A DNA stretch of 64,000 bases. It comes from a phage. The stretch lies in the sequence record PZ019084.1. The stretch is one strand, 5' to 3'. The translations under genes were made by a program, and so were the position numbers. Positions 1 through 64,000 of the stretch are shown one piece after another. The stretch's first letter is position 1. The number at the start of each line of letters is the position of its first letter. The notes below the pieces were generated by a model. The model had not been told where the DNA came from. It made no database searches and was given only the letters and a program-made list of their open reading frames with translations.

Positions 1-134
1 GACCCGTAAGCGTCATAATAAGCTTTTTCTTCGTGTTCACGTACTACAATATGAGGTTCATAATCAGTCGGAAACATGTCAAGGGCAGAAACTGCCCCTA
101 CGCGTTGATAGCTTGGAATTACGAATTGAATCAT
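1..134 (-). CDS. 5' part of unidentified gene downstream of gene 42 (continues beyond window start)
   Basis: Open minus-strand frame from ATG at 134-132 to position 1 (MIQFVIPSYQRVGAVSALDMFPTDYEPHIVVREHEEKAYYDAYG...); ATG overlaps the gene 42 stop (ATGA). Does not resemble the T4 beta-gt N-terminus as I remember it. Confidence 0.45.
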   Translation of the reverse strand, partial: MIQFVIPSYQRVGAVSALDMFPTDYEPHIVVREHEEKAYYDAYG

Positions 135-871
135 TTCCACTCACCATTATAATCTTTTTTCGCAATATGAGTTTCGCCAGTTTTCCACCAATGGTCAACC
201 AAATAAAAATGACGGGAATACACATGAAGGCTCCCGACATTCCATATAATGGAACCTGCTTTATACTGACGAGTTGAATCACCTGCATTCAAATCAGATA
301 CTAATTTATCTAGTACGTATTTTTGCCATGCATAATCATTACGGAATCCGAAGACCACGTCATTTGAACGCATGCTTACTACTGCATTGACTTTCTTATC
401 ACGAATCAGGTACTGTACTGTATTCGTACACATGAAATCTGACATACCATCTTTATTGTAGTCAAACTGCATGGATGGACGAGTATAAATCATGATACCA
501 CGTCGAGAATCAGGATTTTGACCAAGTTCAGCTAAACACATATCATACTGGGCATAGTTATCTTCTGACCAAATAGCCCAACCATAATTCGAGTTAATTT
601 CGCCTTTAGAAGATGCTACCTGTTGCCAAATCTTCGGTGTTTCACCCGGAATATCTTTAACAAACAAACTTTTAGATTTATACCATTCAAGTTCACGCTG
701 AATGTATTCATCATTAAGAGCGCCAAAAATAAAAGGTTCATCTGCTACAAATGATGCACCAATAATTTCAATAGTTTTAACCCCGGTTTTATCAATTACG
801 AAATCTTTTTCCTTTAATGCAAGACCCAAATCAAGACGGATTTCTTCAACTGTCATATAATCGTTAATCAT
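131..871 (-). CDS. 42: dCMP hydroxymethylase
   Basis: 246 aa ORF matching T4 gp42 in length and sequence as remembered; position upstream of imm and 43. Confidence 0.95.
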   Translation of the reverse strand: MINDYMTVEEIRLDLGLALKEKDFVIDKTGVKTIEIIGASFVADEPFIFGALNDEYIQRELEWYKSKSLFVKDIPGETPKIWQQVASSKGEINSNYGWAIWSEDNYAQYDMCLAELGQNPDSRRGIMIYTRPSMQFDYNKDGMSDFMCTNTVQYLIRDKKVNAVVSMRSNDVVFGFRNDYAWQKYVLDKLVSDLNAGDSTRQYKAGSIIWNVGSLHVYSRHFYLVDHWWKTGETHIAKKDYNGEWK

Positions 872-1024
872 TTAAACCTCAATTGATGCATTCATATTTA
901 ATTTGTAACAGTAATAAACTCCAACCTATAATAAGTGGCGGAATCATAAGAGGAACTGTTACGCTATAGTATATACTTATTATAATCATCAAGATTAAAA
1001 GCAATACTGCTAAAATTTTGCTTT

Positions 1025-1276
1025 TCATTCCTTCTCTCTGATGATAATTACTTGATTTTGCTGTACAGATTTTTTAGTTTCACCCGCAATTGACCAAATA
1101 AATGTAATAAACCAACCAATGATTGACCAGTTAAACAGTAAAGATGTGAAAAAGATTCCTACTGTCGATTTTGACCCACGCATCAAGGCGATGAACCACG
1201 GAAGCATGTATATAATAATAGCCAACACGCCTGAAACTAAAACCATAAAAATTGAACCTGCTACTAAAGTTTCCAT
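1025..1276 (-). CDS. imm: superinfection immunity membrane protein Imm
   Basis: 83 aa, two hydrophobic segments, position between 42 and 43 as in T4. Confidence 0.75.
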   Translation of the reverse strand: METLVAGSIFMVLVSGVLAIIIYMLPWFIALMRGSKSTVGIFFTSLLFNWSIIGWFITFIWSIAGETKKSVQQNQVIIIREKE

Positions 1277-1283
1277 GTTTTCC

Positions 1284-1664
1284 TCACTTAGTCAAATTTT
1301 TTACGCATGAATTGTAAGAATTTACTACATACTCCATCGGAGCATTTTTACCAGTACGCCATTGGTAATTATTAGCCCAATTAGCCCAAAGTTCAGCACA
1401 GTAGTTTTCAATTTTTTCTTCGCGTGTAATTACATCCGAATTACGATATGCTTGAGCAGATTCGTCTGGACGAATAGCTTCGTCAAAATTCGCCTGCATT
1501 TGTTCTACTGTCTGTTTTGGAGCTTCTTTATAACACTTGACGTTAGGATTATAAAATTTGCTTGAACAGTTTACAATTTTTCCTACATCAGACTGATTTA
1601 CTACTGGTCCTTGAGCTACACAACCAGTAAGACCTAATGCAATAACCAAAATAGCGATTTTCAT
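1284..1664 (-). CDS. predicted lipoprotein (126 aa)
   Basis: N-terminal signal with lipobox (LGLTGC); Cys-containing secreted-type sequence. Confidence 0.6.
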   Translation of the reverse strand: MKIAILVIALGLTGCVAQGPVVNQSDVGKIVNCSSKFYNPNVKCYKEAPKQTVEQMQANFDEAIRPDESAQAYRNSDVITREEKIENYCAELWANWANNYQWRTGKNAPMEYVVNSYNSCVKNLTK

Positions 1665-1676
1665 AACAATTTCCTC

Positions 1677-1928
1677 TTAAAACTTAACAAATAATTTTAA
1701 AGCATCTTCAGTTTTAATTCCTTTTCTTACACCCATAACAGAAATTGGCTGTGACTGAAATTTTCCTTTGCCATTATAAATTTCTAACCCAGTCACCATT
1801 CCATTTTGTTCTATAATACCATAAGTATTACCTTCATTTTCGAATTCTTTAACTTTAAAGAGTTTATTAGCTTTTTCTGCATTAACAACTTTTAAATTTT
1901 GAATAAAATTAGTTTGAATGTTTTTCAT
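1677..1928 (-). CDS. hypothetical protein (83 aa)
   Basis: ORF trimmed to ATG at 1928, preceded by GGAGGA RBS and an early promoter; the longer track ORF runs through the promoter. Confidence 0.55.
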   Translation of the reverse strand: MKNIQTNFIQNLKVVNAEKANKLFKVKEFENEGNTYGIIEQNGMVTGLEIYNGKGKFQSQPISVMGVRKGIKTEDALKLFVKF

Positions 1929-1945
1929 TTTGTGTTCCTCCGTAG

Positions 1946-1990
1946 TTGATAGTTGTATAGTACCACGGAGGAACAGTCTTGTAAACAGTT
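1946..1990 (-). promoter_or_regulatory. T4-type early promoter (GTTTAC -35, TATA-like -10)
   Basis: Minus-strand GTTTAC at 1986-1981 with AT-rich upstream tract and conserved core TGGTACTATACAACTATCAACT. Confidence 0.6.
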
Positions 1991-2074
1991 TTGTGAAAAA
2001 ATTTTTAATGAATTTACAGGACCTAGAATCATCTATTTTTCTTAAGTATAGATTTATATTACTTGTATGAAAAA

Positions 2075-2090
2075 GGGACCCGGAGGTCCC
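2075..2090 (-). terminator. stable stem-loop downstream of gene 43
   Basis: gggacc-cgga-ggtccc perfect 6-bp GC stem with tetraloop. Confidence 0.5.
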
Positions 2091-2103
2091 TAGATTTATT
2101 CTA

Positions 2104-4800
2104 TCAGCCAAACAGGAAGTCTAACGAAGCTTTTTCTTCATAGTCCATACCCGCCGATTCACACATACCCGCAAGAGGTTTAACAAACGATTTTTGGAAC
2201 AAAGTTGAGTAGTCAATCCAAGACAGTACATCAGAACGAATTTCTTTTGGAAGTTCTGTGCCTGATGGCCAAGCAATGCACTTGTCACCAAATGGATTTC
2301 CTTCACGTAATGGAAGAACCATTACCTTATTTCCATCCAAAATTGGAGCTACACCTAAACCGCTAACAGCTCGACGATAAGTTAGCACACCACGAATATG
2401 GAACGGGCATTTAAATCCTGGCCAACCTTTATCGTCATATTTCGCTATATCGTTCGCAGTTTTTACTTCAGCAATAACTTTATAGTCAAGTTGACGATAT
2501 TCTTTCTCAAAGTTCTTGTAGTATTCTTGGACAGACTCTTCGCCTTCCTGAAGAATACGACGAATACTTTCTTCGAGAGCTTCTTGTACTGCTTTTGGCG
2601 TTGAACTCTGCTGAGTTTCCATACCCATGATTTTTAGATGCGGTTCAGCAAATCGCTTATCTTCCATATCATAAACGTTCAGAGCATAACGTTTTTTCGC
2701 TTTCCAAAATCCACCGACACCCTTTGAACCAAGCGGAGGGCAAGAAATAGCTTCACGGTCCATATGCATCAGATGCTCGCGGTTATTCATATAATCACAT
2801 AACTCACGATATGCAACATCAATCATAGGTTCCATCTTTTTCTTACCAAACTGATTCATGAATTCAACTAAATCATTTTGTTCTTTAAAGCGATCAAGAC
2901 CTACTTTTTCAATTACTTTATCTACACAAACATATACCGAATCAGTATCACCTGCTGCGATGAAATCTTCACCATTAGTTCCACATACTTTATTCAGATA
3001 TTCATTAATTTTGCGAGCAATCCACTGAATACCGACTTGACCGAAAATTGTGATAGCAGTAGCATTTCGCAAATCATAGTAACGGAAATGAATATTACCA
3101 AGAGCACCATAAAGACTGTTAATAAGAATTTTACGGTTCAGCTGATTTGTGTTAGCAAGTGTAGCAGCTTTTTCACATTCTTCAATCAGACTATTAAGAA
3201 CAGATTCAGTGTAATTCGACAATTCGTTTAAGAAATCATCACTGAACTTAACATATCGTTCAACTTCTGGTTTAGTTGGGCAAGACCCTGCACCTTTCAT
3301 AATAATCTTTTTAATAGCTTCGGCATTCATTTCTTCAGCGAACATTTTCTTTTTCCAATCTTTACGCTGGAAAAATACTTTAGCGATTTCCTTTGGAATG
3401 ATACCTTCTTGGTGCTTATCATACATCCATCCATTCGGAGAACAAGAATATTCATCACTTGGCTTAGGAGCTGTTCCTGCGATATATTCATGAATTGGAT
3501 GAACTTTAAACTGCCCGCGAATAGTCTCAGGACTAATGTTAACCTGACGAATAATGCTAGGATACAGAGACGTCAAGTCAAAACTCATAATGTATCGACG
3601 AGCAATCGGTTTAGGTTCAAACACAAATGCACCTGGAAAACTCTGTTTAACGTGCGAACCTTGTTGAGGAATAACCTTATGTTCACTTTTAAGTGAGTTA
3701 AAAATAATAGCATCCCAAGTTTTAATAGGACTCATTACACCAGAAAAAGGCATTTTAGCATAATAAGACATACTTAAAACTAGATCGATAAACCCACGAA
3801 TTTTATCAATTGCTTGAACTGATTCTACGTCAATGATGTTATAACTAATGTATCGTTGATGATTAGTCTCACGAAGTTTATTAATAGGACCATCGTACGG
3901 CAATTTACCTTTTTTGGTTTCATGCTGAGCAACTGATTCCAAAGAGAATGATGGCAAATTAGTAAATGCGAATTTCTTGTACAAATCTAAATAATCAAGA
4001 ATAGATACGCCATCAATCGAATAAATTTCTTTGCTACCGTACATATTTTGAATTAGTTTAGATTTTACTCGACCGATTGGAGAGAAGCGTTTCATACTGC
4101 GTTCACCGAGAACCATTTTAACACGATTCATGATATACGGAACGTCAAATCCCTCAATATTCCAACCGGTAAAAATAGCAGGTCGTTTCTGTTCCCAGAG
4201 ATTAATATATTCCATGAGCATATCACGCTCATTATCAAATGGCATATAAATTACTCGGTCAAGAATTTCTTGAGGAACTTCATCACCACCTTCACAGTCA
4301 AGCTTAGCAGCTAACTTTGCGTCCCATTTTGATACTGAACCGTACATTGAATTCAACAAATCAAAGACGTAAAAACGATCATCAATTGAATCATAATGAG
4401 TGATAGCATCAATTTCATATTCTGCTTTCATTGGGTCAGGAAATTTATCACCAGTAACCTCAATGTCACAGTTAGCTACACGAACAAATTTTCGGTCATA
4501 AACAATTTCTGAACCATATGTATCACTGATATAAGCGAGTTTAAAATCGTTCATACCGAGAGCTTCGAGACCGATGTCTTCCATTCGCTTCATCCAGTCT
4601 CGTGCATCTTTCATTGATGGAAATTTTTGAGGAGCACAGTTTTTACCATAAATGTCTTTGTATTTTGACTCTTCCTTACAATGTCTAAACATAGTCGGAA
4701 GATATTCTACTTCACGAGTACGTTCCTTTCCATTTTCATCAATATAACGCTCAACAATGTTATTTCCGACTGTTTCGATAGAGATATAAAATTCTTTCAT
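2104..4800 (-). CDS. 43: DNA polymerase (family B) with 3'-5' exonuclease
   Basis: 898 aa; exonuclease and polymerase motifs (e.g. AAGDTDSVYV); T4 gp43 length. Confidence 0.97.
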   Translation of the reverse strand: MKEFYISIETVGNNIVERYIDENGKERTREVEYLPTMFRHCKEESKYKDIYGKNCAPQKFPSMKDARDWMKRMEDIGLEALGMNDFKLAYISDTYGSEIVYDRKFVRVANCDIEVTGDKFPDPMKAEYEIDAITHYDSIDDRFYVFDLLNSMYGSVSKWDAKLAAKLDCEGGDEVPQEILDRVIYMPFDNERDMLMEYINLWEQKRPAIFTGWNIEGFDVPYIMNRVKMVLGERSMKRFSPIGRVKSKLIQNMYGSKEIYSIDGVSILDYLDLYKKFAFTNLPSFSLESVAQHETKKGKLPYDGPINKLRETNHQRYISYNIIDVESVQAIDKIRGFIDLVLSMSYYAKMPFSGVMSPIKTWDAIIFNSLKSEHKVIPQQGSHVKQSFPGAFVFEPKPIARRYIMSFDLTSLYPSIIRQVNISPETIRGQFKVHPIHEYIAGTAPKPSDEYSCSPNGWMYDKHQEGIIPKEIAKVFFQRKDWKKKMFAEEMNAEAIKKIIMKGAGSCPTKPEVERYVKFSDDFLNELSNYTESVLNSLIEECEKAATLANTNQLNRKILINSLYGALGNIHFRYYDLRNATAITIFGQVGIQWIARKINEYLNKVCGTNGEDFIAAGDTDSVYVCVDKVIEKVGLDRFKEQNDLVEFMNQFGKKKMEPMIDVAYRELCDYMNNREHLMHMDREAISCPPLGSKGVGGFWKAKKRYALNVYDMEDKRFAEPHLKIMGMETQQSSTPKAVQEALEESIRRILQEGEESVQEYYKNFEKEYRQLDYKVIAEVKTANDIAKYDDKGWPGFKCPFHIRGVLTYRRAVSGLGVAPILDGNKVMVLPLREGNPFGDKCIAWPSGTELPKEIRSDVLSWIDYSTLFQKSFVKPLAGMCESAGMDYEEKASLDFLFG

Positions 4801-4860
4801 AGATATTCCTTAGTTTATAGCCCGAGTTATTAGGCTCTTGATATATTATACTCCAAATAA

Positions 4861-4874
4861 GGGGCCGAAGCCCC
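4861..4874 (-). terminator. CUUCGG tetraloop hairpin (transcript-stabilising / terminator-like)
   Basis: ggggc-cgaa-gcccc; on the minus-strand RNA this is GGGGC-UUCG-GCCCC. Confidence 0.5.
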
Positions 4875-4878
4875 TTGC

Positions 4879-5247
4879 TTAATTACCAATCGTATATTTA
4901 GGAACGAGTTTCCATTCGTGTTTTTGTTTAAAAGAAATAACTCGGAAGTTATTGGTTAAATCTTTCATAAAAGTTCTTTGACCAGGAACGATTTCAATCA
5001 GTCCCCAATCTTCTAACAGCCACGCAATCGAATCACGGCGAACTTCATCTTCTTCTGTCATTTCAACCTGACGGCCATCCATACGAAGCATTTCTTTAAA
5101 ATGAACGATATAGTATAGTCCTTTTTTCTGAAGAATGTGGCAGGACTGATACAGAACTTTATCTTTATTATTAGCAATTCCCATACGAGTCAAAGTTTCT
5201 TTTACTTTCAGAAAATCTTCAGGTTTTTTAAGAGTAATTTCAATCAT
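4879..5247 (-). CDS. regA: translational repressor RegA
   Basis: 122 aa, matches T4 RegA in length and sequence as remembered. Confidence 0.95.
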   Translation of the reverse strand: MIEITLKKPEDFLKVKETLTRMGIANNKDKVLYQSCHILQKKGLYYIVHFKEMLRMDGRQVEMTEEDEVRRDSIAWLLEDWGLIEIVPGQRTFMKDLTNNFRVISFKQKHEWKLVPKYTIGN

Positions 5248-5248
5248 T

Positions 5249-5812
5249 TTACCATTCCAATGCTAGTTTTTTGAGTTGTTTCTGTTCTTTTACATTCTTA
5301 GTCACTTCTTTCAAAAAATCATCCGTGACTAAACCTTTTAGTTCTTTTAATACTAAAGGAAGTTTTCCATTTTTAGCAAGAATTGATTTATAGTTAATTG
5401 CATCATTTGTATTAACTTGATACCGCTTAGCAAGTAACTTAATAATCAATACTTCAGTAGAATCTTCGACCAGTTTTGCCCATTTACCATATCTTTTACC
5501 CCGAGGAACAGCAGCCATCAGATAATTAAAATGGGCTTCATCGCTTAAACCTGATCCAATTAAATTCATCGCATATACAGCTGGCATGCATTCAGGAAAT
5601 TGTGATAATGCATTCTCAACCATGTATTTTGAATAATCTTTTTGAGCAATAGAGCATTTAGTTTTATTATTAATAGCTCCAATTATTTCAAAAAATTCAT
5701 TTTCAGCTTTTTCCTTAAAAGAATCAGCAGCAGATTGGACAGCTGTCCAATCTTTTGAATACCAAGCAACTTGATGCTCGTTTAATTGAATATCATCTTC
5801 AAATAAGCTCAT
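5249..5812 (-). CDS. 62: clamp loader small subunit
   Basis: 187 aa, position between regA and 44. Confidence 0.9.
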
Positions 5813-5813
5813 A

Positions 5814-6773
5814 TCACTTCCACTGCATTTCGCATGCTAATTGAATGAAAAGATATGCTAAATGTAATTCCGTATTAGCCGCAATTCCATGATACTGGTT
5901 ATTTTCACCAACAATTTCATACATACGAATAATACTTTGCGGAGTTACGCGTGTATAGATTTCTTCGGCAAGTTTACCTACGAACCACGAATAATCAGCT
6001 GCATATTTTGGTGCTAAAGCTCTGAGCTGTTTAACATCTTTATTTTTGAGAGATTCAAGAACATCATCAATAGCACCACGATCGTTAGTAACCAGTGATA
6101 AAATACCAGCATCCAAAACACCTTTAGATGAATAACTATCGAGCTCACCAATAGTTTTACGAAAATCAGGAAAATTCTTTTTAACCAAAGCTGCTACAAC
6201 TTTCATATCAGCTATAGCAATTCCTTCATGCTTGCAGATTTCAGTTAATCGACGAATCATCTGCTTCATCATTTCAATTTTATCTTCATCAGTCGGTTGA
6301 CCGAACGTAATAACTCGGCAGCGTGACTGAAGCGGTTTAATAATACCATCAATATTGTTAGCAGTAATAATAATACTACAGTTTGAACTATAAGCTTCCA
6401 TAAAGGAACGAAGATGTCGCTGAGACTCTGCTAACCCTGAGCGGTCAAATTCATCAATAACGATTACTTTTTGACGACCATCAAATGAAGCTGCACTAGC
6501 AAAATTAGTCAAAGGACCACGAACGAAATCAATTTTACAGTCTGATCCATTCACAAACATCATATCAGCATTTACATCATGACACAATGCTTTTGCTACA
6601 GTCGTTTTACCTGTTCCTGGAGAAGGAGAATGAAGAATAATATGTGGAATCTTACCTTTACTTGTAATAGATTTAAAGGTTTCTTTATCAAAGGCGGGAA
6701 GAATACATTCATCGATAGTAGATGGACGATATTTCTGTTCAAGAATGTGTTCTTTTTCATTTACAGTAATCAT
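5814..6773 (-). CDS. 44: clamp loader ATPase subunit
   Basis: Walker A GTGKTT; start set at MITVNEK (319 aa, T4 length); the track ORF extends 5 codons further to 6788. Confidence 0.93.
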
Positions 6774-6804
6774 AATTTCCTCATTCAAGTTTTAGTGTAA
6801 ATTT

Positions 6805-6820
6805 AAGGGCCGAAGCCCTT
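6805..6820 (-). terminator. CUUCGG tetraloop hairpin
   Basis: aagggc-cgaa-gccctt between genes 45 and 44. Confidence 0.5.
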
Positions 6821-6822
6821 TA

Positions 6823-7509
6823 TTAAAAGTCGTGGGTAGAATCAGCTTCAAGAGCTACTACATAATTCGCATGTTCACCTTCAAATTTAGCAGCGCCTTG
6901 TTTACCTTTTGCCCAGAGCAGAAGTTTATAATTTCCTGGTTGCATTTTCATATTTGCCATATTGATAATGAAATTAAATGTATTTTCACCATCATAATCA
7001 CCAAGAGTCAAAGAATATTTAACACGGGTCAAAGCAGAATCTTCCACTTTATTAAAACCGTTAATTACAATTTTACCTTCTTTTACTGTGATAGCAATTG
7101 TATCAATCTGCAGACCACGAGATACACGCAACAGCTGTTGAAGGTCTTCAGCTTTAATTTCAGTAACAACAGATGCTACCGGGAATGGAATTGGTTTATT
7201 AGGAGCAACTACTGTGCTCGGATCAGCTGCTGGCCAAAAAATTGTTGAACGGGCATCAGCAATTTTAATATTTCCATCTTCTGACTGGGAAATTTCTGCA
7301 TCGTCATTAACTAAGGACAGAATACCGAGAAAACCGTTCAAATCGTAAATCGCTACATCAAAATCAATAGTGTCAGAAATATTTGCTTCCGCATAAGTTG
7401 TACCATTAACTGCGCGAGTCATAATAAATTGACCGGATTTAAGCATAATACCGGAGTTAATAGTAGCGAAATTTTTAAGCAGAGCAGTAGTATCTTTAGA
7501 CAGTTTCAT
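6823..7509 (-). CDS. 45: sliding clamp / late transcription coactivator
   Basis: 228 aa, matches T4 gp45. Confidence 0.95.
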   Translation of the reverse strand: MKLSKDTTALLKNFATINSGIMLKSGQFIMTRAVNGTTYAEANISDTIDFDVAIYDLNGFLGILSLVNDDAEISQSEDGNIKIADARSTIFWPAADPSTVVAPNKPIPFPVASVVTEIKAEDLQQLLRVSRGLQIDTIAITVKEGKIVINGFNKVEDSALTRVKYSLTLGDYDGENTFNFIINMANMKMQPGNYKLLLWAKGKQGAAKFEGEHANYVVALEADSTHDF

Positions 7510-7564
7510 GTAATTTCCTTCAATTCAAATGAGATTTAATTTTATAACTAATTTAATAAAGCAA

Positions 7565-7954
7565 TTAACGATTAAAATCAGCAGCAATTGTTTCCGCAAC
7601 AATTTGAGCAGCAACAATTAGACGTTCATCTGCATTACCGCAATAATCATCTTCAAGGCGTTCACCACATGAAGTCATAATAAATTTAGCACCAGCATTT
7701 AGAGATTCTGCCGTATGTTTGCGCATCAGTTCAATCCATTTATCACTCACTTCACGATCGATGGCTTCATAATACGCATGACGAGCAGGTGCAGATTTAA
7801 TTTTGCTCTGAATAACTTCCATTGCGTTATCAGAAAGAGACAAAACCCATGCTCGACGAATTTTATTTTGGTTTTGTGGATTTGAATCAGAACGCACGTG
7901 TTTTGGCTGAATATCTTTTACATCAACAGTATAATTCACAGTAATTTTAGTCAT
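7565..7954 (-). CDS. rpbA: RNA polymerase binding protein RpbA
   Basis: 129 aa, position between 45 and 45.2. Confidence 0.8.
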
Positions 7955-7963
7955 AATACACCT

Positions 7964-8155
7964 TTAGTCATAATAATCAGTAACAGTCCAAGCTTCATTC
8001 CTGTTGGACATTATTTTCGTATATTCTGATTTAAATGCATTCTTAAGCATAGATTCAGTAACTATATGCTCTTCATTAGAAAAATTATTTCTCAGAATAT
8101 ATCGTTTTATTTCAGGAATAGTTAATAGATGCTGTCCAGTTGAATATTCTGCCAC
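7964..8155 (-). CDS. 45.2: hypothetical protein 45.2 (63 aa)
   Basis: Small ORF in the T4 45.2 position. Confidence 0.55.
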   Translation of the reverse strand: MAEYSTGQHLLTIPEIKRYILRNNFSNEEHIVTESMLKNAFKSEYTKIMSNRNEAWTVTDYYD

Positions 8156-8165
8156 AGTTCCTCCG

Positions 8166-8173
8166 TATAAATA
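8166..8173 (+). promoter_or_regulatory. T4 late promoter TATAAATA upstream of the HNH endonuclease gene
   Basis: Exact TATAAATA 34 nt upstream of ATG 8207; AAGGA RBS follows. Confidence 0.6.
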
Positions 8174-8206
8174 TGTTTATCACTCGCTGTATCAAAAGGA
8201 TATGTT

Positions 8207-8923
8207 ATGAATTATAAACTAATTTATGAAAAGTTAATCTCTAATGCTAAATCTCGAAAACTTGATTGCTATACTGAATCTCATCACATTATACCACGCT
8301 GTTTAAATGGTAGCGATGACGCTTCAAACTTAGTAGATTTAACACCAGAAGAGCACTATGTAGCTCATCAACTTTTAGTAAAAATTTATCCTTCTGAACC
8401 AAAATTAGTCTATGCTGCTAACATGATGACAGTTTCTACGAAATACGCTAAACGTAACAATAAAACTTTCGGCTGGATTCGTCGTAAACTCTGGGAAATA
8501 GAAAAGAATAAAGAGTTCTCCCAAGAGACACGAAAGAAAATGTCCGACGCAGTAGCTAATAAAGCAAGACTAACTTGTCCACATTGCGGTAAGTCTGGAT
8601 TAAGCGGGAATATGAATCGATGGCATTTTGATAACTGCCCAAATCACCCCAATCCTAAAGTTAGACCGCCAATGTCTAAAGAACACAGAAATAATATCTC
8701 AAACGGGCTTAAAGCAATCGTTCTTGAAGAAACATCATGCGAATTCTGCGGAATGATAGGCAAGAAATGCGTTATCGCAGCGCATAGAAATTTCTGCAAG
8801 AAAAATCCAAATGGACGCAAGAAAACTGAAAAGACTGGTACTTGCGTCCATTGTGGTAAAGTTACCACGTTCGGAAATTTATCAAGATGGCATAATGATA
8901 ATTGTAAATATAAACCTAGCTAA
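8207..8923 (+). CDS. freestanding HNH homing endonuclease with three C-terminal zinc-finger-like repeats
   Basis: 238 aa; HNH motif ESHHIIPRCLNGSDDASNLVDLTPEEHYVAH; three CxxC...(W)HxDNC units; opposite strand to all neighbours; 3' end overlaps the 3' end of gene 46 by 8 nt. Confidence 0.85.
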   Translation: MNYKLIYEKLISNAKSRKLDCYTESHHIIPRCLNGSDDASNLVDLTPEEHYVAHQLLVKIYPSEPKLVYAANMMTVSTKYAKRNNKTFGWIRRKLWEIEKNKEFSQETRKKMSDAVANKARLTCPHCGKSGLSGNMNRWHFDNCPNHPNPKVRPPMSKEHRNNISNGLKAIVLEETSCEFCGMIGKKCVIAAHRNFCKKNPNGRKKTEKTGTCVHCGKVTTFGNLSRWHNDNCKYKPS

Positions 8924-10604
8924 TCTTAGCTAAACTAAATCTACCAACTTTTTCCATTTGAATGTGCTGACCATATTCCTGTGGGTCATGGTCTTTATGC
9001 GAAATTATGAAGAAGTTGGTATCCTTCAAACCATCTAAAATTTTAGCCACATTTTTAATACCTTCAGCATCAAATGCACCGTCATACACTTCATCAAGAA
9101 ATAAACAACTTATTTTAACACCTGAAACTTTTTCAGCAATATCACGCCAAGTAAATAAAAGAGCAATATCAATTCGTGCTTTTTCACCTTGACTAAATGA
9201 AGCATAACTAAAATCTTCACGACCACGGGATTTAATTGTCTCATTAAATTCTTCATCTAATGTAAACACATAATCCGCTTCCATTATTTTAAGATAATGA
9301 TTAATCTGCTTATTAAATAATGGAATGTACTTTTTAATAATAGCACCTTTAATACCAGAATCTTTGAGCATATCAGTCAAAATTCCTCTATGGTATTTTT
9401 CCATTACTAAATTAGTTTTTGTCTTAACAATTTTATCAAGTTCTTCTTGAAGCAGTGCTATTTCATCAGCATGGTCAATAAACTCAGATGATGCTTTTTC
9501 TATAGCTGCTTTAACTTTTTTAGCTTTATCTACAGTCGTGATTAGAGATTGCTTTTTATTGCGAATATCATTCGCCAACGTCTGCTGGGTTTTAATATTA
9601 TCTCGGTATTCATCAACGAGAACTTTTAAATTATCACGATGTGTTGAAAGCTGTTCAAACGAATGCGTGCATTCAGAAACTTTATCTTTAATTTTAGAAA
9701 CAACTTTATCACCGGAACTTAATTGTGACAAACAGGTTGGACATAATCCACCTTCGTGATACATATTAATGACTTTATTATACGAGTCAATTTTTGATTT
9801 AATTAAAAATGCTTCTTGACCGATTTTATTAAATGCATCAGTCGGGTCTTCATCCAAAACAATATTAACTAATCTTTCATTAGCTTCTTCTATTTCCGAT
9901 TTTAGCGTTCTAGCTTCTTTTGCCAAATCATCATACATATTCTGCAGACGAGTAAGGTTATCACCGGTTAATTTTTTCTGACGTTCAACGTTATCATTAT
10001 ATATTTTAATTTGTTGGATAATACTATCTTTTTTAACATCAAGCACTTGGTTTTGTGAATTTAATTCACGTATTAGTGCTTTATTAAGCTTATCCATTTC
10101 AGCTAATGTTCCTACCTCGAGTAGGTCTTCGACAAGCTTTCTTCTTGCAGGAGTGGATAAGCCCATAAAAGGGGTATATCCAGCCGTGCCGAGTACGACG
10201 ATCTGTTTGAAACTGGCGTATGACATTCCGATAAGCTGTTCAAATTCTGCTTGGAAATCTTTACTGCTGGCAGATTCATTAAGACGTGTACCGTTAACGG
10301 TGATTTCGAAAACGTTTGGTTTTTGTCCTCTTTTGATATAGTACTTTTTCTCATCATATTCCATCCACAGTTCAACTAAAAGTTCTTTCTTATTTGTACT
10401 GTTTATTAATTGGCCTTTCTTTACATCACGAAATGGCTTGCCAAAAAGCCCAAATGTGATGGCTTCTAACATAGTAGACTTACCACCGCCATTTCGCCCA
10501 GTAATAAGAGTTTTTTGAACCTTATCTAGTTGAATGTCAATAGGATTTCCACCTACTGACATTATATTTTGATACCTAACTCGGTTTAGTTTAAAATTCT
10601 TCAC
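8916..10604 (-). CDS. 46: recombination endonuclease subunit (Rad50/SbcC-like ATPase)
   Basis: 562 aa; Walker A TGRNGGGKST, D-loop CLFLDEV, central coiled coil. Confidence 0.93.
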   Translation of the reverse strand: MKNFKLNRVRYQNIMSVGGNPIDIQLDKVQKTLITGRNGGGKSTMLEAITFGLFGKPFRDVKKGQLINSTNKKELLVELWMEYDEKKYYIKRGQKPNVFEITVNGTRLNESASSKDFQAEFEQLIGMSYASFKQIVVLGTAGYTPFMGLSTPARRKLVEDLLEVGTLAEMDKLNKALIRELNSQNQVLDVKKDSIIQQIKIYNDNVERQKKLTGDNLTRLQNMYDDLAKEARTLKSEIEEANERLVNIVLDEDPTDAFNKIGQEAFLIKSKIDSYNKVINMYHEGGLCPTCLSQLSSGDKVVSKIKDKVSECTHSFEQLSTHRDNLKVLVDEYRDNIKTQQTLANDIRNKKQSLITTVDKAKKVKAAIEKASSEFIDHADEIALLQEELDKIVKTKTNLVMEKYHRGILTDMLKDSGIKGAIIKKYIPLFNKQINHYLKIMEADYVFTLDEEFNETIKSRGREDFSYASFSQGEKARIDIALLFTWRDIAEKVSGVKISCLFLDEVYDGAFDAEGIKNVAKILDGLKDTNFFIISHKDHDPQEYGQHIQMEKVGRFSLAKIS

Positions 10605-10816
10605 AAAAGATTCCTTTTAATGTATCTTTTAGACCATTCTATCATATCATCATAATCTAAAAAGTATTCATCAAATTCAGCCATGCAAACAACACCTTGT
10701 GCTGCTTTTGATGTAATATAAATTATTCCAACATATCTAGAATCTTCTTCGGTGTAATCAATATTTGCTATGAATTCATCGTTAATGTCAAATGTCGAAA
10801 ACTTCACAGTATGCAT
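10601..10816 (-). CDS. hypothetical protein (71 aa from internal start; track ORF extends to 10864)
   Basis: Small ORF between 47 and 46, start ambiguous. Confidence 0.45.
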   Translation of the reverse strand: MHTVKFSTFDINDEFIANIDYTEEDSRYVGIIYITSKAAQGVVCMAEFDEYFLDYDDMIEWSKRYIKRNLL

Positions 10817-11051
10817 CCTTAATACAAGATACAGCCATATCTTGTAATGATTTAGGTGTGTCATTATCTAAAATGTTGAAGTTAAAAGATACAGCCCAGT
10901 CAGTGCAGACCGTGACCTTTTTAATACAATTATCTTCAACCTCTAGCGGTTCAAACCAATATTCAATAATTTCTTTATGCCCAATATCATCTTTTACTTC
11001 GCATTCAAAATGCTGACTCATCATAACATTTTTAAATTCATCAAAAGTCAT
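10788..11051 (-). CDS. hypothetical protein (87 aa)
   Basis: Small ORF coupled to the gene 47 stop. Confidence 0.5.
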   Translation of the reverse strand: MTFDEFKNVMMSQHFECEVKDDIGHKEIIEYWFEPLEVEDNCIKKVTVCTDWAVSFNFNILDNDTPKSLQDMAVSCIKDAYCEVFDI

Positions 11052-12067
11052 TGTGTTGCCTCTACATATAACTGATTTGCATATTGAATAAGTGCTTCGC
11101 GGTCAGAATCAGTGATGTCTGGAATTGTATTAATGTATTCTTCCATCAACGTCTGAAGAGATTGAACTTCAACTTCTTCACTATCATCTGACTCGATAGA
11201 GTTATCAATCTTTGACACAACTCGTAATGAATGCACAACTTTTTCTAGTTCAGATTCGAACTTCGTTAGATTTTTGTCTACCTCAGTTACTATAACACGT
11301 ACTGATAGATTTGTAAAATCTTTATAGTCAATTTTTCCCTTAAATGGATACTGAATTCGACGGTGCCAAGTAGTGTTGTTTGGAATAAATTCCATTCGTT
11401 CTGTTTCTGTATCAAACATCCAGAACCCGCGAGGGTCATTCTCGTCACCTGCAGTTAGTGTCCATGGTGTCCCAATATATCTGACGTTAGCAGCCTCAGA
11501 GATAGTATGGAAGTGACCAGACCACACCTCTTTATAAGTCTTAAGGAAATCAGGTTCAAGACCGTGAGATTTCATTCCTTTATAAAAATAAAATCCATTC
11601 AGTTCCCAGTGACCAACACAAAAAGAAGCAGATGAAGTTTTGATGTGTTCAAGAATTTCACCAGTATTTTCTTCGCACATCCAAGGAATTAAATCAATCA
11701 AACATCCGTCAAAATCTACTGTAGTAGGCTTATCATATACTTTAACATTAGGATATTTAGCCAAAAGCTCAGTAGAAGCATTTGGAGTTAAAGTATTTTT
11801 AAAGTGCATATCATGGTTTCCTACAACAGTATGTAGGGTAATACCAGCATCATCAAGCATTTGAACTATTTCACGAGCGAACTCCATAGTTTTATGCGTG
11901 ATTGCTTTTCGCACATCAAAAATATCGCCGTATTGAATCCATGTAGTAATTCCGTTTTTCTTAGAATATTCTATTGCTTGTTTAATTCCATCCAACTGAA
12001 TGGATTGAACCCACTCATCATCGGCTTTAACACCTAAATGCCAATCACCTAAATTTAAAATTTTCAT
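11048..12067 (-). CDS. 47: recombination endonuclease subunit (Mre11/SbcD-like phosphoesterase)
   Basis: 339 aa; calcineurin-like motifs GDWHLG, GDIFD, GNHD. Confidence 0.93.
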   Translation of the reverse strand: MKILNLGDWHLGVKADDEWVQSIQLDGIKQAIEYSKKNGITTWIQYGDIFDVRKAITHKTMEFAREIVQMLDDAGITLHTVVGNHDMHFKNTLTPNASTELLAKYPNVKVYDKPTTVDFDGCLIDLIPWMCEENTGEILEHIKTSSASFCVGHWELNGFYFYKGMKSHGLEPDFLKTYKEVWSGHFHTISEAANVRYIGTPWTLTAGDENDPRGFWMFDTETERMEFIPNNTTWHRRIQYPFKGKIDYKDFTNLSVRVIVTEVDKNLTKFESELEKVVHSLRVVSKIDNSIESDDSEEVEVQSLQTLMEEYINTIPDITDSDREALIQYANQLYVEATQ

Positions 12068-12204
12068 ATATCAAGAACCGTCATTGAAATGCAAAATAAA
12101 ATTATTGAAATAAATCCGTCCGGAGTGCTAAAGAACCCAATCCAACATGCTCTAGTGAATAGATAAAATGCGAGAAAAAGTATCACATATCCAAGAAATA
12201 TCAT
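12064..12204 (-). CDS. small hydrophobic protein (46 aa)
   Basis: Below the ORF-track size cut-off; MIFLGYVILFLAFYLFTRACWIGFF...; stop overlaps gene 47 ATG (ATGA). Confidence 0.4.
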   Translation of the reverse strand: MIFLGYVILFLAFYLFTRACWIGFFSTPDGFISIILFCISMTVLDI

Positions 12205-12227
12205 TATATCAAACTCCGTATAAAGCT

Positions 12228-12246
12228 AAAGGGCCGAAGCCCTTTA
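12228..12246 (-). terminator. CUUCGG tetraloop hairpin
   Basis: aaagggc-cgaa-gcccttt overlapping the alpha-gt stop codon. Confidence 0.5.
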
Positions 12247-13446
12247 TTTTGTAATAATGTCAAACTGTTCTTTAAAGCAGAAGCTTGAATCTTGATGCTG
12301 ATACAAAAATTCATAAGCTTTTTCGCGTTCACGGTCATAAAGAGCTCGGTCAGATGACAGTTCTTTAATACGCTCAAATGTTGATTCCATGTCATTTTCA
12401 TCAAACCAAACGATACCGCTATCATGAGAAATTAACGGAGTATTATCAACACGGAATTTTAAATTTTCGCCAGTAGATTTCCAAAATACTGGAATTGTTC
12501 CACATGCACCAAGCTCGAGATGAGTATATTCTAAAGAACGTTGTAGATATTTTTTGTCCAACTTACTCAGCTGATAACCAAATCCAGATTTACTCATGCG
12601 TTCAAGCATTTCGCTATTTACATAACGGTCAAGAATTTGCGTTGGCAAATTAGGAGCAATTTTAATTTGGTCTACTTGATGAAGACGATAATACTCGTAT
12701 GGAATTCCTTTTTCTTTAATAGGAATGAACGCTGGAGAACGTTCCAGACCTTCCATAATAGTACTTAACCCTGCAGGTTTAAGATGTTTTTCGTGAAAAT
12801 CAAACATCTGATAAAAACCTTTCCATGTAGTAGTACGACCAATCCAACGGTTGATATTCATGTTAATTTCAGAAACATCTTTCCAGTAAGTTGATCGAAC
12901 CTTCGCAATATCCATAGGAGGCTGAAAGTTGTATACAGTCGGTGCTTCTTCAATATCATCAAACAGTGAAACAGTTTCTGGATACCATTCTTTCATCAGA
13001 ACTTTATTAAAATCACCATTATCAGAATGACTAAAAATAACATCAGCTCGGCGAACAGTTTCTTCTAATCCCAAATTTCGACGCAAAGAAAGAGAAGAAT
13101 GGTCATGTTGATAAACTACAACACGAACCGAAGGTTTAATGTTATCAATAATTTTTTTATAGTTATTAATAGTGTCTTCTTCGACTGAAGTAGCAGGAAC
13201 TGAATTGATAACTAGAATATCACAATCATTTACCAGCTTAAGCGTTTTATCGTATTCTTTTGCCAATAAAACCGGAATTGAAAATGATTTATAATCATGC
13301 GCGCAATTACGTGTAAATGATTTATCTTTAGCATAAACCAAAGTTACTTCATGACCATTTTTAATAAACCAATCACGCTGCTCAAGAGAAAATTTAGTTA
13401 CGCCACAACCTTCAAGACCTCGAGCCATAAAAATGCATACTTTCAT
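12244..13446 (-). CDS. a-gt: alpha-glucosyltransferase for hydroxymethylcytosine DNA
   Basis: 400 aa glycosyltransferase, T4 alpha-gt length and position downstream of 55. Confidence 0.88.
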   Translation of the reverse strand: MKVCIFMARGLEGCGVTKFSLEQRDWFIKNGHEVTLVYAKDKSFTRNCAHDYKSFSIPVLLAKEYDKTLKLVNDCDILVINSVPATSVEEDTINNYKKIIDNIKPSVRVVVYQHDHSSLSLRRNLGLEETVRRADVIFSHSDNGDFNKVLMKEWYPETVSLFDDIEEAPTVYNFQPPMDIAKVRSTYWKDVSEINMNINRWIGRTTTWKGFYQMFDFHEKHLKPAGLSTIMEGLERSPAFIPIKEKGIPYEYYRLHQVDQIKIAPNLPTQILDRYVNSEMLERMSKSGFGYQLSKLDKKYLQRSLEYTHLELGACGTIPVFWKSTGENLKFRVDNTPLISHDSGIVWFDENDMESTFERIKELSSDRALYDREREKAYEFLYQHQDSSFCFKEQFDIITK

Positions 13447-13497
13447 TTAATATCCTCATTGTTTTGGTTTATTTTACCAAAAATTTATAAAGCAATA

Positions 13498-13516
13498 TAG
13501 GAGCCGAAGCTCCTAT
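13498..13516 (-). terminator. CUUCGG tetraloop hairpin
   Basis: taggagc-cgaa-gctccta. Confidence 0.45.
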
Positions 13517-13686
13517 CCGCATAATACGCCATACAAAGGCTCGTTAGAGCTTCTAAATTTTATGCGCTTATATGTTATAGTTCCTTCTGCTTTAGCTTTA
13601 TCGTGAGCCTCTTTAAAGCGTCTCATCATTTCTACTTTAGAGGAACGAATTTTATTATAATCTATTTCAGAAGTCTGGGTGTTCAT
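13513..13686 (-). CDS. hypothetical protein (57 aa)
   Basis: Sub-threshold ORF MNTQTSEIDYNKIRSSKVEMMRRFKEAHDKAKAEG... Confidence 0.35.
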   Translation of the reverse strand: MNTQTSEIDYNKIRSSKVEMMRRFKEAHDKAKAEGTITYKRIKFRSSNEPLYGVLCG

Positions 13687-13689
13687 CTT

Positions 13690-13896
13690 TCACAATTGCC
13701 ACCATTTTTTGACTTGATAAGAATCAACCCACACTTTCATGTTAGGGTCTGCTCTTACAATAGGAGGATTAACTTCTTTAATTGAACTATCATGGTATTC
13801 TTTTTCAGAAATTTTCACACAAAGATGACCATTCAAAGATTCAGTAAATCCTGCATTAATTTTAAGACGCTTGAATTTTACGTGTGTAAGCATCAA
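13690..13896 (-). CDS. hypothetical protein (68 aa)
   Basis: Minus-strand ORF in the alpha-gt to 55 interval. Confidence 0.45.
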   Translation of the reverse strand: MMLTHVKFKRLKINAGFTESLNGHLCVKISEKEYHDSSIKEVNPPIVRADPNMKVWVDSYQVKKWWQL

Positions 13897-14179
13897 TCAT
13901 ATCCTCAATCTGCGATCTAGTAGTCTTCCAAAGAATACTAATGAGTTCATCGTTATATGGCTGTTTTAGAATATCCCGACTTTTCTTGATAGCATATTCG
14001 TATTGAGCAAAATTATTGTTTTCAGCTGCAATCTGAGCGTGCTTATAAAGACGGTTCAGTTCGCGTTTATTTTTAGACAATAACTTATTTGCTTTTCTTT
14101 CTGCTTCAAGACGGTTCTTTTCTTCAATAGAAGAAATAAGCTTTTCCACTTCATCATTAATTTCGGGTTTATCAGTCAT
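13862..14179 (-). CDS. hypothetical protein (105 aa)
   Basis: Charged, likely helical small protein. Confidence 0.55.
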   Translation of the reverse strand: MTDKPEINDEVEKLISSIEEKNRLEAERKANKLLSKNKRELNRLYKHAQIAAENNNFAQYEYAIKKSRDILKQPYNDELISILWKTTRSQIEDMIDAYTRKIQAS

Positions 14180-14180
14180 A

Positions 14181-14399
14181 TTATTTCTCTAATATAAAAT
14201 AAAAATCATCATCTGTTAAATGATACCGATAGTTTAATTCTACACCATTAGATTTAAAAGCGGTATCATACGGATTTTCTGGATCAATATCAATGTCAAG
14301 AGCTAAAACTTCCCTGAGATACATTTTAAGTAAATAGGGAATAGCTTCAACTTCAGGTATTTCTTCCAAGAATCCGGAGAGGTTAATCGTTAGCCTCAT
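14181..14399 (-). CDS. hypothetical protein (72 aa)
   Basis: Small ORF tightly packed upstream of the 105-aa ORF. Confidence 0.5.
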
Positions 14400-14940
14400 A
14401 TAAAAAATCCAAACTAGGAGAATCGTCTACAACACTTTTCTTTTCAGCCCCCGGTGTTCTATAGGTTGATTCTTCGTAATGCGTCATTTTATCGTAGATG
14501 TCTTGAATAAAAGTTTCATCTACTAACGCAACCATATCGTCGTCACGACTGTCATAGACATTGTGAACGAAGTAACTGTATTTCTTTGCAACTTCCTTAC
14601 GTTCTTTTTTAATACGTTGGACGAATGCATTAAAACAAGCTTGAGTTATATATGCATGTGGGTTTTTATATTTCGTTTCATCAAAATTATGAAGCCCCTT
14701 AATAGAAGCTTCTATACCATCTGCAATCATTTCTTGTTTCCAGGATTGGGTGTATCCTGAAAAGTTGAAACGTTTAGATAAGCCTTCTGCAATAAGCATA
14801 ATGGCCAATCCGATAGTATCATTCTGACGAACTACTTTATTTGGGTCTTTATTATTTGCTAATTCTGTTTTCCAATCAATAATAGCTTGTAAAAGCTCTT
14901 TATTGTTTACGTAATTATATTTAGGCTTAGTTTCTGACAT
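14383..14940 (-). CDS. 55: late-transcription sigma factor gp55
   Basis: Start set at [10 protein letters not shown] (185 aa as in T4); track ORF starts 2 codons upstream. Confidence 0.92.
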
Positions 14941-15018
14941 TTTCACCTCTTAGCTCAATTCATAGATCTATTATATCATAATATTTGAAGATCTATCTTA
15001 AAGCATAGAGGATATCAG

Positions 15019-15288
15019 TTATCTAAGTAAGCAGTATGCTTGGAACACTTTCTCCATCATCTTTTTAAATTCATGAATATCTATGTAATGACTAGTTAAA
15101 TCAGCATGATATAAAAAGTCTAAAAACTTTTCATGCGTGCTAACATATTCAATTTCATTTAATTCAGAAACATGGCTTTCCCAATATCCAACACCAGTCT
15201 TATTTGGGAAAAATGAAATTTTCATATATTGGTCAACATAGAAAATTCCATAATTTTCAATAGTAATAGAAATATTAATAAATTTCAT
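15019..15288 (-). CDS. hypothetical protein (89 aa)
   Basis: 55.x-region small ORF. Confidence 0.5.
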   Translation of the reverse strand: MKFINISITIENYGIFYVDQYMKISFFPNKTGVGYWESHVSELNEIEYVSTHEKFLDFLYHADLTSHYIDIHEFKKMMEKVFQAYCLLR

Positions 15289-15500
15289 ACATTCATCAAC
15301 TTAGCCGCTTCAAGAGCTGCATCTAGTGAATCAAATTGGTCAACGTATTCAATCAATTTGCCGTAATTAGCGTATAACCACCATTGGCTAAATTCATACT
15401 CAAGAATGAATCCATTTCCTTCAATTTGAGTTAAACCAATGCCGTTTGTATTTACTTCATATCCGGCAAGACGTAAATCGTTAATAAGAGCTTCATTCAT
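15285..15500 (-). CDS. hypothetical protein (71 aa)
   Basis: 55.x-region small ORF, coupled stops and starts. Confidence 0.5.
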   Translation of the reverse strand: MNEALINDLRLAGYEVNTNGIGLTQIEGNGFILEYEFSQWWLYANYGKLIEYVDQFDSLDAALEAAKLMNV

Positions 15501-15502
15501 AA

Positions 15503-15829
15503 TTATGCCTTAGTAATTTTCAGATCAGCAAATTTTTTCTTGCGTTGATTTTTCATACGACGAATAGTTTTATCGGAAATTTCATGCTTTTGATAAGCTT
15601 TAGATTCTACACCAAAAGCTTTAACATCAAATTCTGACAAGATATATTGAACCAACAATTCACGGATAGTATTTCGTCCAATTTTTTGATCATTCTGTTT
15701 CATCGTCTGATGAAGCTCTTTTTCCCATTTATCCAAAATTTGAGGAGTTACAATATCGCCTTTTTCTAGCAGAGAAACTACTTTATCATATGCATAAGAA
15801 TTGATGGCGTTTTTAATTTGAATAGTCAT
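15503..15829 (-). CDS. hypothetical protein (108 aa)
   Basis: 55.x-region ORF. Confidence 0.55.
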   Translation of the reverse strand: MTIQIKNAINSYAYDKVVSLLEKGDIVTPQILDKWEKELHQTMKQNDQKIGRNTIRELLVQYILSEFDVKAFGVESKAYQKHEISDKTIRRMKNQRKKKFADLKITKA

Positions 15830-15867
15830 ACATTATCCTCAATTACGTTAAAATTTTATTATCCAAA

Positions 15868-15883
15868 AAGGGCCGAAGCCCTT
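15868..15883 (-). terminator. CUUCGG tetraloop hairpin
   Basis: aagggc-cgaa-gccctt. Confidence 0.5.
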
Positions 15884-16082
15884 AGCTAAACTGTTTGGCA
15901 CCCTTCCAGCCTTCGTACATCATTGCAGCTGATATTAATATTGCTCCTGCGCATTTTGAATATTTGTGATTCCAAAACCAGTTCAGAAAAACTTCGTCAT
16001 CAATACCTTGGGCTATCATATTTTCAAAGAACTGGCGACGAGCTTCAGCAATTCGTTGCGATAATTTAGATTCAGGATTCAT
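15882..16082 (-). CDS. hypothetical protein (66 aa)
   Basis: Small ORF. Confidence 0.45.
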   Translation of the reverse strand: MNPESKLSQRIAEARRQFFENMIAQGIDDEVFLNWFWNHKYSKCAGAILISAAMMYEGWKGAKQFS

Positions 16083-16214
16083 TTAAATTTTCCAGTTACC
16101 GTTTTCATCAATGAATTTAATCCAGTCATTTACTGACCACTTGGTGGTATCGCCTTTTGGAGCAATATTTAAAGTGTATAATCCTTGTTTAAAAAGCATG
16201 CGTTTGATATTCAT
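16083..16214 (-). CDS. hypothetical protein (43 aa from internal start MNIKRM; track ORF to 16298)
   Basis: GAGGA RBS before the internal ATG; the longer version would overlap the upstream gene. Confidence 0.35.
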   Translation of the reverse strand: MNIKRMLFKQGLYTLNIAPKGDTTKWSVNDWIKFIDENGNWKI

Positions 16215-16221
16215 ATTTTCC

Positions 16222-16515
16222 TCAGCTGTAACGATAGCACTCGTTTGATTTACGCTTAGCAACTCGTTGAGAAGTATTGTAATCAAAATCATCGTCAATG
16301 TAAACTGATTTTTTCAACTTTCTTACTTCACCACGCAATTGACGATTTAGCTCATCTTTAACTTCTGAATCAATGCCTTTCATTCTACGCCATTTATCAG
16401 AGCGAAAAATGTTTTCAACCATATCTTTATGACTTACACCATCAGGAGCTTTACGCTTTCCGAAATAGTCATAATCACGAACTTTCAAGTCTTTACGACG
16501 ATACGTTTTACCCAT
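16222..16515 (-). CDS. hypothetical basic protein (97 aa, start at MGKTYRR)
   Basis: Lys/Arg-rich; track ORF extends to 16554. Confidence 0.45.
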   Translation of the reverse strand: MGKTYRRKDLKVRDYDYFGKRKAPDGVSHKDMVENIFRSDKWRRMKGIDSEVKDELNRQLRGEVRKLKKSVYIDDDFDYNTSQRVAKRKSNECYRYS

Positions 16516-16690
16516 GGAGTTTAATTTCCTTAGCAACTGAACTAAATACAGCACGATCGCAAATCATCTGTTTATGTAACTTGAGTATAAGATAATAAAC
16601 TTCAAAACCGTTTACATAAGTAACACGAACAACATTACCATTAATAAAATAATATTGTCCCTTTTTAATTTCTTTATCAACCACAACCAT
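16508..16690 (-). CDS. hypothetical protein (60 aa)
   Basis: Small ORF just downstream of an early promoter. Confidence 0.45.
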   Translation of the reverse strand: MVVVDKEIKKGQYYFINGNVVRVTYVNGFEVYYLILKLHKQMICDRAVFSSVAKEIKLHG

Positions 16691-16717
16691 ATCAAATCCT
16701 CAAAGGCAATTCATGTG

Positions 16718-16750
16718 TTAATAATACCACAGTTTGAACTTCTTGTAAAC
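16718..16750 (-). promoter_or_regulatory. T4-type early promoter
   Basis: GTTTAC (16750-16745) and TATTAT-like -10 about 18 nt downstream. Confidence 0.5.
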
Positions 16751-16848
16751 AACTTTGTGAAAATTATTTTAGGGAATGATAAGAAGGGAACGATAGCTTA
16801 GAATGGTAATATACAGAATGTGAGAAAGAAAGGCCCAGAGGGCCCGTC

Positions 16849-17157
16849 TTAGTCTTCTATGATATCTCTATCATATCCAAGTGAAATGAGAGTTTCTTTG
16901 AAGTGTTTAATGTTCTTTTGTCTAGAATCATTGATGAAAATGACTGGATAACGAATGTTAAGAGATGTGAATCCAGCGCGTTTAGCAAGAGATACAATCA
17001 GTGGACGATCATACTCAATCTTACCATTATTTGTAAGAACTTTATAGAAAGTAAAAGGAGCATTGAGCTCCTTTAGAAGTTTTGTAACTGATTGACATCC
17101 AGGACAACGACCTACTTCATCTGGAATTCCATAGACTTCAATCTTGTTTTGTTTCAC
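16849..17157 (-). CDS. nrdH: glutaredoxin-like protein NrdH
   Basis: 102 aa, CPGC redox motif. Confidence 0.8.
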   Translation of the reverse strand: MKQNKIEVYGIPDEVGRCPGCQSVTKLLKELNAPFTFYKVLTNNGKIEYDRPLIVSLAKRAGFTSLNIRYPVIFINDSRQKNIKHFKETLISLGYDRDIIED

Positions 17158-17159
17158 AA

Positions 17160-17372
17160 CTATTCCTTACTAAGAGCAGCATTCAGCTTGTTAGTAATTT
17201 TATCCAGACGCTCATTGAACTCGCTAGAAGATAGTCCTTTTTCTGGAGAAATTAAGCTAATCACGAAAAATATAGCAATAAAAGGAATAAGGAAAATAGC
17301 TCCAACTGCCATAAACAAAAAGAATGTTACAGTTGTAAGAAAATCAGCTAAACCTTTACGAAATTTATACAT
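17160..17372 (-). CDS. small membrane protein (70 aa)
   Basis: One long hydrophobic helix. Confidence 0.5.
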   Translation of the reverse strand: MYKFRKGLADFLTTVTFFLFMAVGAIFLIPFIAIFFVISLISPEKGLSSSEFNERLDKITNKLNAALSKE

Positions 17373-17487
17373 ATTTTACCCTTAATTGATTAACCAAGCA
17401 TTGATAAGCACTAAACTATATTGCGAATAAAATTCTGGACCAAAATGAAAAATCATATCATTTATAGTGTCCATAATATAATTCAAT

Positions 17488-17958
17488 TTAATCATGTTTC
17501 CACACCCCATCGGTATTTGACCAAAGTCGCTGATTATCTGATCCTCGCCACAGCTTTTTAGTCGGAAGATTTTTCTCATACTTCCCATCAATAATAACAT
17601 CAACATATTTAAGCATTTCTAGTTGTTTAATATCTTCAAACTTGTATCCTGTCCACAACCAAATGCTTTTATTTGGATAAAGATTTTTTACCGTTTGAAC
17701 AATACAATGAACAACATCCCGGTTATCAGGATAAAGAGGGTCTCCTCCAGTTATAGTTAATCCTTCTATATAATCATTATTCAAACATTCAATTAATTGT
17801 TCTAGTGTTTCACCAGTGAATGGAACGCCATTTCTAGCATTCCATGTTGATTTATTATAACATCCTTCACATTTATGCAAACACCCCGTAACGAAAAGAA
17901 CGACCCTGCATCCAGGGCCATTCACAAAATCACAGGGATAAAATCTATCGTAATTCAT
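17488..17958 (-). CDS. nrdG: anaerobic ribonucleotide reductase activating protein (radical SAM)
   Basis: 156 aa; Cys cluster CDFVNGPGCRVVLFVTGCLHKCEGC. Confidence 0.92.
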   Translation of the reverse strand: MNYDRFYPCDFVNGPGCRVVLFVTGCLHKCEGCYNKSTWNARNGVPFTGETLEQLIECLNNDYIEGLTITGGDPLYPDNRDVVHCIVQTVKNLYPNKSIWLWTGYKFEDIKQLEMLKYVDVIIDGKYEKNLPTKKLWRGSDNQRLWSNTDGVWKHD

Positions 17959-19772
17959 TGGTGTTTAACCCTATGCATGATTTCTTTATTTTTGCCGAGA
18001 TTAAATCCACGTTCATTCGGATTTCCCAAATAACCACAAGTTCTTCTTATTGTGTTCATCTTTTTAGGATCAGTTTCTCCACAAATAGAACAAACAAACC
18101 CGTTTTCAGTAGGAGTCATTTCATGAGTACTTCCGCATGTAAAACATTTATCTACTGGCATATTAACACCAAAATAATCTAAATGTTGTGCAGCATAATC
18201 CCAGACAGCCTCAAGACCTTTTAGGTTATTTTTCATATCAGGAAGTTCAACATAAGAAATGTGACCACCTGTCGCAATGAAATGATATGGGGCTTCGCGA
18301 GAAATCTTTTCAAACGGGGTGATATTTTCTTCTACTGAAACGTGGAAACTGTTAGTGTACCAGCCTTTATCAGTAACATCCTTTACACTTCCATATTTCT
18401 CAGTATCAAGTTTACAGAAGCGATAGCACAGGTTTTCAGCAGGAGTAGAATACAAGCTAAAAGCAAAACCGGTTCTTTCAGTCCACTGCTTAAGACGAGC
18501 ATTCATTTTAGTTAAAATTTCCTGTCCAATATCACGACCGACAAGAATATTCAATTCGTGAATACCAATGTATCCTAGGGACACTGAACTTCTACCATTT
18601 TTAAATAACTCAATTATGTCATCATCAGGTTTAAGACGAACCCCGAATGCACCTTCTTGGTAAAGAATAGGAGCAACAGTCGCTTTAACTCCTTTTAAGG
18701 AACTAATTCTACACATCAAAGCTTCAAAACACAAATCCATTCGTTCATTGAACAATTCGGCAAATTTCTGTTCATTGAATTGTGTTCCAATATAAGAATC
18801 TAACGCAATACGAGGAAGATTCAGTGTTACAACACCAAGATTATTACGTCCATCAAGAATTTCATTACCAGTCGAATCTTTCCATACGCTCAAGAAACTG
18901 CGGCAACCCATTGGAGAAACAGGAATAGATGAACCTGTGATAGCTTTATTATTCTTAACTGAAATAATATCAGGATACATTCTTTTGCTTGCGCATTCTA
19001 GAGCAAGCTGCTTAATATCATAGTTCGGATCGTCTTTATAAAGATTGACACCCTCTTCAATGAACATAACAAGTTTAGGGAAAATAGGAGTTATCCCATC
19101 ACGACCAAGACCTTTAATACGATTTTTCAGAATTGCCTTCTGAATCATTCGTTCAGTCCAGTCAGTTCCCGTGCCAAACGTAATTGTTACAAAAGGCGTT
19201 TGTCCGTTTGAACTAAAGAGAGTATTTACTTCATATTCATAAGCTTGGAATGCATCGTATACGTCTTTTTCTGTTTTAGATTGGGCATAATTCAAAGCAT
19301 CAGCGATTTGCCATTTTTCTGCATCCTCAATATGTTTTGCATAGGTGCGTTTAACATAAGGAGAAAGTACTTTATCTACATTAGCAAAAGTCGTTCCGCC
19401 ATACTGATGTGAAGCAACCTGTGCGGTAATTTGTGCCATAATTGCAGTAGCAACACCAATCGATTTAGGCGTTTCAATTTGAGCATTACCTAGCTTAAAT
19501 CCTTTTTCAAGCATTCCTTTTAAATCTACTAAACAGCAATTAGTAAATGGAAGAGCAGGGGAATAATCAATATCATGAAAATGGATAATTCCGCTTTCAT
19601 GTGCTTTCATAATAAAAGACGGGACCATATTTTTGGCAATGTGCTTAGACACAATACCAGCCATAAGGTCCCGTTGAGTTGGAAAAACACGAGAATCTTT
19701 ATTAGCATTCTCGTTTAAAAGGTCTTTATTAGTTTTATGAATCAATCCTTCAATTTCTTTTTCAATTGTCAT
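17955..19772 (-). CDS. nrdD: anaerobic ribonucleoside-triphosphate reductase (class III), uninterrupted
   Basis: 605 aa; C-terminal glycyl-radical motif RRTCGYLG and Zn-ribbon cysteines; no intron. Confidence 0.95.
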   Translation of the reverse strand: MTIEKEIEGLIHKTNKDLLNENANKDSRVFPTQRDLMAGIVSKHIAKNMVPSFIMKAHESGIIHFHDIDYSPALPFTNCCLVDLKGMLEKGFKLGNAQIETPKSIGVATAIMAQITAQVASHQYGGTTFANVDKVLSPYVKRTYAKHIEDAEKWQIADALNYAQSKTEKDVYDAFQAYEYEVNTLFSSNGQTPFVTITFGTGTDWTERMIQKAILKNRIKGLGRDGITPIFPKLVMFIEEGVNLYKDDPNYDIKQLALECASKRMYPDIISVKNNKAITGSSIPVSPMGCRSFLSVWKDSTGNEILDGRNNLGVVTLNLPRIALDSYIGTQFNEQKFAELFNERMDLCFEALMCRISSLKGVKATVAPILYQEGAFGVRLKPDDDIIELFKNGRSSVSLGYIGIHELNILVGRDIGQEILTKMNARLKQWTERTGFAFSLYSTPAENLCYRFCKLDTEKYGSVKDVTDKGWYTNSFHVSVEENITPFEKISREAPYHFIATGGHISYVELPDMKNNLKGLEAVWDYAAQHLDYFGVNMPVDKCFTCGSTHEMTPTENGFVCSICGETDPKKMNTIRRTCGYLGNPNERGFNLGKNKEIMHRVKHQ

Positions 19773-20242
19773 TTTAAACTCTTTCTAAGCTGCTTCTTAA
19801 ATGAAGCTATTAATTGTGTTTTGGTGTCAGATTCATTATATTCAAATCCTCTTTGAAGCATCTCAGCCATCATTTCCTCTTTTCCTAAACGAGAAAATTC
19901 CTTTGATTTATCTCCAACGAAGTTAGGGTGAATATTATTTTGGGTGTAATCGGATTTTAAATAAGTAAGTAAATTTTCTAACCATTCAAGATAATCAACG
20001 CCTTGTCCCTTTAAGCCAGAACGATTAAATTTGTGCTTCATTTGACCTTCTGCAGCATTACACAGATTACATAGCAACCCACGTACCTTTCCTGCTTTTG
20101 GTCCATTTAATTCATGGTCATGGTCAAGGTGATTAGCTTGAACATCAGGATTTAGTTCTCGTTGGCAAATTAAGCATTTACCGTTTTGTGCATTATAAAA
20201 TTTCTGTTTTTCTTCTTTGTATAATTTGCCAGTCAATAACAT
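19769..20242 (-). CDS. 49: endonuclease VII (Holliday junction resolvase)
   Basis: 157 aa, Zn-binding cysteines and HDH motif; matches T4 gp49. Confidence 0.92.
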   Translation of the reverse strand: MLLTGKLYKEEKQKFYNAQNGKCLICQRELNPDVQANHLDHDHELNGPKAGKVRGLLCNLCNAAEGQMKHKFNRSGLKGQGVDYLEWLENLLTYLKSDYTQNNIHPNFVGDKSKEFSRLGKEEMMAEMLQRGFEYNESDTKTQLIASFKKQLRKSLK

Positions 20243-20291
20243 AATAAAACCCTTACCTTGAATAGATAAGGGTATTTATTATTTTCAAGTA

Positions 20292-20756
20292 TTAAAATGC
20301 TCGGCCAGAAAAAGAATTTTGAGTTTCAAGCCATTCAATATATTCTGCTGCAGCTTGCATTAAATTTCCTTCATAGCCATCGTTATTTTCTTGTGCAGCT
20401 AATTTAGCTAATGCATATGAAATACGTTCACCTTGAAAAGCGGCTTTAGGTTTATGAATAGCTTGATCAACTCGTTCTACAACTTCTTCAATCTCGCCAT
20501 TTTCTACTGATTCAGTATTCCACAAGCACCAATACGTAATTGGCTTATCATAGATGTTAATAACCTTTCCGTCAGAAAGTTCAATTTCAATAATTCCAGT
20601 ATCAGGTTCTATATCATCTTCGCATTCTTTTGCAAGTTCACGAACTTTAAAGACAGTACCTGCACTAAGTTCCGGCCAGTAATTACACAGCCCTTTATCA
20701 GCACGATTAATTCTAAACCACTTATCTACTGTAATCATGTCCCATCTCCATATCAA
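20292..20756 (-). CDS. hypothetical protein (154 aa); position compatible with T4 pin
   Basis: Acidic protein; assignment by position only. Confidence 0.4.
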   Translation of the reverse strand: MIWRWDMITVDKWFRINRADKGLCNYWPELSAGTVFKVRELAKECEDDIEPDTGIIEIELSDGKVINIYDKPITYWCLWNTESVENGEIEEVVERVDQAIHKPKAAFQGERISYALAKLAAQENNDGYEGNLMQAAAEYIEWLETQNSFSGRAF

Positions 20757-20861
20757 TTAAGTCATTTATTGTTGGTTCATTATATACTGTTTCTTCATCA
20801 GTGTAAACCGGTTCTTCCGGCTCTGGCTCTACTGTTTCCCATCTAGCCGCCCACCAAGGTT

Positions 20862-21182
20862 TTATAGCGTAATCCATTCTCGTATTGTCTGAGTTACTAC
20901 ACGTTCACGGGGCTCGACTAGTTCAACAGTCGGAACTGCATAATACCAGTCAGAATGGTAAGAACCTGAGCGAGATTCATTTACAGACACATGAACGTTA
21001 TGTTTTGGACTAAAATAAACGCACTGCCGATATTGGCATTTGCCATCTTGTACCCAATCTTCTATTTCGACAGGTTTAAGATAATCCGAAAAATCGAAAT
21101 CATAATTTTCTGAAAATGCATCATGGTCTTCGATGATTTCACTCAGAACTGCATCAACATCTAATTTATTTTCAATAGTCAT
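20862..21182 (-). CDS. hypothetical protein (106 aa)
   Basis: Small ORF. Confidence 0.5.
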   Translation of the reverse strand: MTIENKLDVDAVLSEIIEDHDAFSENYDFDFSDYLKPVEIEDWVQDGKCQYRQCVYFSPKHNVHVSVNESRSGSYHSDWYYAVPTVELVEPRERVVTQTIREWITL

Positions 21183-21192
21183 TTGTCACCAA

Positions 21193-21402
21193 TTAATTTC
21201 GCAATTTATTAAGTTCTTCATAATCAATCCAGGATTCTAATCCTGATGGCAAATCAGATTCAATTTCCCAAAGAAGTTCTTCAATTTTCTGAAGACGATC
21301 TAATTCTTCGGCAGGAATAGTAACCATTGACGGAGTTCTTGATACACTAATATCGTAAATCATATTTACCCCAGTTTGACCATGCAATCGCCATATTTCC
21401 AT
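21193..21402 (-). CDS. hypothetical protein (69 aa)
   Basis: Small ORF. Confidence 0.45.
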   Translation of the reverse strand: MEIWRLHGQTGVNMIYDISVSRTPSMVTIPAEELDRLQKIEELLWEIESDLPSGLESWIDYEELNKLRN

Positions 21403-21581
21403 TTAGAAATAGACTTTTCACCGTTAGAATAATAAACTTCGAGTTTAGCACGATTATTTTTAATTTGAATAACCTTGGCTGTCATCAAAGTTCCATACCC
21501 GTAATAAACTGCAACCTCATCACCTACATATACCGCGCTTCCGCGGTAGTCATGGATATAATCAGTTCCTTCGAGCATCAT
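21366..21581 (-). CDS. hypothetical protein (71 aa)
   Basis: Small ORF, coupled to nrdC stop. Confidence 0.45.
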   Translation of the reverse strand: MMLEGTDYIHDYRGSAVYVGDEVAVYYGYGTLMTAKVIQIKNNRAKLEVYYSNGEKSISKWKYGDCMVKLG

Positions 21582-21841
21582 TTAAAGTATTCCCGCAATT
21601 GGTCAAATCCACCAATATGACTTCCATCAGGAGCAAATACTTGTGGCATTGTCAAACCAATTTGAGTATCACGACCTAGTTTAGTCAGAAGCTCAGCGAT
21701 TTTCTCATCATCAAAAACACCTTTTTCTGGCATAATGTTGATAAATTCAAATGGCTGTTTCTTCACAGTCAAGAGACGTTTTGCATTATCGCAATACACA
21801 CATTTATGGATGTTGCTATCATAACCATATACTTTAAACAT
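21578..21841 (-). CDS. nrdC: glutaredoxin / thioredoxin
   Basis: 87 aa, CVYC active site. Confidence 0.88.
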   Translation of the reverse strand: MFKVYGYDSNIHKCVYCDNAKRLLTVKKQPFEFINIMPEKGVFDDEKIAELLTKLGRDTQIGLTMPQVFAPDGSHIGGFDQLREYFK

Positions 21842-21842
21842 A

Positions 21843-22085
21843 TTATTCCTTAATTCCTAGTACTTGTTTAAAAGTCTCGTCGTAATCAAGACTTTGACCT
21901 GTTTGTTCTTTATGTTTGTATATAATATCACTTACTTCTGATAGCATATTTTTATATGAACGAGTTAAAGCAGATTTAAGCACGCTGTATCTATCAGGAA
22001 ATTTACCATGTTCATTATAATACGCTATTGCTAATTCACGGACTGCCCTTTCAGCAGTCTCCATATATTCTTTACGCTTTGTCAT
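21843..22085 (-). CDS. hypothetical protein (80 aa)
   Basis: Small ORF. Confidence 0.5.
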
Positions 22086-22368
22086 TTTCTTCTCGGTTAA
22101 ATCGGTGTTTGCAATGACGGCATTTATAACGAAGATTACTAGTCTGCCAATGGACTAATTGAACCTGTTCAGTACCGCATTCAGGACAATTAGGAACGTT
22201 TTTAGAAGCCCTTTCGCGACGTTCAACCATAGCCATAATGGCATCCCAAGCTGGAGGTTTAAAATCTAAATCGTCAGTAACTAGCAGTCCTTTATCAAAC
22301 CCAGCGCATGGAGTCCATTCAGGAAAATCTGAAGCTTCGGCAATATCTTCTAATAGACGCTTTTTCAT
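22072..22368 (-). CDS. zinc-ribbon protein (98 aa)
   Basis: CPECG...CRHCKHRF paired CxxC motifs. Confidence 0.5.
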
Positions 22369-23294
22369 TTCAATACCTCAATAGCATTACGTAAACCATT
22401 TGCTTTTGCATTAAGAGCTTTTAACAATTTAGTGTGTTCGGCAATCTGGGCTTCAACTTCAATCAAACGAGCATTGAGATATTCGCGTTCTTCGCTCAGG
22501 CTATCAACCTTTTCTACTTTAGGTTCTTTTACAATTGGCTTGTATGTATTAGGGTTCTTCAGTTTAATTAGAATGCGTGAGCTGTATAACATTGAACCAT
22601 TATCTTCGGTTTCGTCATACATTTCTACTACGTCCATGATTTTTAACATCATGCGGAGTTTATAAGACAACGAACGAATAGTTTTGTTGTGCTTATTAAT
22701 TTCTCTAGCTGTCATGGTGCCGAGATTACGTGAGTAATAATAAGGAACCTGGATATTAATTAATACTGATGAACCACCTGGCTTGTGTGTTACTTCATCA
22801 GCAATAACCCAGTCCTTAACATGAACTGTATTTGTACGGTCATCACCCGCGGTAAACAGTTTGCGAGCATGCTTAAAAAGCATATTCACTTGGTCATTGA
22901 ATTGACAAGCAAATTTATCAGCAAATTTAGTTTCAGGAATGGTAGATAACCAATCAGCCAAATGGGTCTTTTTAACATCGTTAACAATAGTAAATTCAAC
23001 CAAATCGGTTATAGATGTCGCAGATTTAATGAAGCTCGGCTTCATAAAGTTTTTAATGTTATCACTAGCTACAGTAGAAGATAACAGACGAGAACGTTTA
23101 AACCATTGAAGCAAATTGCCTAACGAATGAGAATAAGCGTTTTGAGTATCTTTACAGATATGATTTTCCTGGCCAACATATTGAAGGAAATCACGAAGAA
23201 TATTATTGATTATTGCTCTGTGCCCAATCTGATAATTACGATGTTTAGTAATAAGACTGTCAAAATAATCAATATAATGTTTACGAGTTTTCAT
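22365..23294 (-). CDS. hypothetical protein with C-terminal coiled coil (309 aa), member of tandem paralogue array
   Basis: N-terminal MKTRKHYIDYF resembles the neighbouring paralogues; C-terminal heptad-repeat helix. Confidence 0.6.
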   Translation of the reverse strand: MKTRKHYIDYFDSLITKHRNYQIGHRAIINNILRDFLQYVGQENHICKDTQNAYSHSLGNLLQWFKRSRLLSSTVASDNIKNFMKPSFIKSATSITDLVEFTIVNDVKKTHLADWLSTIPETKFADKFACQFNDQVNMLFKHARKLFTAGDDRTNTVHVKDWVIADEVTHKPGGSSVLINIQVPYYYSRNLGTMTAREINKHNKTIRSLSYKLRMMLKIMDVVEMYDETEDNGSMLYSSRILIKLKNPNTYKPIVKEPKVEKVDSLSEEREYLNARLIEVEAQIAEHTKLLKALNAKANGLRNAIEVLK

Positions 23295-23346
23295 GTTCTT
23301 CTCACTTGGTTAATGATTTATACTCCGAGCCATCCTTGGCTTTAAA

Positions 23347-24348
23347 TTACTTAATTAACTGTAAAGCTTGTTCAAGACGATCCAGACGATTAACAGATTC
23401 TTCCCAAATCCTTTTAGCCTGCTCATATTCTTTCTGCGCTTTATTAGAAATTTCTAGAGCTTCTTTATAAGCTTTTTCTAGTGCAATAACTTCTGGACGA
23501 ATTTCTACATGTTCAGGCGAATCATCAAGATTATCCATTAGTTCCTCAAGTGTAATTTCTTCTTTAGGAGTATTCACAATTTCATCACATTTTTGTTGGT
23601 AAATTTCTTTATCAGTCGGTAAATAAGCACATTTCACTTCACGAAGACTAACTACAATTTTATATCCTTCCCAACCGCATATATTCTTAAAAGGATACGT
23701 ATGAATATTTTCTACTGTTTCCATACAAAGTAATGCGGTTTCTAATTGACGAGTTATAGTGCTAGCAATTGAGAAAAATTTATTAATGTTCTTTTGGTTA
23801 GTTTCTGGTGTAAAAAATCCATAATTCACAAAAATAGATACTTTATTTTTATCAAGTTCATATTCTTTTATGATAATCATATCAGAAGCCAAAGGATGAA
23901 TTTGACGATAATCGCCATAACATAATTTAGAAGCTGATTTTAGAATCTGTCCTTTGAAAAGTCTGAAATTACTAATCCAACGACGAGTAAAAATATTCTC
24001 AGGGTCTTCTTTATTATTAAGATGATAAGAATTAACATCACCGAACCAATTATATCCTACTACATCTTTGGTTCGTTTAATTTCTTTCCCAAAATTACCA
24101 AGAATATCCCGATTAACCAAATATGAAAGAAGACGAGACTCTTTAAAGGTTTTCTTGATAACATCTTTATCTACACGGCTAGAAATTTTACGAATTTCAT
24201 GAATAAATTTAGTAGAAGAAACAATACCTGCATCAACACTATTGAGCCATTGATTGATAATAGAAATAACGCTATTTTGACCAAACATCGGTATAGCTTT
24301 ATCATCAATAACGCTGTTGAATGATTTGATATATTCGTTACGAGTCAT
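23347..24348 (-). CDS. hypothetical protein with C-terminal coiled coil (333 aa), paralogue
   Basis: Start trimmed to MTRNEY because an early promoter lies inside the longer ORF; shares motif FRLFKGQILKSASKL with the next gene. Confidence 0.6.
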   Translation of the reverse strand: MTRNEYIKSFNSVIDDKAIPMFGQNSVISIINQWLNSVDAGIVSSTKFIHEIRKISSRVDKDVIKKTFKESRLLSYLVNRDILGNFGKEIKRTKDVVGYNWFGDVNSYHLNNKEDPENIFTRRWISNFRLFKGQILKSASKLCYGDYRQIHPLASDMIIIKEYELDKNKVSIFVNYGFFTPETNQKNINKFFSIASTITRQLETALLCMETVENIHTYPFKNICGWEGYKIVVSLREVKCAYLPTDKEIYQQKCDEIVNTPKEEITLEELMDNLDDSPEHVEIRPEVIALEKAYKEALEISNKAQKEYEQAKRIWEESVNRLDRLEQALQLIK

Positions 24349-24375
24349 AATAATCTCCTCAGTAGAAAGTAAGAA

Positions 24376-24408
24376 CATTATACCACATCCTTGTGGCGAA
24401 GTAAACTA
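24376..24408 (-). promoter_or_regulatory. T4-type early promoter
   Basis: GTTTAC (24406-24401), 18-nt spacer, perfect TATAAT (24382-24377). Confidence 0.55.
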
Positions 24409-25434
24409 GTTTAGTGCATTTAGTGCATTGTTTAGTTTAGAACGTTGCTTCGTGAGATTTTTGACTTTTTCTTGAGCTTTTTCTAGCATCTTTTCAGCTT
24501 CTAACACTTCATTAGTTGCTTTAACGAGTTCATCATCTACTGCCTTGATAGACTTCTCAATCGCATCGGCATGCCATTTTTCAACAGGTTTAAGACTCGG
24601 ATTTTCAACAGGAAGAAAATTCACTTTATTGAATTTCCATGCATCATTATTACCTGAACTATACATCCAAAATTTAGGATCGTTTGATGAGTAATTGGAT
24701 AAATTTAAATTTAAGTTATCTTGCACTTCTTGCTTTTTCTCTTGTGTAACTTCGTCCTTTCTCAAAAATTCATATTTAAATGAAACGATCATATCAAGTT
24801 CATACGTTGTTGTATGTTCCCAATTTCGCTCAAAACGAGGTAAAATCTTAGACTGAACTGCAGCAACAACATCCATATACTTAAATGCTTCTGTCAACTG
24901 CGATTTAAGGCATTCGCAAATTGAAAGAGAATTTTTTGTATTAGGTTTAAAGCTAATTCGTGCAGTTCTGTTATTTTCTTTTAATGGTCTTACTTCCATC
25001 TGAAGAGTATAACCATCAAATTTCAGATTCTTTAAGTTAATATCAGAACCTTTTAATCGACTCGCAGTTGATAAAATTTGCTTTAATTGTCTACGGAACA
25101 GAGCAATAAATCTCCATTCAATACGATAATGATTTGGATTGAAAAATCCAGATAATAAATCGACCTTACTTTGACCAACGCCTTGAACAAATAGAGGATT
25201 TTTATAATCAATAGTTTTACAGAAATCTGTGAGCTGCTCACGAGCCGTCATTTGTGTAATATACCCCGCTTTACTAAAATTACTCACCCATTCACTGCTA
25301 TTTAGATATTTAAAATGATGAATAGCACGATTAACTTTATCAGGGTCTAAATTATTTTGACACAAAAATGTCATAACATCACGAGTATAGCTGGCATTAC
25401 GAACCATATCTTCAATTTGAGAACGAGTTTTCAT
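24406..25434 (-). CDS. hypothetical protein with C-terminal coiled coil (342 aa), paralogue
   Basis: Motif FRRQLKQILSTASRL aligned with the preceding gene; N-terminal MKTRSQIEDM. Confidence 0.6.
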   Translation of the reverse strand: MKTRSQIEDMVRNASYTRDVMTFLCQNNLDPDKVNRAIHHFKYLNSSEWVSNFSKAGYITQMTAREQLTDFCKTIDYKNPLFVQGVGQSKVDLLSGFFNPNHYRIEWRFIALFRRQLKQILSTASRLKGSDINLKNLKFDGYTLQMEVRPLKENNRTARISFKPNTKNSLSICECLKSQLTEAFKYMDVVAAVQSKILPRFERNWEHTTTYELDMIVSFKYEFLRKDEVTQEKKQEVQDNLNLNLSNYSSNDPKFWMYSSGNNDAWKFNKVNFLPVENPSLKPVEKWHADAIEKSIKAVDDELVKATNEVLEAEKMLEKAQEKVKNLTKQRSKLNNALNALN

Positions 25435-25442
25435 GGTGTTCC

Positions 25443-26354
25443 TTAAGATTTAAGTAAATCAACAATTTTAATTAACTTTTCACGCTCAGATTTAGCTTTA
25501 CTACTCAATCCAGATAGTCTGAAAATTTCATCGTCATATTGTTGAATAGAAATATTCAGCTCTTCAATCTGCTTATTAAAATAATCAATTTGTTCAGAAT
25601 GTTTTTCGTTACTACGAACTGGTACAGGTTTTGTAGGCAATGTAGTTGAACTGGATTCATCCGGGCGATAAATTAAAATACAGCTTGAACCAATAGGGCA
25701 TTTTTCACCAGATGAATATTCTAATGTTCCAGCTTCTTTTAAAACTTCAAAAGCTAAACAGAGATGATGACCCATATTAACATAATCTGTAGAGTGAGCT
25801 CTGATGTAATAATCATCTCCACGAATACTAAATTTAAAGCATTTAAGGTCTTCTGTATTATTGGTCTTAAAAATCATTTGTTTATCTAGACCTTTAGCTA
25901 ATCGAGCGCCTAATGCTAATAGTCGTCGTTGATTTTCCCACAAATCTGCGATCATTTGATCGAATGATAATTTTGGCATCAGTCGACCATAAAGGTCATA
26001 TCCTTTATTGTAATTACGAAGAATTTCACTCGCGTTAATACGAGACAATGCTCCAATTTTATTAAGGGCTTTCATAATGCGATTAGATAAACTCATTCCA
26101 GACCCATTTGTTCGCTGTAAATGTTTTTCTAATCCAAATCCAATATCAACTTTAAACTTATCTAAAATTTCTGCATGAACATCTCTGTCGATAACATTCA
26201 AATCCAAAGTTGAGTTAAATCTATGAAAAAATTTATCTGGCTCTCCACGACGAAGTACAGTCCATTCATTCATCATTTTTTTATTAACTAAAGATTTAAT
26301 TACTGCATTGACATTATTAATTACTACTGACATATTTTCCTCACTCAATTTCAA
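25443..26354 (-). CDS. hypothetical protein with C-terminal coiled coil (303 aa), possible diverged paralogue
   Basis: Same size class and C-terminal heptad helix; weak internal similarity. Confidence 0.55.
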   Translation of the reverse strand: MKLSEENMSVVINNVNAVIKSLVNKKMMNEWTVLRRGEPDKFFHRFNSTLDLNVIDRDVHAEILDKFKVDIGFGLEKHLQRTNGSGMSLSNRIMKALNKIGALSRINASEILRNYNKGYDLYGRLMPKLSFDQMIADLWENQRRLLALGARLAKGLDKQMIFKTNNTEDLKCFKFSIRGDDYYIRAHSTDYVNMGHHLCLAFEVLKEAGTLEYSSGEKCPIGSSCILIYRPDESSSTTLPTKPVPVRSNEKHSEQIDYFNKQIEELNISIQQYDDEIFRLSGLSSKAKSEREKLIKIVDLLKS

Positions 26355-26748
26355 TTTTACTAAATATACAGAATAAGATGGAACAGACTATATAAGCACC
26401 ACACACAGATTGAACTAATACCATTCCAAAGAACCAAACAATATTATCAAACAATGTCTGTTTTACGTCGAAAGGACGTAAACTTACAGTAATATTATCA
26501 CCTTTTTCTATTGAAGAATACATCTCTGGGGAAATATATTCACTAAATCTATAACCATCTTTGAGTTCATATACGGCAATAAACGATAAACTAGACCCTT
26601 TTCCTTGTGTTCCTGTAATGGTATTAACTACAGTAACATCATAATCTTTATAATGCATATAATCATTAATTGCGTAATAACCATATGCAACTACTACACA
26701 TAAACAACATATCAATAAATTCAATCTTTTAATTATCAACTGTTTCAT
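26341..26748 (-). CDS. membrane protein (135 aa)
   Basis: N-terminal and C-terminal hydrophobic helices. Confidence 0.55.
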   Translation of the reverse strand: MKQLIIKRLNLLICCLCVVVAYGYYAINDYMHYKDYDVTVVNTITGTQGKGSSLSFIAVYELKDGYRFSEYISPEMYSSIEKGDNITVSLRPFDVKQTLFDNIVWFFGMVLVQSVCGAYIVCSILFCIFSKIEIE

Positions 26749-26777
26749 AATAATCTCAATTAAAAGGGCTTAGAACC

Positions 26778-26801
26778 ATTATACCATCCTTGGTATAAAG
26801 C
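26778..26801 (-). promoter_or_regulatory. possible T4 middle (MotA-dependent) promoter
   Basis: Minus strand GCTTTA MotA-box-like element 12 nt upstream of a perfect TATAAT. Confidence 0.35.
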
Positions 26802-26803
26802 GG

Positions 26804-27331
26804 TTATGCGAGTACCGTCTTTAACCGTTCTTCAAACTTCCGAAGAGTATTTTGGCGTTCAGCTCTTTGCTTTTTGTAAGTTTCAATACGCTCTGAAATG
26901 AGAGTGTATCGTTCATTTACTGATTCTTTCATAAAATCAGGAATTTCACGAGAAGCTTTAATCTCGTCAAATTTATCAATAACAGCTTGCTCTTCAGCAA
27001 TTAAGTTATCATACATTAAAATATCTTTCTTGATGAACTCAATATCTTCTTGAGTTACACGAGATAATTTAGATGCTTTATCCTTTTTGTACTGTTCATT
27101 AGTATCACGAGACCAGTGTAATGTACGATTTTTATTCGTATTTTTGTAAATTTCTACAATACCAATCTCATCAATAATAACGATCCAATTCCAACGGGAT
27201 TTGTAAATTTGTCCTCCATCAACAGTGATTTCACCTCCGATTGAGATGTCGTTAAAGAACTTGCTTTGTGCTTCAGATTTAAATTTACCATCGTTGTAAT
27301 TTACCAAGTTGAAAATATCTTTAGCGTTCAT
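26804..27331 (-). CDS. hypothetical protein (175 aa)
   Basis: Preceded by an early promoter and leader almost identical to the one at 1928-1990. Confidence 0.6.
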   Translation of the reverse strand: MNAKDIFNLVNYNDGKFKSEAQSKFFNDISIGGEITVDGGQIYKSRWNWIVIIDEIGIVEIYKNTNKNRTLHWSRDTNEQYKKDKASKLSRVTQEDIEFIKKDILMYDNLIAEEQAVIDKFDEIKASREIPDFMKESVNERYTLISERIETYKKQRAERQNTLRKFEERLKTVLA

Positions 27332-27348
27332 TTTGTGTTCCTCCGTAG

Positions 27349-27391
27349 TTGATAGTTGTATAGTACCACAGAGGAACAGTCTTGTAAACTA
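27349..27391 (-). promoter_or_regulatory. T4-type early promoter
   Basis: GTTTAC (27389-27384); conserved core TGGTACTATACAACTATCAACT. Confidence 0.6.
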
Positions 27392-27706
27392 CTAAAAGAA
27401 ACTTCTTTCACAATTTTTTCCACTGAACCATGCGCTCACTACTTTCTTAGTCTCAGGAGCAGTGTTATCCATAAACCATTCAAAGGCAGCCTTTTTATGA
27501 TTCTGGAGGGCTTCTCGGGCTTTAATCTGCTCGCGGTCTATTAACACTAACATATGAGCCTTTCTTGTCACCATGGGCTTCTTATGATTTTTTGAATACT
27601 CCCAGTCATTTGTCCATCGCATTGTCGTTGCGAACTGAAATACTGCTTCTTTAATTTTAGTTTCGTAAATTTCACGAGCCTTTGAGTATAACATCACTAC
27701 CTCCAT
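27392..27706 (-). CDS. hypothetical protein (104 aa)
   Basis: Minus-strand ORF. Confidence 0.5.
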   Translation of the reverse strand: MEVVMLYSKAREIYETKIKEAVFQFATTMRWTNDWEYSKNHKKPMVTRKAHMLVLIDREQIKAREALQNHKKAAFEWFMDNTAPETKKVVSAWFSGKNCERSFF

Positions 27707-27795
27707 TCACCAGTTTAATTCTAGTCATCTTTTTAATGGCAGTCCATATAATCTATTTCTGAACTGCCTTTTTGTCATAGAAGTCCTCTTATGAA

Positions 27796-28764
27796 TTATT
27801 TCAGAAGAGTAACCTCAGCGATTTCTTCCCAACCGTTTTTATCGGTCATAATAAAGTCAGCAAGATAAAGAGCAGTACGCAGTGAAACATTGCGTAAACG
27901 ATTAACATTAACTTTCATCCATGATAATGCTTTATAAGTTTCTTCATCAGAAAGACCGCGCTTTTGCATCATGTCAGTTGAAAGAATAACATCTTCAACC
28001 CTGACCATAATTTCTTCATTAGTGTGAACACCCAAATCCAAATAAACCGAGCGGGACACTAATGCTTGTAAATGTGGAGCAAGTTTAGTACCACGGTCTA
28101 ATTCGCGGTCAATGTCAACGTTTGTGATAAAAACAATCGTTCCTTTAAATTCAAACTCACGGTCAATGCCTTTTTCTTCTAAGTAAGAAGACGCAGTGCT
28201 CCAGCAGACTTTACGGGTCTCTCCAGTGTCCAGAGCGGCTTTTAGAAGATTAAGAATGTCCATATCAGAGAAAACATCCACATCATCAATCAAAAGGACA
28301 GAATTCTCTTCACGATTATTCCAAAGCTGCTCATAAAGACCAATACCAGAGATTTTACCATTAATACTTTTATATTCAATGTATCCAATATCATTTGCTT
28401 TATTTAAAGCTTTATCTAAAGAATACGTTTTACCAATACCTGCTGCGCCAGAGATAATCAATGAACGAATATTTCCGTTAATAATACCATTCGTCATCAT
28501 TCCCATAACATTAAATCTTTTATTAATGCGGGTTTTCATATCTTCATACGATTCTTTAACTTCCTCAACTTTTACACCATCATATGAAATATCTGATTTG
28601 TAAACCCAAACACCGCGACGTTTACCGTCAATTTCAACAAAAACTTTACCATCTCCTTGTGCATCTACCGGAGCATTATCTGGGAACCATTCGCCTAAGA
28701 GCTCAAAAGTTCCAGAGATTTCTTTACCGAAGTAGATACCCTTATTGATAGTTACAGTTTTCAT
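27796..28764 (-). CDS. P-loop NTPase, AAA-like (322 aa)
   Basis: Walker A GAAGIGKT, Walker B VLLIDDVD, sensor-like VFITN; start trimmed to MKTVTINK downstream of an early promoter. Confidence 0.65.
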   Translation of the reverse strand: MKTVTINKGIYFGKEISGTFELLGEWFPDNAPVDAQGDGKVFVEIDGKRRGVWVYKSDISYDGVKVEEVKESYEDMKTRINKRFNVMGMMTNGIINGNIRSLIISGAAGIGKTYSLDKALNKANDIGYIEYKSINGKISGIGLYEQLWNNREENSVLLIDDVDVFSDMDILNLLKAALDTGETRKVCWSTASSYLEEKGIDREFEFKGTIVFITNVDIDRELDRGTKLAPHLQALVSRSVYLDLGVHTNEEIMVRVEDVILSTDMMQKRGLSDEETYKALSWMKVNVNRLRNVSLRTALYLADFIMTDKNGWEEIAEVTLLK

Positions 28765-28788
28765 TTTATTCTCCAAATCCGTATCAGT

Positions 28789-28830
28789 TGATAGTTGTAT
28801 AGTACCATAAAGCTTTATGCTTGTAAACCG
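28789..28830 (-). promoter_or_regulatory. T4-type early promoter
   Basis: GTTTAC (28828-28823); conserved core repeat. Confidence 0.6.
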
Positions 28831-28860
28831 TTTTGTGAAAAAATTTTGAAATAAAAAAAG

Positions 28861-28878
28861 GGAGCCCGAAGGCTCCCT
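28861..28878 (-). terminator. CUUCGG tetraloop hairpin
   Basis: gggagcc-cgaa-ggctccc immediately after the NTase-like gene stop. Confidence 0.55.
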
Positions 28879-28879
28879 A

Positions 28880-29893
28880 TCATTTATAATAACTTCGGTG
28901 GTTTTCAAGATAAACCCTCTCAAGGAAGTCATCCCAGAAACCCATGTCTACTTTTTGCTGCATACCGTTCTTAGAAGCTTCAATGGATGCTGCTTCTACT
29001 TGATCGACCACATCTTCCAAAAACTCTTGAACAGTTTTAAATGGATGTTTACCCAGCTTCACGTCGAGAATAAATGGAGCGTCTTGAAGTGGATAGACTA
29101 AGTCACCAGTTTTGTAAATTTCCAATAGTTGGAGTCCACCACGACAAGCATGACTCAGAGCTTTCCAGTCAATGCCCTCATTCGCTTCAGCCTTACGAGC
29201 ACGTTCGCCATATTCAGCATCTAATTTATTCAGTGACTGTTTAAGCTCGATAAGAGAAAGCGTTGTTTGATATTTACGACCCAACACAGTGTAGAACGTT
29301 TGTGGGCCTGTTTTCTCATGATTATGGAATACCCATTCACAGAATTCGTTCTCTGGAAGACGATGCTTAATATCTTCAACTTTAGTTCGACGAAGTCTAT
29401 CAGGGATTCCTTCTTGATAATCAACCCACTGATCGGGGATTTGATTAACTACTTTCAATACATCACGCAATGCGGCCAAACGAGAACCCTTGACGCCGTA
29501 TTTAGAAGCTTGCTTGCGAACATATCCTAAATAGGATTTCATGTTAGTCGTATAAAAACGAGAACGATTGTCTTGAATAAACTTCCATACATCAGGCAAA
29601 TCAGATTTAACTACCAGTTCAGGTGGAGTGTGAAGCATATCCAATGCTACAGTTTCACCATCTGCTGCTAATTTAAAGAAATATTTAAGACTATATAGTT
29701 CATGGTCAATATCATCTTTAGTGTTTTTAGATGATGTATTGTTAGTGTTTTTGCTCATATGCTCTTTAACATTTCCGATAAGAATATCGCGAGCAGGAGG
29801 AACAAAGATTTCTTTAAAATCTACATCAGATTCTGGAGTAGAAGTTCCATAAAGATGACTACCAAAATAGCTTTTCATTACTGTTTTCATCAT
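28880..29893 (-). CDS. nucleotidyltransferase-fold protein (337 aa)
   Basis: Pol-beta-type NTase signature GSHLYGTSTPESDVDF (GS...DxD) plus downstream acidic residue; ATG overlaps upstream stop. Confidence 0.6.
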   Translation of the reverse strand: MMKTVMKSYFGSHLYGTSTPESDVDFKEIFVPPARDILIGNVKEHMSKNTNNTSSKNTKDDIDHELYSLKYFFKLAADGETVALDMLHTPPELVVKSDLPDVWKFIQDNRSRFYTTNMKSYLGYVRKQASKYGVKGSRLAALRDVLKVVNQIPDQWVDYQEGIPDRLRRTKVEDIKHRLPENEFCEWVFHNHEKTGPQTFYTVLGRKYQTTLSLIELKQSLNKLDAEYGERARKAEANEGIDWKALSHACRGGLQLLEIYKTGDLVYPLQDAPFILDVKLGKHPFKTVQEFLEDVVDQVEAASIEASKNGMQQKVDMGFWDDFLERVYLENHRSYYK

Positions 29894-30351
29894 TCAGCCT
29901 TATATTCAATAACAGGACATACTTTAGCTTTACGCGCTTTTAAAAATTCGACGATAATAGATTTCTTGGGTTGAATAGGAGGTAAACCCTTATACGCCCT
30001 ATCAATATTTTCTACATGTAAAGCATAATCCTTTTTCCATTTATAATCTTTATATTTTTCATGCAGTTGTGCAGGAATAACAAATGAACCAATAATAAGT
30101 AAAACAAGCAAAATGGCAAGTATAAATGCTGATGGAATAAGAGTCCATAAACTACCAAAAATAAGCCATTTCTGTATGATTTCTGCGCAGATAATAGTTA
30201 GACCTGCGAGCATAGTACATCCGAATAAAGAAACGAAAAATGTAGGGATAACAATAGACCAAAAATACGCGCACAGTGTCTTAGGTCGTTTCCATTCGTC
30301 GTTAAACATTTTGAATAATTTATAATGCCAAGAGTTTTCATTAATAATCAT
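29890..30351 (-). CDS. membrane protein (153 aa)
   Basis: Three predicted transmembrane helices, basic C-terminus. Confidence 0.6.
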   Translation of the reverse strand: MIINENSWHYKLFKMFNDEWKRPKTLCAYFWSIVIPTFFVSLFGCTMLAGLTIICAEIIQKWLIFGSLWTLIPSAFILAILLVLLIIGSFVIPAQLHEKYKDYKWKKDYALHVENIDRAYKGLPPIQPKKSIIVEFLKARKAKVCPVIEYKAE

Positions 30352-30353
30352 AA

Positions 30354-30875
30354 TTATCCTTTCATTGAAGGTGTAACAGTTGTTAAATACTTAATCATAG
30401 CTTCAGCTTCTGATTTTGATAATGAAATTTCTCCACTGTTTTGACGAATAGAAATAAAATCCGGATGACGGTCACCACCAGCTTTTAAAACACACATATA
30501 AGTATCAGTTTCATCTTCAATATCTGAAATGATTGAAGCAGTTCCGCATGAATGCGGTTTTTGATAAATCAATGCAGCTTTTCTTCCACCGTTTGACTGT
30601 TCATAAACTTTTAACACATCAAACAAATCACTTCTTTTATCAATAGCTAAGATGTTGTTTTCATCTTCAATGTTAAATCCTTCGGATACTTCATAAAGTG
30701 TCACCCATAAATCACCTATATCGATAGTAGCATTTACTTTTCCATGGCTTTCAAGAGCATGACAAATTTTCTTGATTTCGTCATAACTCATTTTAATAAT
30801 ATCATCTCCTTGAATAAGGAAGATGTCATTTTTAAATTCAACACGAATTAAACCACTTTCACTTGAAATAAACAT
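30354..30875 (-). CDS. hypothetical protein (173 aa), tandem paralogue
   Basis: C-terminal motif SEAEAMIKYLTTVTPSM shared with next gene. Confidence 0.55.
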   Translation of the reverse strand: MFISSESGLIRVEFKNDIFLIQGDDIIKMSYDEIKKICHALESHGKVNATIDIGDLWVTLYEVSEGFNIEDENNILAIDKRSDLFDVLKVYEQSNGGRKAALIYQKPHSCGTASIISDIEDETDTYMCVLKAGGDRHPDFISIRQNSGEISLSKSEAEAMIKYLTTVTPSMKG

Positions 30876-30881
30876 ATTTCC

Positions 30882-31439
30882 TCACTTTGAAATCATAGTT
30901 GGAATGACAGAATCAAGATAAGTCTTTAGCGCAATAGCTTCGTCTTTGGTAAATGTGACAATATGTGATCGAAAATCGTCAATTTGGCGAATAGTTAAGA
31001 CATCTCCCTCTTCATAACATTTTGATACATTTAAAAGAGTTTCATCATTCTGATTGCAAGCGTTAGTAATAATAGCATTGCAATTTTTGAGCCATTTTAA
31101 ACTATGTTTTCTTTCATTAGAATAATAAAAATATTTAATCTTAGCTATAAAACTATCCCAATGGATAACTGATAAACACATTGACTCACTGTTAATATTA
31201 AATCCTGGGCATGAAGAATAAAAATGAATTTTGTGCTCATCATTGATGCTTACTATTTTATCAGTATAAGGATATTCAATTTGGGTTAAATGAATGATTT
31301 CACTAGGCGTAAAATATAGCATATCGTCTTCTTGCGTCAAACGATACATGTTATTTACTTTTTCTATAGCCAATTCACCAAAAAGTGGACTAACTTCTAA
31401 TACCAATCGTTTCATATTGATTCTCTTCGACTCACTCAC
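30882..31439 (-). CDS. hypothetical protein (185 aa), tandem paralogue
   Basis: C-terminal motif KDEAIALKTYLDSVIPTM. Confidence 0.55.
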   Translation of the reverse strand: MSESKRINMKRLVLEVSPLFGELAIEKVNNMYRLTQEDDMLYFTPSEIIHLTQIEYPYTDKIVSINDEHKIHFYSSCPGFNINSESMCLSVIHWDSFIAKIKYFYYSNERKHSLKWLKNCNAIITNACNQNDETLLNVSKCYEEGDVLTIRQIDDFRSHIVTFTKDEAIALKTYLDSVIPTMISK

Positions 31440-31566
31440 AATTACATACTCCTTTGAATAGTATCAATAATGTTGTTCACCAGATTATAAGTAAACATTG
31501 GATAATTATATTGAATCATCACATACACAACAAACAAAACTTTCATTCTCTTCTCCTTGGCAGTTG

Positions 31567-31606
31567 ACAAGATTACTATACCATAACCTTGCCAACTTGT
31601 AAACAA
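31567..31606 (-). promoter_or_regulatory. T4-type early promoter
   Basis: GTTTAC (31604-31599) and TATAGT -10. Confidence 0.5.
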
Positions 31607-31769
31607 TTAAATGACGTTTTCAATAAAATTCTGAAGCTTTGTGTGAGCATCAACCATGATTTTCATTTCTTCCTTTGCGAAAGCTGTACCTCTTTCTCGA
31701 GCAGAATACTCATAGTCAGAAACTGCATTAGCATATTCTTCAATTAGCTTCATTAAAAACATCTGCTTT

Positions 31770-31964
31770 TCAGTTTTCATTATTCCACCTAATCATTTCA
31801 AGATATTGAACTAACTTAGCTTTGGATTTATCCAAATCCTTTTTAGCTGCTTCTATACCATCGTACGAATATCCTTCACAGTGCTCAACTGCCAATTGGT
31901 ATGAATCTATTTCAATATCACGTGCTAATTTAATGATTTTTTCAAACTGTTCACGTGTTAGCAT
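31770..31964 (-). CDS. hypothetical protein (64 aa)
   Basis: Small ORF. Confidence 0.45.
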   Translation of the reverse strand: MLTREQFEKIIKLARDIEIDSYQLAVEHCEGYSYDGIEAAKKDLDKSKAKLVQYLEMIRWNNEN

Positions 31965-31966
31965 AC

Positions 31967-32170
31967 TTAAACTCTCGTATTATGATCGATAATTTCATCA
32001 AGAAACATATCTAAAGCTTCTACAGCATTATCAACTTTAGCTTCAAGTTCTTCAGCACCTTTATTTGCAATGCCTGACGAAAACCAAGCAAAGTCACTAA
32101 GTTCCTCATCTGCTTTGCGAATTAAAGCTACCAATTCTTTAATTTTATCTGCTTGTTCAATGCTAATCAT
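31967..32170 (-). CDS. hypothetical protein (67 aa from MISIEQ)
   Basis: ATG overlaps upstream stop (TAATG). Confidence 0.45.
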   Translation of the reverse strand: MISIEQADKIKELVALIRKADEELSDFAWFSSGIANKGAEELEAKVDNAVEALDMFLDEIIDHNTRV

Positions 32171-32403
32171 TATTCCACCACATATGAAAGAGAGAATATT
32201 GCACACGCCATGTGAGTTGCAGCTTCATCACACATATCATAACGTTTCTTAAGAAGTTCTACAAGTTCTTCACTAGTAACGTCATCCATGTTGACGAAAA
32301 AATCACCATTAATGATGACGTAGATATTTCCTTCTTGATTAAGTGCTTCAATTTTCATGATGTTCTCCTCTTTATCCGATGGTTGTATAGTATCACAGCT
32401 CAA
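32170..32403 (-). CDS. hypothetical protein (77 aa)
   Basis: Small acidic ORF. Confidence 0.45.
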
Positions 32404-32432
32404 ATGGAAAGTAAACCGGTAAAATGAAAAAA

Positions 32433-32448
32433 GTCTCCCGAAGGAGAC
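32433..32448 (-). terminator. CUUCGG tetraloop hairpin
   Basis: gtctcc-cgaa-ggagac. Confidence 0.5.
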
Positions 32449-32453
32449 TATTG

Positions 32454-32840
32454 TTATTCGAGGGAAAGAAGATACTTACTCTGGTAAAACATTCCAGTAA
32501 TATCATCTATCGTGCTTTGAATGGCTGGAGGCATTTCTTTATAAATGCTGTTAGATTGGTCTAGTATGCGATCAATCATTTTAACTGTATCAGTAGGAAG
32601 TTTACTAGCATCTGGAATTGAAGGTGTGTATTTTCTACCAGAATACCCCAAATATTGCTCACCAAATTTATCAATCAAATCTGGCAACTCAGAGAAAATA
32701 AAATCGTATGCTTTGTGTCTAGCATAACTTTTAGTTTCAAAATGCGCAGAATGAAAATAAGCTTGTGCAGCCATTAATAAACCTAAGTATTCATCTGCCT
32801 TTGAAGGTTTTCCGCTTTGTGAAAAGTCGCTGAATTTCAT
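32454..32840 (-). CDS. hypothetical protein (128 aa)
   Basis: ORF immediately upstream of rI. Confidence 0.5.
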
Positions 32841-33130
32841 TCAGTCTCCAATTTAATGTTCATAATTCTAGCGTATGATTGTGCCATCTCCGCGCCTCGT
32901 TCTATGCATTCAAAATCAGAAGAGCACGGGTCATTTTTATAGGTCGTTCGCATGAAACTATAGAACTGTTTAGATGATTCTACGCTTTTATTTTCAAAAA
33001 GCGTATAAACATGTCTAATACCAGATTCCATAAATTTATCAAAATGAGGATCAACATTCGCTTCAATCGGCGGAGATAAAACAAATGCTAATCCTAGCAT
33101 GGCGAATAATGCCGCTGCTTTTAAGGCCAT
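32837..33130 (-). CDS. rI: lysis inhibition regulator rI (periplasmic antiholin)
   Basis: 97 aa with signal-anchor; matches T4 RI. Confidence 0.88.
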   Translation of the reverse strand: MALKAAALFAMLGLAFVLSPPIEANVDPHFDKFMESGIRHVYTLFENKSVESSKQFYSFMRTTYKNDPCSSDFECIERGAEMAQSYARIMNIKLETE

Positions 33131-33142
33131 AAAGGCCTCCTA

Positions 33143-33355
33143 TCATTTTTGTCCTGTATTTACTTTATGCCGATGCACGGCCTTAACTTTATCAAGGTAT
33201 TTTTCAAAATTTCGCAATCTAGTATAGTCTGCCGGAGATTGGTTGAGTGATACTTCTCGACGCAAAGCTGAAATGATATTTCCAACTTCCCTACGAATTT
33301 CATCTAATTGAAGAACAGTAAGATTGCGAAGTTGCTTTTCAGTTAATTGTAGCAT
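33143..33355 (-). CDS. hypothetical protein (70 aa)
   Basis: Small basic ORF. Confidence 0.45.
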
Positions 33356-33403
33356 ATATACATATACCCCTTTAGTTAGATAAACCTATTTATAACTTTT
33401 GCA

Positions 33404-33985
33404 CTAACCGAGCTTTTTAGTTAATTCATTCCAATGTTTTCTACACAAAGAAACATAAATTTCATCACCAATACAGATTTGATTACCTTCTTTAACTGGT
33501 GTTCCATCTTCCATTAATCGAGCTGTCATAATAGCTTTTTTACCACAATGACAAACTGCTTTTAGTTCAATAAGTTTATCTGCAATCGCCAAAAGTTCTT
33601 TAGAACCTTCAAATAATTTTCCGGCGAAATCAGTCCTTAACCCATAAGCCATAACAGGAACATTATATGTATCAACAATTCGGCTTAATTGATGCACCTG
33701 TTCAGTTTTTAAAAACTGAGCTTCATCTACAAATACACAATGAATATCTTTTTGTGCTTCAGCCCATTTATAGAACTCAAAAATATCCATATTATCCGTA
33801 ATAATATTCGCTTCCTGTTTAATTCCAATGCGAGAAACGACTTCACAGACAGAATCGCGAGTATCAATAGCAGGCTTAAGAACTAATACACCCATTCCAC
33901 GTTCTTTATAATTATGCGCAGCAGTCAAAAGAGAAGCAGATTTTCCAGCATTCATTGCTGCATAAGTAAAAATTAAACTCGCCAT
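33404..33985 (-). CDS. tk: thymidine kinase
   Basis: 193 aa; P-loop AMNAGKS and C-terminal Zn cysteines. Confidence 0.92.
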   Translation of the reverse strand: MASLIFTYAAMNAGKSASLLTAAHNYKERGMGVLVLKPAIDTRDSVCEVVSRIGIKQEANIITDNMDIFEFYKWAEAQKDIHCVFVDEAQFLKTEQVHQLSRIVDTYNVPVMAYGLRTDFAGKLFEGSKELLAIADKLIELKAVCHCGKKAIMTARLMEDGTPVKEGNQICIGDEIYVSLCRKHWNELTKKLG

Positions 33986-33986
33986 C

Positions 33987-34175
33987 TTAGTCCTTAGTTA
34001 AATTTTCTAAATATGTTTCTAAATCATTTTCAGCTTTATCGATAGATTTTACTAATTCGTAATATGTTTCGGCATCTCCATAATCTGAAGCCGCTTCAAA
34101 AGATAAATCTCGTTCTAAACTAACAATTTCGCTGATTAAAAATCGTATTTCATTCTTTTGTTCGCGAGTAATCAT
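33987..34175 (-). CDS. hypothetical protein (62 aa)
   Basis: tk.1 position. Confidence 0.45.
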   Translation of the reverse strand: MITREQKNEIRFLISEIVSLERDLSFEAASDYGDAETYYELVKSIDKAENDLETYLENLTKD

Positions 34176-34378
34176 AAGGAATTTATATAATCAATAAGTT
34201 CTTGTTCTTTATCGTCGAAATCTTTACACAGTTCTTCGTATTCATCGGTATTAAAAGGACCGCATTCATCACAAACTTTTTCTAATTCATTGTTTTTATC
34301 CATAACTTCGTGAATAAGAGAAAATAGTCTGTCTTTTTGTTCTTTACTCAGACTCATAACCATGTAACCTTTAAGCAA
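34172..34378 (-). CDS. hypothetical protein (68 aa)
   Basis: tk.2 position. Confidence 0.45.
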   Translation of the reverse strand: MLKGYMVMSLSKEQKDRLFSLIHEVMDKNNELEKVCDECGPFNTDEYEELCKDFDDKEQELIDYINSL

Positions 34379-34566
34379 TATTCTTCTACGTGCTGTTTAC
34401 GACCTTTCTTATCAATAAAGGTATATTCAACGAATGTTCCAATATAGTCTTTATCTACATTATGTGGACTATTAATTGGGCATTTAGTACTGCAAATGCG
34501 TTCCCATTGACGAATAATTTCCACTTTGTTTTTAGGATCAAACGGATGCGGGTAATGTACTTTCAT
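34354..34566 (-). CDS. hypothetical protein (70 aa)
   Basis: tk.3 position. Confidence 0.45.
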   Translation of the reverse strand: MKVHYPHPFDPKNKVEIIRQWERICSTKCPINSPHNVDKDYIGTFVEYTFIDKKGRKQHVEEYCLKVTWL

Positions 34567-35017
34567 AATCCACCACTATTAAATCAATATCAGGAGTAAA
34601 CATGTCAATTAATTTAGAAACCTTATCCCAATCACCACCAGCAATACCGCAACCTATGCGTGGAATGTAAATTACTGGTTTAAACAAAAGGGTTTCTGCC
34701 TGTAGATTTAATTCTATCATGCAGTTTACTAAAGCACCATAATCAAGATTAGGACCCGGTTCGTATTGCGTATACAGGTTATAGCATATACCAAATCCTG
34801 TAGGACTATGTTTAAAAACAATAGACATATCGCCTAATTTATCACGAGAACCGTACTCGGTAGTGGTTTTATCTATTTCTAAAATTTTGGGATAGGCTCT
34901 TGCTAATTGACCTGCTACGCCAGAGCCCATTGTGTGGAAGCAATTGCACCCGTGCGCAATAATATTACCTTGAAGAAATAGGGCGACAATATCGCCCTTG
35001 ATATATTTTACAATCAT
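34538..35017 (-). CDS. macro-domain protein (ADP-ribose binding/processing), 159 aa
   Basis: Macro-domain-like motifs HGCNC, GSGVAGQLA and PRIGCGIAGGDW. Confidence 0.6.
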   Translation of the reverse strand: MIVKYIKGDIVALFLQGNIIAHGCNCFHTMGSGVAGQLARAYPKILEIDKTTTEYGSRDKLGDMSIVFKHSPTGFGICYNLYTQYEPGPNLDYGALVNCMIELNLQAETLLFKPVIYIPRIGCGIAGGDWDKVSKLIDMFTPDIDLIVVDYESTLPASV

Positions 35018-35361
35018 CTAGTACTCAATCCTCGATTATAAGAATCTACCAAACGGTCAACCATTGAATGACAAGCGGCTTTATCTTTCTCCTCCGCAAC
35101 TGAACATTCTAAGGTATTCCACTTTTTAGCATATCGTTTTAATAAAGTATCGTTCTTGTATCTACTTGTTTTATCTCTTTCTCCGTCTTTATATGCATAT
35201 ATTAATTTCTGCGCAAATTCAGCTTGGCATGCTTTATTTTTCCCACAATAATCCGCGGCAGTACGGTTTACATACTCTCTAACTTCAGAATATGATATAT
35301 CTGCTGATGCAGAAGCAGAAAATGAAATTAATCCTATACATAAAACCAAAATTTTAGTCAT
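35014..35361 (-). CDS. vs: secreted protein in the T4 vs position (115 aa)
   Basis: Signal peptide; assignment by position and size. Confidence 0.5.
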   Translation of the reverse strand: MTKILVLCIGLISFSASASADISYSEVREYVNRTAADYCGKNKACQAEFAQKLIYAYKDGERDKTSRYKNDTLLKRYAKKWNTLECSVAEEKDKAACHSMVDRLVDSYNRGLSTR

Positions 35362-35899
35362 TTACTATTTCCAAAAGTTTATTATTTTTAAGGTAGTTAG
35401 CCTTTTCTAGGACTTCAGAAGCATATTTAGAACCTGCTTTAACATTCCATCCCGAATTATAAGAGGATATTGCTTTTCTTATATCACCCTTATGTATATT
35501 TAACCAATAAGAAAGTTCAATGTACGCCCAGGAAGCTGAATTGGACCGTTTATTCAACATTCTTTTTATTTCAGCATCAGTCATATTATAACCAAGTTCC
35601 TTAACTCTTGCTCGCATAGTTGGCAAATAATTTTGGAACATTCCATAGGCATGATGCTTTGGTTTAGATTTTAAATTAACTCCGGCAGAGCTTTCTTGCC
35701 ATAAAATAGCAGCCATTATATGACCTAATCCGCTCTTGTGGATGTTTTTGTGTGTTTTATATTTTCCATCCTTAGAAAATTGTTCCCCGAATTGATACGC
35801 GTAACGCATGTTATCGAGTTGGACATTACTGAAAGTATGCTCGGAGCTATGCGCCATCATTGAAATGGCCAATAGACCAGCGAGTAGTGCTTTTCTCAT
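35354..35899 (-). CDS. secreted lytic-transglycosylase-like protein (181 aa)
   Basis: Signal peptide plus SLT-type motif (ESSAGV ... YGMFQ). Confidence 0.55.
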   Translation of the reverse strand: MRKALLAGLLAISMMAHSSEHTFSNVQLDNMRYAYQFGEQFSKDGKYKTHKNIHKSGLGHIMAAILWQESSAGVNLKSKPKHHAYGMFQNYLPTMRARVKELGYNMTDAEIKRMLNKRSNSASWAYIELSYWLNIHKGDIRKAISSYNSGWNVKAGSKYASEVLEKANYLKNNKLLEIVND

Positions 35900-35906
35900 G
35901 CTTACC

Positions 35907-36368
35907 TCATTGAGTTTTAATTACTGCTTTAGAAGCCTTTCCCGGTAAACGACGACTGTTGATAATTGCCATCCTGCATTGAAGCGACGGGTCTTTGAAC
36001 TTCGCATTAGGTTTACAAACTGTAAATCCAAGCCAAAGATTTCCATCTGTGATTTCTAAACGCCCAGGACGATATTCAACCCCATCAATAAAATCCTCGT
36101 CAATGTCAGGACGCGGAGGCATACTCAGGAATTCATTAACTTCTAAAACATGGTCTTTTATTTTGTGGAATAATTCAAAAACATATGTCTCATCAATCTC
36201 CCGTTGAATTGCACGATCAAGGAGATGCTGAGAATATTTTAGATGAAACGATGAGACCCCTGCTGCTTTTGATGCCTCACGAATCTCATTGTTAATTTGA
36301 CGAAACTCCGACTCAAAGTGACGACGAAGCTTATTTCGACGGATAAAAACTTCTGTGTTGATAGTCAT
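35907..36368 (-). CDS. regB: site-specific RNA endonuclease RegB
   Basis: 153 aa, matches T4 RegB. Confidence 0.9.
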   Translation of the reverse strand: MTINTEVFIRRNKLRRHFESEFRQINNEIREASKAAGVSSFHLKYSQHLLDRAIQREIDETYVFELFHKIKDHVLEVNEFLSMPPRPDIDEDFIDGVEYRPGRLEITDGNLWLGFTVCKPNAKFKDPSLQCRMAIINSRRLPGKASKAVIKTQ

Positions 36369-36387
36369 GTTATTCTCCTCTTAACTG

Positions 36388-36427
36388 ATAGAAAAATTAT
36401 ACCACAGTCAAGAGGAAAAGTAAACAG
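36388..36427 (-). promoter_or_regulatory. T4-type early promoter
   Basis: GTTTAC (36425-36420). Confidence 0.5.
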
Positions 36428-36748
36428 TTATTCTTTAAATCTAATCAATTTATTCATAGACTTTGTAACTTCTGCACGAACCTCATGTAAGTTTTTAAGC
36501 TGTTCAAGACGCTGCTCGTAGTAAGCAATTTCATCTTCTTCGAGACAGTCTTGTGAATCTTCTTTAAGATAACGTGCATAATCCTGGAAAGCTTTACGGA
36601 CTACTTCTTGGAAGTCATCAAGACTTTGAATTTTCTTAGGAGCAACAGATACACGACGAGGGGCAGTATAATACTCATAACCAAACCCTGCGCTTAATTG
36701 AGCCATTAATATTTTTCCTCTGGTTGGAACACAGCACGACAAGCCCAC
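36428..36748 (-). CDS. hypothetical protein (106 aa)
   Basis: vs.3 position. Confidence 0.5.
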
Positions 36749-36972
36749 ATACTAGCTTCTTTGAGTTTCGTTTTAGCAATAGTTAACTGATCGAGGCTTT
36801 CAGCATAATTCTTTGCGAATTCGCAGTCTTCACAATTATCTAGTGCTTCCCAGAATTCGTCATATAAAGCGTCAAAGATAAGTCCTAAACGAACTTCAGC
36901 GTCTTTGATAGCATTCACTTTACCGATTTTCTCTTCAGTGTGCGGCTTATAACCTTTAATGTCTTCAATCAT
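36706..36972 (-). CDS. hypothetical protein (88 aa) in the vs.4 position; candidate Acb2-type cyclic-nucleotide sponge
   Basis: By position only; the T4 vs.4 product is reported to antagonise CBASS. Confidence 0.45.
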
Positions 36973-37186
36973 ATTCTACTTCCTCACCAGTACATAAATC
37001 ATATTCAACTAAACGAATAGGTTCATGAATGCCATATCCTTGAACAGAAATTTCTGTCGTAGGATAAATTCCATCAATATCACCCATGGTCCACGCTTCA
37101 TTAAATTGCTGTTCGCCTGAATTACTAAACCACTCGGCGAAAGCATTTAACACATCTTTAGAACCTTCAATAATTATCTTTGCCAT
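36965..37186 (-). CDS. hypothetical protein (73 aa)
   Basis: Small acidic ORF. Confidence 0.45.
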   Translation of the reverse strand: MAKIIIEGSKDVLNAFAEWFSNSGEQQFNEAWTMGDIDGIYPTTEISVQGYGIHEPIRLVEYDLCTGEEVEYD

Positions 37187-37548
37187 TACAAGCTCTCAGT
37201 AAAGGTACGAGCGATAACGTCGCGCTGCTGTTCCGGAGTCAGAGAGTTAAAGCGAACTGCATAACCGGATACACGGATGGTCAGCTGCGGATATTTTTCC
37301 GGATGCTTAACTGCATCTTCCAGAGTTTCACGACGCAGAACGTTAACGTTCAGGTGTTGACCACCTTCAATTTTAACTGTAGGCTGTTGTTCAATTTCAA
37401 TTTCACGGGTGTGCAAACCGTAGAAAATTTCTGGGTCTACAAAAGAGTCCTCTTTAAAAGTTTTAGAGACAATAATTCGTGCCTGAATACCATCTTCAAA
37501 ATAAATAGTACCTTTATGTGTGCCTTCAAGAATTTGATATGCTTTCAT
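37186..37548 (-). CDS. autonomous glycyl-radical cofactor (GrcA/YfiD-like)
   Basis: 120 aa; C-terminal half matches E. coli GrcA as remembered, with glycyl-radical motif RVSGYAVRF; coding DNA 37190-37390 is GC-rich unlike its surroundings. Confidence 0.85.
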
Positions 37549-37554
37549 ATAACC

Positions 37555-37935
37555 TCAATTAGAAAATAAATTTATCCAAGACTGTTCTTTAATTAAAAAT
37601 GGCTCAGAATCATATGCCATTAAACTTTGGGTGATTAGTCCTTTAAAAGGCCCATCAATAAATTCCATGGTAAAATATGGAATTTTATTCATTAATCTTG
37701 CATTAGGAGCAGTGCACAAAACTCTGCATCCTTTGAATACGCCTTTTTGTAATTTGTATTGCTTAGGATAAAATTCGCTCAAGACGTTGTTATTTGCCAA
37801 AATTTCAAAATGATTCACCAATTTATTTTTAATAGTTTTTGGCGAAAAATAAAGATATTCGAAAAGTTGCGTATCTGTCATCATTGCATTCCAATTACGA
37901 AAAACTGTGGACGAGTAATACCACCAATGCAACAT
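37555..37935 (-). CDS. hypothetical protein (126 aa)
   Basis: Minus-strand ORF. Confidence 0.5.
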   Translation of the reverse strand: MLHWWYYSSTVFRNWNAMMTDTQLFEYLYFSPKTIKNKLVNHFEILANNNVLSEFYPKQYKLQKGVFKGCRVLCTAPNARLMNKIPYFTMEFIDGPFKGLITQSLMAYDSEPFLIKEQSWINLFSN

Positions 37936-38420
37936 TTACTATTGCAGCAGTGTTGCACAGTTTCAATATGAATATCGTAAATTTTATCCATATCAGGAGA
38001 TTTAACAGGCTCATCGATTATATACAAGATTCGAGAAAGCGATAAACCTCTGAACTTGCTACCTCTATTACCAACAAAACTACGGACAGAATCGGTAAAT
38101 AAGCGAAATCGAATATCATCGCTAGAATAACGAGAAAATTCTTTTTTAATGTGGCCCGCAGAAATTTTAGCGTAAGCTGAAGTATTAGAAAGAACAATAA
38201 CTGTTCCACCGTCATACAGCCAATTAGCAGCAAAATTAGTCACAGCAGTTGATTTACCAGATTGGCGTCCACCATCTAGTCGAAGTGTACAATATTGTTT
38301 AAGCAAGTCTTCAAATGGTGGGATATAATCGTTTTTACAAATTTCTTCTACTCTAGCATCAGAATGGTGTGTAAAAGCATTCATCAGGGATAGATAAGGA
38401 CCAGTTAAAAATGTTCTCAT
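37881..38420 (-). CDS. P-loop NTPase (179 aa from MRTFLT; track ORF starts at 38468)
   Basis: Walker A GGRQSGKST, Walker B YIIDEP. Confidence 0.55.
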   Translation of the reverse strand: MRTFLTGPYLSLMNAFTHHSDARVEEICKNDYIPPFEDLLKQYCTLRLDGGRQSGKSTAVTNFAANWLYDGGTVIVLSNTSAYAKISAGHIKKEFSRYSSDDIRFRLFTDSVRSFVGNRGSKFRGLSLSRILYIIDEPVKSPDMDKIYDIHIETVQHCCNSKCCIGGITRPQFFVIGMQ

Positions 38421-38573
38421 TTTATTCTCTCTAAATTTGGGCCATTCCATGGCGCATGAATTGTCCATTTCTGTATTTACCCATTACCGCACTTGGGCTC
38501 GACCTTATTACAGGTTGGCGGGAATCCCTCATAGAATCATGAGGTCCAGCTTGTTCCCATATTTCTTATTTGC

Positions 38574-39047
38574 TTATTTGAATGATTTGACGTACTGAAT
38601 AGAGCCTTTGCTATTCACGAAAGCGATTTTACCATTTTTATTATACATGGTAGCAGTACGCTGATAACCATAAGTTTGCTTACCAGATTGATAACCAACT
38701 AATGCAAAATTATCTTCACCCATTTTATTCTGTTTAGCGCGGATGCGTTCATGACCGTGTGCCATAAGAACCTTAGCGTCGCCAGTTGCAATGGATCTAC
38801 GAGTTTTTTCATCTTCAACTGTATTAACAAAATCGTCAAATGAATCAAATTTAGCATGGGATTTATTATACAGTTTTCCATCTACTGCATAATTATATCC
38901 TTGTACATCCATCTCAACTTCTGTACCGTCATCCAATACAGCAGTGATTTTTTGACCTTTTTTAAATTTCAAAAGATCAGTAAAAGATTCAGCAATAATT
39001 TGAGAATTAATAGCTGCTTCAGTAATAAATTCTTGGTATGTTTTCAT
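38574..39047 (-). CDS. capsid-targeted internal protein (157 aa)
   Basis: N-terminal capsid targeting sequence MKTYQEFITEA with prohead-protease site ITE/A. Confidence 0.7.
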   Translation of the reverse strand: MKTYQEFITEAAINSQIIAESFTDLLKFKKGQKITAVLDDGTEVEMDVQGYNYAVDGKLYNKSHAKFDSFDDFVNTVEDEKTRRSIATGDAKVLMAHGHERIRAKQNKMGEDNFALVGYQSGKQTYGYQRTATMYNKNGKIAFVNSKGSIQYVKSFK

Positions 39048-39153
39048 GTATATCCTTTAAATGTAAATAATTTTATTCTTTAAGTTTGGGACAATTCACA
39101 CATGAATTGTCCATTTCTGTATTTATCTATTACCGAGTTCGGACTTGGCTTTA

Positions 39154-39732
39154 TTAATTACCACGGGCTGCATTAGCAACGGCGTAAGCATACTGAACAT
39201 TAGCGTCCTTAAACGTACCTTTAGAGGTATCTATTTCTGCCTTAAAGCCGCCTTTAGCCATAACATCAGCAAATTCTTTACGGAAGGCCATTGCATCAAG
39301 ACCTTTCCATGATGATTTATGCTTGGCGAATTCAAGACCAGCGTAGTTGACAGCCTTAGCTAATTTATTATCAATAACCCATTTACCAGCTTTAGGCACA
39401 AACACCGGGCCTTTCTGTTTAGAGAATAGTTTTAAATTCCAGCGACGAAGGTCACCGTCAGCTTTAACAAAAGCTGCATCCAAGTTACTAGCAACAACAT
39501 CTTGAATATGGCCAAATTTAAGCCCATCAACTTCAATATTTAGATCAGTACGCCAGCGAAGTCCTTCCCAAGCGAAAGCTTTAAAGTCGGAAGCTTTTGT
39601 GGCTAGATATCGTTCAAGTGGAGCAGTTTTAGGGTCAAAGCCGTTTCCACCACGATAGTTCCACTCGTCCTTATTAATGCCTTTGGCCTTTTCCGCAGAA
39701 GCTTCAGCGATAAATTCTTTATACGTTTTCAT
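39154..39732 (-). CDS. capsid-targeted internal protein (192 aa, IPIII-like size)
   Basis: N-terminal MKTYKEFIAEA targeting sequence. Confidence 0.7.
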   Translation of the reverse strand: MKTYKEFIAEASAEKAKGINKDEWNYRGGNGFDPKTAPLERYLATKASDFKAFAWEGLRWRTDLNIEVDGLKFGHIQDVVASNLDAAFVKADGDLRRWNLKLFSKQKGPVFVPKAGKWVIDNKLAKAVNYAGLEFAKHKSSWKGLDAMAFRKEFADVMAKGGFKAEIDTSKGTFKDANVQYAYAVANAARGN

Positions 39733-39764
39733 GTGTTTCCTTTAAATATTTTAATTAGTAACTA

Positions 39765-39802
39765 TGAATATACTATCACAGTTCTAGGAGAAAGTAAACA
39801 AC
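39765..39802 (-). promoter_or_regulatory. T4-type early promoter
   Basis: GTTTAC (39800-39795). Confidence 0.5.
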
Positions 39803-39803
39803 T

Positions 39804-40334
<531 letters not shown>

Positions 40335-40790
40335 TTAAAAGAGGCTGTTCATTATTCGGTAAAGTGAAGGACCCATCACATATTGCCATTGAGCACGAGG
40401 AATAAGAGCAAAAGCATCCATCTCTGGAATCATAACGCCATCTTTATTTTCAAAATAAGACTCGCAATAGCAATTTCTAAACATCTCATGCTCTACTGGA
40501 ATCGTATAATAAAATAACTGTAAGTCTTTATTACTAGAATATTTAAATACACCTAGGTCTTCTAGAAGGTCTGGATTATAATTGCTAAAACCGGTCTCTT
40601 CTAAGCATTCTCTTCGTGCTGCATCTAGTGCGCTCAAATCAGAATTTTCTACACGGCCTTTTGGAATATCCCAGCGATGTGCCATCATTCCAGGCTTACG
40701 AGAACCAGTAACTCGTCCCATAAATAAATCTTTATCTTCTGTCATAAAGATAATACCAGCTGATAGTGTTTTCATTTTAATTTCCTGCAT
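40335..40790 (-). CDS. nudE: Nudix hydrolase
   Basis: Nudix box GRVENSDLSALDAARRECLEETGF. Confidence 0.88.
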   Translation of the reverse strand: MQEIKMKTLSAGIIFMTEDKDLFMGRVTGSRKPGMMAHRWDIPKGRVENSDLSALDAARRECLEETGFSNYNPDLLEDLGVFKYSSNKDLQLFYYTIPVEHEMFRNCYCESYFENKDGVMIPEMDAFALIPRAQWQYVMGPSLYRIMNSLF

Positions 40791-41260
40791 TCAGTGATAA
40801 AGTTATTTAAATTTTGAGCATATTTCTTTTCATCAAAAATCTTTTGCTGCCTACGTAAACGCCATGGCATTTCAATGAACACGCACCATATTCCTGATAG
40901 TACTGCTGCTGTAAAAATATTAACAAGTATGATTAAAAGAATCCAATCTCCCGTTCTGCCTACTGGACTTTCTCCAAAGAAGCAAAATACAAATGATGTC
41001 ACAGGAAAACTAATAATATACCACAGAATCATAATCTTATCTGTGAACCAATCAGCGTTCGTTAATTTAGCGCGACCATTATGAATACACACGAATTTAT
41101 CATCTGTTGCAGTAGATGGCTTAACTGGTTGATATCCCATTCTAAACTCCCTAATCAGCAAATTTTTCATATCTTCGGAACAGCCATTCCAGTCAACTCT
41201 ATCAACTGAAATGCCATCGTCCCCATCATCTAAATCATACCAGCGAGTTTTTAAAATCAT
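40772..41260 (-). CDS. membrane protein (162 aa), tandem paralogue family
   Basis: Two TM helices; C-terminal motif ECRKLK. Confidence 0.55.
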   Translation of the reverse strand: MILKTRWYDLDDGDDGISVDRVDWNGCSEDMKNLLIREFRMGYQPVKPSTATDDKFVCIHNGRAKLTNADWFTDKIMILWYIISFPVTSFVFCFFGESPVGRTGDWILLIILVNIFTAAVLSGIWCVFIEMPWRLRRQQKIFDEKKYAQNLNNFITECRKLK

Positions 41261-41631
41261 TTAATTTTCCTACAATCACTCACAAACTCTTCCATTGATT
41301 CTTTTTCAATATAAGACATGTAGTTATTATATTCCTTTAATTGTATTTTGTAATCCTTTTTTCTTTGCCAATTTATTTTAAAATTATCATAATGAAAATA
41401 TAACATGGTACCAAAGAATGAAAATAATGAAATTGCTATAGTATAACGAAGTTCACTCCAAACTTCTATTATATCTACTATACCGCTGACATTACTGCGG
41501 ATGTTTAAAATAATACAATCAATCATTAATCCAATAAGACTACCAGCAAGAGCTGCAGCCAACGCCACAGCAAAAATTAAAAATGACTCAGAAAAAGAAT
41601 ATTTAACTTTATTTAGTTTTGGCTTTTGCAT
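41257..41631 (-). CDS. membrane protein (124 aa), tandem paralogue family
   Basis: Two TM helices; C-terminal DCRKIK. Confidence 0.55.
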   Translation of the reverse strand: MQKPKLNKVKYSFSESFLIFAVALAAALAGSLIGLMIDCIILNIRSNVSGIVDIIEVWSELRYTIAISLFSFFGTMLYFHYDNFKINWQRKKDYKIQLKEYNNYMSYIEKESMEEFVSDCRKIK

Positions 41632-42026
41632 CGTGATTCCTTAACAAATTTCATAATTTCATTAAATTCATGCATATCTAATTTAAGCTGGTGTTCCTTT
41701 TTAATCTTTTTACACTGAGCTTTCCATTCGCGTACACGTTTACGATAATGTCTTCCTTGATACCAATATCCTACCCAATTTACAGGTACCAATAAAAATG
41801 GAACTACTAATGGAAGAATTAATACTAACAAAAATATTACGCCAGATTCAATATCAGTCATAAAGTCTATAACCATTCCAATAATCAATAGAATTACAAA
41901 TGATATAGCTGTCACAGGACCTATTAATACATCAGTAGGAATTAGCTGGCGCTTTAATTCATACTTCACAGGTTTACTTGGAAGGTATAGTGATGGCTTT
42001 AACATATTCTCTACATTCCTTAACAA
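41613..42026 (-). CDS. membrane protein (137 aa), tandem paralogue family
   Basis: Two TM helices; C-terminal ESRCK. Confidence 0.55.
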   Translation of the reverse strand: MLRNVENMLKPSLYLPSKPVKYELKRQLIPTDVLIGPVTAISFVILLIIGMVIDFMTDIESGVIFLLVLILPLVVPFLLVPVNWVGYWYQGRHYRKRVREWKAQCKKIKKEHQLKLDMHEFNEIMKFVKESRCKSQN

Positions 42027-42582
42027 ATTTTTCTAATAATAAATCGCTTTCAAAACTAGGATTTTCCACGAATTTATCAAAAAGATCATCAACAATATTC
42101 AAGATATTCCTTTTACTAAGAATACGTTTATTTTCATGTTTCGTTTCAGAATCAACTATAAGAGTAAAGAAATATTTCTTTCCCTGAAATTTTACTGTAG
42201 TATCAATATAGAATAAATTTGACTTTTGTAAGTTACGTTTAAACCATGCGTCACTTAAACTATAAACACCGAGATAATCAAAATCGTCGTTTAAATAACA
42301 TACTGTCCATTCAGGAGAAATGAAATCAGTAAATTCAACATCAAAATCACACGTCAATGAATGAATTGATTCAATACTGTTAATAAGTATTCCAGGGCGT
42401 ATTAAAGACTTTTTACCTCTAGAAAATCTTCCAGAAAGACTTTCATCAGTTTCATATGAAGACCCCCAATAGTAATTACGTCCTTCTGCCATACGTTTAA
42501 GAGCATTTAGTAATTGGTCTGGAACATCAACCTGTCTTTGGAACTCTTCAAACATTGAATTGAAATCACTTTGCATTTTCAT
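41974..42582 (-). CDS. hypothetical protein (202 aa)
   Basis: Minus-strand ORF. Confidence 0.55.
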   Translation of the reverse strand: MKMQSDFNSMFEEFQRQVDVPDQLLNALKRMAEGRNYYWGSSYETDESLSGRFSRGKKSLIRPGILINSIESIHSLTCDFDVEFTDFISPEWTVCYLNDDFDYLGVYSLSDAWFKRNLQKSNLFYIDTTVKFQGKKYFFTLIVDSETKHENKRILSKRNILNIVDDLFDKFVENPSFESDLLLEKFVKECREYVKAITIPSK

Positions 42583-42603
42583 TCCTATTTACTCCAAGTA
42601 ATA

Positions 42604-42617
42604 GGGGCCGAAGCCCC
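42604..42617 (-). terminator. CUUCGG tetraloop hairpin
   Basis: ggggc-cgaa-gcccc. Confidence 0.5.
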
Positions 42618-42623
42618 TTATCA

Positions 42624-43217
42624 TTATTTCAGAGAATTAATATATTCCTGAACATCGGCAGAGGTAGTTTCAACCCCGGAAATATTACCGTTAAAGGTTT
42701 CAACTCGAGCAAGGGTATCTTCAATATCAACCTTAGTCAGCGCTGCGATTTCAACTACATCATCGGCAGTACTAATTCCAAGGGCATTTGCTGCACGAGT
42801 TTCACGGATATATTCCAATTTAACTGCAAGTTCTTGGCGAGCATCATCTAATTCAACTACTTTCTTGGCGATTTCAATTCGCATTTCAGCATAACCGTCA
42901 GCTTTAGTAGTCAACTGCTCAGCTGTTCGACGATATAGTAAACCGAGTTTAGCATGCATTGTTACATCTTGACCTTCAGAAAGAAGTTTACGAATTTCAC
43001 GCTCTTTTGATTCGGCTTGTCGATTCTTTTCGACAATAAGTTCACGAATACGTTTTTCTTCATTAATAGATTTAACAGAAGCAGTTTTTAGATCTTTAAT
43101 TTTATCAAGCAGTTTTGCTGCTGCAGCAGTATACTGTTCTTCAACAGATAGATTTTTAGCCATAGCAGAACCAAGTTTAGTGCGAATAAACTCAACAATT
43201 TTCTTCAGTGTGTTCAT
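42624..43217 (-). CDS. coiled-coil protein, PspA/IM30-like architecture (197 aa)
   Basis: Long amphipathic helical repeats; family assignment tentative. Confidence 0.5.
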
Positions 43218-43260
43218 AGTATTTCCTTAGGTTAATTGAGATTTAAAATCCGTGGGAGTA

Positions 43261-43437
43261 TTATACTCCAAAGAGTTTATAAACTATTTCGACATCGCCT
43301 TTTGCTGCTTTATAACCTTCAGCCCAGGATACAACCGAATTTTTATCTGAAGATTCAAACTCTGGCATTGGGCTTTCACCAATATTCACGCAGTATGTTT
43401 CTTCATTCTCGTCAAACCAAATAATTAAAGTAGTCAT
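43261..43437 (-). CDS. hypothetical protein (58 aa)
   Basis: Sub-threshold ORF MTTLIIWFDENEETYCVNIGESPMPEFESSDKNSVVSWAEG... Confidence 0.4.
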   Translation of the reverse strand: MTTLIIWFDENEETYCVNIGESPMPEFESSDKNSVVSWAEGYKAAKGDVEIVYKLFGV

Positions 43438-43511
43438 TTATTTCTCCGTTTCTGTATTTGTTTTGATAAGTCTATAATAACACCATCCTTGGTGTTTGTA
43501 CATCATTATTT

Positions 43512-43844
43512 TTAATTTTTCCAACTTAACAACTTGTAGTGTCCTTCATTCATACGTGGTTTATCCCAAGAAATACTAATATATGATTCACTGTCAATAG
43601 AAGTCGCCGGGTTTTTCTCTACCGTAAGACCTTCACTTTCCAGCCATTCAATAGTATTTGCGCATAAATCGGAAGAACACCTCATCGGAAACCGGCAAGA
43701 TTTTTCACCTTTAGATGCAGCGTTATACATCTTTTCTAAAATACGCTTTTGCACGTTTTTAAAAATAGTTTCAGCGGATTCTTCAGATTTTTTATTCAGT
43801 TCAATATAAAGACTCATAACATTCTTCTCATTAATAGGGCTCAT
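43512..43844 (-). CDS. hypothetical protein (110 aa)
   Basis: Minus-strand ORF. Confidence 0.5.
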   Translation of the reverse strand: MSPINEKNVMSLYIELNKKSEESAETIFKNVQKRILEKMYNAASKGEKSCRFPMRCSSDLCANTIEWLESEGLTVEKNPATSIDSESYISISWDKPRMNEGHYKLLSWKN

Positions 43845-43872
43845 AATATCTCAATCATGAGCCTGTGTAAAC

Positions 43873-44148
43873 TTATTTCATATTATTGAAATATTCTTCT
43901 GCGATTTCGTCGTTATCATGGTAAACTTTAGAAGACAGTTTAACATAACCTTCAGCAGTGAACATGTTAATCACAACCTTTACAGTATACCACTGACCGT
44001 CTTCATTACCCATTACTGCGTAAGTTTCAAACATCGGATGGTCAGGACCGATAACTTTAATATCATTCACTGTACGACCGAAATCTTCTGAAACGCATTT
44101 CATAAAGAAGTTGAACAGTTCGCCGTAATTATCCATTTTATTCTCCAA
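43873..44148 (-). CDS. hypothetical protein (91 aa)
   Basis: ORF downstream of an early promoter. Confidence 0.5.
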   Translation of the reverse strand: MENKMDNYGELFNFFMKCVSEDFGRTVNDIKVIGPDHPMFETYAVMGNEDGQWYTVKVVINMFTAEGYVKLSSKVYHDNDEIAEEYFNNMK

Positions 44149-44168
44149 GTTGTTTTCAGTATCAGTAG

Positions 44169-44211
44169 TTGATAGTTGTATAGTACCATGGAAGAACAGA
44201 GATGTAAACCG
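44169..44211 (-). promoter_or_regulatory. T4-type early promoter
   Basis: GTTTAC (44209-44204); conserved core repeat. Confidence 0.6.
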
Positions 44212-44374
44212 TTTTGTGAAAAAATTTTAAAAATTTTTAGGGAATTCTAGGGCAGGGAGGGGCAATTAAAAGATAGGATAATATATTATAAAGGGTAGAA
44301 ACTAAATGATGCCTAGAGAGGTCCAGAAAGGCCTAGATGCCAAAAAGCCCTATCATTTAGATAGGGATTTAAAA

Positions 44375-44938
44375 TTATTTATCTAGTTTAGTTATTATAG
44401 CTTCTGCGGCAGCTTTTAGCTTAGATGCGGTGTTAATACGATTTTTAATTTCAGTATACGCATCGCCAAGAACATCAAGGCTATCAGAATAAACACTTAC
44501 ACTATTGCGTTCGCTATTTGAAATAGAACCTTTAGTTTTACGATCAAAATCGGTGTACACGTCTTGAAGATCACGGGCTGCCTTCTTTGCATCATCCAAT
44601 GCGTCAAGAGCTTTATTCAAAGCATTAACGTATTTTTTAGTGTCAAACATATTCTTAGAAATTTTAACAGGTGCGCGTTCAGGAGTAGCTAATGCAGATT
44701 TAGGAACCTGAGCGCCAGATGCCAATTTCTTAGAAATTTTGAAAAACGCTTTATTGAATTTATTTTCTTGACTCATCGTAAAAGAACTATTATCGATGTT
44801 GTACATTTCAATAGCTTTAGCTTTCCACTTAAGAAAATTGCCGCGGTCTTTTGGGTCCAAGTGGAAGAATACTTTAGTAAGATCTGCTTCAGATGGTAAT
44901 TTTGCTGCTTCGGTTAAAAATTCGGCATAGGTTTTCAT
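44375..44938 (-). CDS. capsid-targeted internal-protein-like protein (187 aa)
   Basis: N-terminal MKTYAEFLTEA targeting sequence. Confidence 0.65.
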   Translation of the reverse strand: MKTYAEFLTEAAKLPSEADLTKVFFHLDPKDRGNFLKWKAKAIEMYNIDNSSFTMSQENKFNKAFFKISKKLASGAQVPKSALATPERAPVKISKNMFDTKKYVNALNKALDALDDAKKAARDLQDVYTDFDRKTKGSISNSERNSVSVYSDSLDVLGDAYTEIKNRINTASKLKAAAEAIITKLDK

Positions 44939-45033
44939 TTAAAATCCTTGAAATAATTTATCAGTTGGTTATTAATTATTTATTACTTTGTTATTATCCG
45001 TAACAGCATTCTCTATGTGATTCAAACTAAAAA

Positions 45034-45055
45034 GCCCCAACCTTTCGGTCGGGGC
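45034..45055 (-). terminator. intrinsic terminator (GNRA-loop hairpin plus U-tract)
   Basis: gccccaacc-tttc-ggtcggggc preceded on the plus strand by aaaaa (U-tract on the minus-strand RNA). Confidence 0.6.
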
Positions 45056-45063
45056 TAAGAATG

Positions 45064-45537
45064 TTATTTGATTTGTTTAGCAGACCAAATGCGGTCTTTA
45101 ATAATTTTTTGGATGTCTTCAACATACTCAAGAGAGTGAACATGTGGATTATCTTTGAAACTATAAGCACGGGCTAACTTTTGGCCTTCGGTTTTGATTA
45201 CTAAAAGCTCTTTAAGGATAGCTTCATATTTAGCGATAATTCCTTTAACGATATTTTTTTCTTGTGCAGCTTTAGGATCTGCTTTAGGAGCAGGTTTACC
45301 CGAAGCCTTTGCAAAAGCAGCACCAGTAGCAACTAAACTTTTCCAGGCCATACTAACCGCATTTCCCGTAAATCCTTCTGCTTTCATGTCGCGAGCAAAT
45401 TGGAATCGTGATTCGTCAGAAGCATCTTTATAGGAATATTTACCCGCTGCAATGGCTGCTTTTGCGACAGCTTGAATTTCGGTGCTAGATGCTTCATTTA
45501 ACACCGCTTCATTTAAAAATTGAGCATATGATTTCAT
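45064..45537 (-). CDS. capsid-targeted internal-protein-like protein (157 aa)
   Basis: N-terminal MKSYAQFLNEA targeting sequence; flanked by direct-repeat terminators. Confidence 0.65.
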   Translation of the reverse strand: MKSYAQFLNEAVLNEASSTEIQAVAKAAIAAGKYSYKDASDESRFQFARDMKAEGFTGNAVSMAWKSLVATGAAFAKASGKPAPKADPKAAQEKNIVKGIIAKYEAILKELLVIKTEGQKLARAYSFKDNPHVHSLEYVEDIQKIIKDRIWSAKQIK

Positions 45538-45592
45538 CTTATTTCCTGTTTTAATTCGTAGATTTAATATACTACTATATTTATACTAAAAA

Positions 45593-45614
45593 GCCCCGAC
45601 CTTTCGGTCGGGGC
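45593..45614 (-). terminator. intrinsic terminator (GNRA-loop hairpin plus U-tract)
   Basis: gccccgacc-tttc-ggtcggggc; direct repeat of the element at 45034-45055. Confidence 0.6.
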
Positions 45615-45926
45615 TAAGCCTTGCGGCAACCTTGTCGGGGTTCCACCTGCTAAGGCAAGTGTTTGTACGAAACGCCGGGATTCGAACCCGGTTATTAAGC
45701 AGTTGACGCTACTCAATATTTTTAAAAGGCCATATCTCGACCATATCCGAACGTTCCGTCAAAAACGCTACTCGGCTTACGGCAAAGATATTTCCTCGAA
45801 TCGATAATTCTGTGCGCCGTTTCTGCTGTGATGTAAGGGGACATTAACAGATCGTAAAGATTTGTTAATGCCAGTCCTTACCCAGGGAACATCAGTCCGA
45901 CGACTTACCGGTAGCGACCCGGTTTC
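45615..45926 (-). ncRNA. putative small stable RNA(s) co-transcribed with the tRNA cluster (candidate T4 RNA C/D-type species)
   Basis: About 310 nt with no ORF, GC-rich against an AT-rich genome, tRNA-like T-arm CCGGGTTCGAATCCCGG on the minus strand, terminated by the hairpin at 45593-45614. Confidence 0.4.
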
Positions 45927-46277
45927 TTAATATTCTTTTAAAGCATTAATCTGTTCACGACGTTTACGCCATAAATCAATTACTTCATACGCAGATTCAG
46001 CATTTCGAATTGGACGGCATTTATATAAAGACTTATGATTTTGATATTGTGTAGATAACGGAATTTTATCTAAAAGGTCTTTACGTTCAAAGTATTCGTA
46101 ACCATCTAAGCCAAATGAACGATTTTTGAGAAATTGCCAATGACCAAATTCGTTTTGAATATAAATATAATCCGCGTGTTGATAAAGTAAATTAATTTCA
46201 CGAAATGAGATATGTTTTTCATATTCATTGAAGTAAAATGTTAAATCATGAACTACTAAATAAACATTACCTTTCAT
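45927..46277 (-). CDS. hypothetical protein (116 aa)
   Basis: ORF between tRNA-Arg and the structured RNA region. Confidence 0.5.
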   Translation of the reverse strand: MKGNVYLVVHDLTFYFNEYEKHISFREINLLYQHADYIYIQNEFGHWQFLKNRSFGLDGYEYFERKDLLDKIPLSTQYQNHKSLYKCRPIRNAESAYEVIDLWRKRREQINALKEY

Positions 46278-46295
46278 ATTTTCCTCACTTATAAT

Positions 46296-46371
46296 TGGTC
46301 GAGGCAGTAGGGATCGAACCTACGACCTAGGACTTAGAAGGTCCTTGCTCTTCCTTCTGAGCTATGCCCCG
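46296..46371 (-). tRNA. tRNA-Arg: tRNA-Arg (anticodon UCU)
   Basis: Manual cloverleaf: acceptor CGGGGCA/TGCCTCG, anticodon loop CTTCTAA, T-loop TTCGATC, CCA encoded. Confidence 0.88.
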
Positions 46372-46375
46372 TAAT

Positions 46376-46451
46376 TGGGGTGACCGATGGGAGTCGAACC
46401 CATGACTACGAGAATCACAATCTCGAGTTCTACCAACTGAACTACGGCCAC
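46376..46451 (-). tRNA. tRNA-His: tRNA-His (anticodon GUG)
   Basis: Manual cloverleaf: acceptor GTGGCCG/CGGTCAC, anticodon loop TTGTGAT, CCA encoded; no encoded G-1. Confidence 0.8.
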
Positions 46452-46565
46452 ATTAATACCTACTCCAACAATCAAGATGTCTTCACACGAAATTAAGAGA
46501 AGAGTGATCAGTTCAACCCCTATAATCGCGTCAAGTAGATATTAATGTGACAGTTGTCACAAATT

Positions 46566-46640
46566 TGGCGGACGTGATAGGATTCGAACCTATAACCAAT
46601 CGCTTAACAGGCGATCGCTCTGCCATTGAGCTACACATCC
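46566..46640 (-). tRNA. tRNA-Asn: tRNA-Asn (anticodon GUU)
   Basis: Manual cloverleaf: acceptor GGATGTG/CACGTCC, anticodon loop CTGTTAA, T-loop TTCGAAT. Confidence 0.8.
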
Positions 46641-46644
46641 AAAT

Positions 46645-46731
46645 TGGTGGGGAGTGATGGAGTCGAACCACCCGAGTCGCAATGACAATGGATTTACAGT
46701 CCACACCGCTACCTCTACGGGATAACTCCCC
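46645..46731 (-). tRNA. tRNA-Tyr: tRNA-Tyr (anticodon GUA), long variable arm
   Basis: Acceptor GGGGAGT/ACTCCCC; anticodon arm GGACTGTAAATCC resembles E. coli tRNA-Tyr; 87 nt. Confidence 0.8.
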
Positions 46732-46744
46732 TTAATTCTTAATT

Positions 46745-46819
46745 TGGTGGCCCTGGGTGGAATTGAACCACCATCTGGCGATTATGAGTCGCTTGCTTGA
46801 ACCTTCCAGCTACAGGGCC
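46745..46819 (-). tRNA. tRNA-Ile: tRNA with anticodon CAU (Ile2/AUA-reading type, or Met)
   Basis: Acceptor GGCCCTG/CAGGGCC; anticodon arm GCGACTCATAATCGC as in E. coli tRNA-Ile2. Confidence 0.8.
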
Positions 46820-46820
46820 T

Positions 46821-46896
46821 TGGTGCTGATTGACGGAATCGAACCGCCGACCTTCTCATTACAAGTGAGTTGCTCTACCTACTGAGCTAAATCAGC
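46821..46896 (-). tRNA. tRNA-Thr: tRNA-Thr (anticodon UGU)
   Basis: Acceptor GCTGATT/AATCAGC; anticodon loop CTTGTAA. Confidence 0.85.
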
Positions 46897-46901
46897 AAAA
46901 C

Positions 46902-46991
46902 TGGCGGAGGCGATAGGATTTGAACCTATGAGTCGCCGGAGCGACTGCCGGTTTTCAAGACCGGTGCATTAAACCACTCTGCCACGCCTCC
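46902..46991 (-). tRNA. tRNA-Ser: tRNA-Ser (anticodon UGA), long variable arm
   Basis: Acceptor GGAGGCG/CGCCTCC; anticodon arm CCGGT-CTTGAAA-ACCGG; 90 nt. Confidence 0.85.
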
Positions 46992-46993
46992 AG

Positions 46994-47067
46994 TCTCCAT
47001 ACAAGGATTTGAACCTTGGACCTCCTGATCCCAAATCAGGCGCTCTACCAAACTGAGCTACACGGAG
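46994..47067 (-). tRNA. tRNA-Pro: tRNA-Pro (anticodon UGG)
   Basis: Anticodon arm CCTGA-TTTGGGA-TCAGG; CCA not encoded. Confidence 0.85.
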
Positions 47068-47077
47068 TAAATTAAAT

Positions 47078-47151
<74 letters not shown>

Positions 47152-47156
47152 AAATT

Positions 47157-47243
47157 TGGTGCGAGAAGTGGGACTCGAACCCACAAGGAAATCATTCCGC
47201 AGCATTTTAAGTGCTGTGCCTTTACCAATTTGACCATTCTCGC
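47157..47243 (-). tRNA. tRNA-Leu: tRNA-Leu (anticodon UAA), long variable arm
   Basis: Acceptor GCGAGAA/TTCTCGC; anticodon arm CAGCA-CTTAAAA-TGCTG; 87 nt. Confidence 0.85.
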
Positions 47244-47244
47244 G

Positions 47245-47317
47245 CTGGGAATAAAGGACTTGAACCTTTGCATCCTGGAATCAAAATCCAGTGCCTTACC
47301 AACTTGGCTAATTCCCA
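47245..47317 (-). tRNA. tRNA-Gln: tRNA-Gln (anticodon UUG)
   Basis: U1-A72 acceptor like E. coli tRNA-Gln; anticodon arm CTGGA-TTTTGAT-TCCAG. Confidence 0.85.
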
Positions 47318-47414
47318 ATTATTAACAAAGGCTCTCAAACAAGAACCCTTGATGATAGAGGGTATTAATCAGTGCGATATGAGTTAATAATAACAAATAA
47401 TTCTTAAAGCATAT

Positions 47415-47702
47415 TTACCATTTATGATAATACATATTTACGATGCATTCAAGATCTAAAGGATTCTTGAAAATATCATATTCAAGAGGACCTTTTTCCG
47501 TTTCAATAAAGAAATCAAAGTTAACTGTGTTAAATTTACGGTCTTCCTTCACTAATTTAACTTGAGAAGATGAACGGTCAATGTAAACCTTTTCAACTTC
47601 AAAATATGTTAAAATGCCATAATCATCAATCAAGGCTTTAGCCGCGTCTTGATCATATTTATATCCATTTTCAATGGACGATACTTTCGCATAAAGAATC
47701 AT
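47415..47702 (-). CDS. hypothetical protein (95 aa)
   Basis: ORF upstream of the tRNA cluster. Confidence 0.5.
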   Translation of the reverse strand: MILYAKVSSIENGYKYDQDAAKALIDDYGILTYFEVEKVYIDRSSSQVKLVKEDRKFNTVNFDFFIETEKGPLEYDIFKNPLDLECIVNMYYHKW

Positions 47703-47704
47703 TA

Positions 47705-48115
47705 TTAACCTTTATCAACAATAGTATGAGTATGGGCATTTACAATTTGCCACCAGTCGAAACTATCGCCAAATCGTTTTGATTTATTGTCTTCAATAAT
47801 TTGGCGTAATTCATCTTCTGTTTCAGCATACGCAATCAAATCATCATATCCACCGCAAGGATAGTAATTATCGCCTGCGAACAAAAGAAAATTTACTTTA
47901 GATGGGTCTACATAATAATGCTCTTTAGGATATTTAGTTCCTCTCCAATCAGTTACTTCAACATAACGATAAGAAAATCCATTTTTACTTTCAATCCAAC
48001 TCCACGCTTCAAAAGGAGTATTAAAAACTTTATCAGGTATTAAATTACCTTCAAAATGAGAAGGATTTGCATAATCCCCAGCATAAACATAGTATTCGTT
48101 AATACTTACACTCAT
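47705..48115 (-). CDS. hypothetical protein (136 aa from MSVSINEY)
   Basis: ATG coupled to upstream stop; Trp/Tyr-rich. Confidence 0.5.
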   Translation of the reverse strand: MSVSINEYYVYAGDYANPSHFEGNLIPDKVFNTPFEAWSWIESKNGFSYRYVEVTDWRGTKYPKEHYYVDPSKVNFLLFAGDNYYPCGGYDDLIAYAETEDELRQIIEDNKSKRFGDSFDWWQIVNAHTHTIVDKG

Positions 48116-48116
48116 T

Positions 48117-48302
48117 CTATTCACCTTTAGAAATTTTATCCATAACAATAGCGATTAAACCAATTAAAAATGCTACTACAAGTGAAAAAACATTTTCTGC
48201 TGTAGTCAATAATCCGCATATAAATCCAACAAACATTGAAAAACTAAAAGCGGAAGCAGAAATTGCAATAGCAACATTTCGAATTAATTCACAACGTTTC
48301 AT
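48117..48302 (-). CDS. small membrane protein (61 aa)
   Basis: Two hydrophobic helices. Confidence 0.5.
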   Translation of the reverse strand: MKRCELIRNVAIAISASAFSFSMFVGFICGLLTTAENVFSLVVAFLIGLIAIVMDKISKGE

Positions 48303-48321
48303 TTTATTCTCCTCGGTAGTT

Positions 48322-48362
48322 GATAGGGTAATAGTATCACAACTAAAACCCTATGTAAACAA
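48322..48362 (-). promoter_or_regulatory. T4-type early promoter
   Basis: GTTTAC (48360-48355). Confidence 0.5.
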
Positions 48363-48378
48363 CTTTGTGAAATATTTA

Positions 48379-48666
48379 TTACAAAAGATTTTTAGCAATA
48401 ATCTTGAGATATGCCGCAGAAATGTGTTTAGCTTTAAACAACGCAGTTTCTTCAGCAGGAGAGATAATGATTGTAGCACCATCCTTTTTAGCAGACCACC
48501 CATCACCTAGGTAAACAGTACCTTTGATTTCTTCGCCATCAACCAAGCTAATCATTGGTTTACCTTCTCGTCCTTTATTTGCTTTAATAACTTCAGAAGT
48601 AAGAGTAGCTTCAGTAATAGTAGAAACCGGGGTAGTTGTAGAAGTAAATTCTTTGAAAGTTTTCAT
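48379..48666 (-). CDS. ipI: internal protein I (capsid-targeted, injected with DNA)
   Basis: 95 aa; targeting sequence MKTFKEF...ITE/A (cleavage would leave 76 aa); position between 57B and tRNAs. Confidence 0.8.
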   Translation of the reverse strand: MKTFKEFTSTTTPVSTITEATLTSEVIKANKGREGKPMISLVDGEEIKGTVYLGDGWSAKKDGATIIISPAEETALFKAKHISAAYLKIIAKNLL

Positions 48667-48689
48667 TTTATTTTCCTAATTAATTTTGA

Positions 48690-48728
48690 TGAGATAATAG
48701 TATCACTACCTCATCAGCATGTAAACAA
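48690..48728 (-). promoter_or_regulatory. T4-type early promoter
   Basis: GTTTAC (48726-48721), TACTAT -10. Confidence 0.5.
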
Positions 48729-48738
48729 CTTTGTGAAA

Positions 48739-49435
<697 letters not shown>

Positions 49436-49436
<1 letters not shown>

Positions 49437-50149
49437 TATAGTACCTTTAGTGTATTTTTAATTTTAGAAAAAAGTTCTTCAAGAGAACCATCGTTTGTAA
49501 TTACTAAATCGCCATCACGAATTGGCAATCCAGCTTCTGTAATATGAGTATCATTGGATTTTTGACCAGGACGAACTACATGAATTACTGTAGCACCCAT
49601 CGCCCTAGCCGCATCCATTTCATGATCTTGACGAGTATCAGGAACGATATAATAATCATAACCTGAGTTAAATTTATCAAGATAATCTAAAGCAAATAAT
49701 TTTACCCAATACATGCGGTCGAAGTTATTAACAATCAAATCCGTACCTAGGGCTTGCATCAGACGACGGACTGACCATTGATCTTCAATATTATTTATAA
49801 CGTCAGCAATCTTGTTAAATGCTACGAAATTAACTGCGTCATCAAAAACAAACACACCTTTAATTGGACTTTTACTATTAAGATAGCAAAATGCTTGTCC
49901 CATAATCGTAATTACTTCTAATTTAGTCAGATTTAAATTAGTCTCACGATCATAGTCAATTCCTTCAAACTCTTTACGAGTTAAGCAAGGATAGTCAGTG
50001 TTTGCTGCAAATACACCCCATGCATAAGCCAATGCATCTTTAATAGGACCAGCAAGTTGATATTTAACTGCAGAATAATTATTCATAATAAAATCTGCAG
50101 TAGTATCTTTTCCACTACGCTTTACACCACTTAAAAAGATTAGTTTCAT
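49436..50149 (-). CDS. 1: deoxynucleoside monophosphate kinase
   Basis: P-loop GVKRSGKDT at N-terminus. Confidence 0.9.
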
Positions 50150-50198
50150 ATGTTTCTCCTCAAATTTAGTTAAGATTATAACACATGAAACTGAAGCA

Positions 50199-50729
50199 TT
50201 AAACTTCTGCTATAATTTTACCATCTTTTTCTACTTGAAAATACGTATAAGGAATCGTTGCTGTACATACTAAAGCCGGGTCTGAATCTTCCGTGTAGCT
50301 AAATTCTACTTCAGACAGGTCAGAAACCCAAGGCTTATAAAAATTTATTGACATCACGATTTCAGTTTTACTATTATCTAAAATGTAAAGCGTAATGTAT
50401 TCAGGACCTGTTTTTTGGGCAGTATTTTCGCCTGTAAGATAGTTACTAGTTCCTAGCATCCATTCATACATTCCTATCCACGACTTAAGTTCTTCATCAA
50501 CTATAAATCTCACGATGAGTGGGTCGTACTCAAATGTAACACCTGGACGTTGTGCTCGGCCTAGTCCAAACGGCCCAGTCACGGTATCAGTAACAGGTAT
50601 CCTAATTCCCGGAATAGGAACTGACTGAGCATTTAAAGTAAAAGCAGATGTAGTATTACTATGCGGTATTGATACTACAAAGTTAGTTGTATTTGCTTGG
50701 TTAAAAATTTGTTGTAGTGCTTGCGACAT
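50199..50729 (-). CDS. 3: tail completion / sheath stabiliser gp3
   Basis: Start set at MSQALQQ (176 aa) with GAGGAA RBS; track ORF extends to 50810. Confidence 0.8.
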   Translation of the reverse strand: MSQALQQIFNQANTTNFVVSIPHSNTTSAFTLNAQSVPIPGIRIPVTDTVTGPFGLGRAQRPGVTFEYDPLIVRFIVDEELKSWIGMYEWMLGTSNYLTGENTAQKTGPEYITLYILDNSKTEIVMSINFYKPWVSDLSEVEFSYTEDSDPALVCTATIPYTYFQVEKDGKIIAEV

Positions 50730-50835
50730 ATATTCCTCATAATGCTTCATAAATGTTAGTGGTATAATGGGTCTAAGTCCCTTCCATTCAATTCCAATTA
50801 GAACAAACAATAGAAAAGAATGGAAGATAATAGAA

Positions 50836-51660
50836 TTAGATATTTGACCAGACTTTGTTTGCAGAGAAACGTTTTCCTTTTGAAACGAACTGCTGAAGTG
50901 GCATTAACACAACGTTCGCCCAGTCTTTCGGGGCGATTTCAACAAGGCTACCCATAATATTACCGGGTATATATGCCTTAATCATTTGGTCTGCACCCCT
51001 AAATCCTTTCACTTGACTCCAATCAATTTTTAATTTCGTTTTATTAGTAATAGTAGGCGTATTTGAATATTGCTTTAAAAGCTCTTCTAGAAATTGCTGA
51101 CGAGCTTTAGGTGGAATATAGTGCAAGTTCAATCCGTACATTAAATTATGTTTACCTAAACCGAGGTAAATTATCAAAGGAAATTTATCCCAGTAAGGAA
51201 GAGTTTCTTTGTGTTTAGCATCATAAGCAAAAGCATATATTCGTCCCGGCTGAGGGCGAACAACTTTATGTCCTTTTACTTGCTTAATAGTTTCAGCAAA
51301 CCACTTTCTGGTTTTATTATTAATTGCTGCACCTTCATTACGAATTTTATCACGCAATGTTTGCCTGAATGAATTTATCATAAGCAGTTGTCTTTCTTGC
51401 TTATTGAGTTTATTCATTGGTTTTGATTCAAGCTTTTGAATCTTTTCAGCCGTTTTAATTCCTGAAGCATATTTTGACATTGCCGAAGTAAACGTAGAGT
51501 ATTTGATTCCTCTTTCTTCAGCAAATTGCTTTCCTGTCATTCCTTTTGCTTTGGCCTTTCTGTATTCAAGACCTATCTGAATCCATTTCTTTTCGTTTAA
51601 TGATTGCTTAACCTTTGGAACTTGGGGAGTGCTTTCATTAATTATTTGAAAAATAGCCAT
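50836..51660 (-). CDS. 2: DNA end protector protein gp2
   Basis: 274 aa, T4 gp2 length and position. Confidence 0.85.
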
Positions 51661-52112
51661 TATGCCCCCTTAAAGCCAAGAGCTCGTAATCCATCTTCTG
51701 TTAGAATTCTAAATTTTATTCCACGCTTTTCAGCTAAAGCTTGCGCTGCTTTCCATTTGTCAGTATTAACGGAATATGTATAAATTTCATTCATAAATCT
51801 TTTCTTCGCTGCAGTTGTTAGATGTGCTGGTTTAACTGGTGGTTGTGTTTCTTTTTTAGGTTTTATTTCAATAAAAAATTCTTGTCCAGAAGAATCTTTC
51901 ATCCAAATGTCCATGAAGTATCTACGTTTTTTCCCTTCTGCATTACAAAAATAAGGAATTACTGCTGTTTCACTACCCCATGCAATAATTTCTGGATTTT
52001 TATCTAACCATTCAAAAAAGAATTTTTCCCAATTTGATCTATACGTAATTTTTTTAGGGTCACCTCTATATTTTGATATATTTTTAGGAACCCATTTTCC
52101 AGAATATGCCAT
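51660..52112 (-). CDS. 4: head completion protein gp4
   Basis: 150 aa, position between gp2 and the divergent gene 53. Confidence 0.85.
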
Positions 52113-52123
52113 TGGATTCTCCT

Positions 52124-52131
52124 TATAAATA
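52124..52131 (+). promoter_or_regulatory. T4 late promoter TATAAATA for gene 53 (divergent region also carries a minus-strand TATAAATA)
   Basis: Exact TATAAATA 28 nt upstream of ATG 52160. Confidence 0.6.
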
Positions 52132-52159
52132 GATAATATATTTATAAACAGGAGGGCCC

Positions 52160-52750
52160 ATGCTCTTTACATTTTTTGATCCGATTGAATATGCGGCCAA
52201 AACGGTGAATAAAAACGCGCCGACTATTCCTATGACAGATATTTTTAGAAACTATAAAGACTATTTTAAACGCGCTCTTGCGGGATACCGCTTACGTACT
52301 TACTATATCAAAGGTTCACCACGCCCGGAAGAATTAGCAAATACTATATATGGAAATCCACAGTTGTATTGGGTTTTATTGATGTGTAATGATAATTATG
52401 ATCCGTATTATGGATGGATTACTTCGCAAGAAGCTGCTTATCAAGCATCTATACAAAAATATAAAAATGTAGGTGGAGACCAAATAGTATATCACGTGAA
52501 TGAGAATGGTGAAAAATTTTATAATTTAGTATCATACGATGATAATCCATATGTTTGGTATGACAAAGGCGATAAAGCTAGAAAATATCCTCAATATGAA
52601 GGAGCACTTGCTGCTGTTAATACGTATGAAGATGCTGTTCTTGAAAATGAAAAACTTCGTCAAATAAAAATAATAGCAAAATCAGACATCAATTCATTTA
52701 TGAACGACCTTATACGTATAATGGAGAAATCTTATGGAAATGATAAGTAA
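52160..52750 (+). CDS. 53: baseplate wedge protein gp53
   Basis: 196 aa, first gene of the plus-strand baseplate block. Confidence 0.88.
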   Translation: MLFTFFDPIEYAAKTVNKNAPTIPMTDIFRNYKDYFKRALAGYRLRTYYIKGSPRPEELANTIYGNPQLYWVLLMCNDNYDPYYGWITSQEAAYQASIQKYKNVGGDQIVYHVNENGEKFYNLVSYDDNPYVWYDKGDKARKYPQYEGALAAVNTYEDAVLENEKLRQIKIIAKSDINSFMNDLIRIMEKSYGNDK

Positions 52751-54461
52751 TAACCTTAATTGGTTTGTCGGTGTTGTTGAAGATAGAATGGACCCATTAA
52801 AATTAGGTCGTGTTCGTGTTCGTGTGGTTGGTCTGCATCCACCACAAAGAGCACAAGGTGATGTAATGGGTATTCCAACTGAAAAATTACCATGGATGTC
52901 AGTTATTCAACCTATAACTTCTGCAGCAATGTCAGGAATTGGAGGTTCTGTTACTGGACCGGTAGAAGGAACTAGAGTTTATGGTCATTTTTTAGACAAA
53001 TGGAAAACTAACGGAATTGTCCTTGGCACGTATGGTGGAATAGTTCGCGAAAAACCGAATAGACTTGAAGGATTTTCTGACCCAACTGGGCAGTATCCTA
53101 GACGTTTAGGAAATGATACTAACGTATTAAACCAAGGCGGAGAAGTAGGATATGATTCCTCTTCTAATATTATCCAAGATAGTAACTTAGACACCGCAAT
53201 AAATCCTGATGATAGACCACTATCAGAGATTCCAACCGATGATAATCCAAATATGTCAATGGCTGAAATGCTTCGCCGTGATGAAGGATTAAGATTAAAA
53301 GTTTATTGGGATACTGAAGGATATCCGACAATTGGTATTGGTCATCTTATCATGAAGCAGCCAGTTCGTGATATGGCTCAAATTAATAAAGTTTTATCGA
53401 AACAAGTTGGTCGTGAAATTACTGGAAACCCAGGTTCTATTACAATGGAAGAAGCGGTAACTTTATTTGAACGTGATTTAGCTGATATGCAACGTGACAT
53501 TAAATCACATTCTAAAGTTGGCCCAGTTTGGAAAGCAGTTAATCGTTCTCGTCAAATGGCGTTAGAAAATATGGCATTTCAGATGGGTGTTGGTGGTGTA
53601 GCTAAATTTAACACAATGTTAACTGCTATGTTAGCCGGAGATTGGGAAAAAGCATATAAAGCTGGTCGTGATTCATTATGGTATCAACAAACAAAAGGCC
53701 GTGCATCCCGTGTTACCATGATTATTCTTACGGGAAATTTGGAATCATACGGTGTTGAAGTGAAAACCCCAGCTAGGTCTCTATCAGCAATGGCTGCTAC
53801 TGTAGCTAAATCTTCTGACCCTGCTGACCCTCCTATTCCAAATGACTCGAGAATTTTATTCAAAGAACCAGTTTCTTCATATAAAGGCGAATATCCTTAT
53901 GTGCATACAATGGAAACTGAAAGTGGACATATTCAGGAATTTGATGATACCCCTGGGCAAGAACGATACAGATTAGTTCATCCAACTGGAACTTATGAAG
54001 AAGTATCACCGTCAGGAAGAAGAACAAGAAAAACTGTTGATAATTTGTATGATATAACCAACGCTGATGGTAATTTTTTGGTAGCTGGCGATAAAAAGAC
54101 TAACGTCGGTGGATCAGAAATTTATTACAACATGGATAATCGTCTTCACCAAATAGATGGAAGCAATACAATATTTGTACGTGGCGATGAAACTAAGACG
54201 GTTGAAGGTAATGGAACTATCCTAGTCAAAGGTAATGTTACTATTGTAGTTGAAGGTAATGCTGACATTACAGTTAAAGGAGATGCTACCACTTTAGTTG
54301 AAGGTAATCAAACTAATACAGTAAATGGAAATCTTTCTTGGAAAGTTGCTGGGACGGTTGATTGGGACGTTGGCGGTGATTGGACAGAAAAAATGGCATC
54401 TATGAGTTCTATTTCATCTGGTCAATACACAATTGATGGATCGAGGATTGACATTGGCTAA
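52734..54461 (+). CDS. 5: baseplate hub / tail-associated lysozyme gp5
   Basis: 575 aa; lysozyme domain (MAEMLRRDEGLRLKVYWDTEGYPTIGIGH) and C-terminal VEGN beta-helix repeats. Confidence 0.95.
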   Translation: MEMISNNLNWFVGVVEDRMDPLKLGRVRVRVVGLHPPQRAQGDVMGIPTEKLPWMSVIQPITSAAMSGIGGSVTGPVEGTRVYGHFLDKWKTNGIVLGTYGGIVREKPNRLEGFSDPTGQYPRRLGNDTNVLNQGGEVGYDSSSNIIQDSNLDTAINPDDRPLSEIPTDDNPNMSMAEMLRRDEGLRLKVYWDTEGYPTIGIGHLIMKQPVRDMAQINKVLSKQVGREITGNPGSITMEEAVTLFERDLADMQRDIKSHSKVGPVWKAVNRSRQMALENMAFQMGVGGVAKFNTMLTAMLAGDWEKAYKAGRDSLWYQQTKGRASRVTMIILTGNLESYGVEVKTPARSLSAMAATVAKSSDPADPPIPNDSRILFKEPVSSYKGEYPYVHTMETESGHIQEFDDTPGQERYRLVHPTGTYEEVSPSGRRTRKTVDNLYDITNADGNFLVAGDKKTNVGGSEIYYNMDNRLHQIDGSNTIFVRGDETKTVEGNGTILVKGNVTIVVEGNADITVKGDATTLVEGNQTNTVNGNLSWKVAGTVDWDVGGDWTEKMASMSSISSGQYTIDGSRIDIG

Positions 54462-54990
54462 TATACTTCCAATGAGCGCTGATTTAGGAGAATCCATGGA
54501 AGGTTCTTCTATCGACGTCACCTTTACCGCTCAATTAGAAACAGGTGAAACGTTAGTATCTATAAATATAACTAGTTACGAAGAAACTCCTGGGGTTTTA
54601 GTAGAAGAAAATCGTTTATATGGAACGTATGAATCTGTATTTGGATTTGGAAATGATGCGTTGAAATATCGTTTAGATAATGAATTTAAAACCGCTGCTT
54701 CATGGGAAGACCTTCCAACTGATTCTAATACTCAGTTATATCTATGGAAAGCTCCTCAAAACCTCCAGAAGACATTCACTTACGAAGTAACATTAATATA
54801 TGACTACCAAGAACAAGGTGAATCTGGAGGTTCTGGCAGTAATTCTAGGTCATCTTCTGATACTACTGAACCAACGAATCCTCCGGCTCCAATAAGAAAA
54901 ACTCTTGTTAAAAATTACACAAAAACTATAGTTGGAAATTGGAGTCGTTGGGCTAATAAATTGAGAAGCTACGTGTATGAGAGGCCATAA
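54433..54990 (+). CDS. 5.1: hypothetical protein 5.1 (185 aa)
   Basis: ORF between gp5 and the PAAR-like 5.4. Confidence 0.6.
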
Positions 54991-55284
54991 ATGTCAGGAT
55001 TAAGTTATGATAAGTGTGTTACTGCCGGCCATGAAGCATGGCCTCCAACGGTTGTGAATGCTACACAAAGTAAAGTATTCACCGGAGGAATTGCTGTTCT
55101 TGTAGCAGGCGATCCAATTACAGAACATACAGAAATTAAAAAGCCATATGAAACACATGGCGGAGTGACACAACCTAGAACTTCTAAGGTATATGTCACT
55201 GGAAAGAAAGCTGTTCAAATGGCTGATCCAATATCATGCGGTGATACTGTGGCTCAGGCATCATCTAAAGTATTCATTAAATAG
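54991..55284 (+). CDS. 5.4: PAAR-repeat spike tip protein gp5.4
   Basis: 97 aa, T4 gp5.4 size. Confidence 0.8.
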
Positions 55285-55292
55285 GATTTAAA

Positions 55293-57275
55293 ATGGCAAA
55301 TACCCCTGTAAATTATCAATTAACAAGAACAGCAAATGCTATTCCCGAGATATTCGTCGGGGGTACGTTTGCTGAAATAAAACAAAACCTCATTGAATGG
55401 CTTAATGGCCAAAATGAATTTTTGGATTATGATTTTGAAGGCTCAAGATTAAACGTTCTGTGTGACCTTTTGGCTTATAATACGCTGTACATTCAGCAGT
55501 TTGGTAATGCTGCTGTGTATGAAAGCTTTATGCGTACTGCTAACTTACGTAGTTCAGTAGTTCAAGCGGCACAAGATAATGGATATTTACCTACTTCAAA
55601 ATCAGCTGCTCAAACTGAAATTATGCTAACTTGTACAGACGCATTGAATAGAAATTACATTACTATTCCTCGCGGTACTCGCTTTTTAGCATATGCAAAA
55701 GATACTTCAGTTAATCCTTACAACTTTGTATCTACTGAAGATGTTATTGCTATTCGTGATAAAAATAACCAATATTTTCCACGTTTAAAATTGGCCCAGG
55801 GACGTATAGTAAGAACTGAAATCATTTATGATAAATTAACACCTATTATCATTTATGACAAAAATATTGATAGAAACCAGGTTAAATTATATGTTGATGG
55901 AGCGGAATGGATTAACTGGACAAGAAAGTCAATGGTTCATGCTGGTTCAACATCAACGATTTACTATATGCGTGAAACTATTGATGGAAACACTGAATTC
56001 TATTTTGGCGAAGGTGAAATTTCTGTTAATGCTTCTGAAGGAGCTTTGACCGCTAATTATATCGGAGGTCTTAAACCTACCCAGAACTCTACGATTGTTA
56101 TTGAGTACATCAGTACTAACGGCGCAGATGCGAATGGCGCAGTCGGATTTTCATATGCAGATACATTAACAAATATAACTGTCATCAATATTAACGAAAA
56201 CCCAAATGATGACCCAGATTTTGTTGGGGCAGATGGCGGCGGCGATCCAGAAGATATTGAACGTATTCGCGAATTGGGTACTATTAAACGCGAAACCCAG
56301 CAACGCTGCGTAACTGCGACTGACTATGATACATTCGTTTCAGAGAGATTTGGTTCTATTATTCAAGCAGTTCAGACGTTCACTGATTCTACTAAACCTG
56401 GTTATGCATTTATTGCTGCTAAACCTAAATCAGGGCTATATTTAACTACTGTACAGCGCGAAGATATTAAAAATTATCTCAAAGACTATAATTTAGCTCC
56501 TATTACGCCATCAATTATTTCTCCTAATTATCTTTTTATTAAGACTAATTTAAAAGTCACATATGCTTTAAATAAGCTACAAGAATCCGAACAGTGGCTC
56601 GAAGGTCAAATAATTGATAAAATTGATCGTTATTATACCGAAGACGTAGAAATTTTTAACTCATCTTTCGCTAAATCTAAGATGTTGACATATGTAGATG
56701 ATGCAGATCACTCTATCATTGGCTCATCAGCGACAATTCAAATTGTTCGTGAAGTACAAAACTTCTATAAAACGCCTGAAGCAGGTATTAAATACAATAA
56801 TCAAATAAAAGATCGTTCTATGGAATCTAATACGTTTTCATTTAATTCTGGACGAAAGGTTGTGAATCCTGATACTGGTTTAGAAGAAGATGTATTATAT
56901 GACGTTCGTATAGTATCAACAGACCGAGATTCTAAAGGAATTGGTAAAGTTATTATTGGTCCATTTGCTTCTGGCGATGTTACAGAAAATGAAAACATTC
57001 AGCCGTATACAGGCAACGATTTTAACAAATTAGCAAATTCTGATGGACGCGACAAATACTATGTTATCGGTGAAATAAATTATCCAGCTGATGTGATTTA
57101 TTGGAATATCGCTAAAATTAATTTAACATCTGAAAAATTTGAAGTTCAGACCATCGAATTATATTCTGACCCAACCGATGATGTTATCTTTACTCGCGAC
57201 GGTTCACTGATTGTATTTGAAAATGACTTACGTCCACAATACTTAACTATCGATTTGGAGCCTATATCACAATGA
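55293..57275 (+). CDS. 6: baseplate wedge protein gp6
   Basis: 660 aa. Confidence 0.9.
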   Translation: MANTPVNYQLTRTANAIPEIFVGGTFAEIKQNLIEWLNGQNEFLDYDFEGSRLNVLCDLLAYNTLYIQQFGNAAVYESFMRTANLRSSVVQAAQDNGYLPTSKSAAQTEIMLTCTDALNRNYITIPRGTRFLAYAKDTSVNPYNFVSTEDVIAIRDKNNQYFPRLKLAQGRIVRTEIIYDKLTPIIIYDKNIDRNQVKLYVDGAEWINWTRKSMVHAGSTSTIYYMRETIDGNTEFYFGEGEISVNASEGALTANYIGGLKPTQNSTIVIEYISTNGADANGAVGFSYADTLTNITVININENPNDDPDFVGADGGGDPEDIERIRELGTIKRETQQRCVTATDYDTFVSERFGSIIQAVQTFTDSTKPGYAFIAAKPKSGLYLTTVQREDIKNYLKDYNLAPITPSIISPNYLFIKTNLKVTYALNKLQESEQWLEGQIIDKIDRYYTEDVEIFNSSFAKSKMLTYVDDADHSIIGSSATIQIVREVQNFYKTPEAGIKYNNQIKDRSMESNTFSFNSGRKVVNPDTGLEEDVLYDVRIVSTDRDSKGIGKVIIGPFASGDVTENENIQPYTGNDFNKLANSDGRDKYYVIGEINYPADVIYWNIAKINLTSEKFEVQTIELYSDPTDDVIFTRDGSLIVFENDLRPQYLTIDLEPISQ

Positions 57276-60200
57276 CAGTAAAAGCACCTTCAGTCACTAG
57301 TCTCAGAATTTCCAAGTTATCCGCAAATCAGGTGCAAGTACGCTGGGATGACGTTGGTGCTAATTTCTACTATTTTGTAGAAATCGCTGAGACAAAAACA
57401 AACTCGGGGGAAAATCTCCCGAGTAATCAATATAGATGGATTAACTTAGGATATACTGCAAATAACAGCTTCTTTTTTGATGATGCTGACCCGTTGACAT
57501 CATACATTATCAGAGTAGCTACTGCTGCGCAAGATTTTGAGCAGTCTGATTGGATTTATACCGAAGAGTTTGAAACTTTTGCTACAAATGCTTATACATT
57601 TCAAAACATGATTGAAATGCAATTAGCTAATAAATTCATTCAGGAAAAATTTACTCTTAATAATTCTGATTATGTCAATTTTAATAATGACACTATAATG
57701 GCTGCATTAATGAATGAATCATTTCAGTTCAGCCCATCATATGTTGACGTTTCATCAATAAGCAATTTTATTATTGGTGAAAATGAGTATCATGAAATAC
57801 AGGGTTCTATTCAGCAAGTATGTAAGGATATTAACCGAGTTTATTTGATGGAATCAGAAGGGATTCTATACCTTTTTGAGCGTTATCAACCTGTAGTTAA
57901 AGTATCCAATGATAAAGGACAAACTTGGAAAGCTGTAAAGCTCTTCAATGACCGCGTAGGATATCCTTTATCTAAGACAGTATATTACCAATCTGCGAAC
58001 ACAACATACGTTCTAGGATACGACAAGATTTTCTATGGCCGCAAATCGACTGATGTTAGATGGTCAGCTGACGATGTCAGATTTAGTTCGCAGGATATAA
58101 CATTCGCTAAACTTGGCGACCAATTACATTTAGGATTTGATGTAGAAATTTTTGCCACTTACGCGACTTTACCAGCGAATGTATATCGCATTGCAGAAGC
58201 TATTACTTGCACCGATGATTACATTTACGTTGTCGCCAGAGACAAAGTTAGATACATAAAAACGAGCAATGCACCTATAGATTCTGATCCATTATCTCCA
58301 ACATATTCGGAAAGGCTTTTTGAACCTGATACGATGACTATAACCGGAAATCCTAAAGCAGTATGCTATAAAATGGATTCTATCGGTGATAAAGTTTTTG
58401 CTCTTATTATTGGTGAAGTTGAAACATTAAATGCTAATCCTAGAACATCAAAAATAATTGATTCTGCTGATAAAGGAATATATGTTTTAAATCATGACAC
58501 AAAAACATGGAAAAGAGTTTTTGGCAATACTGAAGAAGAAAGAAGACGTATTCAACCGGGGTATGCGAATATGTCAACTGATGGTAAATTAGTTTCTCTA
58601 TCATCGAGTAATTTTAAATTTTTAAGTGATAATATTGTTAATGACCCTGAAACTGCAGTAAAATATCAGTTAATCGGTGCTGTTAAATATGAATTTCCTC
58701 GTGAATGGTTAGCTGATAAGCATTATCATATGATGGCATTTATAGCAGATGAAAAGTCTGATTGGGAAACTTTTACTCCTCAGCCGATGAAATACTATGC
58801 AGAACCATTCTTTAACTGGTCTAAAAAATCTAACACACGTTGTTGGATAAACAACTCTGATAGGGTTGTAGTAGTTTATGCTGATTTGAAATACACTAAG
58901 GTTATAGAAAATATTCCTGAAACATCACCAGATAGATTAGTTCATGAATACTGGGATGATGGCGATTGCACTATAGTAATGCCAAATGTTAAATTCACTG
59001 GATTTAAAAAATATGCGTCTGGGATGCTTTTCTATAAAGCCTCTGGCGAAATAATTTCTTACTATGATTTTAACTATCGTGTTAGAGACACTGTCGAAAT
59101 TATTTGGAAGCCAACTGAAGTATTTTTAAAAGCATTTTTACAAAACCAAGAGCATGAAACTCCTTGGTCGCCTGAAGAAGAGCGTGGATTAGCTGACCCT
59201 GATTTAAGACCGTTGATTGGCACAATGATGCCTGATTCTTATTTGTTACAGGATTCGAATTTTGAGGCATTTTGCGAAGCATATATTCAGTATCTTTCTG
59301 ATGGATATGGAACCCAGTATAATAATTTACGAAATTTAATTCGTAACAAATATCCACGAGAAGAGCATGCATGGGAATATTTGTGGTCAGAGATATATAA
59401 AAGAAACATTTATTTAAATGCTGACAAACGCGATGCTGTTGCAAGATTTTTCGAATCACGTAGCTATGATTTTTATTCTACTAAAGGAATTGAAGCATCA
59501 TACAAATTTCTTTTTAAAGTTCTTTATAATGAAGAGGTTGAAATTGAAATTGAATCTGGGGCTGGTACTGAATATGATATAATCGTTCAATCTGATTCTT
59601 TGACTGAAGACTTAGTAGGACAAACGATTTATACAGCCACAGGAAGATGTAATGTTACTTATATAGAAAGAAGCTATTCTAATGGTAAATTGCAATGGAC
59701 CGTAACTATTCATAATCTTTTGGGAAGATTGATTGCCGGTCAAGAAGTTAAAGCAGAAAGACTTCCTAGTTTTGAAGGCGAAATTATTCGTGGCGTTAAA
59801 GGAAAGGATTTGCTTCAAAACAATATAGACTATATTAATAGAAGTAGATCATACTATGTAATGAAAATTAAATCCAATTTACCTTCTTCCCGCTGGAAAT
59901 CTGACGTTATTCGTTTTGTTCATCCAGTAGGATTTGGATTTATAGCAATTACCCTTTTAACAATGTTTATTAATGTTGGTTTAACTCTTAAACATACAGA
60001 GACTATAATTAATAAATACAAAAACTATAAATGGGATTCTGGATTGCCTACTGAATACGCTGATAGAGTAGCTAAATTGACTCCAACTGGAGAAATTGAG
60101 CATGATTCAGTAACAGGCGAAGCAATTTATGAGCCTGGCCCAATGGCTGGCGTAAAATATCCTCTTCCTGATGACTATAATGCTGAAAATAATAATTCAA

Positions 60201-60370
60201 TATTTCAAGGTCAATTGCCGTCTGAACGACGTAAATTAATGAGTCCTTTATTTGATGCATCTGGAACAGCATTTGCACAATTTAGGGATTTAGTTAATAA
60301 ACGTCTAAAAGATAATATAGGAAATCCAAGAGACCCTGAAAATCCAACACAGGTTAAAATAGATGAATGA
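57272..60370 (+). CDS. 7: baseplate wedge protein gp7
   Basis: 1032 aa. Confidence 0.9.
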   Translation: MTVKAPSVTSLRISKLSANQVQVRWDDVGANFYYFVEIAETKTNSGENLPSNQYRWINLGYTANNSFFFDDADPLTSYIIRVATAAQDFEQSDWIYTEEFETFATNAYTFQNMIEMQLANKFIQEKFTLNNSDYVNFNNDTIMAALMNESFQFSPSYVDVSSISNFIIGENEYHEIQGSIQQVCKDINRVYLMESEGILYLFERYQPVVKVSNDKGQTWKAVKLFNDRVGYPLSKTVYYQSANTTYVLGYDKIFYGRKSTDVRWSADDVRFSSQDITFAKLGDQLHLGFDVEIFATYATLPANVYRIAEAITCTDDYIYVVARDKVRYIKTSNAPIDSDPLSPTYSERLFEPDTMTITGNPKAVCYKMDSIGDKVFALIIGEVETLNANPRTSKIIDSADKGIYVLNHDTKTWKRVFGNTEEERRRIQPGYANMSTDGKLVSLSSSNFKFLSDNIVNDPETAVKYQLIGAVKYEFPREWLADKHYHMMAFIADEKSDWETFTPQPMKYYAEPFFNWSKKSNTRCWINNSDRVVVVYADLKYTKVIENIPETSPDRLVHEYWDDGDCTIVMPNVKFTGFKKYASGMLFYKASGEIISYYDFNYRVRDTVEIIWKPTEVFLKAFLQNQEHETPWSPEEERGLADPDLRPLIGTMMPDSYLLQDSNFEAFCEAYIQYLSDGYGTQYNNLRNLIRNKYPREEHAWEYLWSEIYKRNIYLNADKRDAVARFFESRSYDFYSTKGIEASYKFLFKVLYNEEVEIEIESGAGTEYDIIVQSDSLTEDLVGQTIYTATGRCNVTYIERSYSNGKLQWTVTIHNLLGRLIAGQEVKAERLPSFEGEIIRGVKGKDLLQNNIDYINRSRSYYVMKIKSNLPSSRWKSDVIRFVHPVGFGFIAITLLTMFINVGLTLKHTETIINKYKNYKWDSGLPTEYADRVAKLTPTGEIEHDSVTGEAIYEPGPMAGVKYPLPDDYNAENNNSIFQGQLPSERRKLMSPLFDASGTAFAQFRDLVNKRLKDNIGNPRDPENPTQVKIDE

Positions 60371-61367
60371 TTCAAGTGTTATCTATCGTGCGATAGTTAC
60401 TTCAAAATTTAGAACAGAAAAAATGTTGAATTTTTATAATTCAATTGGAAGTGGTCCGGATAAAAACACTATCTTTATCACATTTGGAAGATCAGAACCA
60501 TGGTCATCAAATGAAAATGAGGCGGGCTTTGCCCCGCCTTATCCCACTGATTCTGTATTAGGTGTAACTGATATGTGGACACATATGATGGGAACAGTAA
60601 AGGTTCTTCCATCAATGCTTGATGCTGTTATTCCTCGCAGAGATTGGGGAGATACTAGATATCCGGATCCATACACATTTAGAATTAACGATATTGTAGT
60701 GTGTAACTCAGCTCCTTACAATGCTACTGAATCAGGCGCAGGCTGGCTAGTATATCGTTGTTTAGATGTTCCTGATACTGGAATGTGTTCAATAACATCT
60801 TTAACTGATAAGGATGAATGCCTCAAATTAGGTGGAAAATGGACTCCTTCTGCTAGGTCAATGACTCCTCCTGAAGGTCGAGGAGACGCGGAAGGAACAA
60901 TCGAACCCGGCGACGGATATGTTTGGGAATATCTTTTTGAGATTCCGCCTGATGTATCTATAAATAGATGCACGAATGAATATATCGTGGTTCCTTGGCC
61001 TGAGGAATTAAAAGAAGACCCGGCTAGATGGGGGTATGAAGATAATCTCACTTGGCAACAAGATGATTTTGGATTAATTTACCGTGTTAAGGCAAATACT
61101 ATCCGTTTTAAAGCATATTTAGATTCAGTTTATTTTCCTGAAGCTGCATTGCCGGGAAATAAAGGATTTAGACAAATATCAATAATCACGAATCCTCTTG
61201 AAGCTAAAGCTAATCCAAATGACCCAAACGTTAAAGCTGAAAAGGATTATTATGATCCGGAAGATTTAATGAGGCATTCGGGCGAAATGATTTATATGGA
61301 AAATAGGCCACCTATTATCATGGCAATGGATCAAACAGAAGAAATCAATATTCTGTTTACATTTTAA
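60363..61367 (+). CDS. 8: baseplate wedge protein gp8
   Basis: 334 aa. Confidence 0.9.
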   Translation: MNDSSVIYRAIVTSKFRTEKMLNFYNSIGSGPDKNTIFITFGRSEPWSSNENEAGFAPPYPTDSVLGVTDMWTHMMGTVKVLPSMLDAVIPRRDWGDTRYPDPYTFRINDIVVCNSAPYNATESGAGWLVYRCLDVPDTGMCSITSLTDKDECLKLGGKWTPSARSMTPPEGRGDAEGTIEPGDGYVWEYLFEIPPDVSINRCTNEYIVVPWPEELKEDPARWGYEDNLTWQQDDFGLIYRVKANTIRFKAYLDSVYFPEAALPGNKGFRQISIITNPLEAKANPNDPNVKAEKDYYDPEDLMRHSGEMIYMENRPPIIMAMDQTEEINILFTF

Positions 61368-61372
61368 CTTAA

Positions 61373-61395
61373 GGGAGCCCATGGGCTCCCTTTTT
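61373..61395 (+). terminator. intrinsic terminator after gene 8
   Basis: gggagccc-atg-ggctccc followed by ttttt. Confidence 0.6.
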
Positions 61396-61398
61396 CTT

Positions 61399-61406
61399 TA
61401 TAAATA
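61399..61406 (+). promoter_or_regulatory. T4 late promoter TATAAATA for gene 9
   Basis: TATAAATACTAT 25 nt upstream of ATG 61431. Confidence 0.6.
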
Positions 61407-61430
61407 CTATAAACTCATAAGGAAACCGCT

Positions 61431-62297
61431 ATGTTCATTCAAGAACCAAAGAAATTGATTGATACCGGCGAAATTGGTAACGCTTCTACTGGTGATATCT
61501 TATTCGACGGTGGTAATAAAATTAATAGTGATTTTAACGCAATTTATAATGCGTTTGGCGATCAACGCAAAATGGCAGTAGCAAATGGCACTGGAGCAGA
61601 TGGCCAAATTATCCATGCTACTGGATATTATCAAAAACACTCTATTACAGAGTACGCAACTCCAGTAAAAGTTGGCACTAGGCATGATATTGATACCTCT
61701 ACTGTAGGTGTTAAAGTTATCATTGAAAGAGGCGAACTCGGCGATTGTGTTGAATTCATTAACTCAAATGGATCAATATCAGTTACTAATCCTTTAACAA
61801 TTCAAGCTATTGATTCAATTAAAGGTGTTTCGGGTAATTTAGTAGTAACTAGTCCATATAGTAAAGTTACTTTACGCTGTATTTCATCTGATAATTCTAC
61901 ATCGGTTTGGAACTATTCTATTGAAAGTATGTTTGGGCAAAAGGAATCACCAGCTGAAGGTACATGGAATATTTCTACATCCGGATCAGTTGATATTCCA
62001 CTATTTCATCGCACTGAATACAATATGGCTAAATTGTTAGTTACATGCCAATCGGTAGATGGAAGAAAAATTAAAACAGCAGAAATAAATATTCTTGTGG
62101 ATACTGTTAATTCAGAGGTAATTTCTTCTGAATATGCTGTCATGCGAGTTGGTAATGAAACCGAAGAAGACGAAATCGCTAATATTGCATTTAGTATTAA
62201 AGAAAATTATGTAACGGCGACTATAAGTTCTTCAACTGTCGGTATGAGAGCAGCAGTTAAAGTTATCGCTACGCAGAAAATCGGGGTGGCTCAATAA
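61431..62297 (+). CDS. 9: baseplate wedge / long-tail-fibre socket protein gp9
   Basis: 288 aa. Confidence 0.9.
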   Translation: MFIQEPKKLIDTGEIGNASTGDILFDGGNKINSDFNAIYNAFGDQRKMAVANGTGADGQIIHATGYYQKHSITEYATPVKVGTRHDIDTSTVGVKVIIERGELGDCVEFINSNGSISVTNPLTIQAIDSIKGVSGNLVVTSPYSKVTLRCISSDNSTSVWNYSIESMFGQKESPAEGTWNISTSGSVDIPLFHRTEYNMAKLLVTCQSVDGRKIKTAEINILVDTVNSEVISSEYAVMRVGNETEEDEIANIAFSIKENYVTATISSSTVGMRAAVKVIATQKIGVAQ

Positions 62298-64000
62298 TGA
62301 AACAAAATATTAATATCGGTAATGTTGTAGATGATGGTACCGGTGACTACCTGCGTAAAGGTGGTATAAAAATAAATGAAAACTTTGATGAGCTTTATTA
62401 TGAGCTCGGTGATGGAGATGTTCCATATTCAGCCGGTGCCTGGAAAACTTATGATGCTTCATCTGGCCAAACATTAAAAGCTGAGTGGGGGAAATCATAC
62501 GCTATTAATACCTCTTCTGGAAGAGTAACTATAAATCTTCCAAAAGGAACTGTCAATGATTACAACAAGGTAATTAGAGCTAGAGACGTATTTGCTACAT
62601 GGAACGTCAACCCAGTTACATTAGTAGCTGCTTCCGGCGATACGATTAAAGGGTCTGCAGTACCAGTTGAAATTAATGTTCAATTCAGCGATTTGGAATT
62701 AGTGTATTGCGCCCCAGGACGTTGGGAATATGTCAAAAATAAGCAAATTGACAAAATTACCAGTTCAGACATTAGTAATGTAGCTCGTAAAGAATTTTTA
62801 GTCGAAGTCCAAGGACAAACAGACTTTTTAGATGTTTTCCGTGGAACTAGTTATAATGTAAATAACATCAGAGTAAAACATCGTGGTAACGAATTGTATT
62901 ACGGCGATGTATTTAGTGAAAACAGCGATTTTGGCTCTCCGGGCGAAAACGAAGGTGAATTAGTTCCTCTTGATGGATTTAATATTCGATTAAGACAGCC
63001 TTGTAATATTGGTGATACTGTTCAAATTGAAACATTTATGGATGGCGTATCACAGTGGAGAAGTTCATATACAAGACGTCAAATTAGATTGTTAGATTCA
63101 AAATTAACGTCAAAAACTTCTCTAGAAGGAAGTATTTACGTTACTGATTTATCAACAATGAAATCAATTCCATTTTCTGCTTTTGGATTAATTCCAGGAG
63201 AACCTATTAATCCTAACTCTCTTGAAGTTCGTTTTAATGGAATTTTACAGGAATTGGCTGGCACAGCTGGAATGCCATTATTTCATTGTGTTGGTGCCGA
63301 TTCAGACGATGAAGTAGAATGCTCTGTTTTAGGTGGAACTTGGGAACAATCTCATACCGATTATTCAGTTGAAACTGATGAAAACGGCATACCAGAAACA
63401 TTGCACTTCGATAGAGTATTTGAGCATGGCGACATTATCAATATCACCTGGTTTAATAATGATTTAGGTACATTATTAACAAAAGATGAGATTATTGATG
63501 AAACCGATAATCTCTATGTATCGCAAGGGCCGGGAGTAGATATTTCTGGTGATGTAAATTTAACAGACTTCGATAAAATTGGTTGGCCAAATGTAGAAGC
63601 AGTTCAATCTTATCAACGCGAATTTAATGCTGTTTCAAATATCTTTGATACGATTTATCCTATTGGAACTATATATGAAAACGCTGTTAATCCAAATAAC
63701 CCTGTTACATATATGGGATTCGGCTCATGGAAATTATTTGGGCAAGGAAAAGTTTTAGTTGGATGGAATGAAGATATTTCGGACCCTAACTTTGCTCTAA
63801 ATAACAACGATTTAGATTCGAGCGGAAATCCTTCGCATACTGCAGGTGGAACAGGTGGTTCTACTTCTGTTACATTGGAAAATGCTAATCTTCCTGCAAC
63901 TGAAACAGATGAAGAAGTTCTAATAGTTGATGAAAATGGATCAGTCATTGTTGGTGGGTGTCAATACGATCCAGATGAATCCGGTCCAATTTACACTAAA
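62297..64000 (+). CDS. 10: baseplate wedge / short-tail-fibre attachment protein gp10 (5' part, continues beyond window)
   Basis: ATG overlaps gp9 stop (TAATG); frame reads MKQNINIGNVVDDGTGDYLRKGG... from 62297; I did not verify that it stays open to the window end. Confidence 0.8.
   Translation, partial: MKQNINIGNVVDDGTGDYLRKGGIKINENFDELYYELGDGDVPYSAGAWKTYDASSGQTLKAEWGKSYAINTSSGRVTINLPKGTVNDYNKVIRARDVFATWNVNPVTLVAASGDTIKGSAVPVEINVQFSDLELVYCAPGRWEYVKNKQIDKITSSDISNVARKEFLVEVQGQTDFLDVFRGTSYNVNNIRVKHRGNELYYGDVFSENSDFGSPGENEGELVPLDGFNIRLRQPCNIGDTVQIETFMDGVSQWRSSYTRRQIRLLDSKLTSKTSLEGSIYVTDLSTMKSIPFSAFGLIPGEPINPNSLEVRFNGILQELAGTAGMPLFHCVGADSDDEVECSVLGGTWEQSHTDYSVETDENGIPETLHFDRVFEHGDIINITWFNNDLGTLLTKDEIIDETDNLYVSQGPGVDISGDVNLTDFDKIGWPNVEAVQSYQREFNAVSNIFDTIYPIGTIYENAVNPNNPVTYMGFGSWKLFGQGKVLVGWNEDISDPNFALNNNDLDSSGNPSHTAGGTGGSTSVTLENANLPATETDEEVLIVDENGSVIVGGCQYDPDESGPIYTK

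Follow-up and report, generated by a model that had tools for sequence, protein, structure and literature searches.

The stretch of DNA analysed here (the window: 64,000 nucleotides, sequence record PZ019084.1) belongs to a Tequatrovirus, whose closest GenBank relatives are approximately 96–97 % identical to it over 24 kb, with none being identical. The window follows T4 in both gene order and sequence, starting at gene 42 and continuing past gene 8. On the minus strand, the coding sequence at 34538..35017 encodes a single-domain macrodomain protein of 159 amino acids, of the ALC1-like class, and lies within the local order regB, vs.1, vs, this ORF, tk.3, tk.2, tk.1, and tk. The neighbouring genes are collinear with their T4 counterparts and 85–100 % identical to them at the protein level (vs 96.5 %, tk.3 90 %), and the product of the ORF aligns with T4 Tk.4 (NP_049723) over its full length at 58 % identity (58.1 %; E 1e-70). 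Because it occupies the same slot between vs and tk.3 and is flanked by T4-like genes, the 159-aa ORF is the positional orthologue of T4 tk.4. An earlier note on this DNA, made from the sequence alone, had identified the macro-domain and had offered a functional guess that was broadly right in spirit, but it did not equate the ORF with T4 tk.4. Neither the gene nor its probable role is new: tk.4 is textbook T4 content whose annotation has included an A1pp/macro motif for years, many GenBank records label a macro-domain protein here, and a link to the defence system DarTG2 has been published. The RefSeq label of T4 tk.4 is 'phosphatase; contains A1pp phosphatase motif'.

The start codon of tk.4 overlaps the stop codon of vs in an ATGA (35014..35017, minus), an arrangement typical of translational coupling, and the 3′ end of the ORF overlaps tk.3 by 29 nt. 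A consensus scan placed a T4-early-type promoter, GTTTAC-N17-TGgTATAAT, upstream of regB (36396..36424, minus), and it is likely that this predicted promoter drives the run of overlapping genes regB-vs.1-vs-tk.4. The placing of the gene among early genes in the earlier note fits such a promoter. Inside tk.4, and upstream of tk.3-tk, there is also a MotA-box-like middle-promoter match, TGCTTTA-N13-TAGAAT (34711-34736, minus), which reads CGCTTTA in the T4 allele; this pattern is enriched across the window, with 22 matches against approximately 7.8 expected. Nearby, the orthologue of vs.4 (36709-36972, minus) encodes a protein with 100 % identity to T4 Vs.4, which we take to be the anti-CBASS sponge Acb2. 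If so, a 2-kb part of the early region would contain two or more counter-defence genes. The gene to which tk.4 is presumably coupled, vs (35014-35361, minus), is the most depleted T4 gene in minimal versus rich medium in the adfM preprint (bioRxiv 10.1101/2025.11.20.689424).

Macrodomain class and catalytic site

The profile search named in the earlier note, against the Pfam Macro family (PF01661), gave 32 bits where the gathering threshold is 22 (E 1.3e-7, profile positions 2–117 of 118), and the product also matches PHROG 335 (E 1e-71). An AlphaFold2 model, for which a 71-sequence family alignment was the input, has a pLDDT of 94.6 and a pTM of 0.89 and shows the three-layer alpha/beta/alpha macro fold. 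The identification as a macro-domain protein is thus borne out by profile and predicted fold alike. The protein consists of one domain and is acidic (pI ~5.0). Its nearest neighbours, in sequence as well as in structure, are in the ALC1-like class (TARG1/DarG/SCO6735/Poa1p), well apart from the MacroD, viral, and PARG classes; the family profile matches BT1257 (6e-20) and SCO6735 (5.6e-16) better than DarG (1e-11). Two names carried by database entries, 'RNase III inhibitor' (GenBank, phage Nami) and 'O-acetyl-ADP-ribose deacetylase (regulator of RNase III)' (JGI), both look like name transfers from E. coli YmdB and are without support here.

The signatures associated with ADP-ribose binding are retained, these being the GD motif, the loop-1 Asn/GxG, and the loop-2 GxG, all as predicted from the sequence. 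The three motifs quoted in the earlier note are present, at amino acids 22–26, 31–39, and 119–130. The first, HGCNC (34940..34954, minus), contains four residues that are invariant in all 71 family sequences (H22, G23, N25, and C26). In SCO6735 the residues opposite H22 and N25 are H24 and N27; N25 moreover lines up with an Asn conserved in DarG and with N23 of PhiKZ AdfM (gp104), where a change to Ala reduced activity (PMC13309987). The second, GSGVAGQLA (34901..34927, minus), spans the first phosphate-binding GxG loop and runs into the start of helix 2; no family sequence departs from G33 or A35, G31 is present in 64 of the 71 sequences, and over the whole motif the window and T4 alleles do not differ (100 % identity). 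The third, PRIGCGIAGGDW (34628..34663, minus), is the second, substrate-binding loop and is nearly identical to PRIGCGLAGGTW of SCO6735, the pattern being PRIGCGLAGGxW in SCO6735 and BT1257. Its residues P119, G122, G124, and W130 do not vary within the family.

The catalytic position lies in T83-Q84 (34766..34771, minus). Q84 is aligned with the catalytic Lys of both DarG (K80) and TARG1 (K84) and with Gln85, which SCO6735 requires for activity; the placement was made by hhalign against Taq DarG and TARG1 and by two multiple alignments. This Gln is present in 71 out of 71 family members, phage and bacterial. Human TARG1/OARD1 (PDB 4J5R/4J5S) is the top Foldseek match (E 4e-10, TM 0.73–0.82), with an hhalign probability of 98.4 %, and shares the KGD and PRIGCG motifs, yet both residues of its catalytic dyad are replaced in the window protein. 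K84 has become Q84, and D125 has become A126, as placed by profile-profile and multiple alignments.

Stand-alone macrodomains with a Gln at this position have been described. SCO6735 of Streptomyces coelicolor (PDB 5E3B) is 54 % identical to BT1257, which is the corresponding stand-alone, Gln-type, ALC1-like protein of Bacteroides (PDB 2FG1/2AFC). In SCO6735, Gln85 occupies the catalytic-Lys position and both Q85A and Q85E are inactive; the authors proposed that a water held by the Val25 backbone starts the reaction and that Gln85 positions the substrate (PMC9411070). Using the SCO6735 sequence taken from PDB, with its residue numbering confirmed, direct alignment pairs H22 with H24, G23 with V25, N25 with N27, and Q84 with Q85, and the loop GCG[IL]AGGxW is common to the window protein, SCO6735, and BT1257. 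Since the Gln at the DarG/TARG1 catalytic-Lys position is invariant in the family, the Tk.4 proteins resemble the stand-alone Gln-type hydrolases SCO6735 and BT1257, and not the DarG antitoxin.

The resemblance has limits. Identity to SCO6735 and BT1257 is only 25–30 %. An extended 'mobile loop' (+5 aa) is said to mark the SCO6735-type subclass and has been proposed as a DNA clamp (PMC9411070), whereas in the phage proteins this loop, which follows the Gln, is 5–6 residues shorter, with the bacterial relative P0094 being intermediate. K34 and K89 of SCO6735 are not kept, the corresponding residues being S32 and G88, and the DNA groove of SCO6735 is described as electropositive (PMC9411070), unlike the window protein, which is acidic overall.

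Bacterial relatives and DarG-type macrodomains

An identity as a DarG antitoxin can be rejected. The match to NCBIfam NF048014 is 27.7 bits against a cut-off of 250, the catalytic Lys is absent, and there is neither a second domain nor an adjacent DarT. DarG itself (T. aquaticus and M. tuberculosis; PDB 5M31/5M3I) has FPTK with the catalytic Lys (Taq K80), where the window protein has LYTQ. It also has a second, C-terminal domain that binds DarT, and its gene stands beside darT, whereas the window protein is a single domain encoded in a phage early operon.

In contrast, gp104 of PhiKZ is genuinely of the DarG type, with FPTK present and an E value of 9e-25 to Mtb DarG. This protein was independently named AdfM in a 2026 paper, in which it stripped ADP-ribose in vitro from TNTC oligonucleotides modified by DarT2 (PMC13309987). 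The window protein is approximately 21 % identical to the DarG macrodomain and approximately 21 % identical to PhiKZ gp104, and T4 Tk.4 is approximately 17 % identical to gp104. Judged by these sequence comparisons, the T-even AdfM and the PhiKZ AdfM are unrelated macrodomain subfamilies under one name. As their catalytic-position residues differ, biochemistry is not simply transferable between them.

Relatives of the Tk.4 family, at 33–44 % identity, are encoded at no fewer than 501 bacterial loci from many phyla, in a scan that took a single genome for each bacterial species. Among the best 80 of these at least 501 loci, no DarT was found within 5 kb on either side by tblastn with P. aeruginosa DarT2 (nothing at E < 0.8), a search of limited sensitivity, as a single DarT2 query was used and a very divergent DarT could escape it. 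Nor did the same 80 loci have a conserved neighbouring gene, the most widely shared one being present in eight of the 80 and reflecting lineage synteny only. At one Pelagimonas locus, precomputed Pfam hits gave unrelated neighbours, with no DarT or other toxin gene. Since neither DarT nor a recurrent neighbour accompanies the relatives at the 80 loci, an origin as an orphaned antitoxin, as for AdfN and PhiKZ gp104, looks unlikely; rather, the family looks like a group of stand-alone macrodomains common to phages and bacteria. The Gln-type catalytic site, the bacterial relatives that have no link to DarT, and the allele cassette described below are modest, testable additions to a known gene.

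The DarTG2 phenotype and its possible basis

Previously, T2 and T4 without adfA and adfN were found to stay resistant to DarTG2, from which a further factor was predicted (PMC11825919). In a preprint of November 2025, tk.4 was the single significant hit when a T4 transposon library was grown on a DarTG2 host, and a clean T4 tk.4 knockout was DarTG2-sensitive; based on this genetic evidence, the authors proposed that ADP-ribose is removed from DNA and renamed the gene adfM, for anti-DarT factor macrodomain (bioRxiv 10.1101/2025.11.20.689424). The phenotype of this T4 deletion is the main support for an anti-DarT2 role of tk.4. SCO6735 provides a biochemical parallel, as it cleaves the thymidine-ADP-ribose made by DarT on ssDNA faster than DarG or TARG1 do, does not cleave guanine-ADP-ribose, and rescues E. 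coli from DarT (PMC9411070).

Taken with the catalytic-site comparison, it is probable that the tk.4/adfM product is a DNA thymidine-ADP-ribose glycohydrolase that counters DarT2, with chemistry of the Gln type and not of the Lys type. In the mechanism proposed here, the protein would be an early product of the regB-vs-tk operon and would bind ADP-ribosylated thymidine in the ssDNA of the phage, a lesion written by host DarT2 at TNTC motifs. Hydrolysis of the N-glycosidic bond would then free the ADP-ribose, allowing replication and packaging to proceed and leaving the phage resistant to DarTG2. The reaction would follow SCO6735, with the invariant Q84 positioning the substrate and a backbone-held water starting cleavage, and would not depend on Lys as in DarG and TARG1. 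The match to this Gln-type chemistry points to Q84, H22, and N25 as clear residues for mutation. The earlier note had suggested that the protein might counter ADP-ribose-based host defence signalling; the counter-defence part of this fits the DarTG2 phenotype of the T4 orthologue, but DarTG2 ADP-ribosylates DNA and is no signalling system. CmdTAC, which involves RNA ADP-ribosylation, is an unlikely target; T4 is strongly restricted by CmdTAC despite having tk.4.

The historical annotation of T4 tk.4, with its A1pp phosphatase motif, implies instead that small ADP-ribose metabolites are the substrate, the protein being a Poa1p-like ADP-ribose-1″-phosphate phosphatase or an O-acetyl-ADP-ribose deacetylase and the DarTG2 effect being secondary or specific to the T4 allele. 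There is some resemblance to Poa1p, the compared features including the loop-1 His (Poa1p H23), and this lends the idea limited support; a literature search on Poa1p did not find a paper on its mechanism. However, the Poa1p match is strong over the N-terminal half only, BT1257, TARG1, and SCO6735 score higher with the family profile, loop 2 is of the SCO6735/BT1257 type, and DarTG2 sensitivity is the only phenotype reported for tk.4. We know of no source of Appr-1″-p in T4 infection. As the principal function, metabolite processing is improbable here, although such an activity and the hydrolysis of thymidine-ADP-ribose are not mutually exclusive.

A phage substrate has also to be considered, in which the tk.4 product would reverse or tune the ADP-ribosylation or RNAylation of host proteins by phage Alt, ModA, and ModB. 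T-even phages encode three ADP-ribosyltransferases (PMC8120803; PMC9503650), and SCO6735 and TARG1 can in addition release ADP-ribose from Glu/Asp residues of proteins (SCO6735: PMC9411070). This is nevertheless very improbable, because Alt, ModA, and ModB modify arginine, because a search of the window for a phage ADP-ribosyltransferase as a partner of the macrodomain found none, and because the T4 tk.4 phenotype is specific to DarTG2. Cleavage of the Arg-ADP-ribose bonds that these enzymes make is not known for ALC1-like macrodomains. The suggestion in the earlier note that the protein regulates phage ADP-ribosylation is left without support on the same grounds. In relatives of the window phage, a 161-aa modA-like ORF lies between nrdC.10 and nrdC.11 (ECO07P3, L089 8942-9427; T2, L086 1790-2275), being labelled 'modA_2 NAD-protein ADP-ribosyltransferase' in ECO07P3; by tblastn it has no counterpart in the window.

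Allele classes at tk.4

Seventy minus-strand ORFs of window positions 1-39100 have a counterpart in T4. Their median amino acid identity to it is 96.6 %, and tk.4 diverges most, at 58.1 %. DNA alignment shows that this divergence is confined to a cassette with sharp edges (34520..34979), which comprises the body of tk.4 together with some 45 nt at the start of tk.3. The window has the T4 sequence up to approximately 34979 (codon 13); the diverged block then extends to approximately 34520, among the first tk.3 codons, beyond which near-identity to T4 resumes. A 13-nt deletion relative to T4 alters the 3′ end of tk.4, making the protein 4 aa longer and giving the 29-nt overlap with tk.3. The two proteins nevertheless share the vs/tk.4/tk.3 slot, the length class, the TQ motif, and the family-invariant residues.

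The T4-type allele is also present in T2 and T6. With the cassette of the window as a megablast query, at least 80 % of it was covered at one place in 306 phage records, including PP01, HY01, RB6, and pSs-1; the surrounding region, by comparison, was matched in 693. Two sharply bounded allele classes of tk.4 co-circulate in Tequatrovirus, the T4/T2/T6 type and the window type, which are 58 % identical in genomes that are otherwise approximately 96 % identical. The presence of two or more strongly differing tk.4 alleles in natural Tequatroviruses provides a ready-made specificity experiment for anti-DarT factors.

Along the protein, identity between the window and T4 alleles is 100 % at amino acids 1–14 and 21–38, 44 % at 39–77, and 21 % at 132–155, so that the differences avoid the ligand-binding segments. 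Within loop 2, the window keeps the family consensus, GCGIAGGDW, whereas T4, T2, and T6 have GAGIGKGNW, the T4 allele having G126, K127, and N129 in place of consensus residues. We infer that the window allele shares the activity of the T4 allele; however, 65 of the 155 aligned positions differ between them, and the same specificity is therefore not guaranteed.

Differences that lie outside the ligand-binding loops are as expected of a fast-evolving protein-protein interface. This pattern would suit a protein that neutralises DarT2, or another ADP-ribose-based defence, without catalysis, either by binding and inhibiting the toxin or by sequestering an ADP-ribose-derived molecule, the latter corresponding to the signalling idea of the earlier note. 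There is precedent in that the dead forms of SCO6735 (Q85A), DarG (K80A), and TARG1 (K84A) inhibit DarT by interaction, SCO6735 most strongly (PMC9411070). Invariance of the catalytic-site residues across bacteria and phages argues instead for an enzyme, and neutralisation of a purely non-catalytic kind is conceivable but improbable. A wider proposal can be made, namely that the Tk.4 macrodomains are a phage branch of a large, stand-alone bacterial Gln-type family, as opposed to a captured DarG, and that the two allele classes are functionally distinct. As a joint reading this is tentative and rather doubtful. In that case each class might be adapted to its own DarT2 variants, or to other toxins that ADP-ribosylate nucleic acids, perhaps through direct contact with the toxin on the variable surfaces (amino acids 39–77 and 132–155).

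Further variation was seen at and around the cassette. The tk.4 gene of T6 (L087 9132-9599) is 99 % identical to that of T4 and encodes TMKAGVAG where T4 has TMGSGVAG; this G31K/S32A change falls in the phosphate-binding loop, where 64 of the 71 family sequences have Gly at residue 31, and might affect activity. Directly 5′ of the divergent cassette, over tk.4 codons 7–13, is a perfect, G+C-rich hairpin of 7 bp, AGGGCGA-uauug-UCGCCCU (34980-34998, minus), which is identical in T4 and Nami. On RNA folding it has eight pairs and a 3-nt loop, the segment having -14.3 kcal/mol. It could have arisen by chance from the conserved KGDIVAL codons, act in translation, or mark a recombination boundary.

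Elsewhere in the window, the next most divergent ORFs are the counterparts of nrdC.3 (22365-23294, minus; 60.6 %) and nrdC.2 (22072-22368, minus; 67.3 %), against the same median of 96.6 %; these genes are of unknown function and may be further allele cassettes. Gene content also differs from that of T4, as noted for regions 29890-30875 and 38574-39047 (minus). A counterpart of denV was not found in the window, and there is a 157-aa ORF at the expected ipII region. The T4 homing endonuclease gene mobD is absent, and at its position are ORFs of 153 and 173 aa that have no match in the T4 loci compared. In T6 and ECO07P3, too, the mobD position is occupied by ORFs of 153 and 173 aa.

Follow-up and report, generated by a model that had tools for sequence, protein, structure and literature searches.

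The window analyzed here is the whole 64,000-nt stretch of phage DNA in sequence record PZ019084.1. Its closest whole-record match showed 97% identity over 94% of the query, and no near-identical genome was found. The window begins at gene 42, just beyond the position of beta-gt/beta-alpha-gt. Between the lysozyme gene e and vs.8 lie two genes on the minus strand, ipIII and ip4, which are the two ORFs reported in a preliminary description of this sequence (Table 1). The interval is very probably the internal-protein locus of a Tequatrovirus (T4-like coliphage) carrying two known cassettes. Polymorphic internal-protein loci occur at two places, from e to vs.8 or beside 57B, and the e-to-vs.8 interval is one of two loci of T4-type phages that have long been recognised as hypervariable.

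Table 1. Features of the e-to-vs.8 interval and its borders (positions in the window).
Feature	Position	Strand	Evidence
vs.8, conserved T4 early gene	37881..38420	-	87% identity to T4 vs.8; Walker A GGRQSGKST
vs.8 leader, conserved right border of the variable region	38431..38563	-	92-96 nt at 97-100% identity in relatives
Exchanged segment, 452-nt ip4 body	38564..39015	-	blastn breakpoints against VIPECOOM01 and T4
ip4 (ipIV), DUF7412 internal protein, 157 aa	38574..39047	-	Pfam DUF7412, E 5.7e-96
ip4 leader codons	39018-39047	-	
ipIII-ip4 spacer block	39089..39156	-	direct repeat D1 and hairpin fold
ipIII, 192 aa	39154..39732	-	91.7% identity to T4 IPIII over 192 aa, E 8e-118
ipIII leader codons	39703-39732	-	
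Early-promoter/stem-loop block between e and ipIII	39756..39799	-	TTTACT-N17-TAGTAT overlapping an imperfect hairpin (fold)
Gene e (T4 lysozyme)	39804..40298	-	Pfam Phage_lysozyme, E 1.4e-13; e/endolysin annotation in all related records
Two exact T4 late-promoter boxes (TATAAATA) upstream of e	40312..40332	-	pattern count

Gene e forms the conserved left border of the variable locus, with dN/dS of 0-0.05 against its relatives. Both ipIII and ip4 are placed between e and vs.8 in the same way as ipII and ipIII of T4. The preliminary description implied that this arrangement was novel, but the order e-ipIII-ip4-vs.8 was already annotated in Shfl2, ECML-134, and PST. Five arrangements were seen between e and vs.8, namely those of T4, of T2 and RB32, of the window, of vB_Eco_Some, and of G4498. 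A scan of IMG/VR yielded five loci, a small number for a synteny survey.

The gene adjoining e, as ipIII does in T4, encodes a protein that had been noticed for its IPIII-like size and that is, judged from sequence comparison, a one-to-one orthologue of T4 IPIII. The leader, the cleavage site, and the position beside e are common to both, and the protein of the window differs by 16 substitutions and is one residue shorter. It matched phrog_5341 ('internal virion protein') over the full length (E 6.5e-117) and shared 99.5% identity with a protein of ECO07P1 that is annotated as 'internal protein III'; no match was found among PDB sequences. Codon alignment gave dN/dS of 0.075-0.12 for ipIII. 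A further difference from T4 lies in the 3' flank of ipIII: a copy of the vs.8 leader block is present there in the window and missing from T4.

The second protein was proposed as a novel member of the internal proteins, which was not borne out. It is Ip4 (IpIV), 100% identical over 157 aa to the annotated ipIV product of T2, RB32, and PST, and 98% identical to UniProt Q38388, 'Ip4' of phage K3. The match to Pfam PF24183 (DUF7412) scored 319.4 bits, where the gathering cutoff is 27, and aligned residues 1-157 with profile positions 1-158, and phrog_3155 ('internal virion protein') was matched with E 6e-102. Although the protein shows no difference from that of T2, RB32, and PST, the ip4 gene of the window differs by 19-27 synonymous changes. 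The Ip4 proteins of T2, K3, RB32, RB51, and PST have the same leader, and their genes occupy the same spot directly upstream of the vs.8 leader; in T2 and RB32, however, ip4 is the sole gene between e and vs.8, while in the window it follows ipIII.

Ip4 was the commonest of the three internal proteins searched, with 471 phage records compared with 261 for IPIII and 198 for IPII. Members of the DUF7412 family were found at 61-71% identity in T4-like phages of Klebsiella, Salmonella, and Serratia. A remote homology search of 1.84 billion representatives returned only three distant full-length relatives, and a match to a 1879-aa adhesin was discarded as a repeat artefact. PDB sequences gave no match to Ip4.

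Ip4 was also considered as an orthologue of T4 IPII. The two occupy an equivalent slot downstream of ipIII and have the leader and a conserved ribosome-binding block in common. Orthology was rejected: the similarity did not extend past the leader region (E 1.7e-4, 33% identity), and the bodies had none. IPII has 100 aa compared with 157 aa in Ip4, in agreement with the earlier remark that the 157-aa protein does not match IPII. The 198 records found with mature IPII represent a family different from Ip4. One-to-one orthology with the T4 pair IPII/IPIII thus holds for IpIII and not for Ip4.

As had been described, both ORFs open with the capsid targeting sequence of T4 ending in (I/L)xE: MKTYQEFITE|A in Ip4 and MKTYKEFIAE|A in IpIII. 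These N-termini fit a pattern of about 10 residues close to MKTYQEFIAE, and a motif check placed a putative gp21 site, (L/I)xE, at residues 8-10 (ITE|A and IAE|A, respectively). A degenerate DNA pattern of the leader had four matches in the window, the two leaders of Table 1 and positions 44909-44938 and 45508-45537; all four were starts of minus-strand ORFs, and 100 shuffles gave no match. Ip4 contains a second putative (I/L/M)xE site, IAE|S, at residues 18-20 (codons at 38988-38996), which is kept in homologues, with E20 invariant. The mature form of Ip4 is predicted to start at S21 (137 aa, 15.5 kDa, pI 9.3) or at A11, and that of IpIII at A11 (182 aa, pI 9.6). The mature forms are predicted to be basic, with pI of 9.1-9.6 overall and 9.1-9.3 for Ip4.

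Distant DUF7412 homologues begin with another, lineage-specific leader, MNFxxFLNES, which on contig L020 is common to three neighbouring ORFs. That homologues of one family bear lineage-specific leaders argues for an N-terminus that serves in targeting and a body that is the cargo. What is established for T4, together with these sequence features, lets us infer how the two proteins may be packaged, cleaved, and injected. The 10-residue leader would take Ip4 and IpIII into the scaffold core of the prohead, where the prohead protease gp21 would cut it off after Glu10, and Ip4 would probably be cut also after the conserved Glu20. The small basic products would then enter the host along with the DNA. 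No virion proteomics for Ip4 was found in the literature searched.

The two boxes upstream of e were the sole exact late-promoter boxes in 37500-40500, where none was found directly upstream of ipIII or ip4; late e-ipIII-ip4 transcripts therefore probably arise from them. The block between e and ipIII resembles the PeSL of the PST/T4 type and has one mismatch in the -10 box to the PeSL consensus TTTACW-N17-TAYWAT (PMC4122927). VIPECOOM01 has this block upstream of its denV, with a 95% match to positions 39757-39799. Directly upstream of ip4 there was no PeSL-like block. The ipIII-ip4 spacer includes a partial second copy of the vs.8 leader (82% over 56 nt), and it contains a perfect 10-bp hairpin at 39089-39112 (fold z -2.0) and a late box with one mismatch, GATAAATA, at 39120-39127. 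The spacer after ipIII is common to Shfl2, G4498, and VIPECOOM01, but it was not found in T4 or PST. In 36000-41000, Rfam gave only a sub-threshold chance match to a snoRNA.

The vs.8 leader, for which the relatives in Table 1 are RB32, Shfl2, vB_Eco_Some, T2, PST, and T4, includes the repeat copy D1a (38455-38510) and a 33-aa ORF (38431-38532). In T4 this ORF continues in frame into vs.8: residues 1-32 of T4 Vs.8 map to 38532-38437, a frame that differs from that of the remaining vs.8 in the window. The vs.8 product itself matched phrog_1488 (E 8e-79), showed weak similarity to the ATPase of the terminase large subunit, and is annotated as Vs.8 in Shfl2, PST, and T4.

In T4, VIPECOOM01, and vB_Eco_Some, the interval carries denV, the gene for endonuclease V, a pyrimidine-dimer glycosylase. 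Its absence from the regB-e interval, noted before, was confirmed: tblastn with T4 DenV detected no denV in the 64-kb window and nothing in the e-regB interval. A relocated copy in the window was rejected as well, because the sole match (49 aa, E 4.7e-4) fell inside gp49 endonuclease VII at 19769-20242, and a search of the complete Shfl2 genome, where the locus is the same, gave no denV either. T2, RB32, PST, and G4498 also lack denV at this locus.

Comparison by blastn located where the window departs from the denV-bearing phages. Homology with VIPECOOM01 and T4, in which denV follows ipII, ran from 40400 to 39016 and restarted at 38563, so that one breakpoint falls within the leader codons and the other 11 nt beyond the stop codon. 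Between these points the window has the 452-nt ip4 body, and VIPECOOM01 and T4 have 747 nt comprising the ipII body, a promoter/stem-loop, and denV. Recombination at these two points, in the leader codons common to both cassettes and shortly after the stop codon, would have put the ip4 body where ipII and denV stood. The sequence thus points to cassette replacement as the cause of the absence of denV, and we consider the reading of the locus as a whole, with two known cassettes and such a replacement, very likely to be right. The opposing view of the preliminary description, that new effectors and a P-loop protein displaced denV in a novel arrangement, fits the absence of denV from the window and the P-loop ORF adjoining the ip genes, but it is hardly tenable, because the identical order is on record in Shfl2, ECML-134, and PST, Ip4, present in 471 phage records, already bears its name in UniProt for phage K3, and the P-loop ORF, which does exist, is vs.8, found beside denV in T4 too and hence not standing in its place.

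Internal-protein cassette shuffling in T4-type phages was reportedly described by Repoila et al. in 1994 (cited in PMC12373910). The locus of the window does not differ from it in kind: the cassettes are bounded by leader codons and conserved flanking blocks, and more than one kind of cassette is preceded by the promoter/stem-loop block. It is one further instance, with mapped breakpoints, of cassette exchange in T4-type phages, in which modular exchange mediated by PeSL is known (Arbiol 2010, PMC2839356; Comeau 2014, PMC4122927).

The genes, the gene order, and the denV polymorphism of the locus are all already known, and the consequence for genome annotation is little. In sum, what was observed in the preliminary description holds, and its interpretation is only partly supported. 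With no denV in the window, the phage should be without the pyrimidine-dimer glycosylase. A phage without denV is expected to be more UV-sensitive, like T2, and this predicted sensitivity would be relevant to use in therapy or biocontrol. The practical gain of the analysis is a confident model of mature Ip4, the prediction of a further site at which it may be processed, and evidence that purifying selection on it is very strong.

A first model of full-length Ip4 was mediocre (pLDDT 68.5). When mature Ip4 was modeled with distant homologues added, the AF2 model was confident (pLDDT 91.6) and predicted a small beta-barrel with a helical insert. Searching BFVD with the model returned only Ip4 of K3 (Q38388), and no informative or enzyme-like relative. 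No conserved residues of catalytic type were seen. The lack of such residues and of an enzyme-like structural relative suggests that Ip4 may be a binder rather than an enzyme. The dN/dS of ip4 was 0.008 or less, which represents very strong purifying selection and indicates that the protein is functional. Together with the conservation of the family across phages of Escherichia, Klebsiella, Salmonella, and Serratia, it would suggest that a host target of Ip4, if there is one, is itself conserved across Enterobacteriaceae.

Several internal proteins have known targets. Ip1, Ip2, and Ip3 of T4 each inhibit a distinct GmrSD type IV restriction enzyme (PMC12373910), which agrees with the earlier view of internal proteins as a class of anti-restriction factors. 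IPII/Ip2 is an inhibitor of GmrSD-ECOR21 (PMC12373910), and IPIII/Ip3 of T4 is injected and inhibits the two-gene GmrSD of E. coli ECOR17, as shown for the T4 protein only (PMC12373910, PMC9391042); it is required on ECOR17 and active also without its leader (PMC9391042). Bas37_0260, the fourth such protein with a leader, blocks McrBC (bioRxiv 10.1101/2025.11.20.689424). For Ip4, no target was reported in the literature searched.

By analogy with these proteins, Ip4 would most likely counter a host nuclease that acts early and targets DNA, and would do so as a stoichiometric protein inhibitor. Our best guess for the target, held tentatively and at slightly under an even chance, is a type IV (modification-dependent) enzyme outside the tested GmrSD clusters; the class of type IV (GmrSD/McrBC) inhibitors is defined by function and has no common sequence or fold. 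Two observations speak against a type IV inhibitor. When ip4-10 were screened against GmrSD variants, no reproducible inhibition was obtained (PMC12373910, Supplementary Fig. 9), and T2, which carries Ip4, remains sensitive to GmrSD-ECOR21 and GmrSD-ECOR17 (PMC12373910). The near-zero dN/dS is also an unusual signature for an inhibitor engaged in an arms race.

The same observations bear on the alternative that Ip4 is an injected anti-defence protein with a target other than a type IV enzyme, either another early-acting system or a conserved factor of the host, for instance a nuclease, sensor, or protease. The lack of a reproducible match for ip4-10 among the GmrSD variants tested is in line with such a target, as is the maintenance of the family at 61-71% identity in phages of three other genera, and the low dN/dS suits a conserved target better than a fast-diversifying nuclease family. 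However, all four leader-bearing internal proteins of T-even phages with known targets inhibit type IV enzymes, and the structure and sequence searches gave no lead to another target; we regard this alternative as unlikely.

Ip4 might also have no specific host target and act as a basic head-filling or DNA-associated protein that aids condensation, protection, or ejection of the genome. The predicted basicity of mature Ip4, the strong purifying selection without diversification, and the small Sm/SH3-like barrel, a fold often used in nucleic-acid binding, would suit such a role. However, phages that are otherwise near-identical differ in having ip4, which T4 and VIPECOOM01 are without, so that ip4 is dispensable for head assembly and ejection, and both IPII and IPIII, likewise basic and long deemed fillers, have specific targets. 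This role thus seems improbable.

An inhibitory function of Ip4 directed at a host defence new to the internal proteins of T-even phages, whether a type IV system outside the tested GmrSD enzymes (e.g., a McrBC-like one) or a non-restriction system, is possible, though we place it below even. If true, the beta-barrel with its helical insert would be a new inhibitor scaffold.

The window comes from a T4-like coliphage of the genus Tequatrovirus. In megablast, the interval 37500-40400 matched 918 phage records, with full-length matches to ECML-134 and Shigella phage Shfl2 at 94% identity; over a larger 24-kb stretch no near-identical record was found, the best having 97% identity at 94% coverage. 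Genes were named by comparing the ORF map with the annotated genes of Shfl2, PST and T4.

Coordinates of the features discussed (annotation: that of Shfl2, PST and T4)
Feature	Position	Strand	Basis
gp49 (endonuclease VII)	19769-20242	-	
DenV-like stretch in C-terminal part of gp49	19784-19930		tblastn
regB	35907-36368	-	ORF map, annotation
vs.3	inside ORF 36428-36748	-	ORF map, annotation
vs.4	36706-36972	-	ORF map, annotation
vs.5	36965-37186	-	ORF map, annotation
vs.6	37186-37548	-	ORF map, annotation
vs.7	37555-37935	-	ORF map, annotation
vs.8	37881-38420	-	ORF map, annotation
vs.8 with its leader	37881-38532	-	
157-aa ORF (ip4)	38574-39047	-	ORF map
192-aa ORF (ipIII)	39154-39732	-	ORF map
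Promoter/stem-loop block	39756-39799		
e (lysozyme)	39804-40298	-	ORF map, annotation
nudE	40335-40790	-	ORF map, annotation
187-aa ORF	44375-44938	-	leader-type start
Second 157-aa ORF	45064-45537	-	leader-type start
11 tRNA genes	46296-47317	-	
95-aa ORF	48379-48666	-	leader-type start

Both ORFs of the preliminary description were present where it had placed them and began with the T4 capsid-targeting leader (MKTYKEFIAE|A in the 192-aa protein, MKTYQEFITE|A in the 157-aa protein). The former, noted for its IPIII-like size, proved to be a plain one-to-one orthologue of T4 IPIII (91.7% identity over the whole length, E 8e-118), and matched the protein annotated as "internal protein III" in phage ECO07P1 at 99.5% identity. 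Its predicted mature form has 182 aa and a pI of 9.6. The latter did not match IPII, as had been observed: the similarity was weak (E 1.7e-4, 33% identity) and rested on the common leader. It was, however, not a novel member of the class. The protein matched Pfam DUF7412 over its full length (E 5.7e-96), belonged to PHROG 3155 "internal virion protein", and was 100% identical to genes annotated ipIV/Ip4 in T2, RB32 and PST; the sole significant match to its model in the BFVD structure library was UniProt Q38388, "Ip4 [Enterobacteria phage K3]". These results indicated that it is Ip4, an already named internal protein. By tblastn, 471 phage records contain Ip4, 291 of them at an identity of at least 99%. 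A 2014 comparison of PST with T4 had already noted five internal-protein sequence differences between the two phages (PMC4122927).

When ip4 was compared with six relatives, 19-27 synonymous and 0-1 non-synonymous changes were counted (dN/dS ≤0.008). This constraint is at the level of lysozyme and about 10 times tighter than in ipIII (dN/dS 0.075-0.12) or vs.8 (about 0.11), a strong contrast between the neighbouring cassettes ip4 and ipIII. With distant homologues included, the mature domain was modelled at pLDDT 91.6 and pTM 0.86, with a predicted fold of a small beta-barrel carrying a helical insert.

The absence of denV from the 64-kb window was confirmed, since tblastn with T4 DenV as query found no gene. 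The only match below E = 1 was a 49-residue stretch inside gp49, aligning with T4 DenV residues 56-101 (41% identity, E 4.7e-4); it was rejected as a denV gene, being a local similarity of two T4 repair/recombination nucleases. The complete genome of Shfl2, which has the same locus, gave no DenV homologue at E ≤0.01 (tblastn), and the T2 record has no denV at the e-vs.8 locus. Lack of the v (denV) function is the classical reason why T2 is more sensitive to UV than T4. Absence of denV is a common, known polymorphism.

The interval from e to the vs.8 leader is variable among close relatives. T4 and VIPECOOM01 have the order e-ipIII-ipII-denV-vs.8; the window, Shfl2, ECML-134 and PST have e-ipIII-ip4-vs.8, T2 and RB32 have e-ip4-vs.8, vB_Eco_Some has e-denV-ip4-vs.8, and G4498 has e-IP-IP-ipIII-ip4-vs.8. 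In pairwise blastn, homology with VIPECOOM01 and T4 covered e, ipIII and the spacer as far as 39016, 32 nt into the ip4/ipII leader codons, and restarted at 38563, 11 nt beyond the ip4 stop codon, so that the 452-nt ip4 body occupies the place of 747 nt in VIPECOOM01 (ipII body, promoter/stem-loop block and denV). Of the two homology arms for cassette exchange, one is thus provided by the common leader codons and the other by the conserved vs.8 leader. This agrees with the cassette model reportedly proposed for these loci in the 1990s (Repoila et al. 1994, as cited in PMC12373910). Diversity at the locus arises by swaps of whole cassettes, not by point mutation.

The promoter/stem-loop block downstream of e had a 95% identical copy upstream of denV in VIPECOOM01, and resembled the PST/T4-type promoter-early stem-loop consensus (PMC4122927) bar one mismatch. 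In the ipIII-ip4 spacer, 56 nt of the vs.8 leader recur at 82% identity, with a perfect 10-bp hairpin; this second copy occurs also in Shfl2, G4498 and VIPECOOM01, not in T4 or PST, and was probably left behind by an unequal exchange in the past. In a metagenome contig (Ga0485749_006685, 139-1215), a gene with a weak match to Pyr_excise, the DenV family, is followed directly by a distant DUF7412 homologue (35% identity). As vB_Eco_Some shows the same adjacency, the linkage of denV and ip4 may be old.

The P-loop ORF, thought to stand instead of denV, is vs.8 (87% identical to T4 vs.8; phrog_1488), which in T4 sits on the far side of denV; it is the next conserved gene and no replacement. The annotated T4 vs.8 has 219 aa including an N-terminal leader, which here lies in a different frame as a separate 33-aa ORF, as also in PST and vB_Eco_Some. 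The gene is intact in the window (179 aa, start MRTFL); T2 has a truncated version, and in Shfl2 stop codons interrupt it. The protein weakly resembles the terminase large-subunit ATPase (phrog_2, E 4e-6).

The leader pattern, searched as degenerate DNA, had four matches in 64 kb, all at ORF starts on the minus strand, versus none in 100 shuffles. Leader-type starts were seen in the 187-aa ORF (MKTYAEFLTEA; phrog_2280, unknown function), the second 157-aa ORF (MKSYAQFLNEA) and the 95-aa ORF (MKTFKEFTS...ITEA), which adjoins the 57B-like gene at the ipI locus. Among 1.84 billion representatives, a profile search yielded just three more full-length DUF7412 proteins, all distant, starting with MNFEQFLNES, MNFKDFLNES and MVTFKEIYNS…SLNES. 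In these relatives homology extends over the body, whereas the leader varies by phage lineage, which supports the leader as a targeting signal. On a Logan contig (ERR14707364_71623, 181-2758), an internal-protein-like locus of a distant T4-type phage, four ORFs, one of them DUF7412, open with a variant leader (MNFEQFLNES, MNFQRFLNEA, MSFKKYLDEQ, MKFSEFLNES); that three neighbouring ORFs there have this variant in common is further support for a targeting signal.

If established T4 biology applies, the leader would steer IpIII and Ip4 into the prohead core, gp21 would cut after the Glu of (L/I)xE, and the mature proteins would be injected with the DNA. In Ip4, residues 18-20 form another (I/L/M)xE site, whose Glu is invariant in all close homologues and which appears as LNE in two of the three distant ones; mature Ip4 is therefore predicted to start at S21 (137 aa, 15.5 kDa, pI 9.3). 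The only exact late-promoter boxes found, TATAAATA (n=2), lie upstream of e, so ipIII and ip4 are probably expressed late by read-through.

The general view of internal proteins as anti-defence candidates is sound and has since been borne out experimentally for Ip1-3: T4 Ip1, Ip2 and Ip3 inhibit three different GmrSD type IV restriction enzymes, one each and without cross-protection (PMC12373910), and IPIII, required on E. coli ECOR17, is active even without its leader (PMC9391042). Given these published roles, the IpIII of the window is very probably a GmrSD-ECOR17-type inhibitor. McrBC is inhibited by a leader-bearing protein of the ipI locus of phage Bas37 (bioRxiv 10.1101/2025.11.20.689424); this inhibitor, Bas37_0260 (2025 preprint), might have its counterpart in one of the three extra leader-bearing ORFs. 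For ip4-10, no reproducible inhibition of GmrSD variants was reported (PMC12373910, Supplementary Fig. 9), and T2 is restricted by GmrSD-ECOR21 and GmrSD-ECOR17 although it carries Ip4 (PMC12373910). That Ip4 would share the type IV restriction inhibitor class of function is a best guess by analogy, on thin evidence. It is possible, if not quite probable, that Ip4 inhibits a defence so far linked to no internal protein, and the strong constraint on Ip4 hints that its target is conserved.

The preliminary description picked out a real feature and read its structure correctly, but over-interpreted it as novel: records already exist for both proteins and their order, for the lack of denV, for the variability between e and vs.8, and for anti-restriction as a role of this protein class.

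Other features were observed in the region. The vs.4 homologue matches Acb2/Tad1 (Pfam hairpin domain, E 7e-20), the family of cyclic-oligonucleotide sponges known from T4-like phages. The vs.6 homologue, which RefSeq records list as the autonomous glycyl radical cofactor GrcA, has a Gly_radical domain (Pfam glycyl-radical domain, E 2.4e-18). The tRNA genes are clustered (Arg, His, Asn, Tyr, Met, Thr, Ser, Pro, Gly, Leu, Gln); T4 has fewer, eight. In the T2 RefSeq record (NC_054931.1; locus L004, 1942-2913), nudE is a 972-nt CDS running through and overlapping gene e, which suggests either an artefact of annotation or a fusion by read-through.

Follow-up and report, generated by a model that had tools for sequence, protein, structure and literature searches.

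Two homologous non-coding spacer modules flank ip4 in the internal-protein locus of a T4-like phage

The phage sequence PZ019084.1, analyzed here over a window of 64,000 nt, is that of a Tequatrovirus (T4-like), with ECML-134 and Shfl2 as its closest relatives (~94% identity over 37800-39800). All genes of the region considered are on the minus strand, in the order e, ipIII, ip4 and vs.8, with vs.7 downstream, and ip4 is bracketed by two copies of a repeat with a start-to-start spacing of 646 nt (Table 1). We refer to the copy that precedes vs.8 as E1 and to the copy between ipIII and ip4 as E2. Time-resolved omics places T4 vs.8, vs.7 and denV in the early class for both RNA and protein, and T4 ipII, ipIII and e in an early RNA, late protein class (PMC9697503, supplements 4 and 6). 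Judged from its sequence, the GTTTAC-N18-TAGTAT upstream of ipIII is the likely source of early transcripts reading through E2, ip4, E1 and vs.8.

Comparison of the locus between e and vs.8 in 12 or more phages demonstrated that its gene content varies. T4 has ipIII-ipII-denV in this interval, the window has ipIII-ip4, as do SA21RB and PST, and T2, RB27 and CE1 have ip4 alone. RB51 has denV-ip4, CT01 has ipIII alone, and W143 has ipIII-ipII and a remnant of denV. We conclude that the region is a polymorphic, hyperplastic ipII/ipIII locus evolving by module gain, loss and replacement, and the duplication or modular shuffling of a regulatory cassette suggested in the preliminary description is borne out to this extent. 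The cargo of the internal-protein (IP) locus includes anti-restriction and host-range functions.

Table 1. Features of the region between vs.6 and the upstream side of e in the window.
Feature	Position	Strand	Description
Late promoters TATAAATA, two, perfect	40312-40319 and 40325-40332		Upstream of e
e (lysozyme)	39804-40298	-	
Early-promoter-like GTTTAC-N18-TAGTAT	39760-39789	-	Upstream of ipIII; read from sequence; consensus per PMC4122927
ipIII	39154-39732	-	Double stop TAATAA 39156-39151
E2, 56-nt repeat unit	39101-39156	-	ipIII TAATAA 39156-39151, decayed block B remnant 39150-39129, box GATAAATA 39127-39120, hairpin 5' arm
E2 hairpin	39089-39112	-	GGACAATTCA-TGTG-TGAATTGTCC, 10 bp, perfect; followed on the + strand by ATTTCTGTATTTA
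ipIII-ip4 spacer, right part	39048-39088	-	CAAACTTAAAGAATAAAAT, alignable with E1, then IP translation-initiation region TATTTACATTTAAAGGATATAC
ip4	38574-39047	-	157 aa, Pfam DUF7412, MKTYQEFITEA leader; ATG at 39047, stop 38574-38576
Block A' hairpin, 3' of ip4 stop	38520-38558	-	GGGAA..CCTCAT-gattct-ATGAGG..TTCCC
Block B	38484-38514	-	CCTGTAATAAGGTCGAGCCCAAGTGCGGTAA; inner hairpin ACCT-GTAATA-AGGT 38515-38502; enclosed by CCC 38522-38520 / GGG 38482-38480
E1 core, 56-nt repeat unit	38455-38510	-	Block B 3' half, box GGTAAATA 38481-38474, GGACAATTCATG 38466-38455
E1 imperfect hairpin	38440-38466	-	GGACAATTCATG-CGC-CATGGAATGGCC, 10 of 12 pairs
Small, deeply conserved hairpin	38453-38441	-	GCCA-YGGAA-UGGC, within E1 imperfect hairpin
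Variable spacer	38418-38439	-	Purine-rich SD-like run and probable vs.8 ATG
vs.8	37881 to ~38420	-	Probable true ATG 38420-38418 (MRTFLTGP...)
AATAAATA in vs.6	37500-37507	+	

The 35-mer CATGAATTGTCCATTTCTGTATTTAYCYATTACCG occurs exactly twice in the 64 kb, at 38455-38489 and 39101-39135, with 33 of 35 positions identical, and had no match in 100 dinucleotide-preserving shuffles. This genome-wide search, proposed as a check when the repeat was first noticed, verified that the element exists; the positions then given for it (38458-38495 and 39106-39143) were 3-8 nt off the true cores. Without gaps, the two copies can be matched over 56 nt at 82% identity, with the 35-nt core far better preserved than the adjoining 21 nt (~60%), and the similarity goes on toward lower coordinates, with small gaps, via CCCAAAYTTA..AGAATAAAAT. 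Both copies had been placed just downstream of an IP stop, which is accurate for E2, since it begins at the ipIII stop codons (39151-39156), and inaccurate for E1, which lies 64-120 nt past the ip4 stop, behind another hairpin, and is better described as the leader of vs.8. Far from being confined to these two copies, as the preliminary description had allowed for, the element has very widespread homologues and was matched in 463 related records, T4 (E1) included. We conclude that the two copies are homologous, non-coding spacer modules in the variable internal-protein region.

E1 lies within a non-coding block of ~125 nt that precedes vs.8 and that T4 also has, between denV and vs.8. On its vs.8 side the variable segment is always bounded by E1, irrespective of the gene that lies upstream. 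Over 14 loci, the mean pairwise difference of E1 (-147 to -27 from the ATG) was 0.014-0.04, against 0.095 for the vs.8 coding sequence overall (0.05 at codon positions 1 and 2, 0.187 at the third). By this measure the E1 block is more conserved than vs.8 itself, and the leader is among the most conserved non-coding stretches in Tevenvirinae. The equivalent of the block A' hairpin in SA21RB was annotated as a terminator by its authors. Folding of the whole leader as RNA was not better than that of shuffles (z -0.35 sense, -0.98 antisense) and the consensus that RNAalifold derived from 22 leaders was weak (-8.2 kcal/mol); these results leave a single global fold unsupported and support only local helices. 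ARAGORN detected no tRNA-like gene at the element, and no Rfam covariance model matched at E<=5 so as to cover it when window positions 37000-41000 and five block-B loci were searched. Literature searches on "vs.8" and on the motif sequence gave no match.

Homologues of vs.8 in other Tevenvirinae genera, including Gaprivervirus, Dhakavirus, Kanagawavirus and phages of Klebsiella, Enterobacter and Citrobacter, are preceded by an alignable block. This cassette begins at the stop codons TAATAAAGG and continues with a long imperfect stem-loop (A), block B (ACCTGTAATAAGGTCGAGCCCAAGTGCGGTAA), and GGGTTTACAT, followed after 16-18 nt by a -10-like hexamer (AATTAT, TACTAT, TAACAT or CATAAT). A hairpin GCCA-AGGAA-TGGC comes next, corresponding to the small hairpin of E1, and then SD and ATG. 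Two of these helices covary: stem-loop A changes from CTCA..TGAG to CTA..TAG by paired deletions and from GAACG..CGTCC to GAAC..GTTC, and the small hairpin has the compensatory variants GGCA/TGCC and GACA/TGTC beside GCCA/TGGC. One phage of Klebsiella type (L065) has a complete cassette before an IP gene (MKTYKEFITEA) and not before vs.8, and PEi20-type phages have two tandem cassette units.

The orthologous block has GTTTAC-N16-18-TAnnAT in other genera where Tequatroviruses read GGTAAATACAG. Of 17 sequences from outside Tequatrovirus, 12 had the pattern TTTACA/GTTACA-N16-18-xAxxxT, and of 5 of the Tequatrovirus type none did; neither E1 nor E2 of the window, nor any other sequence of the Tequatrovirus type, yielded a -35/-10 pair. 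The promoter of the other genera fits both the consensus TTTACW-N17-TAYWAT of promoter-early stem-loop (PeSL) cassettes in the T4/PST group (PMC4122927) and the PeSL stem-loop/early-promoter design (PMC4122927, PMC2839356). In the alignment, Tequatrovirus GGGTAAATACAG-----AAATGGAC falls exactly over GGGTTTACATACGGATACATGGAC of the other genera, which indicates that the TAAATA box is a remodelled -35 accompanied by a 5-6-nt spacer deletion. The supposed late-promoter box thus looks, from this alignment, like a relic of the -35 region. A Tequatrovirus-specific segment of E1, C', is strongly conserved, which a dead promoter does not explain.

Block B is conserved across Tevenvirinae genera. BLASTn searches with a non-Tequatrovirus cassette matched 1022 records, and searches with the motif from other phages matched 908 and 1041, most of them T4-like. 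Several unrelated phages also have ACCTGTAAnAAGGTCGAGCCAAAGTGCGGTAA, corresponding to a 31-nt piece of E1, at 88-97% identity. These include the rV5-like Vequintaviruses isim, Phage 203 and O157 typing phage 5, the 45-kb phage Ivi, the 70-kb Klebsiella phage Pylas and a 47-kb IMG/VR contig; identity among these virulent enterobacterial phages (T4-like, rV5-like, the 45-kb phage and Pylas) is over 90%. Block B was found neither in E. coli genomes nor, as an exact pattern, in 185,579 bacterial species genomes, and is therefore not host-derived. In the unrelated phages it lies between terminators and early promoters, often beside co-oriented tRNA clusters (250-730 nt away, on the same strand, in the non-T4 phages), and in Ivi it follows a strong terminator, 20 nt before GTTGACA. 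Sigma-28, sigma-54 and sigma-E consensus sequences were compared with block B by eye and matched poorly.

The helix that encloses block B differs in sequence from lineage to lineage (CCCT/AGGG, CTGGT/GCCAG, AGCC/GGCT, CGCG/CGCG, ACTCA/TGAGT and ATTCA/TGGGT). Cognate flanks paired at -4.1 kcal/mol and non-cognate flanks at -2.7 kcal/mol (permutation p ~0.001), and for P2+P3 on a 17-sequence alignment 87.5% of cells were paired, against 77.5 +/- 2.2 after shuffling (0 of 500 shuffles reached the observed value); as the block B sequences are mutually related, these figures are supportive and do not amount to formal probabilities. At the position adjoining the inner hairpin, UA, AU, CG and GC pairs all occur and no sequence is mismatched. 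We tentatively propose, as a possibility that falls somewhat short of probable, that E1 carries an undescribed structured motif, ACCU-GUAAYA-AGGU plus CGAGCCMAAGUGCGGUAA with a covarying helix, which would be a functional RNA or ssDNA element moving horizontally from one phage family to another. The 36-nt repeat would then be its decayed edge, and E2 would have lost the function. Block B, which has no Rfam family, is the part of the repeat that deserves follow-up, whereas the repeat itself is a modest variant of a known cassette type.

E2 lies between the ipIII stop and a shared IP translation-initiation region, TATTTACATTTAAAGGA, and the form of that region in the window, TATTTACATTTAAAGGATATAC, is common to T4 ipII. 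Spacers of the E2 type were present in ~17 of the 463 element-matching records. Other phages have different sequences in this slot: T4 has a PeSL in which GTTTAC-N17-TATATT overlaps a 14-bp stem-loop, in SA21RB and PST a spacer of 41 nt is all that fills it, and CT01 has a short hairpin and a precise deletion of ip4. Compared with E1, E2 is without the A' hairpin and, of block B, without both the inner hairpin and the conserved strand; it retains CGGTAAT-RG-RTAAATAYAGAAAYGGACAATTCATG. Its left 20 nt (TAATAAAGCCAAGTCCGAAC) are at least as similar to the start of the other-genera cassette (TAATAAAGGCAAGCCGACC) as to E1. The perfect hairpin ggacaattca-caca-tgaattgtcc that had been read in this copy is present, with an RNA free energy of ~-13 kcal/mol; the 3' arm is TGAATTGTCC in E2 and TGGAATGGCC in E1, and that of E2 pairs perfectly. 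One perfect 10-bp hairpin in 64 kb of AT-rich DNA is unremarkable alone, and the E2 hairpin is taken as real because it is conserved in relatives.

The reading that we favor, with confidence slightly better than even, is that the copies are paralogous pieces of one intergenic cassette marking the vs.8-side border of the ipII/ipIII locus, E1 being a promoter-less leader and E2 a truncated piece. The ancestral cassette would have comprised TAATAA, stem-loop A, motif B, an early promoter GTTTAC-N16-18-TAnnAT (C/D), the small hairpin, SD and ATG, and this PeSL-like arrangement would be the one seen in full before vs.8 in most Tevenvirinae genera and before the IP gene in L065. In Tequatroviruses the -35 changed from GTTTACAT to GTAAATAC and the spacer was shortened by 5-6 nt; the -35 change and the spacer loss together imply that E1 is now a promoter-less leader, read through by early transcripts from upstream. 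The data establish homology, distribution, conservation, loss of the promoter, non-coding status and maintenance of the hairpin, and from these we infer the roles in RNA and in recombination that are considered below. E2 would be a secondary, truncated copy in the slot downstream of ipIII in a minority of Tequatroviruses, and a few substitutions and indels in its 3' arm would have produced the perfect 9-10-bp hairpin. Since the left part of E2 resembles the A-start or unit-B type of other genera more than it resembles E1, E2 may have originated from an internally deleted older cassette and not as a recent copy of E1. The case would illustrate decay of a promoter/stem-loop cassette and its re-use in an internal-protein locus.

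PeSLs are promoter-early stem-loop cassettes whose stem-loops have a terminator role (Arbiol et al., 2010, PMC2839356; Comeau et al., 2014, PMC4122927), and canonical PeSL direct repeats (tttcacaaagttGTTTACat...gtgaTACTAT) occur on both sides of the ipI locus in this window. Promoter and terminator activity, and mini-circles arising through recombination of flanking copies, also belong to the PeSL definition and were assayed in PMC2839356 by lacZ fusions and inverse PCR. The element at ip4 is PeSL-like in being an intergenic unit of ~100 nt, repeated in a hyperplastic region beside gene insertions, deletions and replacements, and in ending in the SD/ATG of the next gene. A stable stem-loop is present in both copies, as the perfect 10-bp stem of E2 and as the A' hairpin and imperfect 12-bp stem of E1. 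E2 occupies the same slot as the T4 PeSL, and the orthologues in other genera have TTTACA-N16-18-TAnnAT behind a stem-loop. In contrast to PeSLs, the window copies are without a sigma-70-type early promoter, the -35 being replaced and the spacer shortened, the cassette has the conserved structured block B, which is outside the PeSL description, and there are two copies in the genome where PeSLs number dozens.

Like the stem-loop half of a PeSL, E2 could act as an intercistronic hairpin that attenuates read-through or blocks 3' exonucleases, and the stable, GC-closed 10-bp stem between cistrons, with a U-rich run on the + strand, resembles such barriers, attenuators and Rho-independent terminators. 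It differs from them in having no U-tract on the mRNA strand, which is evidence against the favored explanation and means that the hairpin is not a classical terminator there. The 35-56-bp direct repeats would also be of sufficient length for ip4 to be looped out or in by T4-type homologous recombination, as recombination patches under 50 bp suffice in T4 (Singer et al., 1982, as given in PMC2839356). As summarized in PMC4122927 and PMC2839356, Repoila et al. (1994) proposed that 5' and 3' homology blocks flanking T-even IP genes mediate shuffling. The present element is similar, to judge by these later summaries, in that interchangeable IP genes with an MKTY.EF leader are bordered on either side by short, conserved blocks of non-coding sequence; the blocks summarized there are mainly those of the ipI locus, whereas this element is at the vs.8/ipIII border and one of its copies is truncated. 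No E2 x E1 recombinant (ipIII-hybrid element-vs.8), with its junction inside the element, was found among the genomes examined, and in the ip4-less phages CT01, L023 and L024 ip4 was lost at another junction, tatttacatt/caaataa. Shuffling via this element is therefore plausible, although not observed.

Alternatively, E2 may be a functionless scar of an illegitimate or microhomology event at TAATAA and AGAATAAAAT, with a palindrome perfected and kept by template switching, an explanation that we consider unlikely but that accounts for several features. E2 is dispensable, being absent from ~96% of related records, it lacks the cassette parts that are most conserved elsewhere, and both of its ends coincide with short shared strings. 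Its overall divergence between phages is ~10%, no slower than that of neighboring genes, and the loop in VEc74 is the reverse complement of the G4498 loop; such an inverted loop is a signature of template switching, which can homogenize the arms without selection, and we thus only infer that the stem is selected at the RNA level. Against a scar, the stem is kept in all eight E2 copies compared (window, Shfl2, G4498, ECML-134, ECO07P2, ESh24, VEc74 and W143). It is identical in seven of them, with loops TGTG, TGTGTG, TGCGTG, ATGCGTGC and CACGCA, and in ESh24 it is GGGCAATTCA/TGAATTGCCT, a compensatory A-T to G-C double change. An invariant or compensated stem with variable loop and flanks fits selection on pairing. 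The contrast between the 33/35 identity of the core and that of the adjoining 21 nt also speaks against a scar, as does the gene that follows E2, which is ip4 in seven of the phages and ipII in W143; E2 thus travels with the 3' end of ipIII and has persisted through further rearrangement.

A second alternative, which we judge slightly less likely still, is that the core is an intrinsic terminator of the + strand, consisting of the hairpin and RUUUCURUAUUUA, that stops late antisense RNA initiated at AATAAATA in vs.6, with E2 as a stronger back-up. On the + strand of both copies the hairpin is followed by RTTTCTRTATTTA, the 35-mer coincides exactly with the 3' arm and T-rich tail together, and the tail is confined to the Tequatrovirus form of the cassette. 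The C/T variants of E1 become G.U pairs on the + strand only, where the imperfect stem folds at -8.6 to -9.7 kcal/mol compared with -4.1 to -7.5 kcal/mol on the sense strand. The + strand AATAAATA is invariant in 20 Tequatrovirus-type loci, amid variable synonymous sites nearby, and other genera do not have it. Together with the hairpin and T-tail, this conservation makes it conceivable that vs.7-vs.8 is covered by a late antisense RNA, ~960 nt long, which ends at E1. However, although a consensus scan calls E2 terminator-like on the + strand, this lenient scan gave 2 matches where 1.3 were expected, and the U-tract has interruptions. The locus has no known gene or transcript on the + strand, the Av-05-like phage L025 has the + strand AATAAATA but a GTTTAC-type cassette without a T-tail, and the invariance of ACT ATT TAT TTT may be a codon or protein constraint.

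We regard it as improbable that the core serves as a T4 late promoter of non-canonical sequence, G(G/A)TAAATA, from which late mRNA of ip4/ipII (E2) and vs.8 (E1) would start just upstream of the hairpin and carry a protective 5' stem-loop. The T4 late promoter described by Christensen and Young in 1982 is reportedly TATAAATA. Like it, the element places an 8-bp A/T box, (G/A)TAAATA, on the coding strand ahead of genes with late protein products, and IP proteins do accumulate late; no perfect TATAAATA is present between e and vs.8 of the window. Late promoters lie ~10 bp upstream of the start and tolerate single deviations, mainly A at -13, the most tolerant position, where A is found in 9 of 50 listed T4 late sites (PMC2988020). 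The box GATAAATA, found in E2 of the window, Shfl2, W143 and ESh24 and in E1 of RB27, deviates from the consensus at -13 alone. Nearly all E1 copies and 4 of 8 E2 copies instead read GGTAAATA, with two mismatches in E1 of the window and a G in place of the near-invariant A at -12; the variants common at -13 do not include G (PMC2988020). Other genera read GTTTACA at the box position, T4 vs.8 RNA is early, phages with the 41-nt spacer or the PeSL in the E2 slot have no box, and the two perfect promoters upstream of e can give late read-through. We conclude that the box noted in the preliminary description is probably not a late promoter.

It is scarcely credible that the element encodes protein, either as the N-terminus of Vs.8 (T4, RB27 and PST annotations) or as a separate 33-aa ORF (MRDSRQPVIRSSPSAV..., G4498): ORFs 37881-38468 and 38431-38532 do exist in the window, several GenBank records annotate them, and the GC content of the element (~0.48) is coding-like, but the region has no SD sequence and the frame and start are not conserved among homologues. 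The coding strand of E1 reads ...GGTAAATACAGAAATGGACAATTCATGCGCCATGGAATGGCCCAAATTTAGAGAGAATAAAATGAGAACA, and in relatives the spacer from GGCCCAAA to the ATG is 14, 15, 16 or 23 nt, often with TAG, so that element-to-ATG indels are not multiples of 3. The frame annotated for the 219-aa T4 Vs.8 differs here from that of the 195-aa ORF of the window. When the 179-aa form beginning MRTFLTGP was used in tBLASTn, 1008 of 1010 records aligned from residues 1-5, down to 34-40% identity. From the spacer indels and stops, the clash of frames and the alignment starts, we conclude that vs.8 begins at ATG 38420-38418.

The start that E1 had been thought to supply to ORF 37881-38468 is thus not supported: the 16 codons upstream of ATG 38420 are non-coding, ATGGAC at 38468 is an ORF-extension artefact at the head of a chance ORF, and the idea that a gene 5' end was duplicated with the cassette lacks support. 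The 13-codon ORF of E2 (MDNSCVNCPKLKE and a stop), described as a truncated version of this start, is present as read and is also a chance ORF. Two further candidates were rejected, the 33-aa ORF, which has a frameshift (a 1-nt deletion) in RB27 and whose conserved nucleotides are in other frames, or without an ATG, in other genera, and an antisense 53-aa ORF, which is inconsistent in frame. The value of the analysis is mainly corrective, in that two false assignments, of a late promoter and of a gene start, are removed; vs.8 has probably been annotated too long in T4 (219 aa) and likewise in RB27, PST and this phage (195-196 aa).

Block B, a conserved motif within E1 (the repeat copy in the vs.8 leader), has an inner hairpin and a closing helix that covaries, and is common to T4-like, rV5-like and 45-70-kb enterobacterial phages. 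It matched no Rfam family, a search of bacterial genomes returned no match, and a literature search on the motif found nothing. Upstream of vs.8, Kanagawavirus-type phages carry the cassette twice in tandem, and the second unit has, in place of the conserved B strand, a CGC-looped hairpin whose stem covaries (GTC/GAC, GCC/GGC and GAGAC/GTCTC).

Coordinates of features in the window and in comparison phage loci (L-numbers)
Feature	Location	Strand	Basis
Block B, 31 nt, CCTGTAATAAGGTCGAGCCCAAGTGCGGTAA	window 38484-38514	-	sequence comparison
Block B, further loci	L053:1501-1539; L054:1501-1532; L057:5349-5371; L059:10589-10611; L062:606-628		
Two tandem cassette units upstream of vs.8	L018/L036 (PEi20) ~1230-1500; also L029, L051		
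PeSL direct repeats at ipI locus	window 48331-48373 and 48695-48739	-	
ipI-like gene, PeSL repeats on both sides	window 48379-48666		
ip4-less junction tatttacatt/caaataa (/, junction)	L013 (CT01) ~1421-1600; also L023, L024, L006		
vs.8 5' region, apparently over-extended	L001 (T4 AF158101.6) 64793-64912; window 38421-38468		
vs.6	window 37186-37548	-	
AATAAATA box inside vs.6, antisense to gene	window 37500-37507	+	sequence
tRNA cluster, 11 genes	window 46296-47317	-	

The direct repeats at the ipI locus, which read atttcacaaagttGTTTACat...gtgaTACTAT with one stem-loop per copy, are canonical, textbook promoter-early stem-loop (PeSL) cassettes; the element flanking ip4 is only partly similar to them. 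In E2, the truncated copy in the ipIII-ip4 spacer, the hairpin loop is CACGCA in phage VEc74 and TGCGTG in G4498. Because the loop is exactly inverted between identical arms, the comparison suggests template switching at a DNA palindrome.

At the ip4-less junction, a precise deletion has joined the IP translation-initiation region to the last ip4 codons, and the repeated element is not the deletion site in CT01 or the three other loci with this junction. A truncated denV remnant is retained upstream of E1 in W143 and in comparison locus L020.

The conserved vs.8 start is MRTFLTGP, giving a 179-aa form. The annotated T4 vs.8 (219 aa) appears too long at its 5' end, as do the 195-196-aa versions of RB27, PST, ECML-134 and the window, and the 33-aa CDS G4498_00124 within E1 is probably spurious. 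The vs.6 product ends in a GrcA/YfiD-like glycyl-radical motif (25 C-terminal residues), and the RB51 and CT01 annotations call it "autonomous glycyl radical cofactor". The plus-strand AATAAATA within this gene, the commonest late-promoter variant, is unchanged in 20 Tequatrovirus-type loci while synonymous sites flanking it vary; other genera lack it. A late RNA antisense to vs.7-vs.8 could originate at this box.

The tRNA genes of the window specify Arg, His, Asn, Tyr, Met, Thr, Ser, Pro, Gly, Leu and Gln, a cluster of 11 compared with 8 tRNA genes in T4 (PMC4122927 Table 1). In the non-T4 phages that carry block B, tRNA clusters lie near the motif in the same orientation.

Follow-up and report, generated by a model that had tools for sequence, protein, structure and literature searches.

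The window, i.e., the whole 64,000-nucleotide stretch of phage DNA that was analysed, holds three short consecutive genes next to the Nudix hydrolase gene nudE. A preliminary description had taken their products for a locally duplicated family of inner-membrane proteins with a shared C-terminal CRK tail. This locus raises the question of what these genes are, whether they are copies of one another, and what maintains the peptide at their ends.

Gene identities and translation starts

The window is Tequatrovirus (T4-like phage) DNA. The region is 98.9% identical to one Tequatrovirus genome, is matched by 507 phage records with at least 90% DNA identity over the region, and is syntenic in gene order with T4 e.2–e.5. 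Protein identity to the Tequatrovirus homologues of e.2, e.3, and e.4 is mostly 80–99%, and the gene order, lengths, and predicted membrane segments of the three ORFs are those of T4 E.2, E.3, and E.4. Judged by these sequence comparisons, the three ORFs are orthologues of the T4 early genes e.2, e.3, and e.4. In T4 these are already catalogued (UniProt Y06M, Y06N, and Y06O; msp7, msp6, and msp5 in GenBank L13089; PHROGs 2203, 2330, and 2604; Pfam Phage_T4_Y06M for E.2 and Phage_T4_Y06O for E.4), and only a function is lacking from their names; the existing annotation of all three reads “conserved hypothetical, predicted membrane protein.” The ORFs are present as first placed, i.e., on the minus strand with 162, 124, and 137 aa, the third being counted from a TTG. 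They had been placed downstream of nudE; in the direction of transcription, they sit upstream of it. All genes, segments, motif copies, and the stem-loop given below are on the minus strand.

The PHROG matches of the cluster proteins have E values of 1e-62 to 1e-109. The ORF of e.2 (40772..41260, 162 aa) was matched over its full length by phrog_2203 (E 1.8e-79, residues 1–160), and homologues of e.2 carry the precomputed assignment PF26896 (Phage_T4_Y06M). The reference T4 e.2 is frameshifted and thereby shortened to 102 aa, whereas the window has the full 162 aa, as do most relatives. In the window, T4, Dhakavirus, Gaprivervirus, and metagenomic relatives, e.2 lies directly upstream of nudE or one gene away from it, next to the endolysin gene e. 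The ORF of e.3 (41257..41631, 124 aa) was matched over its full length by phrog_2330 (E 1.7e-62, residues 1–122) and is syntenic with T4 e.3, lying between e.4 and e.2. Likewise, e.4 (41613..42005, 130 aa from ATG) lies between e.5 and e.3, was matched by phrog_2604 (E 4.7e-70), and has PF26873 (Phage_T4_Y06O) on all its homologues. The run is completed by the orthologue of e.5 (41974..42582, 202 aa; phrog_2607, PF26876 Phage_T4_Y06P), which encodes a soluble protein, and by nudE as its last gene (40335..40775; PF00293, E 1.4e-13).

The e.4 ORF started from TTG spans 41613-42026 (137 aa). This TTG at 42026 is an unlikely start, and translation almost certainly begins at the ATG at 42005 (130 aa), because positions 1–130 of the phrog_2604 profile fall on residues 8–137 of the TTG form, T4 e.4 is annotated as 393 nt, and orthologues begin with MSKPS or MLKPS. 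For nudE, the start is likely the ATG at 40775 within the stop codon overlap with e.2 (ATGA); an alternative in-frame ATG is at 40790, and the shorter of the two forms is the one annotated in Aplg8.

Scans of e.2–e.6 against Pfam-A and NCBIfam gave no match, the NUDIX domain of nudE being the sole match, and a phmmer search with e.2 against 1.84 billion representative proteins returned 10 phage relatives and zero cellular homologues. The label “sulfurtransferase” that some NCBI records give to e.3 and e.4 was rejected as annotation noise, as it is without HMM support. A PspA/IM30-like identity of the neighbouring e.6, which would have pointed to a psp-like membrane-stress module, was also rejected, with no sequence match in Pfam or PDB. 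Full-text literature searches on e.2, e.3, and e.4 found no functional study, and only a CRISPRi-ART supplement names the genes.

Membrane topology, C-terminal motif, and gene junctions

Transmembrane (TM) segments were called from Kyte-Doolittle 19-mer peaks and Hessa-scale sums. Two clear hydrophobic helices each were found in e.2 (TM1, aa 76–96, 40973..41035; TM2, aa 106–129, 40874..40945) and e.4 (TM1, aa 26–47, 41865..41930; TM2, aa 55–80, 41766..41843), with Kyte-Doolittle 19-mer peaks of 2.1–3.1 and Hessa-scale sums of −2.0 to +0.3; TM1 of both contains the microhomology TCCTGTGACA (40997-41006 in e.2, 41910-41919 in e.4). For e.3, TM1 (aa 17–42, 41506..41583) is clear with a Hessa sum of −1.9, and a putative TM2 (aa 62–79, 41395..41448) is marginal at +3.3, the corresponding segment of the Mosigvirus orthologue reaching +4.8. 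The claim of two TM helices per protein is hence borne out for e.2 and e.4, and for e.3, where the second helix is marginal, two helices are probable. No hydrophobic segment was detected in e.5.

The charge distribution in e.2, e.3, and e.4 is consistent with a hairpin with both termini in the cytoplasm (N-in/C-in). In e.2, an acidic conserved N-terminal cytoplasmic domain precedes the two TM helices, and the basic tail closes with NFITECRKLK; e.3 has a basic N-terminus, TM1, the marginal TM2, and a tail ending EFVSDCRKIK; and in e.4, the two TM helices are followed by a 50-aa basic tail ending KFVKESRCKSQN. The AF2 models, which are of medium confidence and derived from shallow alignments, show helices at residues 69–96 and 103–160 of e.2 (pLDDT 74) and two long helices in e.3 (pLDDT 69.5), with the putative TM2 being helical, and fold searches returned generic helical hairpins only. 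The predicted architecture of a two-helix N-in/C-in hairpin with a basic cytoplasmic tail is thus common to all three, and hydropathy and charge bias support their earlier description as inner-membrane proteins with related cytoplasmic tails, with the caveat of the marginal second helix in e.3.

The motif F-[IV]-x-x-C-R-K closes the tails of e.2 and e.3, and their match is real: the last 14 aa of the two proteins align at a BLASTP E value of 0.007, and tail-only shuffles gave a p of about 0.001. The copy in e.2 (40781..40801) is encoded by TTT ATC ACT GAA TGC AGG AAA (F I T E C R K), that in e.3 (41266..41286) by TTT GTG AGT GAT TGT AGG AAA (F V S D C R K), and in both, the AGGA constitutes a Shine-Dalgarno (SD) site 7 nt before the ATG of the following gene, i.e., nudE and e.2, respectively. 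The tail of e.4 had been counted as a third CRK end, which did not hold. Its copy (41628..41648, TTT GTT AAG GAA TCA CGA TGC, F V K E S R C) is degenerate; only “FVKE.R” matches, Cys is absent at the motif position, and the “...SRCKSQN” of its end is not equivalent to “CRK.” The codon of this Cys, TGC, shares its TG with the start codon ATG of e.3 (cgATGCaaa). AAGGA forms the SD site in this copy. A further copy is carried by e.5 (42007..42027, TTT GTT AAG GAA TGT AGA GAA, F V K E C R E), in the form F-[IV]-x-E-C-R-E within EKFVKECREY, 10 residues before the end of the protein and with AAGGA upstream of the e.4 ATG at 42005. This soluble carrier had been missed in the preliminary description. 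Since the motif is also found in a non-membrane protein, it is not the signature of a membrane-protein family. An exact 16-nt repeat, AAATTTGTTAAGGAAT, is shared by e.4 (41636-41651) and e.5 (42015-42030).

Among the 224 ORFs of at least 40 aa starting with ATG in the six frames of the window, the motif is confined to e.2, e.3, and e.5, and a six-frame scan of the whole T4 genome with a relaxed motif gave no sites other than the C-termini of e.5, e.4, e.3, and the remnant of e.2. The window has 64 close or overlapping gene junctions, and at the other approximately 60, the motif peptide is absent. The motif is more than a chance resemblance. A reading as gp21 protease site or capsid-targeting sequence (“I-x-E”; compare MKTYKEFIAE in the adjacent ipIII) was rejected as a four-residue coincidence, because G or M replaces this E in distant relatives of e.2.

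Along e.5-e.4-e.3-e.2-nudE, the genes overlap by 32, 19, 4, and 4 nt in turn, and the SD site of each downstream gene (AAGGA or AGGA) is embedded in the final codons of the gene before it. The run is bounded upstream by a GC-rich stem-loop (AGGGGC-UUCG-GCCCCU on the coding strand; 42603..42618) between e.6 and e.5, which is listed as a putative stem_loop in the T4 record L13089, and from there to nudE no intergenic space is left. The count of promoter-like sequences in the region was not above that of shuffled sequences. Because of the overlaps and the SD sites embedded in upstream genes, the five genes are probably read from one mRNA with translational coupling. The stop/start overlap and the SD site within the upstream coding sequence are also found in coupled T-even genes of the ATGA type; here, in contrast, the C-terminal peptide of the upstream gene is a conserved motif, which recurs over four junctions in a row and is otherwise absent from the genome. 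The motif DNA was tested as a window-wide regulatory element and as a generic feature of coupled junctions, and both were ruled out; RegB cleavage was likewise discarded, as no GGAG occurs within these junctions.

Conservation of the motif and explanations for it

For the comparison across phages, four named genera and metagenomic relatives were considered. Codons vary at every conserved residue of the motif (Phe TTT/TTC; Ile/Val ATT/ATC/GTT/GTG; Cys TGT/TGC; Arg AGG, AGA, CGA, or CGT). The e.2 orthologues from Dhakavirus, Gaprivervirus, and metagenomes, at 30–47% identity, all end in FI[KE]xCR[KN] and have a different gene downstream, and the e.3 of Mosigvirus ends in FIKECRK and is followed by an unrelated gene. 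The position of the SD site varies, being at the x-x codons (AAGGAA, GAGGAA, AAAGGA) in some cases and at the R-K codons (AGGAAA) in others, with no change in the peptide. Invariant residues of the e.2 family are W7, D11, G16, V22, D23, W24, C27, F154, I155, C158, and R159. Within Tequatrovirus, the mean pairwise identity of the tails is 93–95%, compared to 71–83% for most TM segments and loops. As codons change across genera while residues stay, the motif is considered to be selected as protein.

The best explanation, which we hold tentatively and just short of calling it probable, is that E.2–E.4 are individually dispensable hairpins produced from a coupled run, with a protein-selected motif that doubles as ribosome-binding site and with tails that dock. 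Each of them is most likely an N-in/C-in helical hairpin anchoring a basic helical cytoplasmic tail, and the motif is maintained by selection on the protein and also serves as ribosome-binding region of the next gene. In the preferred mechanism, the motif would be the end of an amphipathic helix, through which the proteins may pack together or bind a shared cytoplasmic partner at the membrane; the TM hairpins would be mainly anchors. The hydrophobic moment of the tails supports this weakly: in the 18-mers bearing the motif, amphipathicity is modest, reaching p = 0.05 in e.2 and lacking significance in e.3, e.4, and e.5. In Dhakavirus and Gaprivervirus, e.2 is found without e.3–e.5 at its locus, and in Mosigvirus, e.3–e.5 are found without e.2 at theirs; hence, an obligatory complex of all four proteins is unlikely.

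Alternatively, the motif could be a relic of duplications, tandem or partial, in which a single gene for a hairpin with a tail was copied along with its 5′ junction; it would then be kept by structural inertia and with no shared interaction, the tail of e.5 having been captured by a crossover or being itself the crossover point. This is unlikely. With diversified alignments, hhalign gave probabilities of 65% for e.2/e.3 and 60% for e.3/e.4, both alignments being collinear over TM1, TM2, and tail, and segment-preserving shuffles gave a p of about 0.018 and 0.014, respectively; for e.2/e.4, there was no similarity (0.4%, p = 0.44). Moreover, the e.5/e.4 and e.4/e.3 junctions share AAATTTGTTAAGGAAT...ATG..AAAGCCA and a peptide start M.KP.L, TM1 of e.2 and of e.4 share TCCTGTGACA(...)TCATTTGTA, and the cluster does recombine at these repeats (see below). 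Single-sequence BLASTP among the three proteins was marginal. On the other side, e.2, e.3, and e.4 fall in three different PHROGs and Pfam families, a HMM of the e.2 tail did not retrieve e.3 from the six-frame translation of T4, and a functionless remnant would not stay invariant over four genera whose overall identity is 30%. On these alignments, the local duplication previously claimed, and with it a common ancestor of e.2, e.3, and e.4, is only suggestive.

It is quite unlikely that the shared tail is nothing but a by-product of nucleic-acid constraints, i.e., that similar ribosome-binding cassettes (SD site, A/T-rich spacer, start codon) yield similar peptides. The AGG AAA (R K) of e.2 and e.3 and the AAG GAA (K E) of e.4 and e.5 are indeed properly spaced SD sites, the A of ATGA comes from the terminal K (AAA), two junctions share the exact 16-nt repeat, and among 2016 junction pairs, the two adjacent pairs come 2nd and 3rd in DNA similarity. 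However, F, I/V, C, and R are retained despite codon changes and despite the move of the SD site to other codons, the R-K codons of several orthologues are too near the ATG to act as SD site (AGAAAATGA, CGAAAATGA), and the remaining close or overlapping junctions of the window manage without such a peptide.

An extension of the preferred docking reading, which is very unlikely in this specific form, would make the motif a docking tag for an early membrane platform, with the hairpins of E.2, E.3, and E.4 as anchors, the soluble E.5 recruited by the same tag, and NudE functionally tied. The conserved Cys might bridge chains through metal or thiol, the platform might serve membrane-sited hydrolysis of nucleotides or ADP-ribose against signalling-based defence of the host, and the DNA of the tag might simultaneously act as recombination linker for cassette swaps. 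The linkage of e.2 and nudE is retained over at least four lineages of T-even-like phages. Should the motif turn out to be a docking tag, it would offer a first functional entry point into the e.2–e.5/nudE block.

That e.2, e.3, and e.4 are superinfection-exclusion or lysis-timing factors like Imm, Sp, RI, and RIII, as had been proposed, is highly improbable and found no support: sequence comparisons and PHROG searches were negative, and T4 knock-downs were without fitness effect. The proposal would fit small early membrane proteins from a T-even accessory region beside the endolysin gene e, in which TM segments and periplasmic loops diverge more rapidly than the tails do, as surfaces facing an incoming phage or host envelope proteins might. 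In BLASTP comparisons, though, no similarity was found to T4 Imm, Sp, RI, RI.1, RIII, T, Ac, or the spanins (all E > 0.3; best E 1.1 against Imm and Sp, for e.4 vs. Imm; all E values at least 2.9 against T, RI, and RIII), nor to RI.-1; no PHROG (including those of exclusion proteins), Pfam, NCBIfam, or structural match of such kind was obtained; and e.2 is truncated in T4, while other phages are without e.2 or e.3. Imm (83 aa) is likewise a small early inner-membrane protein with two TM helices, but has neither a long basic cytoplasmic tail nor an F-[IV]-x-x-C-R-K terminus. Similarly, RI, RIII, and holin T are small accessory proteins acting at the inner membrane whose genes are dispensable in the laboratory. 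RI acts via a domain in the periplasm, and the soluble RIII binds the cytoplasmic N-terminus of the holin. The conserved parts of E.2–E.4 are, in contrast to these proteins, the predicted cytoplasmic tails, whereas Sp and RI act in the periplasm.

Dispensability, gene loss, and recombination at the motif

According to the supplement of PMC11879866, T4 knock-downs of e.2–e.5 had no fitness effect and were scored “Not Fit.” The genes e.2, e.3, and e.4 are dispensable, because T4 e.2 carries its frameshift, natural hybrids delete e.3, and the knock-downs were without effect. Being catalogued dispensable T4 genes, e.2–e.4 in themselves make the finding, although real, mostly ordinary, and it changes little. 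What is added is a testable handle, i.e., a seven-residue C-terminal motif that, within the genome, is restricted to four successive genes and whose peptide is maintained across genera, and a small, clear case of dual coding, since the codons of a selected peptide also hold the ribosome-binding site for the gene that follows.

A further addition concerns gene loss. In L004, a ZN18-like phage, e.3 ends in EFVIDCRK-LK and leads directly into nudE, e.2 being precisely missing. In natural e.4::e.2 hybrids, e.3 is deleted, and the join is at TCCTGTGACA in TM1 (at its e.4 position given above). Natural phages have thus lost e.2 or e.3 through recombination inside the cluster, in the case of e.2 with the join at the repeated tail motif, and the repeated motif DNA acts as a homologous recombination substrate by which a whole gene cassette is removed precisely. 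This provides natural evidence that repeats of this kind at gene ends bring about the clean loss of cassettes in accessory regions of T-even phages. Boundary or linker sequences have been proposed for modular gene exchange in phages, such as the gene-boundary homologies of lambdoid phages and the PeSL promoter/stem-loop cassettes of T4-type phages. As in these, short repeats at gene boundaries are the places where recombination gains or loses whole genes; in contrast to them, the repeat described here is coding, comprising a protein motif and a ribosome-binding site instead of an intergenic promoter or stem-loop.

Gene order and identity of the ORFs

The region from 40.3 to 42.6 kb of the window shared 98.9% identity with Escherichia phage ECO07P3, and matched at 90% identity or more in 507 phage records, nearly all of them T4-like Tequatrovirus. 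The genes here are encoded on the minus strand and, in order of transcription, comprise e.6 (42624-43217), a GC-rich UUCG stem-loop (42603-42618), e.5 (41974-42582, 202 aa), e.4 (41613-42005), e.3 (41257-41631), e.2 (40772-41260), nudE (40335-40775/40790), and the endolysin gene e (39804-40298). Because this is the order found in T4, the three ORFs next to nudE were identified as T4 e.2, e.3, and e.4, which are called msp7, msp6, and msp5 in the old record L13089 and Y06M, Y06N, and Y06O in UniProt-derived Pfam names, and which match three separate PHROGs (2203, 2330, 2604; E 1e-62 to 1e-80). They are already known, uncharacterised genes, annotated in T4 as "conserved hypothetical, predicted membrane protein." The lengths of 162 and 124 aa in the preliminary description were retained for e.2 and e.3, but e.4 is 130 aa from the ATG at 42005, which is where the T4 annotation, the PHROG profile, and every orthologue begin, and not 137 aa from the TTG at 42026.

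The stem-loop between e.6 and e.5, which L13089 annotates as putative, forms a perfect 6-bp GC-rich stem capped with a UUCG tetraloop on the coding (minus) strand; instead of a terminator, it may be an element that stabilises the mRNA or a site at which the mRNA is processed. For nudE, in-frame ATGs lie at 40790 and, five codons further on, at 40775, and the second (MKTLS…) has a well-spaced AGGA Shine-Dalgarno (SD) site and an ATGA overlap with e.2; both forms occur in public records (151 aa in T4, 146 aa in Aplg8). The 197-aa e.6 product is strongly helical and coiled-coil-like, and a PspA/IM30-like identity suggested by eye had no supporting Pfam or PDB sequence match. Homologues of e.3/e.4 are named "sulfurtransferase," "DNA primase," or "host specificity protein" in public records, and phage ESCO10 carries baseplate-hub names across the entire e.2-nudE-e stretch; none of these names was backed by profile searches, and all have the look of annotation errors copied from record to record.

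Membrane helices and the C-terminal motif

Two transmembrane (TM) helices had been proposed for each protein. Hydropathy gave two strong helices for e.2 (aa 76-96, 106-129) and e.4 (aa 26-47, 55-80); for e.3, aa 17-42 formed a strong helix but the second (aa 62-79) was marginal, with a Hessa-scale sum of +3.3 (+4.8 in the Mosigvirus orthologue). All three have net basic N-termini and tails and net acidic loops, which fits N-in/C-in hairpins. In the AF2 models of e.2 and e.3 (pLDDT 74 and 69.5), TM2 runs on as a single long helix into the tail, and e.2 has a small alpha/beta domain at its N-terminus.

The shared C-terminal CRK holds for e.2 (NFITECRKLK) and e.3 (EFVSDCRKIK) but not for e.4, whose end (KFVKESRCKSQN) has no more than "FVKE.R" in common with them and whose Cys codon overlaps the e.3 ATG, so that the "CRK/RCK" alignment is not equivalent. 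A further copy, EKFVKECREY, overlooked initially, lies 10 residues before the end of the soluble upstream protein e.5. With these four corrections (e.4 start, e.3 TM2, e.4 "CRK," e.5 motif), the original observation is real. When all 224 ATG-ORFs of 40 aa or longer in the six frames of the window were scanned, only e.2, e.3, and e.5 matched [FILVM][IVL].[EDKS]CR[KE]. The relaxed F[IV]..[CS]R[KEC] gave exactly four matches across the complete T4 genome read in six frames, all at the C-termini of e.5, e.4, e.3, and what is left of e.2. No motif-like peptide was found outside the e cluster at the 64 close or overlapping gene junctions counted in the window. The adjacent internal-protein gene ipIII (39154-39732) starts with MKTYKEFIAE, the capsid-targeting sequence, which includes an I-x-E site for gp21; its resemblance to the "EFI.E" part of the motif is superficial and was judged coincidental.

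Every copy of the motif holds the SD site of the following gene, in e.2 and e.3 as TGY AGG AAA WTW AAA TGA (AGGA, 7-nt spacer, ATGA overlap) and in e.4 and e.5 within GTT AAG GAA, as would be expected if the motif were a pure by-product of the ribosome binding site (RBS). However, distant orthologues keep the peptide despite altered codons and downstream genes. Mosigvirus e.3 (38% identity), whose downstream neighbour is an unrelated gene, ends in FIKECRK (TTT ATT AAG GAA TGT AGA AAA TGA). In Dhakavirus, Gaprivervirus, and metagenomic contigs, relatives of e.2 (30-47% identity) end in FIEECRK, FIKECRK, FIKGCRK, or FIKMCRN, with a 74-78-aa gene in place of nudE directly downstream. Their codons vary (Arg CGA/CGT/AGA; Cys TGT/TGC; Phe TTT/TTC), the SD site shifts between the x-x and R-K codons among orthologues, and outside the N-domain only F154, I155, C158, and R159 are invariant in the e.2 family alignment. 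Since codons vary and the SD site shifts while distant orthologues keep the residues, the motif is selected at the peptide level and dual-coded with the RBS. Conservation within Tequatrovirus is highest in the tails, whose mean pairwise identity is 93-95%, compared with 71-83% across most TM helices and loops.

Relatedness, natural variants, and distribution

The proposed locally duplicated family is tentative. Single-sequence BLASTP among the three proteins was marginal and profiles from Tequatrovirus alone were uninformative. With profiles including other genera, hhalign gave probabilities of 65% for e.2/e.3 (TM1 to tail), 60% for e.3/e.4 (full length), and 0.4% for e.2/e.4, and segment-composition-preserving shuffles gave p values of ~0.018, ~0.014, and ~0.44, respectively; an e.2-tail HMM searched against the T4 six-frame translation did not retrieve e.3. 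Common descent of e.3 with each neighbour is plausible, not established. At the DNA level, an exact 16-mer (AAATTTGTTAAGGAAT) occurs at both the e.5/e.4 and e.4/e.3 junctions, the two adjacent e-cluster junction pairs ranked 2nd and 3rd by alignment score among 2016 junction pairs, and TCCTGTGACA in TM1 is common to e.2 and e.4. These traces fit local duplication or recombination. Other minus-strand junction pairs in the window (21843/34354, 31770/32170, 19769/21193; alignment scores 31-33) equal the e-cluster junctions in mutual similarity, a hint that the early region may hold more such repeated cassettes around gene starts.

In a ZN18-like IMG/VR contig of 167,948 bp (L004 2417-3032 and 3375-4174), e.2 is absent and the e.3 end EFVIDCRK-LK joins the nudE start directly and in register, a precise e.2 deletion between the two tail motifs; e.5 is split into ORFs of 145 aa and 93 aa. 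In UFV05-like phages, e.3 is missing and the N-terminal part of e.4 is fused in frame to the C-terminal part of e.2 (P0143, 106 aa, 2001-2321 of the OP555981.1 locus L017, 5 contigs); this natural hybrid is joined at a TM1 microhomology, "PVT." In reference T4, e.2 (NC_000866 67475-67960) is frameshifted relative to the window and annotated with 102 aa because 1 nt is deleted right after TM1 and 1 nt is inserted 77 nt further on; its tail (…NFITECRKLK) is intact in an unannotated 53-codon open frame. The truncated form also occurs in other phages, e.g., Yersinia phage fPS-2, and e.3 is truncated in some phages. T4 e.2-e.6 were without fitness effect in a dCas13d knock-down screen (PMC11879866 supplement). 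Each of these genes is dispensable on its own, and the set is in flux.

While e.5-e.4-e.3 travel as a group in Tequatrovirus and Mosigvirus, e.2 is spread more widely. Outside Tequatrovirus it lies in a conserved block (L010 722-2676; L011 734-2679; L012 725-2673; L018 2312-3996; L019 234-2071) between a phrog_1843 protein (228/229 aa, ending EFPMEGW) and an acidic phrog_2900 protein (74-78 aa), followed by the Nudix hydrolase nudE; no function is annotated for either PHROG neighbour. Among 1.84 billion representative proteins, e.2 had only 10 relatives, none of them cellular.

Putative roles of the cluster

On the best reading, the e.2-e.4 products would be membrane-anchored early proteins with cytoplasmic working parts, i.e., the tails and the e.2 N-domain. 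Translational coupling would yield them in fixed proportions, and the C-terminal motif, which E.5 has too, may serve for packing or docking. Three rivals to this reading were kept: the motif as purely a by-product of the RBS, the motif as a relic of duplication that has no function, and the suggested roles in superinfection exclusion or lysis timing. No sequence similarity linked the proteins to T4 Imm, Sp, RI, RIII, T, Ac, or the spanins. Novelty is modest and lies in a genome-unique, dual-coded C-terminal motif that is also a recombination site. Library and fold searches gave no informative match. The e.2 model matched a 124-aa viral protein, BFVD A0A220NRA7, with 21% identity across 122 aligned columns (E 2.7e-4); the e.3 model did not recover this entry.
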